A DNA stretch of 38,614 nt from a candidate division WWE3 bacterium (GTDB lineage Bacteria > Patescibacteriota > WWE3 > UBA101185 > UBA10185). Shown piece after piece: positions 1 to 38,614 of the stretch. The notes beneath the pieces are model-generated. The model saw nothing but the letters and a program-made list of their open reading frames with translations, did no database searches and was not told the origin of the DNA. Both the position numbers and the translations under genes were made by a program. Where the stretch lies: assembly GCA_016182565.1 (NCBI GenBank), contig JACPGI010000008.1:1-38614 (forward strand). The letters are read 5' to 3'. Within the stretch, counting starts at the first letter, position 1. Each line of letters opens with the position of its first letter.

Positions 1-1382
1 ATCTTAGAAGCCACAAGCCCGTGTCCTGCCTCGTGGTAGGCAACCATCTTACGTTCGTCCTCAGTCTGAATAGTTTTTCGCTCAGATCCCATGGTTACCT
101 TTAAAGATGCCTCTTCGAGATCCGCCTCAAAGACTTGTTCTTTGTTTTCTCTTGCTGCCAAAATTGCAGCTTCATTTACCATGTTTTCAATATCGGCACC
201 ACTAAACCCTACCGTTCTTTTCGCAAGTTTTTCTACAGAAACATCATCTGCAATTGGTTTTCCTAACATATGAATTTTTATTATCTCCTCGCGGTCAGTA
301 AGATCTGGCATTGGAACTGTAATTTTTCTATCAAATCTTCCCGGACGTACAAGAGCGGGATCCAACATATCAGGACGATTTGTTGCAGCGATAACAATTA
401 CATTAATTCTTGTATCAAAGCCGTCCATCTCAATAAGTATCTGATTTAATGTTTGTTCTCTTTCATCGTGCCCACCACCTATACCCATCCCACGTTGTCT
501 GCCTATTGCGTCAATCTCATCAATAAATATTAAACTTGGCTGAGCTTCTTTGGCCTTTAGAAAAAGGTCTCTTGCTCTTGCTGAACCAACACCTACAAGC
601 ATTTCCATAAATTCACTGCCTGCAACAGAAAAAAATGGAACTCCGGCTTCACCCGCTATTGCTTTTGCAAGAAGAGTTTTACCCACTCCTGATGCTCCCA
701 CTAACAAAACTCCCTTTGGTATCCTTGCACCAAGCTTTCTGTACTTATCTGGATTTTTCAGAAAATCGACAATTTCTAAAAGTTCTCTTTTGGCTTCCCC
801 AGCACCTGCTACATCTTTGAAGGTTATAGAAACACTATCTTTGCTAAATATCCTGGCCCTTGATTGACCAAAAGAAGCAATGTCACCTCCCGCACCTCGC
901 ATTTGTCTGAAGATAAAAAATAGCAATAAAAGCGGAAAAGCAAAACTTAAGATTGGTGTAAGTATATCCAACCAAGAAACATCAGATGAAATTTTTACCT
1001 CGCCAGCAATTTTTGATCTATCGATTTTGTTATTTGTAAGAATTTCATCAAAACTTATACCTTCTTCTTTGGAAGACTTAAACTCAGTTCCATCCTTGAG
1101 TTGAATATCAATTTTACTTCCGGCAATTTTTATATTTTGGACGTTTCCGGCATCAATTTGCTTTAGCACCTCACTTATTGGCTTCATCTCTTGTGCTGCT
1201 TTTGGATTAACACTTCCTGAGATTGAACTTACTACCGAATAAATAATGATAACTAAAAAAACATAGAAAAAAATGTTATTCAAAAGATTTGGTGTTCTTA
1301 CCACCTTCTTATTATTAAGAGGGGTTTTTGCACTTCTTCTTTCAGATTTTTTCTCGTTAGAGTTTTTTGGCATATTCGTCAT
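1..1382 (-). CDS. ftsH: ATP-dependent zinc metalloprotease FtsH (3' end runs off the window)
   Basis: Not in the ORF track. My translation of the minus strand gives two TM segments, Walker A GASGVGKT, Walker B IFIDEID, the SRH ([21 protein letters not shown]) and the zinc motif HEAGH at about 21-35. Start is ATG 1382 or 1373. Confidence 0.97.
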
Positions 1383-1402
1383 AGTCAATGGATTATACTA
1401 CA

Positions 1403-2389
1403 TCAAAATCCCATTTTTTGCTTAACTTCTAGTAGCGTTTGAGAGGCAACATTACCAGCTCTTTTGGCCCCATCATTAATCACATCATCCAAAATTTTTA
1501 CCATTTCAATTCTTTTTTTCTGAATTGGCTCCACAACTGAAAATATGGCCTTTGCTAGATCCATCTTTAACTCGCTGTATCTAATTCCACTAGAAAGATA
1601 CATATCTTCATATTTTTTGCGATCTTCACTGCCTTGAAAAAGCTCTACAAAAAATAAAAGATTTGCAACCGATCCCTTAATTGGTACGCTTTCGCCCCTT
1701 CCACTATCGGTTGGCACTTTTGCAAGTCTTAAAGCAATTGTATCTGGATCATCAGTTAAATTAATAAAACTTCCATCTACCGATTTACTCATCTTTCCAT
1801 CACCTAACAAGCTTGGGATATACTTTCCAACAGTTTCAAATATCTTTGGTTCAGGAAAATCCGTACCGAATTTAGTATTCATATTTCGTGCTATCTGTCT
1901 TGCTATCTCTAAGTGAGGTTCTTGATCAACACCTACAGGAACTGCCTCTGCTTTATAAGCCAAAATATCAGCAGCCATAAGAACCGGGTAGTTAAGAAGT
2001 GCCATGGAAGATTCGTCAGAGTATTGCTTAACTTTTTCTTTGTATGTAGGAAGGTGAAGCATCCTATTTACTGAAATTACGGAACCTAGGTAGTGAGAAA
2101 GCTCAAAATGAGCAGGGACCATCGACTGCACAAAAATCACACTTTTTGCAGGATCAAGGCCAGCTGATAAATAATCCAAAATTACCTCTTTTCTATTTTG
2201 AGCAAGAGTTTTTGTATCATATGGGGTTGTAATGGCGTGCGCATCCGCAACCATGTAAAAAGTCTCGTACTCAGACTTATCTTGCAGTTCAAGCATACCT
2301 TTTACTGCCCCAAGATAATTACCAAGATGTAATCTACCTGTTGCTCTAATGCCAGATAAAACTCTTTTTTTGCTTGATGGGGTAGTCAT
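1403..2389 (-). CDS. trpS: tryptophan--tRNA ligase
   Basis: SGIRATGRLHLGNY (HIGH-type), YPVLMAADIL, VPVGVDQ and KMSKS motifs. Start moved to ATG 2389 (MTTPSS...) because the track start lies against the tRNA. Confidence 0.96.
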   Translation of the reverse strand: MTTPSSKKRVLSGIRATGRLHLGNYLGAVKGMLELQDKSEYETFYMVADAHAITTPYDTKTLAQNRKEVILDYLSAGLDPAKSVIFVQSMVPAHFELSHYLGSVISVNRMLHLPTYKEKVKQYSDESSMALLNYPVLMAADILAYKAEAVPVGVDQEPHLEIARQIARNMNTKFGTDFPEPKIFETVGKYIPSLLGDGKMSKSVDGSFINLTDDPDTIALRLAKVPTDSGRGESVPIKGSVANLLFFVELFQGSEDRKKYEDMYLSSGIRYSELKMDLAKAIFSVVEPIQKKRIEMVKILDDVINDGAKRAGNVASQTLLEVKQKMGF

Positions 2390-2451
2390 ATCAATATCTA
2401 TTATATAGCTTTGGGGTCTTTGGACCAAGCATTCATTAAAATAAAACAAAT

Positions 2452-2528
2452 TGGTGCCGACACCAGGAATCGAACCTGGAACCTGTCGCTTATGAAACGA
2501 CCGCTCTTACCGATTGAGCTATGTCGGC
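2452..2528 (-). tRNA. tRNA-Met(CAT), probably elongator (Ile2/lysidine type not excluded)
   Basis: GCCGACA/TGTCGGC acceptor stem, anticodon arm GTCGT-TTCATAA-GCGAC, T loop TTCGATT, encoded CCA. Confidence 0.9.
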
Positions 2529-2622
2529 ATACAATTACCTAGTTTAGATGACAAAGCACAAAGATTATAACAAATGACCAAATTTTAAACGATAAATCTG
2601 ATATCTTCCAAAATGCCTACAG

Positions 2623-2641
2623 AAAAACCCCTTTCGGGGTT
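2623..2641 (-). terminator. intrinsic terminator after tRNA-fMet
   Basis: Minus strand AACCCC-GAAA-GGGGTT followed by TTT. Confidence 0.7.
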
Positions 2642-2667
2642 CCCATTGATAAACATATTAAAATCCT

Positions 2668-2741
2668 TGGTTGCGGGGTCCGGAGTTGCACCGGAATCTT
2701 CAGATTATGAGCCTGACGAGGTACTATTCCTCCACCCCGCG
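2668..2741 (-). tRNA. initiator tRNA-fMet(CAT), atypical
   Basis: CGCGGGG acceptor strand with C1xA72 mismatch, A11-U24 pair, loop CTCATAA, CCA end. Anticodon stem is TCAGG/TCTGA and T loop is TGCAACT. Confidence 0.93.
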
Positions 2742-2760
2742 CCGTGACGGAGGAATTTTA

Positions 2761-3135
2761 TCAGGGGTTGTCTATATTGTCAAAACCACGGGAAAAAACC
2801 TGAACCCATAGTTGTACATTGCTAAGAGCTTTTTTTGATTGCCCCAAGGCTGAATTTGTTCCCAGAATGTTTTCTACTACAAAGATCTCCTCTCCGATTT
2901 TGGCCATCCCAAGCTTATTTCTAGCCTCCTTTTCTACAAAATCATCAGTTTTTTTGTACTCAAGTTCAGACTTTAGCTCATTTTTCTTGCTCTCAAGGGA
3001 CGAAACTGTGTTTTTTAGCTCATCTAGCCTTTTGCTACTTTCTATTATGTTTAGGGTTGTACGAGTAAAATTAACCGCGGCTACGATAAATAGAAGGGTT
3101 AGCACTAAATGTTTTATATAGGCAGGAACATGCAT
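2761..3135 (-). CDS. septum formation initiator family protein (FtsB/DivIC-like)
   Basis: N-terminal TM, coiled coil, then EKEARNKLGMAKIGE. Start 3135 preferred (TATAAT 7 nt upstream); 3144 is the alternative. Confidence 0.85.
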   Translation of the reverse strand: MHVPAYIKHLVLTLLFIVAAVNFTRTTLNIIESSKRLDELKNTVSSLESKKNELKSELEYKKTDDFVEKEARNKLGMAKIGEEIFVVENILGTNSALGQSKKALSNVQLWVQVFSRGFDNIDNP

Positions 3136-3179
3136 TAAAGCCATTATAGTAAGGGAAAATGGGGGTGTCTATAATTAGG

Positions 3180-3208
3180 TTGACTTGAACATCTCAAAAT
3201 GCTATCTT
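3180..3208 (+). promoter_or_regulatory. sigma70-type promoter of the recombinase gene
   Basis: TTGACT-17 nt-TATCTT with an extended -10 (TGc). Confidence 0.55.
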
Positions 3209-3264
3209 AACCCATAGGAAAATTATATTTGGTACTTGTAAAGGATACCTAAAAAAGCACGAAA

Positions 3265-4146
3265 ATGACAAAACTTGAACAAGCCCATAAAAAATTCATA
3301 GATACACTAGAAACCCAGGAGAGATCCCCTTCTACTGTTGTTGCATACAAAAAGGATATTGAGCAACTTATCGAACACCTTTATAAGGCTGGTGTGAATC
3401 TTGTACAAGAGATAAAAACAATCCATTTGGAGGATTTTATGAAAAGCCTTGCAGAGAAAGAATACACCAACAAATCTATTTCAAGAAAAACAAACTCAAC
3501 AAAGACTTTTTTTAGGTTTCTGATTCTAGAGGGGTTAATTAGCGAAAATGTTGCCGATGCTTTAAAGCACCCCAAAGTAAAAATAAAAGCACCAAGAATA
3601 TTATCTAGATTAGAATATGGTGCCTTAAGAGATTCTGCAAGGGATGACGTCCGAACTTTTGCAATTGTAGAAGTTTTACTGCAAACAGGTATAAGAATTT
3701 CTGAACTTGCAAAAATTAAAATTGAACACCTTGAAATGGATCTTGAAAAGATGCTTGGAGCCTTACATATAGGACGAGTCGGAAGACACGACGCAAGGAC
3801 AATCCCTCTGAATAAAGCGGTAATAGAAGCAATAAATAAATATCTCCAAAATGAAAGGCCAAAACTGGACAAGGGAATACACCTTTTCATTACAAAAACT
3901 GGAAATCCACTCCTTGTAAGAAATATAAGAGCCACTCTAACAAGATATTTCGAGACAGCTGGTATTGAAAATGCTACCGTAAATGACCTAAGACATACAT
4001 TTGTTGCTCACCACCTAGCCCAAGGTACAAGCATTACAGTCATCTCAAAAATCGCAGGTCACAAAAGGTTGTCAACAACTGAAAGATATTTAGAGTTTAT
4101 TGAGAGAAAAACAGATGTTGAAAAATCTGAACTTGGTGTATTGTAA
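3265..4146 (+). CDS. XerC/XerD-like tyrosine recombinase
   Basis: SAM-like N-domain (STVVAYKKDI...KSISRK), TGIRISE (R), NDLRH (HxxR variant), AGH and TTERY (Tyr nucleophile). Confidence 0.9.
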   Translation: MTKLEQAHKKFIDTLETQERSPSTVVAYKKDIEQLIEHLYKAGVNLVQEIKTIHLEDFMKSLAEKEYTNKSISRKTNSTKTFFRFLILEGLISENVADALKHPKVKIKAPRILSRLEYGALRDSARDDVRTFAIVEVLLQTGIRISELAKIKIEHLEMDLEKMLGALHIGRVGRHDARTIPLNKAVIEAINKYLQNERPKLDKGIHLFITKTGNPLLVRNIRATLTRYFETAGIENATVNDLRHTFVAHHLAQGTSITVISKIAGHKRLSTTERYLEFIERKTDVEKSELGVL

Positions 4147-4184
4147 AGAACCTTCCCTTAAACTTAAACTAAGATAATAAATTT

Positions 4185-4260
4185 TGGTGGGTGCTCCAGG
4201 GATCGAACCTGGGACCATTCGTGTATAAGACGAACGCTCTACCAACTGAGCTAAGCACCC
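4185..4260 (-). tRNA. tRNA with anticodon TAT, nominally tRNA-Ile(UAU)
   Basis: GGGTGCT/AGCACCC acceptor stem, anticodon arm TTCGT-CTTATAC-ACGAA, T loop TTCGATC, encoded CCA, 76 nt. Confidence 0.92.
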
Positions 4261-4454
4261 AAACAAAGTTGTAAATAACGATAGTTCTTTCGGCAATCAG
4301 TCTTGTTGACTTATAGACCAATGCCACGCAAAGATTTTAGCATAGATTTTAGCATTTCTTACAATTTTCAAAATATTTCAAATATTAAGCTGATGCCCCT
4401 GAGATAACTCTAGATAACTCTAAACGGGTAGGATTTATGTGTCCGAACTTACTC

Positions 4455-4874
4455 TTATTTTACTTCATAAAAGTCGGAATAGTAGGCTCTTCCAGCACTA
4501 TCATAAGCTACAATCCTAAAGGTGTGATCTGCACCAGGAAGAAGCCCGGCAACTTGACCACTATGTGTCTTTTTAAAAGTATTTGTAATTGGTATAGAAT
4601 TCACATACGCAGAACTAGTGCCATACTCTATTGCTGTCCTAGCTGGAAACTTTGTTTCTACATTTACCTGCATTTCCGTATTCTTCGTTTGTGCATAAGT
4701 TATTTTAGTAAAAGGGCTACTAAATATTCCACCTACCAGATAGTATCCAAGTAAAACTCCAATAACCACGAAAACGAAAATAAAAAGACTCACTGTGTGA
4801 GTTTTTAATTTAACTATCTCAAGTGAAATCCATTCGGGAGAACCACTGTTAAATAAAGGGGGGTTATTCCTCAT
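4455..4874 (-). CDS. membrane-anchored protein with an FN3-like beta-sandwich
   Basis: One TM followed by IEYG...H...GLLPGADHTFRIVAYD, an FN3 / purple-acid-phosphatase N-terminal-like pattern. Start uncertain. Confidence 0.65.
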   Translation of the reverse strand: MRNNPPLFNSGSPEWISLEIVKLKTHTVSLFIFVFVVIGVLLGYYLVGGIFSSPFTKITYAQTKNTEMQVNVETKFPARTAIEYGTSSAYVNSIPITNTFKKTHSGQVAGLLPGADHTFRIVAYDSAGRAYYSDFYEVK

Positions 4875-5217
4875 CTTTAAATACTTTCATTTCTCGGCTT
4901 TTCTGCCAACTAGATGACTCATTCTTCGATCTATCTTTATTGTACTGTCTTTGGACATCAGTAACAGCACTAATTATAGCAGTTTCTAAATTGAATGCGG
5001 TGTTATTTGCAAAATATTTTTTGTTTTTTATCGTAACTTCAATCTTTGCATCAAAGGTATCATCAGCCTCACCCTTGTTTAATACAACTCGAACCGAAAT
5101 TAGATCTTCCGGAACTTCCTTTAACCTACTTGTTATCTTTGTAATCTTATCCTCTGCTAAAACTTTCATACTCGGGGTAACTTCAATATTATCTGAGGTT
5201 ATTTGGAGGTTTATCAT
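4864..5217 (-). CDS. hpf: ribosome hibernation promoting factor (HPF/RaiA family)
   Basis: MINLQITSDNIEVTPSMK...KITK...NLETAIISAVTDVQRQ matches the S30AE/HPF pattern. Confidence 0.85.
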   Translation of the reverse strand: MINLQITSDNIEVTPSMKVLAEDKITKITSRLKEVPEDLISVRVVLNKGEADDTFDAKIEVTIKNKKYFANNTAFNLETAIISAVTDVQRQYNKDRSKNESSSWQKSREMKVFKDEE

Positions 5218-5298
5218 ATTTTTATTTTAGCATGAATTCAAAAAGTACCATTCACAAAAACCAACTAGCTTAAGCATCATTGTGTTCCTATAAATAGT

Positions 5299-5556
5299 TT
5301 ATTTTATAGGGGGAAAAATTTGAACTCCATATTCATCATATAACAAAATTGCCTGAGTAGGACAGCTTTGGGCAGCCATAAACAAAGTGTTATCATCAAC
5401 GTTTAAAGCATCCGCCATAACTACAGCAATTCCACTACTATCTAACTCAAAGACATCTGGGGCAATAACAACACAAGTTGCCGCGCTTATACAATCTGGC
5501 CGAATTACCTCTATTCTATGCACTTTCCTTTTTGTTTTTGCGTCACCCATTTCCAT
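5299..5556 (-). CDS. single-cluster ferredoxin, probably [3Fe-4S]
   Basis: CISAATC-VVIAPDVF...AAQSCPTQAI; the second Cys of CxxCxxC is replaced by Ala. Start at 5556 or 5550. Confidence 0.88.
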   Translation of the reverse strand: MEMGDAKTKRKVHRIEVIRPDCISAATCVVIAPDVFELDSSGIAVVMADALNVDDNTLFMAAQSCPTQAILLYDEYGVQIFPPIK

Positions 5557-5574
5557 GAAAATTTCCCACAAAAC

Positions 5575-6195
5575 TTACTCACCAAATTGCACTACTTCAT
5601 TTATACGCTCAACCATTTCGTCAATTTCCTCGTCCAAGTAACCATGGATCTTAGCCCCCGTCTCAATAGAATCAAAGGTATTTGCGAAGCAACCTACACA
5701 GTGTAAGCCATAATCCAAAAGTACCTCCGCAATAGCAGGATATTTCATAACAGCTTGGGCTATGTTTGAATCTTTTGTGAGTGGAATAAACTTACTATTC
5801 AGATTTTTATCAAGCACAGGATTTAACGTCTCATATTTTTTAATAGCTTCTTGCAATGCATCCAAAACTAACAGAGCACATTTAACACGACTAGTAGTAA
5901 GTTCAACACCCAAAAGTTCAAGAACTTTTTCTTTATCTAAAAGCTTTGCCTCAATAAGAGTTTTCCCCTTTATATACTCTGTAACAAGTGATGATGAAGC
6001 GATGCTTACAGCGCAGGCATCCCCTTCAAAAGCTATATCTGTAATAACGCCATTTATGATTTTTAATTGCAAACTTATAGTGTCGCCACAAAACGGGTTT
6101 ATTTGATGCTCTGTTACATCAGCGCCCATTATTTGGCCCCTATTCTGAGGGTCTTTGTAATGCTCCATTAATTGTTCTCTATAAATACTATCCAT
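5575..6195 (-). CDS. sufU: SufU/IscU-type Fe-S scaffold fused to a C-terminal DUF1858-like domain
   Basis: YREQLMEHYKDPQN, NPFCGD, GDACAVS and RVKCA motifs. C-terminus YPAIAEVLLDYGLHCVGC...SIETGAKIHG. Confidence 0.88.
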   Translation of the reverse strand: MDSIYREQLMEHYKDPQNRGQIMGADVTEHQINPFCGDTISLQLKIINGVITDIAFEGDACAVSIASSSLVTEYIKGKTLIEAKLLDKEKVLELLGVELTTSRVKCALLVLDALQEAIKKYETLNPVLDKNLNSKFIPLTKDSNIAQAVMKYPAIAEVLLDYGLHCVGCFANTFDSIETGAKIHGYLDEEIDEMVERINEVVQFGE

Positions 6196-6200
6196 ATTAT

Positions 6201-7421
6201 TTAGCCTAGAATTTCTTTTGCTTTTTTGATTCCATCAATAAGTAAGTTGACATCTTTTTTATCATTGTAAATATAAAAACTTGCCCTTGTGGACGAAGAA
6301 ATGCAAAGTTTAACGTGGAGTGGCATCGTACAATGTTGGCCTGAGCGAACACATATCCCTAAGTCACTTAAAACCGAAGCTATGTCGTGTGAATGAATTC
6401 CTGCAATTACAAAAGAGACAAGACCACATCTTTTTTTTGCATCTAATGGTCCAAGTATAGAAAGCTTAGAAATTTTTGCTAACTCGGTGAGGGCATATGC
6501 TGTTAGTTCCTCCTCATGAGCTTGGATATTTGCCATACCAATTTCTTCAAGGTAAGAAATAGCGGCAGCTAACCCCACAGCCCCCTCTACATTTGGGGTA
6601 CCGGCTTCAAACCTTGAAGGTATATCGTCCCATGTAGATTCTTTGAAATCTACAGTTTTTATCATACCTCCGCCATATTCGTAAGGAAGCATTTTTTCAA
6701 GAAGTTCTTTTTTTGCCCACAAAACACCTATTCCCATAGGTCCAAGCATTTTATGTCCTGAAAAAGAATAAAAATCGCATCCAAGTGAGGAAACATCAAC
6801 TTGAAGATGTGGCACCGCCTGAGCCCCATCTACAGAAACCAAAATTCCCATTTTTCTTGCGAGTTTACAAATTTCTTTAACTGGAAAAATTGTCCCTAAA
6901 ACGTTTGACGTATGAGATAGAGCAATAAATTTTACTTTATCTGAAAGTAATCTCTTAACTATTTTTAAATCGATTTCGCCATTTGCATCAACTGGTAGTA
7001 CAACTAATTTTGCGCCTGTCTTCTCTGCAACTATCTGCCACGGCACAATGTTACTGTGGTGGTCTGCCTCCACAACTATTATTTCATCCCCTTTAGTTAC
7101 ATATTGGGCGAGAAAAGAAAAAGCAATTCTATTTAAAGACTCGGTAACCCCTTTTGTAAATATTATTTCTGAAGAATTTGTAGCGCCTATGAAGGTGGCA
7201 ACTTTTTCCCTAGCTGTTTTGTATAAATTAGTTGCCTCTTCGCTTAGAGTATATATTCCACGGTGGACATTGGAATTATAATTTTCGTAGTAGTTAGAAA
7301 TTGCCCCTATTACTTGTCTTGGTTTCTGATAAGTTGCCGCACTATCTAGATACACAATTTTGTTCTTACCAAATGTTCTATTTAAAATAGGGAAATCCTC
7401 TTTTATTTTATTTTCTATCAT
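6201..7421 (-). CDS. sufS: cysteine desulfurase SufS
   Basis: YLDSAAT, HHSNIVPWQ, DGAQAVPH, SGHKM (PLP Lys), FEAGTPN and RSGQHC (catalytic Cys). Confidence 0.96.
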   Translation of the reverse strand: MIENKIKEDFPILNRTFGKNKIVYLDSAATYQKPRQVIGAISNYYENYNSNVHRGIYTLSEEATNLYKTAREKVATFIGATNSSEIIFTKGVTESLNRIAFSFLAQYVTKGDEIIVVEADHHSNIVPWQIVAEKTGAKLVVLPVDANGEIDLKIVKRLLSDKVKFIALSHTSNVLGTIFPVKEICKLARKMGILVSVDGAQAVPHLQVDVSSLGCDFYSFSGHKMLGPMGIGVLWAKKELLEKMLPYEYGGGMIKTVDFKESTWDDIPSRFEAGTPNVEGAVGLAAAISYLEEIGMANIQAHEEELTAYALTELAKISKLSILGPLDAKKRCGLVSFVIAGIHSHDIASVLSDLGICVRSGQHCTMPLHVKLCISSSTRASFYIYNDKKDVNLLIDGIKKAKEILG

Positions 7422-7992
7422 AAATCTCCTTTCGCACCTGAGCTAATAAACTGGCCTCATCAATTCTAGCAAGAATAGAATCAAAAAATCCTTCAATTAA
7501 TAAATCCCAAGCTTCTTTTTCTGTTAAACCTCTTGTCATAAGATAATAAATTGAAGCTTCATCAAGTCTTCCTGTTGTTGCGCCATGGGAAGCCTTTACA
7601 TCGTCAGCAAGTATTTCAAGTATAGGTTGAGAGGTATTTTTAGTCTTTTCACCAATAGTCAAAACATTATCTTCAAGGTACGAGGAAGTCCCTTTTGCAT
7701 CTTTGGCAATATATATCTTTCCAATGTAGTTAGAACAAGAAGAATCAAAAAGAACAGCTCTTACTACAACATCGCATTTTGTATTAGGCACGCTATGAAT
7801 TGAGGTTGTTTGTAAAAAGACGCTTTCGTCATTTTTTAGCTTATATAGCACTAGAACCTCTACTAAAATACCTTCCTTTATAAGCTCTACGTCAAGACTT
7901 ACTTCACCATTTGGCACAAGAATTAACCTTGTATCTTTACTTATCCTCAAGCATTTTTTTCCATTAATTTTTTTCAAAAAAACATTTTCCAT
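7408..7992 (-). CDS. sufD: SufD (short form, C-terminal SufBD domain)
   Basis: PILEILADDVKASHGATTG...YYLMTRGL...LLIEGF; lies between sufB and sufS. Confidence 0.88.
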   Translation of the reverse strand: MENVFLKKINGKKCLRISKDTRLILVPNGEVSLDVELIKEGILVEVLVLYKLKNDESVFLQTTSIHSVPNTKCDVVVRAVLFDSSCSNYIGKIYIAKDAKGTSSYLEDNVLTIGEKTKNTSQPILEILADDVKASHGATTGRLDEASIYYLMTRGLTEKEAWDLLIEGFFDSILARIDEASLLAQVRKEIYDRK

Positions 7993-8016
7993 ATTTTACC
8001 CAGCTTTAATAAAAAC

Positions 8017-9471
8017 TTAACCAACACTTCCTTCCATCTCAAGCTCAATTAGCCTATTTAGTTCAACGGCATATTCTAAGGGAAGCTCTTTTACAATTGG
8101 TTCAATAAATCCGGATACTACCATACCCATAGCTTCTTCCTGAGTTAGACCCCTACTCATTAGATAAAATAATTTTTCTTCTCCAATTTTACTCACGGTT
8201 GCTTCGTGCTCAATTGTTGCTGTTGGATTGTCTATTTTCATCACGGGGTAAGTATCGGACCTTGAGATTGCATCCAATATTAAGGCATCACATTCAACTC
8301 TACTCTTTGCATTTTGAGCAGACTGTGTTACTGCTATCATTCCACGGTAACTACTACGACCACCGCGTAAACTTATAGATTTTGAAATTATTTTAGAAGT
8401 TGTATCTGGCGCGATGTGTATCATCTTAGCACCGGCATCTTGATGTTGTCCCTTGGAGGCATATGCAATGGATAAAACCTCACCATGTGCCCGAGGCCCT
8501 ACAAGGTAGCATGACGGATATTTCATGGTAAGTCTTGAGCCTAGGTTTCCGTCAACCCATTCCATAATGGCATCTTCTTCGACTCTTGCTCTTTTTGTTA
8601 CCAAATTGTAAACATCATTACTCCAGTTCTGAATTGTTGTATATCTAAATCGAGCGCTCTTTTTCACAATTACTTCAACAACGGCACTATGCAAAGAATC
8701 TGCAGAGTACACAGGAGCAGTACAACCCTCTACATAGTGGGCTTCACTTCCCTCATCAGCAATTATTAAGGTTCTTTCAAACTGACCCATATTAACAGCA
8801 TTTATTCGAAAATAAGCTTGGAGCGGTCTTTTGACTTTAACTCCTTTTGGAATATATACAAAGGATCCCCCTGACCATACAGCACTATTTAACGCTGAGA
8901 ATTTATTGTCGTGCATTGGAATAACTTTTCCAAAATACTCATCAAAAAAATGCGGGTATTTTTTAAGTGCCTCATCAGTACCCATAAAAATCACGCCTTC
9001 TTCTTTTAACTCGTTTAACAAAGACCCATACACAATTTCGGAGTCAAACTGGGCTTTAATACCTGCTAAATGCTGCCTTTCGGCTTGTGGAACACCAAGG
9101 CGCTCAAAGGTATTTTTAATATCATCTGGAACATCTTCCCAATTTTTACCTTCTTTATCTGTTGGCTTTAAATAATAATAAATTTTTTCGTAATCAATTT
9201 TGGAAAGATCGCCACCCCACAATGGATTTTCTTTCTTTTTAAAGACTTCGTACGCTTGAAGTCTATATTCAAGCATCCAACTAGGTTCTTTTTTCATTTG
9301 GGAAATTTGTTTTACAACCCTCTTGTCTAAACCAAGCTTAGTTTTAAAAACAGAGGATTCTTTGACACTGAAACCATATTTTTGTTTGTAATTGGAATTA
9401 ATATCAGCGGCAGCCGACCTTGCTTCTTTAGCTTTTTTTACATCAATTTCTTCAACCTGTTTTCTGCCCAT
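8017..9471 (-). CDS. sufB: Fe-S cluster assembly protein SufB
   Basis: LNSAVWSGGSFVYIPKGV, GQFERTLII, YVEGCTAP, LHSAVVE, CDAL, EHEA and LEMEGSVG. Confidence 0.98.
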   Translation of the reverse strand: MGRKQVEEIDVKKAKEARSAAADINSNYKQKYGFSVKESSVFKTKLGLDKRVVKQISQMKKEPSWMLEYRLQAYEVFKKKENPLWGGDLSKIDYEKIYYYLKPTDKEGKNWEDVPDDIKNTFERLGVPQAERQHLAGIKAQFDSEIVYGSLLNELKEEGVIFMGTDEALKKYPHFFDEYFGKVIPMHDNKFSALNSAVWSGGSFVYIPKGVKVKRPLQAYFRINAVNMGQFERTLIIADEGSEAHYVEGCTAPVYSADSLHSAVVEVIVKKSARFRYTTIQNWSNDVYNLVTKRARVEEDAIMEWVDGNLGSRLTMKYPSCYLVGPRAHGEVLSIAYASKGQHQDAGAKMIHIAPDTTSKIISKSISLRGGRSSYRGMIAVTQSAQNAKSRVECDALILDAISRSDTYPVMKIDNPTATIEHEATVSKIGEEKLFYLMSRGLTQEEAMGMVVSGFIEPIVKELPLEYAVELNRLIELEMEGSVG

Positions 9472-10203
9472 CTATTCTCCAAATGGGGCATAGCCTTGTT
9501 GCTCAAGCTCATCTGCCAACTCTTTACCACCCGATTTAACTAATACGCCGTCTTTTATAACATGCACAAAGTCAGGGATAATATAATTTAATATTCTAGT
9601 GTAGTGAGTAATTACCAAAACACTCATATTTGTAGTGGTTCTTAAATAATTCACAGCCTCAGACACAGTTTTTAATGCATCTATGTCAAGACCACTATCA
9701 AGCTCATCTAAAATTGCAAGTTTGGGCTCCATGATAAGCATCTGAAGCATTTCCATTTTCTTTTTTTCACCTCCGGAAAAACCTTCATTTAGATACCTTG
9801 AGGTAAAGTCTTGAGAAATCCCTAGGATACTCATTTTTTCTTGTAAAATTTCACGAAATTTGATGGGACTTAGTTTCACAGCATTTTTTTTATTGTAAAT
9901 TGTACGAAGGAAATTTGTAATTGAAACTCCTGTTACTTCACTTGGATATTGAAAAGATAAAAATAAACCACTCAAGGCTCTTTCGTTGGACTTTAGTTCC
10001 AATAGATTTTTATCCTCAAAAATAATTTCTCCATCTGTAACATGGTAGTTAGGATGCCCCATGAGAGTTTGTGCCAAAGTACTTTTACCAGAACCATTTG
10101 GCCCCATCAAAACATGTACCTCATTTTTATTAATTGTAAGATTTATACCTTTTAAAATTTCCTTATTGTCTGTATTAACTTTTAGTTGTTTTATCTTTAA
10201 CAT
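9472..10203 (-). CDS. sufC: Fe-S cluster assembly ATPase SufC
   Basis: MGPNGSGKST, FQYP, NEGFSGGEKK, LDELDSGLDID and ITHY. Confidence 0.97.
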   Translation of the reverse strand: MLKIKQLKVNTDNKEILKGINLTINKNEVHVLMGPNGSGKSTLAQTLMGHPNYHVTDGEIIFEDKNLLELKSNERALSGLFLSFQYPSEVTGVSITNFLRTIYNKKNAVKLSPIKFREILQEKMSILGISQDFTSRYLNEGFSGGEKKKMEMLQMLIMEPKLAILDELDSGLDIDALKTVSEAVNYLRTTTNMSVLVITHYTRILNYIIPDFVHVIKDGVLVKSGGKELADELEQQGYAPFGE

Positions 10204-10230
10204 AAAAAATAAAGGGTATTTGCAGGCTTT

Positions 10231-10587
10231 CTACTTTTCTGGAAATTTCAAATTTTGTAAAATGCAGGCTTTCTTGTGATGTGGACATATGTGACTAACT
10301 GCGTAAAAAACCTCCTTGCCAATTCTTTTTGACTTTAGAAGTCCGGAATGTTTCATTTCTTTAAGATGATATGACACGGTTGGTTGGGTAAGATTTAACT
10401 GGTCAACAATATTTCCTACAGTTGCTTCCTTTTTCTTAAAATTCAAATAATTATAAATAATCATTCGAGAGGGAACACTAATTGACTTAAAACAATTAAC
10501 ACATCTCACAACTACTGGCCTTGCAGTAGGTTTTTTAAGTTCTGTTTTTGTAGTTGTTAGAATTAATTTTGTCTTTTGGCTAAGCAT
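10231..10587 (-). CDS. ArsR/SmtB-family transcriptional regulator with Cys/His clusters, first gene of the suf operon
   Basis: SRMIIYNYL...TVGNIVDQLNLTQPTVSYHLKEMKHSGLL...GKEVFY, plus CVNC and HICPHHKKAC. Confidence 0.88.
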   Translation of the reverse strand: MLSQKTKLILTTTKTELKKPTARPVVVRCVNCFKSISVPSRMIIYNYLNFKKKEATVGNIVDQLNLTQPTVSYHLKEMKHSGLLKSKRIGKEVFYAVSHICPHHKKACILQNLKFPEK

Positions 10588-10590
10588 CGG

Positions 10591-10623
10591 ATAGATGATA
10601 GTCTATATGAGATTGGGTGTCAA
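10591..10623 (-). promoter_or_regulatory. sigma70 promoter of the arsR-suf operon with an overlapping inverted repeat (candidate operator)
   Basis: Minus strand TTGACA-17 nt-TATCAT-7 nt-ATG. ATAGA-N6-TCTAT (10591-10606) straddles the -10 box. Confidence 0.7.
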
Positions 10624-10645
10624 TTAAATTAAAAGGGTTAGATAG

Positions 10646-11440
10646 CTAGTTTAAAAGTCCAAGCTTTAGTACCCAATTACTGGCTGTAGTGTCAATATAG
10701 CCTCTTGAACCAAATTTTATATGAAGCTTTTTGACATCAACTCCCATAGATTGGAGTTCGGCTTTGGCTCTTACAAAACCTTCTCTAAAAGCAACCATAT
10801 TTGGGTTTTTTTCACTCACGGCTGCATTTTGAAAATCAATACCTAAAATTTCAATTCTTAATACATGATCGGAATCGTAAGAGAAGGAATGAATAACAAT
10901 ATTTAATTCCATCTTATTTGAAGTCATAAAGTTATTTATATAAACTGGGATTCGATTATTTAATTTAATCTTCTCGTTTAGAGCATCTTGGTCACTTATT
11001 TCTTTGTTTAGAATATATTCCGGCGCTACAGCTGCAGTTCTCTTCCCATTAGCTACTTCATTTATTATTTTCGAGGTGTCTTGATTTGGAGTAATCATTA
11101 CAATTTCTCCAGAGCCTTCTAAACCATTTCTTTTATATTCATCTGGATCTGATAAGTCTTCAGTTATTACAATGTCAGGGTTTGTTGACTGCACAAAATC
11201 ATCTTCAGTATTCTTTAAAAAATTCGGTAGAATTCCAGGTCCATTTAGAAACGCATCATCTACTTCTTTCTTAAAAGAGGGAAGTGTCATATCTAAAGTG
11301 CCAAGCTTTACCTCACTGCCACCGCGGAAAAGTATTAACAGAAATAATCCAAGTGCTAAAGCTCCCAAAATTAGAATGAATTTCTTTTTGGATTTTATAA
11401 GGCTTATTATTGGTTGTAGTTTAACTAAGATATTTTTCAT
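10646..11440 (-). CDS. hypothetical membrane-anchored protein
   Basis: 264-aa ORF with an N-terminal TM, starting 8 nt after the large gene. Confidence 0.75.
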   Translation of the reverse strand: MKNILVKLQPIISLIKSKKKFILILGALALGLFLLILFRGGSEVKLGTLDMTLPSFKKEVDDAFLNGPGILPNFLKNTEDDFVQSTNPDIVITEDLSDPDEYKRNGLEGSGEIVMITPNQDTSKIINEVANGKRTAAVAPEYILNKEISDQDALNEKIKLNNRIPVYINNFMTSNKMELNIVIHSFSYDSDHVLRIEILGIDFQNAAVSEKNPNMVAFREGFVRAKAELQSMGVDVKKLHIKFGSRGYIDTTASNWVLKLGLLN

Positions 11441-11448
11441 ATTTATCC

Positions 11449-14400
11449 TTAAGGTCCTCCTACCAAAAATCCTGTTAAGTAGAAATACAAAGCCGCAGTG
11501 TAAGCACCGGGTTTATCATAAAGTAGTGGTGGACCGCATCTTCCACATAAAGTCGGATAATCTTTAATTGATGGGTCATTAGCTTTACACAGGTCGCAAA
11601 ATGCATCTGCTCTAACTCCATCCATTGGATAAATAATGTACATGTTTGTAAATTCCGGCGCTAATAGGTTTGTAACATAAAGATCATCCATGTAAGGAAT
11701 TGTTGGCGGACAATGGTTATAGTATGAAAGTGGCGTACCATCTTCTGCAATTAAGTTTCCGCATTGCTGGTTCCCACCGCCATTGTAGTCTGATAAAGCT
11801 TTGATAAGATCTTCAAAAGTAGCAGGCACCGAACCATGAATAGCCAAAAAGTGATCTATAGCTCCACGCGCGTCGTCCAGTAGTGCACTTGGATCAATCT
11901 GATGACCATCAAATAATGATTGGAATGCATTATTATCCCCTTCGGCAAAATGTATACCAGCAATTACCTCGCATGGAACTTTCTTCTCTTTTTCTACTTT
12001 TGCGTAAACACTTAATACATCAGGATCAAGTGGGGCACTAAGTACATTTGCAGCTTGGGGGGTAACATTACTGTATTTAGTAAAATATTTAGCTTTTGGT
12101 ATAGACTCGTCCGAAGAACATTCAAAATATTCCGTTATTGGACAGTCCCAATAATAGCTTCCGTACTGACTTGTTAAAGGCATTCTTTTTTGCCATTGAA
12201 GTTCAAAAATACTAAATGGCACATAATCAGCCCCATATCTTTGCCTCTGTTTTTCATTGAGGGGGTGACCACCGTTCAGCGGTAATATTTCCCAATCACC
12301 CTTTGGCCCCTTTGATCCATCAGGCATAGTCATTTCGCAATGATAAAAGATTTCTTTATAGGGTTTTGTTCTATTTATTTTAGTAGGACTTGCCGAAGTA
12401 CGGTATAAAACTTTAGGTTCACCTCCTGGACCGGCATCCATATCAACTCCTGTAAAAGTTGCCGCACCCGCATCGCAGTGAGAACAACCAAAGTCAACCA
12501 TACCCATCACTTTTGAGCAAATATGCCCCCCATACGGAGATGAGAACATTTTTGCTAAATTACAAAGTTTGTTTGCCCACTTGTCTACTGAAACCTGGTC
12601 GGTTGAGTCGTTGCCATCTGCTAATAATTTTTCCTGGGTATGAGTTCCCATATATTCAGTGTTTAAGGTGGCAATATAACCATAGGAAGGTCTCTCAAGA
12701 TCACATCTTGTAAACGAGCAGGTTACCTCATCACCTGGTTGTGGATTAGAAACTTCACAGTCAGATATGTGCTTCTCATAACATGGGGTAGGATCATCTG
12801 GATCTTTATTTCTGTCATCTTCTAACGGACAATCCGCAGTATCAGCTTGAGGCTTTAAACAATTCATTACTTCCTGCTCAACTGTGCACGGCCTTTCATC
12901 AATCTTTCCGTCACCACAGCAATCTTTTTGTTTACCATTGGAACCATAACATTTACCATCGGAACCCGGATCATCACATTCAACTGAATACTCATAGTAG
13001 TAACATCCGTCTATCTCTTTTACCTTACAACTTCGCATAGCTTTGTTTACACCGGCATTTGGATCTCCAGGAGCGGGTTCTCTTGGGTCGTTATTAACAC
13101 CGGGATAAACTCCGCACCTATCTCCGGCAGTGAGATCAAGCCATGGCATATCCGGATGGTTTCCTGGATAACCGTTACCCACAATAGACCAACCGGCTCC
13201 ACCAGACCCTTCATCAACAACAAGAGGTGGAAAGAAACTCAAATAATTTCCTTCGTACAATGTATATTTGATAGGAATAGTTGAGCTAGATGCGACATCA
13301 GGAGGGTGCTTTCGATCCAAAAATGTTTTTATAGGATCTACTCCCCATGTAAAAGTTGTCAGATGATCAACAACATCTTTTCCAATATCTAAAAATGTGG
13401 TGTAGTCATTTAACAAGCCCATATTTACTTCGTCTTCAAAAGCAGCTGCACGAAGCATAGTATCAAGATAATCCCTGGTTACATTTGTACTTCCAATTGC
13501 ATTTAGTTCACCATACACCGGTTCAAACAGATCATAGTCTCCATTTGGACCAAGCCTTGATATCATCTCTGCATCCCTTCCGCCAGCATATGGGGTTTGA
13601 AAGATACCAGTCTGTTCTGAAACACTTCCCTGGCCACCCTGATCGTTATTTAAAGCTAAATGATCTGCTGAGCCGTTAAACATAGGGTCAGCATGAAAAT
13701 CAATGTTAGCCATCATTGTAAGGGCGATATTGCATTTCTTTCGGGCACCATCTGTTAAAGTACCCCCTTCAAACAGAGGAATACAATATCTTGCCCATTC
13801 ATATATTCGAACAAGGGGATGCTCCTCAATAGTTCCCCATGGAATACCGTATGGTGGTGGGGCTGATTCGCGTAACTGCTCATTTATAGAACAATGGGAA
13901 ATTGTGTATGCACCTATGTCCCATGTATAGTCAGATCTGTCTTTAAGAATTGCTTGAGCTCCCAAAGAAAGCTGTGATATATCAATCTCACCACCTTCGT
14001 TTGTCTCAGCGGCTTGAACCGAATATCTAGAGGCAGTTTCTCTTGCATTTCCAAAGTTAAATCCGGTTCTATTATCATCTGGCCCTAAAACCACATTTGC
14101 ATAAACATAGTTCATGGCTGCACTTGGCTTTATTTGTATCCAACCGGCCTTAGATAACTCACCGACCCCATATTTAGCAGGATCTAAATCTTCAAATTTG
14201 TATATTCCGGTCTCATCGGTAATCTGAGTTTTGTCCGTACTAGAGTCATATATAGAATTATTATTAATGTCTAAGTATATTGTCCAATCTTTAAGTCCTA
14301 TTTCAGCTGCTTCCTTGATGCCATTCTTATTGACATCTTCATAGACAATACCAGCAATTGAGGCTTTTCCTTCTTCACCGCCACCGCCTCCGCCCCCACC

Positions 14401-16350
14401 ACCGCCACCTCCATCACCCGGAAGTATCCCACCGGAAGCCACATAATTTATAAATTCTTCTTCGTAAGGAGAATCAAACATATTTATAATCCCACCATCA
14501 GCTTCCCCTACTACAAAATCGGCTCTTGGGGCGGAGTTTCTTGCATTTGTACCACCGGAAAATATATTTATACTTTGAGTTTTACAAGGCTTAAATCCCT
14601 CATAATTAATACCTATAATAAAGTCATTTACCCTTACCTCATCTTCCTGGGAACATGAATCGCTATCATCTTGATAGGTTGTAGTCATCACAGGAACAGC
14701 CCTTCCAGGCATAGTACAATCAGGTCTTCCAAAAAGTACCTGTAATCTTGGGTTAGACAAAAGCTGCTTACAAGTAAACTCAGTACCAGCTGGTATATTT
14801 ATGCCGTATTCCGGCAGGTTCCAAGTTTTTGTTGTAAAACAGAATGGAACCCAAGATTCAGCATCATTTATGCCTTGGGCTTCAAAATCATCGAAAGTAA
14901 GGGCTGATTGAGCACCAATAGCAAATGAGTTATCAAGCTTTGAATTATCCAAAGAGCTTTCCCCTATTGCAGGATTAGCACTTCCCACAGCACTCATACT
15001 TCTTTCCATTGTTTCGCATGTCTCAAGATAATCCCGTGAATGACCAATTTTTGCAGCTTCATATACATGGAGTGGTTGTTGCACAGGGGTTTGACCACCA
15101 GTACAACCAAATGCAAAACATAAAAGTCTATTTATTGCATTTGGAAACATATTTATGGTTTTTGCAGCAGATCTATTTTCTATAGTTCGATAGGCAGGCA
15201 ATTGTTTATTTGGAGGAAGGTGCCATATTGCATTTCTAATATTTTCTAAGTCGTAGTTTACTGGATCACAGTATTTTAATAAATCTTTGCTGCCTCCTTT
15301 TAAGTCTATATAAAAATATTGGACAAACTTCTTGCAGTCTTCAGACCATAAAGATCCTATAAACCCACCAGATGACTTTAATGATGGATCAAAAAGAGAT
15401 GGAATTTTGTCAGCAGGAATACCATCTATTTCCATAGCTTTAGTGGAGAGTATCGCTGCATCAGTAGAAACAAATCTTGTATCAAAGTTATTTTCTGTAA
15501 TTGATGCCTGGCTTGGGGTTTTTGGTTTGTTACTATAACCAATATAAAACGGATCGGTACCACTATCATGAAAACCTATTATTTCAGCTACAGTGTCTGT
15601 AACACATTCTAAAAATCTTGTTCTGTCTGCTATTTTTAAAATAACAGGTGGCAGTTTGTAACCTTTTTTTACCTGCGAAGAGCAATTGCCATTTAAGTAA
15701 AAGTTGCTTAAGTATTGGTTAGTTTTTATCCTTCGTAAGTCGGCTAGTTTTCCTTCACAAAAAGCAGCAATATAGACCTCACCGTTTTTTGGTCCCATTC
15801 TTCGCATCATCAGGCGCCAATAACCATCTTCGTTTGTTTCGGTGGATGTAAATAAGTGCGTTAAAGAACCTCGTGTAGTTTTACCGGATAAAGTGTTTGG
15901 TAGTTTCTCATATATTGCAATTGTTCCCCCTCTTATGGGTTCCCCTGTATTATAAAACACCTTTTCTTCTTCATCATCAGGATCTATTCCAGCATCTTTT
16001 AAACTATACTTAAAGCTTTCAAGTTGCACAGAGCCTAAAAACCCACATATTTTCATAAAACCAGGTAACCTATCTCCATCGTGCGGAGGACACCAGTAAT
16101 CATCCATATTTCGCATCTTGAGCTGATTTTTAGCAGTTATATTTTCGATACCACTTGCGGCAAGCGCTGATTTAATTATGTTTTCTTTTGTACCTTGTGC
16201 AATATATTTAGTTTTGGCAACTACCATGAATTTCTTTTCAGCAACAGAAAAAACAATACCTGTGAATAAGGCAAAAATTGTAATAAAACCCCATAATTTT
16301 ATCGGAGATACTTCAAATTTATCTCCGGGGTGTTTTCTTAGTAAACCCAT
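11449..16350 (-). CDS. large Cys-rich exported protein with a SdrD/Cna-B-like domain, poly-Gly linker and C-terminal lysozyme-like domain
   Basis: N-terminal TM; G12 run; ASIAGIVYEDVNKNGIKEAAEIGLKDWTIYL...TDETGIYKFEDLDPAKY...FNFGN (SdrD_B-like); VPCEVIAGIHFAE...ALSDYNGG (SLT-like). Confidence 0.8.
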   Translation of the reverse strand: MGLLRKHPGDKFEVSPIKLWGFITIFALFTGIVFSVAEKKFMVVAKTKYIAQGTKENIIKSALAASGIENITAKNQLKMRNMDDYWCPPHDGDRLPGFMKICGFLGSVQLESFKYSLKDAGIDPDDEEEKVFYNTGEPIRGGTIAIYEKLPNTLSGKTTRGSLTHLFTSTETNEDGYWRLMMRRMGPKNGEVYIAAFCEGKLADLRRIKTNQYLSNFYLNGNCSSQVKKGYKLPPVILKIADRTRFLECVTDTVAEIIGFHDSGTDPFYIGYSNKPKTPSQASITENNFDTRFVSTDAAILSTKAMEIDGIPADKIPSLFDPSLKSSGGFIGSLWSEDCKKFVQYFYIDLKGGSKDLLKYCDPVNYDLENIRNAIWHLPPNKQLPAYRTIENRSAAKTINMFPNAINRLLCFAFGCTGGQTPVQQPLHVYEAAKIGHSRDYLETCETMERSMSAVGSANPAIGESSLDNSKLDNSFAIGAQSALTFDDFEAQGINDAESWVPFCFTTKTWNLPEYGINIPAGTEFTCKQLLSNPRLQVLFGRPDCTMPGRAVPVMTTTYQDDSDSCSQEDEVRVNDFIIGINYEGFKPCKTQSINIFSGGTNARNSAPRADFVVGEADGGIINMFDSPYEEEFINYVASGGILPGDGGGGGGGGGGGGEEGKASIAGIVYEDVNKNGIKEAAEIGLKDWTIYLDINNNSIYDSSTDKTQITDETGIYKFEDLDPAKYGVGELSKAGWIQIKPSAAMNYVYANVVLGPDDNRTGFNFGNARETASRYSVQAAETNEGGEIDISQLSLGAQAILKDRSDYTWDIGAYTISHCSINEQLRESAPPPYGIPWGTIEEHPLVRIYEWARYCIPLFEGGTLTDGARKKCNIALTMMANIDFHADPMFNGSADHLALNNDQGGQGSVSEQTGIFQTPYAGGRDAEMISRLGPNGDYDLFEPVYGELNAIGSTNVTRDYLDTMLRAAAFEDEVNMGLLNDYTTFLDIGKDVVDHLTTFTWGVDPIKTFLDRKHPPDVASSSTIPIKYTLYEGNYLSFFPPLVVDEGSGGAGWSIVGNGYPGNHPDMPWLDLTAGDRCGVYPGVNNDPREPAPGDPNAGVNKAMRSCKVKEIDGCYYYEYSVECDDPGSDGKCYGSNGKQKDCCGDGKIDERPCTVEQEVMNCLKPQADTADCPLEDDRNKDPDDPTPCYEKHISDCEVSNPQPGDEVTCSFTRCDLERPSYGYIATLNTEYMGTHTQEKLLADGNDSTDQVSVDKWANKLCNLAKMFSSPYGGHICSKVMGMVDFGCSHCDAGAATFTGVDMDAGPGGEPKVLYRTSASPTKINRTKPYKEIFYHCEMTMPDGSKGPKGDWEILPLNGGHPLNEKQRQRYGADYVPFSIFELQWQKRMPLTSQYGSYYWDCPITEYFECSSDESIPKAKYFTKYSNVTPQAANVLSAPLDPDVLSVYAKVEKEKKVPCEVIAGIHFAEGDNNAFQSLFDGHQIDPSALLDDARGAIDHFLAIHGSVPATFEDLIKALSDYNGGGNQQCGNLIAEDGTPLSYYNHCPPTIPYMDDLYVTNLLAPEFTNMYIIYPMDGVRADAFCDLCKANDPSIKDYPTLCGRCGPPLLYDKPGAYTAALYFYLTGFLVGGP

Positions 16351-16388
16351 CGTGGAAATTATAGCATCAGGTTGTTAGACTTATACAT

Positions 16389-17264
16389 ATGAAAATCCTA
16401 CAAAATACTGTTGAACACCGAGTGAACAAACTTAAAACTTTTTTCCATGTTTTTGGAAAAAGCTCTAGTTCCTTTGACTATTATAAGGATATTGAGAGAG
16501 CTCCATTTAGATTGTCAGTTAAATATTTACTGGCGCTACTATTTATCGCCACAACCGTAACCACTATTAAATCGGCTATACCAATATTTAAAAATACTGA
16601 ACCTGATGTGAGAAATGCTTTGGAGAATATGGAAAAACTATACCCGCAGGATCTTATTTTAACTATTCAAGATGGGAAACTTACAAGTAATAAAACTGAA
16701 GCAGTGATAATAAAAAACCCAAGTTACGGTGGAAAAAGTGAGATTGGAAAAACAGAAAATCTTATTGTTATAGATGAAAATGGTGTAATTGAAGACTTAA
16801 AGTCAAAAAATACCCTCATGGTACTAAATAGTAAAAACCTTTTAGTACAGGATCCAAAGCAAGTTATAGTTTACCCCCTCTCTAAATTCCCCGATGTACA
16901 AATTGACAAAACTTTTGTCCAAAAAACAGCCCAAGACGCGCTGCCAATGATAAAAATCCTGCCTTATATTATCGTAACGCTTCTATTTGGAATAACTTAT
17001 GCTTTTTATGTCGTGAGTAGATTTATTTATCTTTTGGCGGTTGCATGTGTTTTATGGGGATTTACTCTACTTTTGGGCGAGACCTTTTCTTTTGGTAAAT
17101 TATACCAGTTTGGAATCCACGCTATGACTTTGCCTTTGGTACTTGAGGTTATTTTAGATATAGTAGCACCAAGTATTGATATTTCGTTTGCATTTCCTAT
17201 TTTGAACATAATAATTGCAATAGGTGGGATGCTTTATGCGACAAGAAAAGACTCTACCGCGTAG
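16389..17264 (+). CDS. DUF1189-like membrane protein
   Basis: One N-terminal TM, a soluble domain (PQDLILTIQDGKL), then four TMs with SFGKLYQFGIHAMTLP. Confidence 0.7.
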   Translation: MKILQNTVEHRVNKLKTFFHVFGKSSSSFDYYKDIERAPFRLSVKYLLALLFIATTVTTIKSAIPIFKNTEPDVRNALENMEKLYPQDLILTIQDGKLTSNKTEAVIIKNPSYGGKSEIGKTENLIVIDENGVIEDLKSKNTLMVLNSKNLLVQDPKQVIVYPLSKFPDVQIDKTFVQKTAQDALPMIKILPYIIVTLLFGITYAFYVVSRFIYLLAVACVLWGFTLLLGETFSFGKLYQFGIHAMTLPLVLEVILDIVAPSIDISFAFPILNIIIAIGGMLYATRKDSTA

Positions 17265-17441
17265 TTTAGCTAGGTAATCTTTTTGTGTTACTCGGCTTCT
17301 ATTTTAGAAAAGCTAGGAAAGCGTTGAAGAGTAATTGCCTCTGTGATAGCATTCGTCTGGCAACGACACAATATAAGATGGGTTTAAGAGCTAGCTTCAA
17401 ACGGTTTTTAGTAACATAATGGACACTTATTAAATTTATAT

Positions 17442-17516
17442 TCCCCTGTAGCTCAGTGGTAGAGCAGGAAGCTGTTAACTTCAAGGTCCGTGGTTCGAAT
17501 CCACGCGGGGGAGCCA
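17442..17516 (+). tRNA. tRNA-Asn(GTT)
   Basis: TCCCCTG/CGGGGGA acceptor stem, loop CTGTTAA, T loop TTCGAAT, GCCA end. Confidence 0.96.
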
Positions 17517-17637
17517 AATATCTTTTTTCCCTGTCACTGCGACGTTTTCAAACAATTTGTAAAATCTAGAACTTTACCCAAACAATGACCTGTAGTATAA
17601 TAACACAGAAGTCCAAATCAAAAGGAGATTTACTACA

Positions 17638-17967
17638 ATGGCAGCTATACCCGAAGATATCCTAAAGGCTATCAAGACTTGGGATCGAGGTCAGATTGGG
17701 GATCATATCAAAAACCAGCTACAGGATTTTTCCTTCAAAACCTGGGCTAGTTGGAAATTTCATGCGACCGAAGTCTGCACGTTATGCAAAGCAGTGCTAG
17801 CCCGCATAGATGAGCTCCAGATTCAATACCCTGCAGACGAAACACCCATTGGGGAAGTGATTTCATATATGCAAAGAGGCAGAACTTCAATCCAGCCACG
17901 GCCTCACATTGAAAAACTCATAGATATGATCCAAAAATCAGGTTTTACAGGATTGGATCAATTATGA
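17638..17967 (+). CDS. small hypothetical protein, probable paralog of 21021..21389
   Basis: TTTACC-17-TATAAT promoter, AGGAGA SD and a downstream terminator hairpin. Confidence 0.75.
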   Translation: MAAIPEDILKAIKTWDRGQIGDHIKNQLQDFSFKTWASWKFHATEVCTLCKAVLARIDELQIQYPADETPIGEVISYMQRGRTSIQPRPHIEKLIDMIQKSGFTGLDQL

Positions 17968-17970
17968 TTC

Positions 17971-18023
17971 GCAAGGTCTACGTGTATGGATTAGTCCAAC
18001 ATGCAGACCTTGTTTCGTTTTAT
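17971..18023 (+). terminator. long hairpin terminator, repeat copy 1
   Basis: GCAAGGTCTACGTGT...ACATGCAGACCTTGT followed by TTCGTTTT; 47/53 identical to 21395..21447. Confidence 0.75.
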
Positions 18024-18133
18024 ACACATATATTCCCAAACACAAACTTACTCATAAACTCTCTTACTCGAGTATCGTTTCCTCTGGTGAGCTAGTTGCA
18101 ACGTAATATACCCAAAATTGCTATACTATTAAT

Positions 18134-18367
18134 ATGTTTTTTGAAATTATTGGCTGGGTTGGTACACTAGCGATTCTCTTCGCATATTCCTTAGTGTCAT
18201 TTCACAAAATTTCTTCCAGTTCAAAAGAATATCAGTTATTAAATTTATTTGGAGCAATAGGAATTGTTGTTAATTCAGCGATTCATGGAGCTTTGCCTTT
18301 GGTGGGCTTAAATATTGCGTGGTTTTTAATTGCTTTATTTGCGTTATATAAAATAGCGAGGAAATAA
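18134..18367 (+). CDS. small 3-TM membrane protein (CBU_0592 / PQ-loop-like)
   Basis: IIGWVGTLAILFAY...YQLLNLFGA...LNIAW pattern; TATACT 6 nt upstream. Confidence 0.75.
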   Translation: MFFEIIGWVGTLAILFAYSLVSFHKISSSSKEYQLLNLFGAIGIVVNSAIHGALPLVGLNIAWFLIALFALYKIARK

Positions 18368-18377
18368 AACGGGGACT

Positions 18378-19364
18378 CTAAAAACTTAAGAAAGCTAAAA
18401 TATTATTTATAAAAGATCTTTCACTTCTGAGATACTCGCCGGTTTGGGCATCATAGTAAACTGTGGCTGGTATTTCTAATTCAAAAAGGCCTAAGAGTTT
18501 TTCAGATTTGTTAGCCTTCAGACGAAACTCTAATTTAGAAGTATCATCATCTCCAGAGTCGTCGTCAGATTCGATTTCAATTTCTTCAATACTGTCAATG
18601 TCATCAGAAGATTCTGCTTTCTCAAGAATAGCTTGGGGCATCACGCCTAGTTTTACTTCACCATTTTGAGTCTGAACATATATGTTTCCGTCAGCTTTGT
18701 CCAAAAATAGTGGAAAATTATCAAGACCTGTAACTCCCTCACTCTTAATCAAAATCTTGTTATCCTCCACTCTAACCTTTAACTTATTTCCCGATGAATC
18801 TTCAGTTTCAGACTCAATTCCCTCATCACTACCCTCATATTTTTCCTCCTTTAATAGTTTTCCAAATGCATCATAAGTTTTTGTTTCAATTTTTGTCTTA
18901 TCATTCTCTAGTTCCTTTTTTATAATCGAGTATGTGCCATCATTATTTTGAACTCTTTCTTCCGTTTTGTTTTTAGAAGTGTCCTCATCTTCCAACTCAT
19001 CCTCCTCTTCAATCTCATTTAAATCTTCGTCCAAATCGTCCGTATCCTCGTTTTCTTCATCTTCTTCTTTATCCTCATCTTCATCTTCATTTTCGTCCTT
19101 ATTTTCATCCTCATCATCACTATCCCCATCCTTGCTTTCGTCTTCGTCTTCGTCTTCATCTTCACTCTCATCATCATCGCCTAATATATAGCTAAGCTCT
19201 TTAGCATCAGATGCCTTTTGCTCCTTTGTTACTTTGTTGGTCAATTTAGAAGATATAAATGTAGATAAGACAAAAACCGCTACTATTAACAATAAAACAG
19301 GTAAATGAAATACGTAAAAAGTCATACTAGACGTCTTTTGGTATTTATTTTTTGACAAATTCAT
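18378..19364 (-). CDS. membrane-anchored acidic protein with an Asp/Glu low-complexity tract
   Basis: N-terminal TM, ~65-aa D/E tract, C-terminal KLLGLFELEIPATVYYDAQTGEYL (PepSY-like end). Confidence 0.8.
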   Translation of the reverse strand: MNLSKNKYQKTSSMTFYVFHLPVLLLIVAVFVLSTFISSKLTNKVTKEQKASDAKELSYILGDDDESEDEDEDEDESKDGDSDDEDENKDENEDEDEDKEEDEENEDTDDLDEDLNEIEEEDELEDEDTSKNKTEERVQNNDGTYSIIKKELENDKTKIETKTYDAFGKLLKEEKYEGSDEGIESETEDSSGNKLKVRVEDNKILIKSEGVTGLDNFPLFLDKADGNIYVQTQNGEVKLGVMPQAILEKAESSDDIDSIEEIEIESDDDSGDDDTSKLEFRLKANKSEKLLGLFELEIPATVYYDAQTGEYLRSERSFINNILAFLSF

Positions 19365-19448
19365 TGTGTGAATGATACAGCGTTTTGATTAGAAAAAGCA
19401 AGTACCAACATACGTTGCTTTGGGGTAAATCCTATATAATAGTTATTA

Positions 19449-19502
19449 ATGAAACTTTCCGAACAATTATTTAAACTAGCAAAAACTCCCCTATTCGAGT
19501 AA
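19449..19502 (+). other. 17-codon ORF MKLSEQLFKLAKTPLFE containing a thrice-repeated motif
   Basis: TATAAT 8 nt upstream; could be a gene remnant. Confidence 0.3.
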
Positions 19503-19558
19503 CATCTGTTCTAATGAAGCACAAAAGCTAAATATCATTCACTTGTTATAATCCTTAT

Positions 19559-19789
19559 ATGAATGCCCCAATCACGCATCAAATATTTAACAACATACTT
19601 GTGTTTCTTGACCAAAATCCCGATGGATTACGCTGGTCAGCATTACTTAAGAAAATTAATGAAAACCATCCTGATTTTCATCCAAAAACAATCAACGGTT
19701 GTATTTGGAAAATGGTAGAGAAATATCCCAATAAAGTTTATAAACCATCTAAAGGTGTCTTTCGGCTTTTGAAATATAAATCCTTTTAA
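19559..19789 (+). CDS. small hypothetical protein, probable winged-helix
   Basis: TGtTATAAT 6 nt upstream; PDGLRWSALLKKI...KTINGCIW...VYKPSKGVFRL. Confidence 0.7.
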   Translation: MNAPITHQIFNNILVFLDQNPDGLRWSALLKKINENHPDFHPKTINGCIWKMVEKYPNKVYKPSKGVFRLLKYKSF

Positions 19790-19821
19790 TATAACTTCTT
19801 ATTTTTTGATACACTGAAAGT

Positions 19822-20631
19822 GTGCATAAACGAAATCTTATTCTTCTAGTCATTACAATTTTCCTAATCATTGTTGGAGTTGTGTTTTTTCTTTTAAAAA
19901 ATAAAGAAAATGCGCCTCGATTCATTTCAAATAAAAATGCTCTTATCTGGACTTTTAACGGTGAGTCATGGCAAGTAAATGCTACTCCGCCTAGCTGCCC
20001 AAATCCTCTTATCCTACCTGCACCTGTTGATTTAACTCTTGTTAGTGGAATTTTATACCCCGGACAAGAGCGAGGAGGAGATTACAAACCACATGGAGGA
20101 TTCCGATTTGACAACAACAGCAGCAATGAGGTTAACGTGTACACGCCAATGGACGGTAACCTTTTCAAGGCCGCCCGACATCTGGAATACGGAGAGGTCC
20201 AGTATTCTTTGTATTTTATTAATGACTGCGGCATCATGTATAAACTCGACCACATACTGGAACTGACTCCTAAATTTGAAGCAATACTAAACAACATTCC
20301 AATGGGAGCTGAGGGTGATAGTAGAACAACCGAAATACAACCACAGGTTTTTGTAGCCAAAGGAGAGCACATCGCAACAAAAATTGGATTTGAAAATTTC
20401 CCCGGCGGCTATAAAGATAGAAATATTTTTGTTGATTTTGGTTTATATGATCTAAGAAAAATTAACGGAGTTTATTATGATGATGCTTTTCGGGCAAAGC
20501 ATCCAAATATAAACGAGTATGGCACGTATGCTGTTTGCTGGTTTGATTATTTTTCGAACGAAGACAAAGCTATTGTCCGAAACTTACCAGCCGATGGCAA
20601 AGGGGGAAAAACAAGTGATTATTGTAAATAG
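19822..20631 (+). CDS. membrane-anchored M23/LytM-fold protein with degenerate metal motifs
   Basis: N-terminal TM; HGGFRFD, VYTPMDG, YKLDHI, VAKGEHIA; FVDFG where HxH is expected. Confidence 0.6.
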   Translation: MHKRNLILLVITIFLIIVGVVFFLLKNKENAPRFISNKNALIWTFNGESWQVNATPPSCPNPLILPAPVDLTLVSGILYPGQERGGDYKPHGGFRFDNNSSNEVNVYTPMDGNLFKAARHLEYGEVQYSLYFINDCGIMYKLDHILELTPKFEAILNNIPMGAEGDSRTTEIQPQVFVAKGEHIATKIGFENFPGGYKDRNIFVDFGLYDLRKINGVYYDDAFRAKHPNINEYGTYAVCWFDYFSNEDKAIVRNLPADGKGGKTSDYCK

Positions 20632-20669
20632 ATTTAGTCCATACCTATAGACTACAGCACGTAAACACC

Positions 20670-20698
20670 TTGACAAATCAGCCATTTCATCCTATAGT
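20670..20698 (+). promoter_or_regulatory. sigma70 promoter of the candidate ncRNA
   Basis: TTGACA-17 nt-TATAGT. Confidence 0.75.
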
Positions 20699-20704
20699 AT
20701 TTTC

Positions 20705-20880
20705 ATTCCATGTGTAGCGTAGCTGGTAGAGTACTTAACCCGAGAGGATAGGAAAACTCTTAGAAATGCTTTGCATAACTGTGTAATAGCACAACAACGC
20801 TTTGACTTACACCGCAAGTCAATCTAAGGGAGTCTGTGACTTTGATGTCGTAGACGTGATTGAAACACCAGTCTTGGAGC
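20705..20880 (+). ncRNA. candidate structured ncRNA of unknown family
   Basis: No ORF of 60 aa or more; bounded by a consensus promoter and a terminator; at least seven nested helices including 5'-3' end pairing. Confidence 0.6.
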
Positions 20881-20883
20881 AAC

Positions 20884-20931
20884 AAACAGGCATCTGATGG
20901 AACTTCAAAGTTTCTGATAGATGTCTGTTTT
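20884..20931 (+). terminator. long hairpin terminator of the candidate ncRNA
   Basis: AAACAGGCATCTG/TAGATGTCTGTTT (13 bp) with an inner GGAAC/GTTTC stem, ending in TTTT. Confidence 0.7.
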
Positions 20932-21020
20932 GCATTTACAATCCATTCTGAGCTATAGGTTGATATTATTTGGATCTTAAACTAAAATAGCAACACCAAA
21001 TCCATAAAAGGAGATAGAAA

Positions 21021-21389
21021 ATGGGAATAAACCCTAGAGACATCCTTCAAGCGCAGCACAAAAAATCCCCTAAATTTGTGCTAACAGTAGAATTTGCCTT
21101 ACGACTGGCAGAATTTATAAAGAAGATGCATAACTGGGAATCGATTAAGGGCCTAAGGGATAGATCAAATCTGACTTTTGCCGAGTTTTTCAACAAGCTA
21201 TCCCACAGGGAGAAAACAGTTCTCGGTAGGCTTTTCTGGCAACTGCCATTCTTTAAGGCAATGCCAAGTATGGAATCGGTAGGAAATCTTCGAGAACTAA
21301 CGTTTGAAGAGTTAAGATACGAATTTTCCGATACAACCGCTGCATTTCTTGCAATATCTTTTGGGTGCAAGAAATACAAAAAGAAATAA
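21021..21389 (+). CDS. small hypothetical protein with a possible RNAP alpha-CTD-like domain
   Basis: TTGATA-17-TAAAAT promoter (20960-20988), AAGGAGA SD; LSHREKTVL...MESVGNLRELTFEEL. Confidence 0.7.
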   Translation: MGINPRDILQAQHKKSPKFVLTVEFALRLAEFIKKMHNWESIKGLRDRSNLTFAEFFNKLSHREKTVLGRLFWQLPFFKAMPSMESVGNLRELTFEELRYEFSDTTAAFLAISFGCKKYKKK

Positions 21390-21394
21390 CAACA

Positions 21395-21447
21395 GCAAGG
21401 TCTGCATGTATGAACTAATCCAACATGCAGGCCTTGTTTCGTTTTAT
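21395..21447 (+). terminator. long hairpin terminator, repeat copy 2
   Basis: GCAAGGTCTGCATGT...ACATGCAGGCCTTGT followed by TTCGTTTT. Confidence 0.75.
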
Positions 21448-21523
21448 TAGAACAAATCTTCAAATAAACTCCCCTATTCAAACGATATCTACCCGTACTA
21501 TCCTAGTTTGATACAATCTATAT

Positions 21524-21829
21524 ATGTCTAAAAACCCTATAATCAATGCCCTTAGTGCCTCGGCGTACATTATCTTCATTGTCACTGTTATGACCTTTGT
21601 GACTGAACCTCTAAAGAACAAACCGGATACATTTTTTGCTCCAATCACTTTTTTGTCTGTGTTAACCCTTTCTGTGGCCGTGATGGCATATCTGTTTTTT
21701 TACCAACCTATTCTGTTATTTATCGATGAAAAGAAAAAAGAAGCTGTTGAATTATTTGTTAAAACGGTAGGTATTTTTGCAACTATTACCTCAATTATTT
21801 TAATTTTGCTTTTTTTCGGTTTAGTGTAA
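21524..21829 (+). CDS. 3-TM hypothetical membrane protein
   Basis: Three hydrophobic segments; TGaTACAAT 6 nt upstream. Confidence 0.78.
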   Translation: MSKNPIINALSASAYIIFIVTVMTFVTEPLKNKPDTFFAPITFLSVLTLSVAVMAYLFFYQPILLFIDEKKKEAVELFVKTVGIFATITSIILILLFFGLV

Positions 21830-21855
21830 GGTAACTTTTGTTATAATCAACTGGT

Positions 21856-22038
21856 ATGAAAACAATATTGGTAGACGCAGTAGGAACATTTGTTATAAAA
21901 GGTTTGGGTATATATAAACCCCTATATGAACTCTTGGAGCAATATTTAAACAAAAAATTAGGAGTGAGTAACAACCTATACTTAATGTTGATGTGTTTTG
22001 TTCAGGTTAAGAATACTAAACCAATCCACAACAACTAA
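21856..22038 (+). pseudogene. truncated HAD-family hydrolase fragment
   Basis: Begins MKTILVDAVGTF (HAD motif I-like) but is only 60 aa, with no motifs II-IV. Confidence 0.5.
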
Positions 22039-22140
22039 AGATCGGCTAGTATCCTATAGGTTGCTTAGGTATGAGCTTTCCACTATAATGCAAAAAATCT
22101 AATTAAATGGCCAAAAATCAAATAATGGAGACGAGAAACT

Positions 22141-22341
22141 ATGAAGATCTCACCTGGTTTTACAAAAGTAGCAGTACCAGACGGCGCGCACTTCTTCGCG
22201 CGAGCTGTAAGATGTGACTGCTGTCACACTTTGCTAGAAGGAACAGGGGGAACTCCGCAGGACGCCGAGACAAGAACCCTCGAGCTTGCAAAGAACCATA
22301 TCTGCCCAATCAAGCCCGAAGAGAATCTTGAGAAACCTTAA
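22141..22341 (+). CDS. small hypothetical protein with a possible Zn site (CDCCH...HIC)
   Basis: TTGCTT-17-TATAAT promoter (22061-22089) and GGAGA SD. Confidence 0.65.
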   Translation: MKISPGFTKVAVPDGAHFFARAVRCDCCHTLLEGTGGTPQDAETRTLELAKNHICPIKPEENLEKP

Positions 22342-22413
22342 GAAATAGCTGGGGGTTAATCTTGAACCCACAGTACATCAAAAAGAAATACCAAATCGCA
22401 TTAGGAGAACGCT

Positions 22414-22872
22414 ATGAAAACAACGCATTTTCAATACCCCTGGAATGGGCCTGTCTACAGTTTTGAAGCCCGGGATGCACAACTACTGGATGGTGTAAAT
22501 GTCATCCTGCCTGATGGCAACACTGAAGTCAGAGTAACGGTACTCGAAGATCATTTCCCTACAGTCGGGAAGCCGGTTGAACTTCAGATAAACCAACCCC
22601 ACGCAAAGGTCGTAATTCCTGAAAATGGGTTTCAAGTGAAATTCGATGGGAAATGGAAATCCATTGCAAAACTCGTCAATGCGGCTGCGGCGGTAAATAC
22701 TCTCTTTTCAGTCATCCTCACGCATGAAGAGTATTACCGGCTTAACCTTGGAGGGCTTGACCAAATCAAGTACCTATTCTCCGAGCGCGCCTTTTCACTT
22801 CTGTATCTTTACGACGATTACCGTACAGATGGGCCTTCGCTCGAACTGTTCAGAACCGGAACCTGTCGCTAA
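22414..22872 (+). CDS. hypothetical protein
   Basis: 152-aa ORF with AGGAGA SD and a downstream hairpin. Confidence 0.7.
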   Translation: MKTTHFQYPWNGPVYSFEARDAQLLDGVNVILPDGNTEVRVTVLEDHFPTVGKPVELQINQPHAKVVIPENGFQVKFDGKWKSIAKLVNAAAAVNTLFSVILTHEEYYRLNLGGLDQIKYLFSERAFSLLYLYDDYRTDGPSLELFRTGTCR

Positions 22873-22894
22873 GATTGGCATTCTAGGACATTCT

Positions 22895-22929
22895 AAAACT
22901 CTGTTTGGTACCAAGCTAAACAGAGTTTT
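22895..22929. terminator. bidirectional terminator between convergent genes
   Basis: AAAACTCTGTTTGG-N7-CTAAACAGAGTTTT. Confidence 0.7.
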
Positions 22930-22970
22930 GACTACCAAACATTTAATATCTTAGAAACACCTAATTTAGA

Positions 22971-23912
22971 TCATTTTCTGAAAAGCCACATCAAAATCCC
23001 TTTTTGAATATGAAGCCTATTTTCTGCCTGATCAAAAATCAAAGAATACTTATGTTCTATAGCATCTCTTGTAATTTCATACCCAACATGACAAGGCATA
23101 CAATGCATAATTTTTGCGCTAGGACAGTATTTATTAACTAACTGTGCATTTAGTTGATACGGGGCAAAAACTTTCTTTCTTTGTTCATACTCTTTTTTAA
23201 ACTCACTTTTGATTTTTCCATTTTCAAAAAACTCCATATTCATCCAAGTATCAGTATGCACAAATTGAGCATCTTTTAACCCAGACTTAACATCTTTTGT
23301 ATAAGTCACCATTCCGGTTTTATCTGCAAGTTTATTTAGTTCCACATCAACACTAGATGAGTCTAGTTCAGGTGAAATAATAGTAATATTTATCCCAAGC
23401 AGCGCACATGCAAGTTTTAAAGTATTTGAGACATTGTTTTCTATCCCAAGCCATGCAACCTTTTTTATTTTTTTAATCCCTCCGGCACTTTCTGCCATGG
23501 TCAAAATATCCCCTAGTGCTTGGCAGGGGTGATATTTTTCACTACAAGCATCAATCACAGGGATACTATTCATACTTGCTGCCTTTTCCACATCACTTGC
23601 TTTTAAAGCCCTAAACATAAGAGCGCAACCAAAGCGCATAATTGCCTTTATCTCATCACCAAAATCAGTAAGACTAAACTGAGTTGTTCTACTATCAAGA
23701 AAGATTGCATGCCCGCCAAGCTCAGTCATTGCAGATTCAAACGAAAGTCTAGTTCGAGTAGATGTTTTTTGGAAAAGCATTATAAGTGTTTTATTTTTTA
23801 GGTAGTTTGTAAAAACCCCTCTTTTCCTTTTCTTTTTGATATCTGAGGCCAAGCGCAATATTGTAAGTAAATCCTTGGCAGTATTTTCTTTGAGCGAAAT
23901 TAAGTGTTTCAT
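22971..23912 (-). CDS. argF: ornithine carbamoyltransferase-family enzyme (ArgF/ArcB-like)
   Basis: STRTRLSFE, HPCQALGD, HCMP and QAENRLH motifs. DTWMNME replaces the usual DxxxSMG. Confidence 0.85.
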   Translation of the reverse strand: MKHLISLKENTAKDLLTILRLASDIKKKRKRGVFTNYLKNKTLIMLFQKTSTRTRLSFESAMTELGGHAIFLDSRTTQFSLTDFGDEIKAIMRFGCALMFRALKASDVEKAASMNSIPVIDACSEKYHPCQALGDILTMAESAGGIKKIKKVAWLGIENNVSNTLKLACALLGINITIISPELDSSSVDVELNKLADKTGMVTYTKDVKSGLKDAQFVHTDTWMNMEFFENGKIKSEFKKEYEQRKKVFAPYQLNAQLVNKYCPSAKIMHCMPCHVGYEITRDAIEHKYSLIFDQAENRLHIQKGILMWLFRK

Positions 23913-23917
23913 AAATT

Positions 23918-25087
23918 TTATAAAACTTGGTTTTCCTCCAAAACCTTAAATATATTATTTGAAATTATTTCATTACCTTTTTCAGTTACATGAACCCAAT
24001 CTAGAAAAAATTCTTCATTTTTCTCTCTGGCATCAAAAATGTTTGTTAAATCAGTTGAGTTTACGTTGTATTGAGACTTTAATTTATTTGTAGTCTCAAC
24101 CATAGATGGGTAAGCTTTTGCAAATGCCTCACTAATACCTGTGCCAATCAGATAGTAATTATTTTTAAGCTGAAATTCGTACGGTGTTAAATAAGATCCT
24201 GAATATAAGTTTGGTTGTAGAAAGTGTGCAAATTGGGCTTTGCGGCCAGTGGTAAAGCCTGCAGCCTCCGTAACATTTTTTAAATAATTTGTAAGTAAAT
24301 CTGTTGTGAGTTGATCCACTTTTGAGGCATCGGTCATATGAATAGGTAGAAATCTTGACTCAAATGGATTTAGAAAATATCCAACAAACTTCGACTTTTC
24401 GCCATACTTCACAAAAAGCTTTATGGCAAGTTCTTTGAATTTTCCGGACTCTCTTAAAACTTGGTTATTTTTGCCGATAATATACCCCTCTGGATCATTG
24501 TTATAGATTGATTGAACTACATCGTTTGCGCCATCAAAAAATATTACGATATCACCCTCTTTTATATCTATCGTTTTTAACCTCTCTAACTCCTGCGCCG
24601 AAACCACAGAGCTTGCACCAAAATTTTCGACTTTGTATTTATTCGGATATTTTTCATTTATTTTTTGTTGGAGGTATGAATTTATTGTGTAGTCGTCTGG
24701 CACTTCAGCACAAAAGACAGTTGACGCACCAAACACATATATCATGTGTTCATATTTTTCTGGTTGATGGGAGGTTTTTCGAAGGCCATCTCTTACATTT
24801 AGATATTCAGAACTAAAATCTTTTGGAATAACAAGTCTAGTGCCTTCCGGGGTCAACCAATCAACCAGTCCAAATGTACCATCTATAAATCTGGCAACAT
24901 CATAAGGGCTATTCTTATGTGGCGCTGGTACTGACTTTCTATAGTCTTTATGATTTTTATACTGAGATTCCGGAAAAACTTTGATGTAGACTCTTGCCCC
25001 AAGTTCCAATAACAAGAGAGACAAAGCCAAACTAATAAATACTAAAATAAGTCTAGCGAGAAACTTTTTTAACAAGTTGTTAGACAC
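23918..25087 (-). CDS. membrane-anchored SGNH/GDSL-family protein
   Basis: N-terminal TM ending ELGAR; FGAST (block I), NFG (II), DGAND (III), DWVH (V). Confidence 0.8.
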   Translation of the reverse strand: MSNNLLKKFLARLILVFISLALSLLLLELGARVYIKVFPESQYKNHKDYRKSVPAPHKNSPYDVARFIDGTFGLVDWLTPEGTRLVIPKDFSSEYLNVRDGLRKTSHQPEKYEHMIYVFGASTVFCAEVPDDYTINSYLQQKINEKYPNKYKVENFGASSVVSAQELERLKTIDIKEGDIVIFFDGANDVVQSIYNNDPEGYIIGKNNQVLRESGKFKELAIKLFVKYGEKSKFVGYFLNPFESRFLPIHMTDASKVDQLTTDLLTNYLKNVTEAAGFTTGRKAQFAHFLQPNLYSGSYLTPYEFQLKNNYYLIGTGISEAFAKAYPSMVETTNKLKSQYNVNSTDLTNIFDAREKNEEFFLDWVHVTEKGNEIISNNIFKVLEENQVL

Positions 25088-25102
25088 AAATTTATTTTCT
25101 TT

Positions 25103-25477
25103 CTACCATTGCTTAATAAAATCTTTTTCTACCCAAGTTTTATTTACATCTTCAAAGTAACTTTCGTTGTCATCGTGAGTAAATTTTCTTGTTTTAACTT
25201 CATTAAACAATCGATAAAAAAATGCGAGCGGTGTAAGAATCAAAAAGAAAATAAGTGATAAAAGAAGTTTTGAATTAAATCTTCCTAGGACTTCCGCAAA
25301 CTTCAACCAATAAAAAGAAATTATTTTATTAAGATCAATATAAACTAAATTAATTACTAAAAGTTCGATTGCCAAAACCAAAATCCAAGCAGTATTTGTA
25401 AAATAAAATACCACAAGTAGAGCAAGGATGATGACACTTATTGTTCGGTATGACTCTAGTTCGTTTACTTTTTTCAT
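25103..25477 (-). CDS. SxtJ-like membrane protein
   Basis: WLKFAEVLGRFNSKLLLSLIFFLILTPLAFFYRL...SYF...KQW. Confidence 0.8.
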   Translation of the reverse strand: MKKVNELESYRTISVIILALLVVFYFTNTAWILVLAIELLVINLVYIDLNKIISFYWLKFAEVLGRFNSKLLLSLIFFLILTPLAFFYRLFNEVKTRKFTHDDNESYFEDVNKTWVEKDFIKQW

Positions 25478-25496
25478 ATTTTATTTCTGCATCAAA

Positions 25497-25646
25497 CTAA
25501 AACAAAGTATAAATAAACGGTGAAATAGCACTCCCTGCAGTAAGAACCACTAATACCCCCACAAGCAGTAATACTGCTACCATAGGAAATAACCACCATT
25601 TTTTATTTTCTTTTATAAAACCCCATAATTCTTTAATAGACTCCAT
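25497..25646 (-). CDS. SxtK-like / DUF5989 small membrane protein (49 aa)
   Basis: Not in the ORF track: MESIKELWGFIKENKKWWLFPMVAVLLLVGVLVVLTAGSAISPFIYTLF, with an AGGTG SD. Confidence 0.9.
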   Translation of the reverse strand: MESIKELWGFIKENKKWWLFPMVAVLLLVGVLVVLTAGSAISPFIYTLF

Positions 25647-25667
25647 AAATTCACCTTTCAAAAACAA

Positions 25668-27578
25668 TTAATCAGTTTTACTTGTATCCTCCATACTATA
25701 CTTTTTGTATGTAGTTGGTTGGTTTACCTTGTCAAACAGGTAATTTCCCATCACAAGAAAGTCCATTTCTGTTTTGACAAAACACATGTATGCATCTTTT
25801 GGGCTGCACACAATTGGCTCACCTCGTACATTAAAACTTGTATTAACAATAACACCATATCCAGTTTTTTTCTTGAAGGTATTTATAAGTTTCCAATACT
25901 TTGGGTTAGTTTCTTTACTCACAGTTTGTAATCTTGCCGAATAGTCTAGGTGGGTAATTGAGGGGATGTCGGACCTTGTGAAATATAGTTTTTCCTTTAG
26001 GGAGAGCTTATGAAAATTATCAGGAAGTGGGTTTCGTCTTTTTGGAGCTACATCTGCAACTAAAAGCATATAGGGAGAGGTTCCTTCAAAATCAAAAAAC
26101 TCCTTAGTTTCTTCTTCCATAACAGAGGGGGCAAATGGTCTAAATCCTTCCCTAAACTTAATTTTTAGATTTAATTTCTTTTGCATTTCAGGGTTTCTAG
26201 CATCACCAACTATACTTCGGTTGCCAAGTGCTCTTGGGCCCCATTCCATGCGACCTTGAAACCAACCAACGACTTTACCTTCCATCATAAGACTTGAAAC
26301 CACATCTAGTAGCTCCTCAAAATCCTCGTAGTATTTATATGGTGCATCTTGATTTAAAGCCTCTTTTTCTATATCCTGCTGGGAAAACTCAGGACCAAGA
26401 TAAGACCCGTTCATAGCATCTTTTCCCGTTGTGGTATTTCGTGGTTTATCAAAGGACAAATGATAAGCTGCAAGTGCACAACCCAACGCTCCACCGGCGT
26501 CTCCAGCCGCAGGTTGAATCCACATATTTTCAAATATTTTTTCTTTTGTAATTTTACTTGTAGAAACACAGTTTAGAGCAACTCCTCCTGCTAAACATAG
26601 GTTATTTGATTTGGTTAAACTTTTGGCTGTTCGAGCCATTTTAAGAACTATCTCATCAGTAATTTGTTGGATGGCAAGGGCCAGATCGCAATGGAACTGC
26701 TCCAAAGTATCTTCTTCTTTTTTTCGCCCGAAACTAAATAGCTTTTCCCACCTAGATTCAACGATCATTTTTAAACCGGTACAGTAATCAAAATAATCCT
26801 GGTTAAGCCAGATTGATCCATCATCTTTTATCTTCACTATATGTGTTTTTATTAATTCTTTAAATTTTGGGAGATTCTCAGAAGTCGGATCGCCGTATGG
26901 AGCGAGTCCCATAAGTTTATATTCACCAGAATTTACTTTAAATCCCAAAAAATAAGTAAAGGCAGAATATAAAAAACCTACTGAATTAGGAAAGCTCATC
27001 TCCTTCAAGACCTTTATAGATTTACCGTCACCGTAAGAAATAGAGGCGGTAGCCCACTCACCAACACCATCTATTGTTAAAATAGCTGCTTCTTTAAAAG
27101 GTGATGGATAAAAAGCACTTGCGGCGTGAGATAGATGATGATCAGAAAATAGTATTTTTGGTTGGATGTAAGTTTTGCCAAAAGTTTCTTGGATTTGTTT
27201 TAGCTCCTTATTTATAAGCTCCTTCAAAAATAGCTTTTCTTTGATCCAAACCGGAATTGCCGAAAGAAAAGAAATAAGCCCCTTTGGAGCAAAGGCATAG
27301 TAAGTTTCTAAAAGTCTTTCAAATTTCCTAAAGGACTTATCATAAAAAACGACACTATCAAGGTTGTTTAAGTCTATCTTTGCAAACTCCAAGCAAAACT
27401 TAACGGCATTTGTTGGAAAGGCTGGATCATGCTTTTTTCTTGTAAAACGTTCTTCGTGGGCTGCGCAGATAATTTCACCGTTTTTGAGTAAAGCTGCTGC
27501 GGAATCGTGATAAAAAGCAGATATACCCAATATGTAATTATTATCGGTTAAACTCATCATGTATTTATATATCGGCAT
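25668..27578 (-). CDS. NodU/CmcH/SxtI-family O-carbamoyltransferase
   Basis: ILGISAFYHDSAAAL, EERFTRKKHD, HHLSHAASAF, DGVGE, GEYKLMGLAPYG, AGGVALNC, GPRALGNRS and NTSFNVRGEPIV. True start may be 27560 or 27557. Confidence 0.96.
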   Translation of the reverse strand: MPIYKYMMSLTDNNYILGISAFYHDSAAALLKNGEIICAAHEERFTRKKHDPAFPTNAVKFCLEFAKIDLNNLDSVVFYDKSFRKFERLLETYYAFAPKGLISFLSAIPVWIKEKLFLKELINKELKQIQETFGKTYIQPKILFSDHHLSHAASAFYPSPFKEAAILTIDGVGEWATASISYGDGKSIKVLKEMSFPNSVGFLYSAFTYFLGFKVNSGEYKLMGLAPYGDPTSENLPKFKELIKTHIVKIKDDGSIWLNQDYFDYCTGLKMIVESRWEKLFSFGRKKEEDTLEQFHCDLALAIQQITDEIVLKMARTAKSLTKSNNLCLAGGVALNCVSTSKITKEKIFENMWIQPAAGDAGGALGCALAAYHLSFDKPRNTTTGKDAMNGSYLGPEFSQQDIEKEALNQDAPYKYYEDFEELLDVVSSLMMEGKVVGWFQGRMEWGPRALGNRSIVGDARNPEMQKKLNLKIKFREGFRPFAPSVMEEETKEFFDFEGTSPYMLLVADVAPKRRNPLPDNFHKLSLKEKLYFTRSDIPSITHLDYSARLQTVSKETNPKYWKLINTFKKKTGYGVIVNTSFNVRGEPIVCSPKDAYMCFVKTEMDFLVMGNYLFDKVNQPTTYKKYSMEDTSKTD

Positions 27579-27643
27579 GACAGCTATGACAAGAGGATAA
27601 TTAGTTAACTACAAGTTAGTTTAAACTTACAATCTCAGACACC

Positions 27644-28909
27644 CTATAAATTAAATTTATCTTTTAATACCTTTGCTACAAACTCATGACCAAGCTTATT
27701 CCAGTGAGCATCTATTTTAAAATAGTATTTACGCCAATTTCCCGTCGCAAGAAAATTGTCAGTCAAATCTGTTATTTGATCTTTATCAAAGCCTGCGTTG
27801 GTTATCAGTTCAGTAAAAGTAGATGCTGGAAGTTTTGGATCTATAGCTGTACCTACATATGGGGATTTATAACTCCCCTCACTTATCAAAAGGTTTAATC
27901 TTGATGGGATGATAATAAAATAAAACCTTGTATTATATTTTTTAGATAATTCATAAGCTTCTTTTAAATAGCTCTCAATGTTTGCATAAACTTGATCACG
28001 ATCAGGAAGAAAGGTTGTATTAATTTTTGTATCACTTGTGTATTTGTTTGTGGCTAAATTTTTATCATATAGAAGTATTTCTTTGGTTGCATAACAATTT
28101 TTAAAAACTCTGATACTATTCTCTTCGGCTGCAAATTTTGTGATATTTGCTTTTGTTATAAAAAACTTAGCAACGTAAGATTTTTGGGTCAACGGCAAAA
28201 TGACCTTCTCGGTGAACTTTCTTAAAAGCTTTTCGGATGTAGAGTCACCGGAAAGATAGGCCCTGTCCCCAGGACAACCTGTAGACCACTCTCCAGGCAT
28301 CATCGTCACAACATGCGATGGGTAAAATCCCCAAATAACAACTTTGGGTTTTACAAGCTCTAAGTTTCTTTTAAGGGAGGTAAGCTGAATATCAAAGGTA
28401 TTACCCCACATACCTGCATTATATGCATTTAAAAGTGCGGGAAAACTTTCGCTATCTTTAACTCCAAAACCAAATGTAAATGAATCTCCGGTAGCTAGAA
28501 TGTCTTTTGGATTTGTACTTGGACCATTCGACCTGAACCCATTTTTATCGATGTGGTAGGTGTATCGCCACTCTGGGTTACAATGATCAACTTCATCAAG
28601 TGGCTCATAAAAAGCTGCCAGTTGAGAATAGCCACGAGAATTACTAAATTTATTCGCATTAAAACCTGCACAATGGATTTGTGCTTTATTAACCTTTGTA
28701 AGATCTATGACTTTAAAAATATATTCAATAAAAAATAAGGTTATAAAAAGCGAAAAAACAAGAAGAGCAATTTTTGTAAAAAAGTATAATTTGGGGGATT
28801 TTATTAGAAAATTTTTTGCAACTTTTGGCGGCTGGGTATTGGCCTTAGGTTCTAGACTTTCTATAGCTGGTTGATTTTCTTGGGGATCATCTGAAATTAA
28901 CGGGTTCAT
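27644..28909 (-). CDS. membrane-anchored SGNH/AlgX-AlgJ-like protein
   Basis: TM; IDKNGFR, GDSFTFG, NAG, DAHWNKLGH. Confidence 0.8.
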   Translation of the reverse strand: MNPLISDDPQENQPAIESLEPKANTQPPKVAKNFLIKSPKLYFFTKIALLVFSLFITLFFIEYIFKVIDLTKVNKAQIHCAGFNANKFSNSRGYSQLAAFYEPLDEVDHCNPEWRYTYHIDKNGFRSNGPSTNPKDILATGDSFTFGFGVKDSESFPALLNAYNAGMWGNTFDIQLTSLKRNLELVKPKVVIWGFYPSHVVTMMPGEWSTGCPGDRAYLSGDSTSEKLLRKFTEKVILPLTQKSYVAKFFITKANITKFAAEENSIRVFKNCYATKEILLYDKNLATNKYTSDTKINTTFLPDRDQVYANIESYLKEAYELSKKYNTRFYFIIIPSRLNLLISEGSYKSPYVGTAIDPKLPASTFTELITNAGFDKDQITDLTDNFLATGNWRKYYFKIDAHWNKLGHEFVAKVLKDKFNL

Positions 28910-28937
28910 TATAAAATTGTACAGGAAAATAAGTAGA

Positions 28938-29948
28938 TTAAATTTCTTGGTTTATATACAGCCCTATAATAAATCTATCTATTTTCTCCAACATTATTAG
29001 AAATTCCTGCATGATATTAATTTTTTTAACTTCATCAAGCTCTATTTCAGTGTAACTCCCAAGCACCCTATCACCGTCTTCAAAAAATATTAGTTGACCT
29101 CTTGTGCTCTGTGCGCCCATAACCCCACCATTAATACGAAGTTGTTTTTGTTGGTTATCTTCTGACTCTGAAATTTTCTCAGGTAACACTAGATACGAAA
29201 CCGAAGCAAAATCTTTTAATACATCGGTACCTCTACTATCATTTGCCAAAACCATAGATGACGGTAAGAAACTAACCTTAACTATTCCTGGAGTTTTACC
29301 CTTAAAATACACTGTACCAAATAGACCCCCGTCACTAGAAAAGCCCGGGTTTGGCAAGCCACCGGTCAAACGTGCATATCCGATCTCATTGTTTATTTCT
29401 TTTTGAATAAAAATATTTGCGAAGGAATCAGCTGTTGAAATGTCCACAACCTCAAGCTTTGCCGGATCAAAACTAATGTCAGTTTGTACTGTGTTAATAG
29501 GAGTTTGCACATTTGAAATCTCTACTTTCATTGGGAAAATTTCGCCAAGTCTATATTGACCCTTTGGTGGTATAACAATTGAAACAGTTTTGGGGGTAGG
29601 TGGGATTCCAAGTTTAAAAAATAACTGGCTTTCAAGAAATACCACCCCAGCAGAAATAAAAGTAAAAATCAAAATAATAACACCATTTAAAATAGCAGAT
29701 TTTATGCTTGCAGGAGCAGCAAAATTATTTTTGTTAACACTTCTTTTGCATAAAGAGCACCAGTCTCCATCCCTTTTACCTCGACATGAAAAACATACTG
29801 TTGCGTTTGGTAAAAGCAACCACCAAATAGGGTATGTTATAGCAAAAAAAATACCTAAAATTGCAAGGAAGTGTAAAAGTACCCAGGATAAAATTAAAAT
29901 TAGGACAACTCCAAAGATCAGTCTTACATTTATTGTTTTAGTATTCAT
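28938..29948 (-). CDS. membrane protein with a cohesin-like domain
   Basis: TMs flanking CxxC-N8-CxxC; GEIFPMKVEI...INTVQTDISFDPAKLEVVDI...FGTVYFKGK...VLANDSRGTDVL. Confidence 0.75.
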   Translation of the reverse strand: MNTKTINVRLIFGVVLILILSWVLLHFLAILGIFFAITYPIWWLLLPNATVCFSCRGKRDGDWCSLCKRSVNKNNFAAPASIKSAILNGVIILIFTFISAGVVFLESQLFFKLGIPPTPKTVSIVIPPKGQYRLGEIFPMKVEISNVQTPINTVQTDISFDPAKLEVVDISTADSFANIFIQKEINNEIGYARLTGGLPNPGFSSDGGLFGTVYFKGKTPGIVKVSFLPSSMVLANDSRGTDVLKDFASVSYLVLPEKISESEDNQQKQLRINGGVMGAQSTRGQLIFFEDGDRVLGSYTEIELDEVKKINIMQEFLIMLEKIDRFIIGLYINQEI

Positions 29949-29988
29949 ATCAAAACCCTACAGATTATATAACACACCCTATTTAATC

Positions 29989-30648
29989 CTACAGATAATA
30001 AAGCATTACTGAAAAATCTACTATGCTACATGTACTGTCTTTATTTACATCACATAAACTACTTATTTCATTATTTCCACTAAGTTCGGTTATATCTTGG
30101 ATGTCTTTTGCAATTCTATCTCGCCAATCATTCACCCAAGCTCGTATCAAATCTGGGACTTCTCCAGTTTCTATTGTACCGCTCCTGTCAATATCAAAAG
30201 TACTAAGAAGTGCAATTGGAAATGCACGGACTATAGTTTCGAAGGACAGCTTAGAAGAATCATTCGTACCTGTTTGATCAGACGTTGAGTCTGTGATTTC
30301 GTTATTACTCTCGCTACTGCTACTGCTGTCACTATTGTCCCCATCTCCAGAATCCGCAGAAGTATTAAAACACGCAGTTGTTACAACAGAACAACTAATA
30401 TCACAAGATAAGGAACCGGAATTAAAACCGTAATCATTACAAGTAAGGCTGCCAAAATCTCCAATATCACAATCCTCCGGATTTTCTTTTACACTGTCCC
30501 CACAGACATTTATTTTTATAGTCGCATTTACAGTATGAGTACCTTCAGCAAATACTTTTAGGTTTAATAAGGAAGTAAAGTCCCTTACAAAAAAGAGGGA
30601 TAATCCCGATATAACGAGAAAAAACGTTTTTAATTCTATTTTGCTCAT
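29989..30648 (-). CDS. exported protein with a Cys-rich repeat, Ser-rich linker and dockerin/EF-hand-like C-terminus
   Basis: Signal peptide (VFA-E); CGDSVKENPEDCD; DIDRSGTIETGE and DVNKDSTCSIVDFSVML Ca-loop motifs. Confidence 0.75.
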   Translation of the reverse strand: MSKIELKTFFLVISGLSLFFVRDFTSLLNLKVFAEGTHTVNATIKINVCGDSVKENPEDCDIGDFGSLTCNDYGFNSGSLSCDISCSVVTTACFNTSADSGDGDNSDSSSSSESNNEITDSTSDQTGTNDSSKLSFETIVRAFPIALLSTFDIDRSGTIETGEVPDLIRAWVNDWRDRIAKDIQDITELSGNNEISSLCDVNKDSTCSIVDFSVMLYYL

Positions 30649-31274
30649 TCCTGTGAATCAGTTTTCTTTTCCGGCTTCTTAATATTTATTTGAATATTAA
30701 AAAATTTCTTAAATAATATTAAAGCCAAAACGATACCTGCCAAAACTGCAAACCTAGAGGACCAAGGTTGATAAATTTTCCAATAACTTATAGCCCTGTA
30801 ATACATGCCCTCAATGATATTTGCCGGCTCTACTGTAAAATATAGTTTAGCAGCTGCAGCAACCCCAATACTTGTATTTCCATTTTCAGCTTTTTTGGTA
30901 GGATGCGCTTCCAAATATGCAAAATAATCCCCCGGAATGGTCTTTAAAGGAAGATTTAATTTAACTGTCACCGTACTTCCGGCATTTGGTTCCAGTGAGA
31001 ATCTTTGGGGCTCAAATATAAACCAAGCTTCAGGTGGCATAAGCTGGGATTGCTTTTCATGGTAAGCTACTGCAACTTCATAATCGGAAACTTCATCACC
31101 TGTATTTAATACATTTAGCGGAGGCAGCTCATATATTATTCCGGGCTTTAGTTTCTCATCTATCTGTATTTTTCCTGTACCAATACCTACCCCTATACGA
31201 GCTAGTGCGGTTTTAGTCGGCACAAATAAAACTCCAATAAGAAACAATATTACTAGAACATTCAGTTTACTCAT
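30645..31274 (-). CDS. exported Ig-fold protein (PapD / DUF916-like) with a C-terminal TM anchor
   Basis: Signal peptide (ALA-R); LKPG...VLNTGD...WFIFEPQRFSLEP...VKLNLP...PGDYFAYL; C-terminal TM plus a basic tail. Confidence 0.7.
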   Translation of the reverse strand: MSKLNVLVILFLIGVLFVPTKTALARIGVGIGTGKIQIDEKLKPGIIYELPPLNVLNTGDEVSDYEVAVAYHEKQSQLMPPEAWFIFEPQRFSLEPNAGSTVTVKLNLPLKTIPGDYFAYLEAHPTKKAENGNTSIGVAAAAKLYFTVEPANIIEGMYYRAISYWKIYQPWSSRFAVLAGIVLALILFKKFFNIQINIKKPEKKTDSQE

Positions 31275-31328
31275 TGTTATATGATATCTGCGAATTAAAC
31301 TAAATGCAATAAAGGCTATATAATTTTA

Positions 31329-31835
31329 TTATGGGGCTACGGCTTGCACAATTACATCAACAGATTGTTGTGTATAAGTAGCAGTAGATGATGGTGTTGT
31401 TATTTGTAAATCAAATGTTTTGGTCCCGGATGCAGCAATACTTGTGCCAAGTGTTTGGTAACTGGTTGTTAAAGCAGTGTAATTTGTAGGGGGAGTAGTA
31501 CAGGAAGCGGTACAAAATTTATGCACATATTGCTCTGAACCGGCCGAACCTGCAAGCGTCCATGCGGCAGTGTTTTGGCCTTTAATATTAAAATCCTCTG
31601 TTATATTTCCGTTGTTTGTTGCAGTTTGAAGATCGTTTAAATCTGCTGGTGTTGTACTCTTTGAAGAACTAGAGCTTAAAGTACCATAGGCTATTGTGCC
31701 ATCACTTACTGATACAGAAATATTTTGTAATGTTACTGTAGCTGCTACAGTTGCAGTACTAGCTGCATTCGCTTTAAATAAAAAAGCAAATAATATAAAA
31801 CACGGTATTAATGTAATGTAGGCAAGTTTTTTCAT
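31329..31835 (-). CDS. small exported Thr-rich beta protein (candidate major filament subunit, WxL/TasA-like)
   Basis: Signal peptide (ANA-A); strongly similar to the C-terminal domain of 31934..34102; own promoter TTGACA-17-TAATCT (31846-31874). Confidence 0.75.
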   Translation of the reverse strand: MKKLAYITLIPCFILFAFLFKANAASTATVAATVTLQNISVSVSDGTIAYGTLSSSSSKSTTPADLNDLQTATNNGNITEDFNIKGQNTAAWTLAGSAGSEQYVHKFCTASCTTPPTNYTALTTSYQTLGTSIAASGTKTFDLQITTPSSTATYTQQSVDVIVQAVAP

Positions 31836-31933
31836 ATCTTACGTAAGATTAAATAGAAAATCTGGTTCTGTCAATCCTAAAAAATATTTCTAACTATATA
31901 CTCTGTTCTAAGTAACAAAATAAACTAATAATT

Positions 31934-34102
31934 CTAATTAGCAACAGCTTGAACAACAATGTCTACAGATTGCTGAGAGTAACTTGACGTTGCAGTTGGG
32001 GATCTAAGCCTTAAATCAAACTTTTGAGTCCCACTCACAGCTAGTGCAGTTACAAGCGTTTGATAGTTAGTCGTTAATGCAGTCCAAGTTGGGCTTGCAT
32101 CACATGGGTCGGGAGAACCACCACCCGTTTTACAAAAATCATGTGAATAAATATCACTTCCGGGATTTCCCCCAAGTGTCCAGTTGGCACTGTTTTGCCC
32201 TTTTATATTCAAGTCTGAGATTATATCTCCGTTGTTTGTTGCAGTCTGGGTGTCATTAAGACCAGTGGATGTCGTATCTACACTACCATTGGCTGCAACA
32301 GTTCCAAATGTCACCACACCATCACTTATGCTAACTGAAGCTATTGGGGAAACCCTTACTTTACTTGAGGTTTGAGAATTGCTATCTAAGGTTGAGCTCA
32401 TATAGCTGTTAGCATTGCCGGTCGGGACAGAGGAATCAGTTGTTATTGTATACATATATCCTTCGGTTTCACCTGCTTGTAAATTTACGTTTCCAGCACC
32501 TGTATTTGTAATACGAACATCGTTTGTAGCATTAAAAGCAAGTGTACAAGAAGTACTACCATTATCTGAGCTTGGGTCATAAAAACCACAGCTTCCTAGT
32601 GTTGGACTGGTACCGGCCCATTGTGCTTTCACCGCAACATTATCAACAAAATCTGAGGCTCCATTCATCTTTGCAGTAGTTCCCCCATTATTTTTTAGCA
32701 GTACATCTACTCGGTATTGAGTACTCGCGTTAATCCCAGCCCCACTTAAACAATTGATTGTGTTTGCGTTTGTATCGGTAAGTGTTCCGGAACAGGCTAA
32801 AGTCCCTGTACCCCAAGTCAGGGTTCCGGATTGATATATATTGTAATATGCACCATCCGTGATCCAAGTTAAATCTATAGCGGATAGGTCCACGATTGTG
32901 TCTCCAAAAAGACCATCATTGGTAGCATTTTGATAATAAACACCGTAAAGCTTGGTTGAGGTATTTTTATTCATATAAATGTATCTTAGGTCGTTTCCGG
33001 TTGTATTAAACTGAGTTTCAGTTCCCCATGTAGACATCCCATTAATAGACTTTTTGTAAAATGCGTTACAACTTGACCCTGCAGTTCCCTTCAAATATGC
33101 AACATAAATATCCCCACTTAAGGCATCTGTAGCGATATCCAAAGCTATAATTGTATTTGCATCAGTTAATACATCGGTCTTTAATGCCCAAGACCCACCA
33201 CTGTATGTGGCCGTTCTTATGTCTGCAGTGCCAGCGCCAGCAACACTCGCCCCATATGCCAAATAAACTGCGTTTGTAGTTTTATCTACTGCCGCCACTA
33301 CTGTTTCCATATATGTGGCGCTCTCCACTGCTGTTGTGTCTATGTTTGTCCAAGAAGCATCCCAAGTTGTTGTACCTACTGTATATTTTTTTGACTGAAT
33401 ATCATCAGCTGATATATCGTCCCTTATTAGAAGCATGTCACCGCTTGCAAGCGGTTGAATGGTTATAGGATCATTTGCCACGTCAATTGGTGAGGTACCG
33501 GGTGCCACCCAGTTTCCGGCAGTTGTACAGGTACCGGTGCATCTTTTGATGGTACATGATGCTGCAAGTGCCCCATTACAAAAACCAATATAAAAATTTC
33601 CGTTTGTCCCTTTGGATATTGATAAATTATCTGCATTTGTAAAAGAATTTCCGGAAGATGTGTCCATGGCAACTTCACTACCGTTGCTGTCACCACTGGT
33701 ATCAAAGGTGTCATACCAAACATCATCATTTCCGGTGTCTACCATTGCTATATGAACTTTTGTTCCTGCATCTCCCGGAGTCCATTGATCATACCAAACA
33801 GTGTAAAGCGCTATATCTGCTTGAGCGGTTGTCGCTACTGCAGCTCCCCAAGACCCACCCCCATCAGTGGTTTTGCTATAACTTAGAACACCCGTTGAAT
33901 CAACATAAAACATATACCCAGTATTTGCATTTATAAAGACTAGGTTGGATTTGAGCTTCTGTACACCCGTAGTAGTGGTGATAGCGGAATCAATTGTAGC
34001 TTCCGCGGCATAAGTTATTTTTGAGGTATAAAAAGAAAGTAGCATTATAAACAAAAAAAGTAGCGAGTATGATTTCACATTAAATTTAAATAGTTTATAC
34101 AT
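31934..34102 (-). CDS. large exported adhesin-like protein: Asp-box beta-propeller plus a C-terminal subunit-like domain
   Basis: Signal peptide (TYA-A); SKTTDGGGSWG and KKSINGMSTWG Asp-boxes; last ~135 aa are paralogous to 31329..31835. Confidence 0.8.
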   Translation of the reverse strand: MYKLFKFNVKSYSLLFLFIMLLSFYTSKITYAAEATIDSAITTTTGVQKLKSNLVFINANTGYMFYVDSTGVLSYSKTTDGGGSWGAAVATTAQADIALYTVWYDQWTPGDAGTKVHIAMVDTGNDDVWYDTFDTSGDSNGSEVAMDTSSGNSFTNADNLSISKGTNGNFYIGFCNGALAASCTIKRCTGTCTTAGNWVAPGTSPIDVANDPITIQPLASGDMLLIRDDISADDIQSKKYTVGTTTWDASWTNIDTTAVESATYMETVVAAVDKTTNAVYLAYGASVAGAGTADIRTATYSGGSWALKTDVLTDANTIIALDIATDALSGDIYVAYLKGTAGSSCNAFYKKSINGMSTWGTETQFNTTGNDLRYIYMNKNTSTKLYGVYYQNATNDGLFGDTIVDLSAIDLTWITDGAYYNIYQSGTLTWGTGTLACSGTLTDTNANTINCLSGAGINASTQYRVDVLLKNNGGTTAKMNGASDFVDNVAVKAQWAGTSPTLGSCGFYDPSSDNGSTSCTLAFNATNDVRITNTGAGNVNLQAGETEGYMYTITTDSSVPTGNANSYMSSTLDSNSQTSSKVRVSPIASVSISDGVVTFGTVAANGSVDTTSTGLNDTQTATNNGDIISDLNIKGQNSANWTLGGNPGSDIYSHDFCKTGGGSPDPCDASPTWTALTTNYQTLVTALAVSGTQKFDLRLRSPTATSSYSQQSVDIVVQAVAN

Positions 34103-34104
34103 AT

Positions 34105-34761
34105 TTAATCCTCTAAAACCTTGGTGTCAACCAAGTCCAAAATACTATATTTTTTTGATACATCGTTTTTCTTAAACAACTTGTTTGAAATAAACTTGAT
34201 TTTTAAATCTTCGGGGTGCTTATCACAACTATTATCCTTATGTATGCATTGAAAAATTACAATTTGGCTATCTTTTAGTACATTAAAATCATAAGTTCCA
34301 TCGGAGGTAATAGTAAAATTAACTGTTTGGTCACAATCTAGGTGTAGTACATGTTTTTTAACTTCATCAAAAGTCTCACTGCATTTTTCTGGCAATACAA
34401 CTACTTCCAGCGGCAATTCGTTTTCTTGAAACTCTTCTGAAAAATTCTTGACCCTTATTGTTACGGTTTTATTTTTATTTATTTCTATGAATGTATCCGA
34501 AAGTTCATCTATCAAGTCGAGAGCTTCTTGTTTACCTTTTGTATTTTGATCCGAGTTAATAGCCACCTCGTTTTCATCTTTTGAGGGAGTTGGACTTAAT
34601 ACATACTCTGCTGTTGGTATGAACTCCACTTGGCTCGCTGTTGGAGTAAGTTGTTCATCGGCACTAGCTAGTCTAATATTTACTAATAAAACACAAATAG
34701 TTAATAAGAAAAGTAGAGTGTAGTTTTGGCGCATAATTCTTGAAAATTTCATAGACAACAA
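34105..34761 (-). CDS. hypothetical exported protein
   Basis: Signal peptide (ASA-D), Pro/Thr linker, four Cys; ends 2 nt before the adhesin start. Start uncertain. Confidence 0.65.
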   Translation of the reverse strand: MLSMKFSRIMRQNYTLLFLLTICVLLVNIRLASADEQLTPTASQVEFIPTAEYVLSPTPSKDENEVAINSDQNTKGKQEALDLIDELSDTFIEINKNKTVTIRVKNFSEEFQENELPLEVVVLPEKCSETFDEVKKHVLHLDCDQTVNFTITSDGTYDFNVLKDSQIVIFQCIHKDNSCDKHPEDLKIKFISNKLFKKNDVSKKYSILDLVDTKVLED

Positions 34762-34812
34762 TAAGTATAATCTATTCTACTATTGGACTAAATGCTGTGT
34801 CTGGTCTAACAC

Positions 34813-35526
34813 TTATTTAAATGTATGGGTCTTTAGATAAGATTGGGTAAGTTTGTAAAAACCAACCATCAGTAGGAAACTTTCAACAACCTGAAGTCCA
34901 GCTATACCCGGGGATGTAATTACAGACATATACCAAAGTTGTGGTGGATATGGGTACACTTGTCTATAGATATAGAAGCATGAGGTAGCAATCAGAAATA
35001 CTACACCATTAGCAATCCACCAAACCCCACGCCTCGTAGTAAAATCCGTGTTTGATGTTTGTAAATAAAGTTGCCTTACTTCATACAAAAGTAGACATTG
35101 GGCGGGAATATAAAAAAGTACATGGCTAAACCATATCGGGGCATACACATCACTAACAAAGAAACTTATCATAAAATAAGTGATGGCAAGACCTAACCAA
35201 ACAAAAAACATCCAATTTGTGGTAAGTCTAGGTTGCCTTGGCGGACTCAAGAGACGAATACCTTTAATAAGCGAAAAAAAAGCTAGAAACCAAGCAAGCA
35301 AAGTAATACAAAAAAACACATAAAAATCCTGTTGCACTATCTTCATGTTGCCGTTTGCTAGCATATTGGGAATTTTAAACAAAAGCTGTGTACCCAAACC
35401 GTATGAGAAATAAAGAAGGAAACTATGTTTTCTTCCAGTTGTAAACCAACTCACCGCAAAATATGTACCACTAACAATGGAGAAAAATAAAGCTGCCAGC
35501 GAAAGATAAAAAATAGAGTTGTACAT
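34813..35526 (-). CDS. 7-TM hypothetical membrane protein
   Basis: Seven hydrophobic segments and no soluble output domain. Confidence 0.7.
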   Translation of the reverse strand: MYNSIFYLSLAALFFSIVSGTYFAVSWFTTGRKHSFLLYFSYGLGTQLLFKIPNMLANGNMKIVQQDFYVFFCITLLAWFLAFFSLIKGIRLLSPPRQPRLTTNWMFFVWLGLAITYFMISFFVSDVYAPIWFSHVLFYIPAQCLLLYEVRQLYLQTSNTDFTTRRGVWWIANGVVFLIATSCFYIYRQVYPYPPQLWYMSVITSPGIAGLQVVESFLLMVGFYKLTQSYLKTHTFK

Positions 35527-35610
35527 TTAAATACAATAAATCAAACTAAATATTAATAATCAACTATCCAAAAAGTATAAACTATTTCTAATTCAAGTAT
35601 ATAGAAAAAG

Positions 35611-35928
35611 TCAAAGCTTCTCGTCCTCGTAGGCATCGATTCCGTCTATGTGTCTTCCAAGCTTTTTTGCTTTTCTTAAAGCTCTGCTATTTTTGAACTT
35701 TTTTACCTTCTCAACTATCTTTACGGTATCGTCCCACTTGAATATGATTACCTTGTGCCATGGGTTGTTTTTGTTTATAACAAGTTTAAGACCTAAAAGT
35801 TGTAAACCAATAAGAGCCACCCACCAACCCGGAAGTACGGGAACAATCATGCCAACAACTCCAAAAGTAATAAGCGTTATACCTGCAAAGTTCTTTAAGA
35901 AAGTTTTTTGCGGGGTTTGTAAATGCAT
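35611..35928 (-). CDS. small membrane protein (PGPGW/DUF454-like hairpin)
   Basis: GITLITFGVVGMIVPVLPGWWVALIGLQLL; TATAAT 6 nt upstream. Confidence 0.65.
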   Translation of the reverse strand: MHLQTPQKTFLKNFAGITLITFGVVGMIVPVLPGWWVALIGLQLLGLKLVINKNNPWHKVIIFKWDDTVKIVEKVKKFKNSRALRKAKKLGRHIDGIDAYEDEKL

Positions 35929-35982
35929 TGTGCAATTATACAGAAAAATGGGGTGATTTATTGATAATTAATTTATGGGATA

Positions 35983-37113
35983 CTAATTAACTATAATTTG
36001 CAGTGTTTTGGAAGCGGTCTCCACCCAAGAAAATCTTGCGACATTGTTAAACCCATCATTAATTCTTTTTTCTCTAGCACCTTCAGGCTCAGTGAAAAGT
36101 TTTAGTATCCCTTGTTTTATTGAATTCTGATCATGTGGATCTACAAAGATAAAATTTCCCAGATCAATTTCCCTGTAAGCTGGAATATTAGAAACTACAC
36201 AAGGTACCCCACAAGACATAGCCTCAAGCAAAGGAAGCCCAAACCCCTCTTCAAAAGAAAGATTTACAAAGCCGTATGCTCCACTTGCCAGTGCTGGTAG
36301 ATCCGATGTTGGGGCCGGACCTAAAAATACTACTTTATCTTCCACACCGTATTTGTGGGGTGAATTAACAGATTCGTCATAAAGCCATGCTAATTTACCT
36401 GATAAGACTAGTTTAGGTTGTACTGATAATTCTTTTAGTGCTTTCGCAAAGCCCCCCACCATGTTTGGCACATTTTTTCTTGGTTGGATGCTTGATATAA
36501 AAAACAAATAATCACTATCCCCTAAATTATATTTGGCTCTTATATCTTTTATCTCTTCTTTTGATCTAGGTGTAAATATGGGGTTAATCCCCTCTGGGAC
36601 AACAAAAAGCTTTTTTGGGTTTATAAAATAAAATCTTTGCAAAATTGCATTTCTTGTTGCAGTAGACGGCACAATTATTTTTGAGGCAAAAAAAGCAGTA
36701 AACCAGATAGGTAGCGCCTGGAAATATCTTTTCCATGTTTTGGAAATTGGTGAAAAACTGTATTCAAGACCATGAATCATCGCAATTGTTTTTAACCAAG
36801 GAATTGCAAGAACAGGTATGGTGTGAACAGCTGTGAAAAATACGTCCGGTTTATCTTTCCAAAGGGTAAGGAGAAGATCAAGTTGTGTCCAAGAAGTTCT
36901 TTTTTTTACAATCTTTATTTCAAAATTGGGATTACCCAAAGTTAAATCTTCAAATTTGCCAAATCTTGGGAATTCGTCTGATAAATAAATTACATAACGA
37001 TTTGTGTTATCAATTTTTGCTAAAGTTTTCACAAGATTTTCAGTGTAAACGTATGGTCCTGTTGGGCTGAAAGTTGTTGTCAAAAGAATCTGGCCATTTA
37101 TTGCTATCTTCAT
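35983..37113 (-). CDS. glycosyltransferase family 4 (GT-B, MtfB-like)
   Basis: MKIAIN, PRKN and EEGFGLPLLEAMSCGVP motifs. Confidence 0.93.
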   Translation of the reverse strand: MKIAINGQILLTTTFSPTGPYVYTENLVKTLAKIDNTNRYVIYLSDEFPRFGKFEDLTLGNPNFEIKIVKKRTSWTQLDLLLTLWKDKPDVFFTAVHTIPVLAIPWLKTIAMIHGLEYSFSPISKTWKRYFQALPIWFTAFFASKIIVPSTATRNAILQRFYFINPKKLFVVPEGINPIFTPRSKEEIKDIRAKYNLGDSDYLFFISSIQPRKNVPNMVGGFAKALKELSVQPKLVLSGKLAWLYDESVNSPHKYGVEDKVVFLGPAPTSDLPALASGAYGFVNLSFEEGFGLPLLEAMSCGVPCVVSNIPAYREIDLGNFIFVDPHDQNSIKQGILKLFTEPEGAREKRINDGFNNVARFSWVETASKTLQIIVN

Positions 37114-37156
37114 AAGAAGATCATACTAGAGCCAAGAAAAAAAGTATAATAAGGGT

Positions 37157-37636
37157 ATGAGGTTACCAAACATACTCCCAATGGCTAGTGTATTAGTTTT
37201 TGTTAGTGTGTTTACTTATCTAATATTTTTCAGGTATTCCAAAGATAATCAAATTAAAAGTGTACGAGTGGGGGGCAAAGAAGTAATGGTAGAAATAGCT
37301 TCCACACAGGCGCAACTTGCAAAAGGACTTATGTTTAGAAAAGAGCTTGGCGAAAACAGTGGGATGCTTTTTATATTTCCAAAAAGTGGGACGCATTCTT
37401 TCTGGATGGCAAATACTTACATACCACTGGATATTATTTGGTTAAATGAAAACAAAGAAATTGTTTATATTTCTGCAAACACCCCACCTTGTACAGAAAC
37501 CGGAAATCTTTTGGCAGTGTGTAAATCCTACTTCCCAAACAAAAAAGCTAAATATGTTTTGGAGGTAAACGGTGGGTGGGCAGAAAAAAATAAAGTCAGG
37601 GTGGGTGATAATGTAGAATTTGAGATCAAAATTTAG
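37157..37636 (+). CDS. DUF192 domain protein
   Basis: VEIA...KGLMFR...GMLFIF...FWMANTYIPLDIIW...YVLEVNGG. Confidence 0.92.
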   Translation: MRLPNILPMASVLVFVSVFTYLIFFRYSKDNQIKSVRVGGKEVMVEIASTQAQLAKGLMFRKELGENSGMLFIFPKSGTHSFWMANTYIPLDIIWLNENKEIVYISANTPPCTETGNLLAVCKSYFPNKKAKYVLEVNGGWAEKNKVRVGDNVEFEIKI

Positions 37637-37648
37637 TAGAATCAACAC

Positions 37649-37894
37649 ATGAAAAGAATATTTGTAGGTAATTTAGATTACACAACAAATCATAATCAAT
37701 TTAAAGAATTATTTGATAAATTTGGAGTAATTATTTCAGCAAGAGTTGTAACAGATGATGAGGGACGATCCAAAGGATTTGGTTTTGTCGACTTTGAAAG
37801 TGAAGAAGATGCAAACAAGGCTGTTTCAGAGATGAATGGTTATGACCATTTAGGCTCGAATTTAAACGTTAGTATCGCAAAAAGCCAAGGCTAA
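37649..37894 (+). CDS. RRM (RNP-1) RNA-binding protein
   Basis: RNP2 IFVGNL and RNP1 KGFGFVDF. Confidence 0.93.
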   Translation: MKRIFVGNLDYTTNHNQFKELFDKFGVIISARVVTDDEGRSKGFGFVDFESEEDANKAVSEMNGYDHLGSNLNVSIAKSQG

Positions 37895-37904
37895 ATTAAC
37901 CAAA

Positions 37905-38612
37905 CTAAACCGACCTACTCTCCAGTAAAACAACAAGTTCAACATGTGGCGTATGGGAAAACATATCAATGGCAATTGCGCGTGTAATCTCATATTTTGG
38001 CACAAACCGGGAAAATTCTTTCACAAAACTTTTATAATTGCAGGAGACATAGACTATTTTTCTAGGGTTTTTGATAAGCAGGTTTGATAACACTGTGGGG
38101 TGAAGTCCGGCTCGGGGCGGGTCTATTAATATGTATTCCGCTTCAAAATCTTGTAGGTCTAGCTCTTCTGATTTTTTTGTTATGAACTTTACTGCAACAT
38201 TATTTTGAATAGCATTAAAATTTGCGTCATTAACTGCCTCTTCCACTACCTCTACTCCAATTACATTTGATGAGGATTTCGCCAAAGGAATAGTAAAAAA
38301 ACCACTACCGCAATATAGATCTAGAATCTTTTTTTCTTTGATGTCCCCTAAAAACTCTAAAACAGTAGATTGGAGCTTTTCTCCTGCATATGAGTTCGTT
38401 TGAAAAAACGAGTTGGAAGTGATTTTATAAGAATAACCATTAATAGTTTCGGTGATATAACCACTACCAACAAGCACCGAATGCTCTTCACCAAAAGACA
38501 CGTCTGACAAATTATTATTAATCGACCAAACAATTGTCAAACCTTGTACTTTTGGCATCAAGTAGGCACAAAATGCTAGTAGTTTCTGTTTTTCTTCATC
38601 AGAGTTTTTTAA
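37905..38612 (-). CDS. rlmD: 23S rRNA (uracil-C5)-methyltransferase RlmD/RumA family (5' end outside the window)
   Basis: SFFQTN, LDLYCGSG, DPPRAG, YVSCN and DMFSHTPHVE motifs. The frame stays open to the window end. Confidence 0.9.
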   Translation of the reverse strand, partial: LKNSDEEKQKLLAFCAYLMPKVQGLTIVWSINNNLSDVSFGEEHSVLVGSGYITETINGYSYKITSNSFFQTNSYAGEKLQSTVLEFLGDIKEKKILDLYCGSGFFTIPLAKSSSNVIGVEVVEEAVNDANFNAIQNNVAVKFITKKSEELDLQDFEAEYILIDPPRAGLHPTVLSNLLIKNPRKIVYVSCNYKSFVKEFSRFVPKYEITRAIAIDMFSHTPHVELVVLLESRSV

Positions 38613-38614
38613 AG

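Follow-up and report, generated by a model that had tools for sequence, protein, structure and literature searches.

Background

The described systems closest to the locus analysed here are species-specific intergenic small-RNA (sRNA) genes, in which a sigma-70 promoter and an intrinsic terminator enclose a transcript of 50-300 nt. The candidate unit is like them in promoter, size and terminator, and also in being devoid of an open reading frame (ORF), lying between genes and not being conserved; it differs in that its complementarity to possible targets is at chance level and in that its transcript is, here, a predicted one. Many base-pairing small RNAs fold no better than shuffled sequences, so that a chance-level fold does not exclude a functional RNA. 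YrlA RNAs are bacterial Y-RNA-like tRNA mimics; the candidate resembles them in being non-coding and in having a D-loop-like element, but here a Ro/TROVE gene, an Rfam match and a T-loop are all missing. With tRNA genes, fragments and pseudogenes it shares a 22-nt D-arm-like stretch behind the -10 box, whereas a cloverleaf, a T-arm, an acceptor stem in register and a match to the tRNA family (RF00005) are absent. 6S RNA (RF00013) is approached in length (about 180 nt) and in paired ends, but not in model match, in the rod with a central bubble, or in conservation. A full-text search of the literature found no small-RNA literature for CPR / Patescibacteria.

A sequence-only reading had described the stretch as an independently transcribed, multi-helix non-coding RNA, possibly a ribozyme or a divergent 6S RNA. 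Analysis upheld the promoter and terminator as well as the lack of a long ORF and of an Rfam match, but not the fold, the ribozyme or the 6S assignment. The reading that we tentatively prefer is a lineage-specific non-coding unit of about 225 nt. It is probably transcribed, might be what is left of a tRNA gene, and has a terminator that may also serve the upstream gene.

The locus and its variable surroundings

The host is a groundwater bacterium with a genome of 804 kb. The candidate RNA is situated in the 389-nt intergenic gap (20632-21020) that separates a 269-aa ORF from a 122-aa ORF; positions refer to the window, i.e., the whole stretch of 38,614 nt that was analysed. The main features are:

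19822-20631, plus strand: 269-aa ORF, with its stop at 20631
20670-20698, plus strand: sigma-70-type promoter-like site TTGACA-17-TATAGT, matching 11/12 consensus positions
20705-20880, plus strand: non-coding core of 176 nt, with a predicted multibranch fold at chance level
20887-20931, plus strand: intrinsic-terminator-like hairpin of 10 + 6 pairs followed by UUUU, assessed by folding energy
20960-20988, plus strand: promoter-like site TTGATA-17-TAAAAT of the 122-aa ORF, 10/12
21021-21389, plus strand: 122-aa ORF, the downstream gene
21395-21447, plus strand: D3 terminator hairpin of 53 nt behind the 122-aa ORF, 89% identical to 17971-18023

The 269-aa ORF has no Pfam, PHROG or NCBIfam match. 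Neither strand of 20640-21020 holds an ORF longer than 43 aa, which bears out the earlier statement that no ORF of 60 aa or more follows the promoter. A type I toxin was considered and rejected, as the minus-strand ORFs of 38-41 aa are, by our own reading, not hydrophobic-looking and have no ribosome-binding site (RBS).

The candidate is part of a 5-kb variable island of orphan ORFs (17517-22900), which is bordered by tRNA-Asn on one side and by an ornithine/aspartate carbamoyltransferase gene on the other. In the related genome G030, DUF1189, tRNA-Asn and the 269-aa gene, the latter convergent on the tRNA, are all adjacent. Relative to that arrangement (locus L035), the host carries 2.3 kb of inserted orphan ORFs and an inverted 269-aa gene within positions 16389-20631; the difference in gene order indicates that the locus was rearranged in the host lineage.

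Other parts of the island have peculiarities of their own. The 328-aa ORF at 18378-19364 (minus strand) encodes a membrane segment at its N-terminus and a long low-complexity region rich in Asp and Glu, the latter made of repeats with a 12-nt period. The segment 22000-22900 has a locally high G+C content (0.43-0.475 in windows across 22100-22899, genome about 0.36) and contains two orphan ORFs (66 and 152 aa), neither of which matches any family.

Promoter and terminator

The promoter proposed from the sequence was recovered at 20670-20698. In the whole genome, 31 sites match at least 11/12 consensus positions, five of them, including that at 20670, on the contig; five block shuffles of the genome contained 41-53 such sites, so there is no enrichment. 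Since the genomic count is below that of the shuffles, it proves nothing by itself, and the promoter could be due to chance. Three of the four other sites on the contig (2783, 3171 and 10623) are located at or just before tRNA-Met or an ORF start, and the fourth (38540) falls inside the first bases of a listed ORF (37905-38561); this proximity to gene starts suggests that the consensus is used by the organism. We consider the promoter at 20670-20698 probably real and, from spacing, infer a transcript start near A20705, about 7 bases past TATAGT.

The long terminator of the earlier reading was likewise confirmed. The hairpin at 20887-20927 has a folding energy of -20.6 kcal/mol (z -4.38), a value that none of 200 shuffles attained, and is followed by UUUU at 20928-20931. 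A simple terminator scan missed the hairpin, presumably on account of the bulges within it. In style it matches the D3 hairpins that follow the neighbouring ORFs.

As the 269-aa gene has no other terminator ahead of 20887, the stretch might not be an independent RNA at all, but the 3' UTR and terminator of that gene, preceded by a chance promoter. Such an explanation agrees with the lack of genome-wide enrichment of promoter-quality sites over shuffles and with the chance-level fold of the core. However, a 3' UTR of 250 nt would be long for so compact a genome, the same gene is followed in relatives by no more than about 60 nt, and the 11/12 site lies in the sole long intergenic gap here and is aimed at the terminator. 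We regard a mere 3' UTR as unlikely.

The downstream gene and paired cassettes

The 122-aa gene has, as had been proposed, a promoter-like site of its own behind the terminator. None of 100 relatives and none of the viral contigs contained the gene, and a search of 5.8 billion proteins (lengths 67-214 aa) retrieved only the 122-aa protein itself. A metagenome match with 32% identity lay opposite a long ORF on the other strand and was dismissed as spurious. In a protein atlas, the nearest neighbours of the 122-aa protein are phage hypothetical clusters (scores 0.96 and 0.95), which at low recognition serves as a lead only.

A second cassette of this kind begins at 17638 with a 109-aa ORF. The two cassettes have a common 5' UTR (CCAAATC..AAAAGGAGAT; 17600-17637 and 20985-21020), and behind each ORF a D3 hairpin, at 17971-18023 in the case of the 109-aa ORF, is followed on its 3' side by a 25-nt D4 element. 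The 3' regions containing D3 and D4 extend over 17971-18080 and 21395-21490. The 109-aa and 122-aa proteins have no detectable relation (E 14); in this pair, which is unique to the host genome, conservation is thus higher in the non-coding flanks than in the ORF bodies. D3 is absent elsewhere in the genome and from the 133 other genomes of the class.

The succession of a promoter, about 180 nt, a terminator, 90 nt and an RBS would also suit a riboswitch or attenuator, a cis-acting leader by which read-through into the 122-aa gene is controlled. An anti-terminator could form between UUCCAU (20706-20711) and AUGGAA (20897-20902), the latter in the 5' arm of the terminator, and a 13-codon ORF begins at 20710. 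The anti-terminator fold is, however, 16.8 kcal/mol worse (-53.5 versus -70.3 kcal/mol), there is no Rfam riboswitch match, the gene is an orphan, and its own promoter behind the terminator is common to the paralogous cassette. A role of the unit as a leader appears improbable.

Searches for homologues

Homologues in CPR genomes were sought by BLAST, by a single-sequence covariance model of the candidate RNA (R1) and by synteny; each of these searches was negative. Apart from the host, the collections covered include no genome of its genus. Among 60 relatives, the best non-self BLAST match (E 0.0018) covered 26 nt of the terminator. BLAST against all 134 genomes of the class (133 others) produced six non-self matches of 18-30 nt with E values of 0.001-0.009, which we ascribe to chance as they are no more than the number of genomes predicts, and 400 genomes of the phylum gave none at E ≤ 0.001. 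With R1, a single non-self match (E 0.5) was obtained in 149 relatives and none in the genomes of L048-L050; with filters switched off, the best match in eight syntenic loci had an E value of 0.16. Phage collections contained two 41-nt matches at E 0.08-0.9 and plasmid collections none, and two exact patterns of the RNA did not occur in viral contigs. In three DNA sequencing runs, no variants were observed over the RNA stretch.

Relatives of the upstream 269-aa gene, with 50-77% identity, are present in 4 of 100 related genomes and at four loci of a wider genome-contig collection. In the closest neighbours, L049 and L048, the protein is 77% and 74% identical, respectively, at a DNA identity of about 78%, and DNA homology ends exactly at the stop codon of the gene. 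In L049 the next gene follows after about 60 nt. No such RNA stretch is found behind the 269-aa gene in G080, G071, G030 and L049; in G008 and L048 the contig ends behind the gene. With no homologue in the genomes searched, a structured RNA has no comparative support.

Comparison with known RNA families

A scan of the whole window against Rfam at gathering level detected four tRNAs only, and at E ≤ 1 the region 17400-23000 contained only tRNA-Asn. When the limit was relaxed to E ≤ 10, six chance-level matches appeared in 20600-21020, the best of them to snR62 on the minus strand (E 0.26). The earlier statement that no RNA family could be recognised is thus consistent with an Rfam scan without meaningful match, 6S models included. 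tmRNA is encoded elsewhere in the genome (C10, 143.8 bits). The RNase P RNA at G000:C8:67807-68161 (minus strand) scores 73.3 bits, compared with the 100-bit gathering score of RF00010, and is a divergent form.

A very divergent 6S RNA is conceivable from the size, from the pairing of the 5' and 3' ends and from the lack of any 6S RNA match in the remainder of the genome. RF00013, however, had no match at E ≤ 10 in either the region or the genome, and the rod typical of 6S RNA was not recovered: the best duplex of the two halves amounts to -31.6 kcal/mol, as against -32.6 ± 4.5 kcal/mol for 100 shuffles. Moreover, a housekeeping 6S RNA should be conserved, but the stretch is absent in all relatives searched. 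We consider an identity as 6S RNA extremely improbable.

The same grade applies to a catalytic RNA, self-cleaving or other, and to an SRP RNA. In favour of a ribozyme there are only the GAGA tetraloop and the many helices that could form; there is no family match, and the fold is not above chance. An SRP RNA came into consideration because none is detectable elsewhere in the genome. The SRP RNA models RF00169 and RF01854 matched neither the region nor the genome, in line with the earlier note of no SRP signatures, and RF00169 was found in 0 of 41 genomes of the class. The genome is devoid of an Ffh M domain (PF02978), its matches to the SRP54-type GTPase domain (PF00448) are P-loop-level only (≤24 bits), and the DTAGR motif is absent from all six frames. 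Since the genome has no Ffh, the SRP RNA reading is excluded.

Viewed across the whole genome and its relatives, the SRP pathway (RNA, Ffh M domain, GTPase and DTAGR) is undetectable, PF00448 having no real match in 41 class or 121 phylum genomes. According to PMC8080830, many CPR bacteria lack two SRP subunits, so the missing SRP pathway appears to be known already.

Predicted fold of the core

The core at 20705-20880 folds with -46.8 kcal/mol, whereas dinucleotide shuffles reach -41.0 ± 4.1 kcal/mol; at z -1.42, 16 of 200 shuffles were as good. A second script gave z -1.44 for the plus and -1.42 for the minus strand. For comparison, 70 random genomic windows of 176 nt had a mean z of 0.01 with a standard deviation of 1.2, three of them at or below -3. 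If the terminator is included, the 236-nt stretch 20700-20935 attains z -3.32 on the plus strand (-1.12 on the minus strand), but this value is carried by the terminator and not by the core.

All helices proposed in the sequence-only reading do consist of standard or G-U pairs at the coordinates given for them. The multi-helix fold as such nevertheless found no backing: the core is no better than its shuffles, and there are no homologues that could lend comparative support, so that the claim of a new structured non-coding RNA or ribozyme is left without statistical or comparative support. At -42.1 kcal/mol, the nested model falls 4.7 kcal/mol short of the minimum-free-energy fold, and its helices P2, P3 and ATGC/GCAT have an ensemble probability of 0.0, as does the proposed pseudoknot AGCGT/ACGCT. 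Stable both in that model and in the minimum-free-energy fold are the end pairing P1 (pair probabilities 0.55-0.99), a 5-bp hairpin at 20780-20793 and two longer hairpins:

20802-20822, plus strand: hairpin UUGACUU/AAGUCAA, 7 pairs, pair probabilities 0.62-1.0
20832-20855, plus strand: most stable hairpin of the core, GUCUGUGAC/GUCGUAGAC, 9 pairs, loop UUUGAU, pair probabilities 0.89-1.0

In the 3' part of the core, 20858-20875 matches the -35 region upstream of tRNA-Asp(GUC) on C9 in 16 of 18 positions, which by a rough estimate is borderline chance.

A tRNA D-arm-like stretch

The earlier reading had seen no tRNA signatures in the core. This has to be amended, as its 5' part contains a segment resembling a D-arm:

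20715-20736, plus strand: tRNA D-arm-like stretch UAGCGUAGCUGGUAGAGUACU (corresponding to tRNA positions 8-29), matching tRNA-Ala(CGC)

The stretch is identical to tRNA-Ala(CGC) of the host in 19 of 22 positions without gaps, including the canonical D-loop AGCUGGUA, and the D-arm residues A14, G18, G19 and A21 are present. Its D-stem is weak, with one Watson-Crick pair, two G-U pairs and one G-A mismatch by our own reading. Allowing for up to two mismatches, the window contains the pattern TAGCNNAGNTGGTAGAG at two places, 20715-20736 and tRNA-Ile, versus 0.10 expected. An nhmmer profile built from the 38 class-I tRNAs of the host genome assigned 7.3 bits to the stretch, corresponding to E 0.0019 for the 421-nt region and 3.7 genome-wide, and 6 of 400 core shuffles and 1 of 600 windows drawn at random from the genome attained its best score against 44 tRNAs. 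The likeness, noticed post hoc, is moderately supported and suggestive.

The remainder of a tRNA was not found. ARAGORN, run with five option sets including introns and lowered thresholds, reported 0 tRNA genes in the region, no GGTTCGAATCC-like T-arm site is present near it, and the 3' part of the core is unlike the 3' half of any tRNA (z below 2). The 7 nt ahead of the D-arm stretch (CCAUGUG) have no complementary 3' strand, and in the predicted fold the stretch itself is buried in a long imperfect hairpin.

The would-be tRNA position 1 is 9 nt away from the -10 box. In the nine host tRNAs with a promoter match of at least 10/12 this distance is 10-41 nt, and 10-23 nt in seven of the nine, so that the spacing observed here is just under the latter range. 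The succession of a strong promoter and, 9 bases on, a stretch resembling tRNA positions 1-29 suggests the remnant of a tRNA gene. A duplication of tRNA-Asn was rejected as its source, because the D-arm stretch is nearer to tRNA-Ala than to tRNA-Asn and the 109- and 122-aa proteins are not detectably related.

With regard to the tRNA complement of the host, ARAGORN listed 44 tRNAs; by our own reading, tRNA-Ser(UGA) is the sole one missing, even when introns are allowed. It may sit in an assembly gap. A partial tRNA-like match was seen at the very end of C7 (C7:42516-42587). Besides tRNA-Ile(GAU), a tRNA-Ile(UAU) is encoded at 4185-4260 (minus strand).

Possible function as a small RNA

A promoter, a terminator and the absence of an ORF are also what would be expected of a lineage-specific trans-acting sRNA, which might base-pair with mRNAs, bind a protein or act as a tRNA-mimicking decoy. 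At this locus, the hallmark of an sRNA gene, an own promoter plus an intrinsic terminator without an ORF, consists of consensus matches only. The D-loop-like AGCUGGUA with its two G's speaks for such an sRNA, and the UUUGA loop of the 9-bp hairpin could conceivably be a T-loop-like partner. As to base-pairing, 20767-20779 is perfectly complementary over 13 bases to 17781-17793 inside the 109-aa ORF, but the 5.8 kb that contain both yielded 17 inverted pairs in total, this 13-mer among them. When 640 start regions with an RBS were compared, complementarity was no greater than that of shuffles (real versus shuffled: 1 vs 0.35 for 12-mers, 2 vs 1.15 for 11-mers and 20 vs 21 for 9-mers). Further arguments against an sRNA are that the stretch is not conserved at all, that the D-arm stretch is buried in the predicted fold and that the genome has no Ro/TROVE protein (PF05731). 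We judge a dedicated trans-acting sRNA to be rather unlikely.

Proposed origin and significance

Our best reading is that the unit does not belong to a conserved structured-RNA family, and we return to the tentative interpretation as a lineage-specific non-coding unit with a possible tRNA-gene ancestry. RNA polymerase would start near A20705, transcribe about 180 non-coding bases and stop at 20887-20931, releasing an RNA of about 225 nt; these steps are deduced from consensus matches. The unit may be the remnant of a tRNA gene of which the promoter and the 5' part were kept, while the 3' two-thirds of the tRNA would have been replaced during the rearrangements that built the variable 5-kb island. 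The terminator at 20887-20931 would also end transcription coming from the 269-aa gene and would thereby insulate the 122-aa gene with its own promoter. We expect the transcript itself to be a neutral remnant, or else a small RNA of very recent origin that lacks a specific tertiary fold.

A more far-reaching variant, which we hold to be very improbable, is a newborn regulatory RNA exapted from a tRNA gene, with the tRNA promoter and the D-loop kept and a loop-paired elbow that acts as a decoy. Were it true, the D-loop and the UUUGA loop of the 9-bp hairpin would form a tRNA-like elbow, and the RNA would be a decoy for a tRNA-binding factor in a phage-like, fast-evolving gene cassette.

For the lineage-specific unit that we tentatively prefer, the significance is small as it stands. 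The useful results are negative ones, namely a fold at chance level and the exclusion, or lack of support, of 6S and SRP RNA. If the unit is transcribed, it would add one more strain-specific small RNA candidate in CPR / Patescibacteria, and its possible descent from a tRNA gene would be a small curiosity bearing on how orphan transcripts arise.
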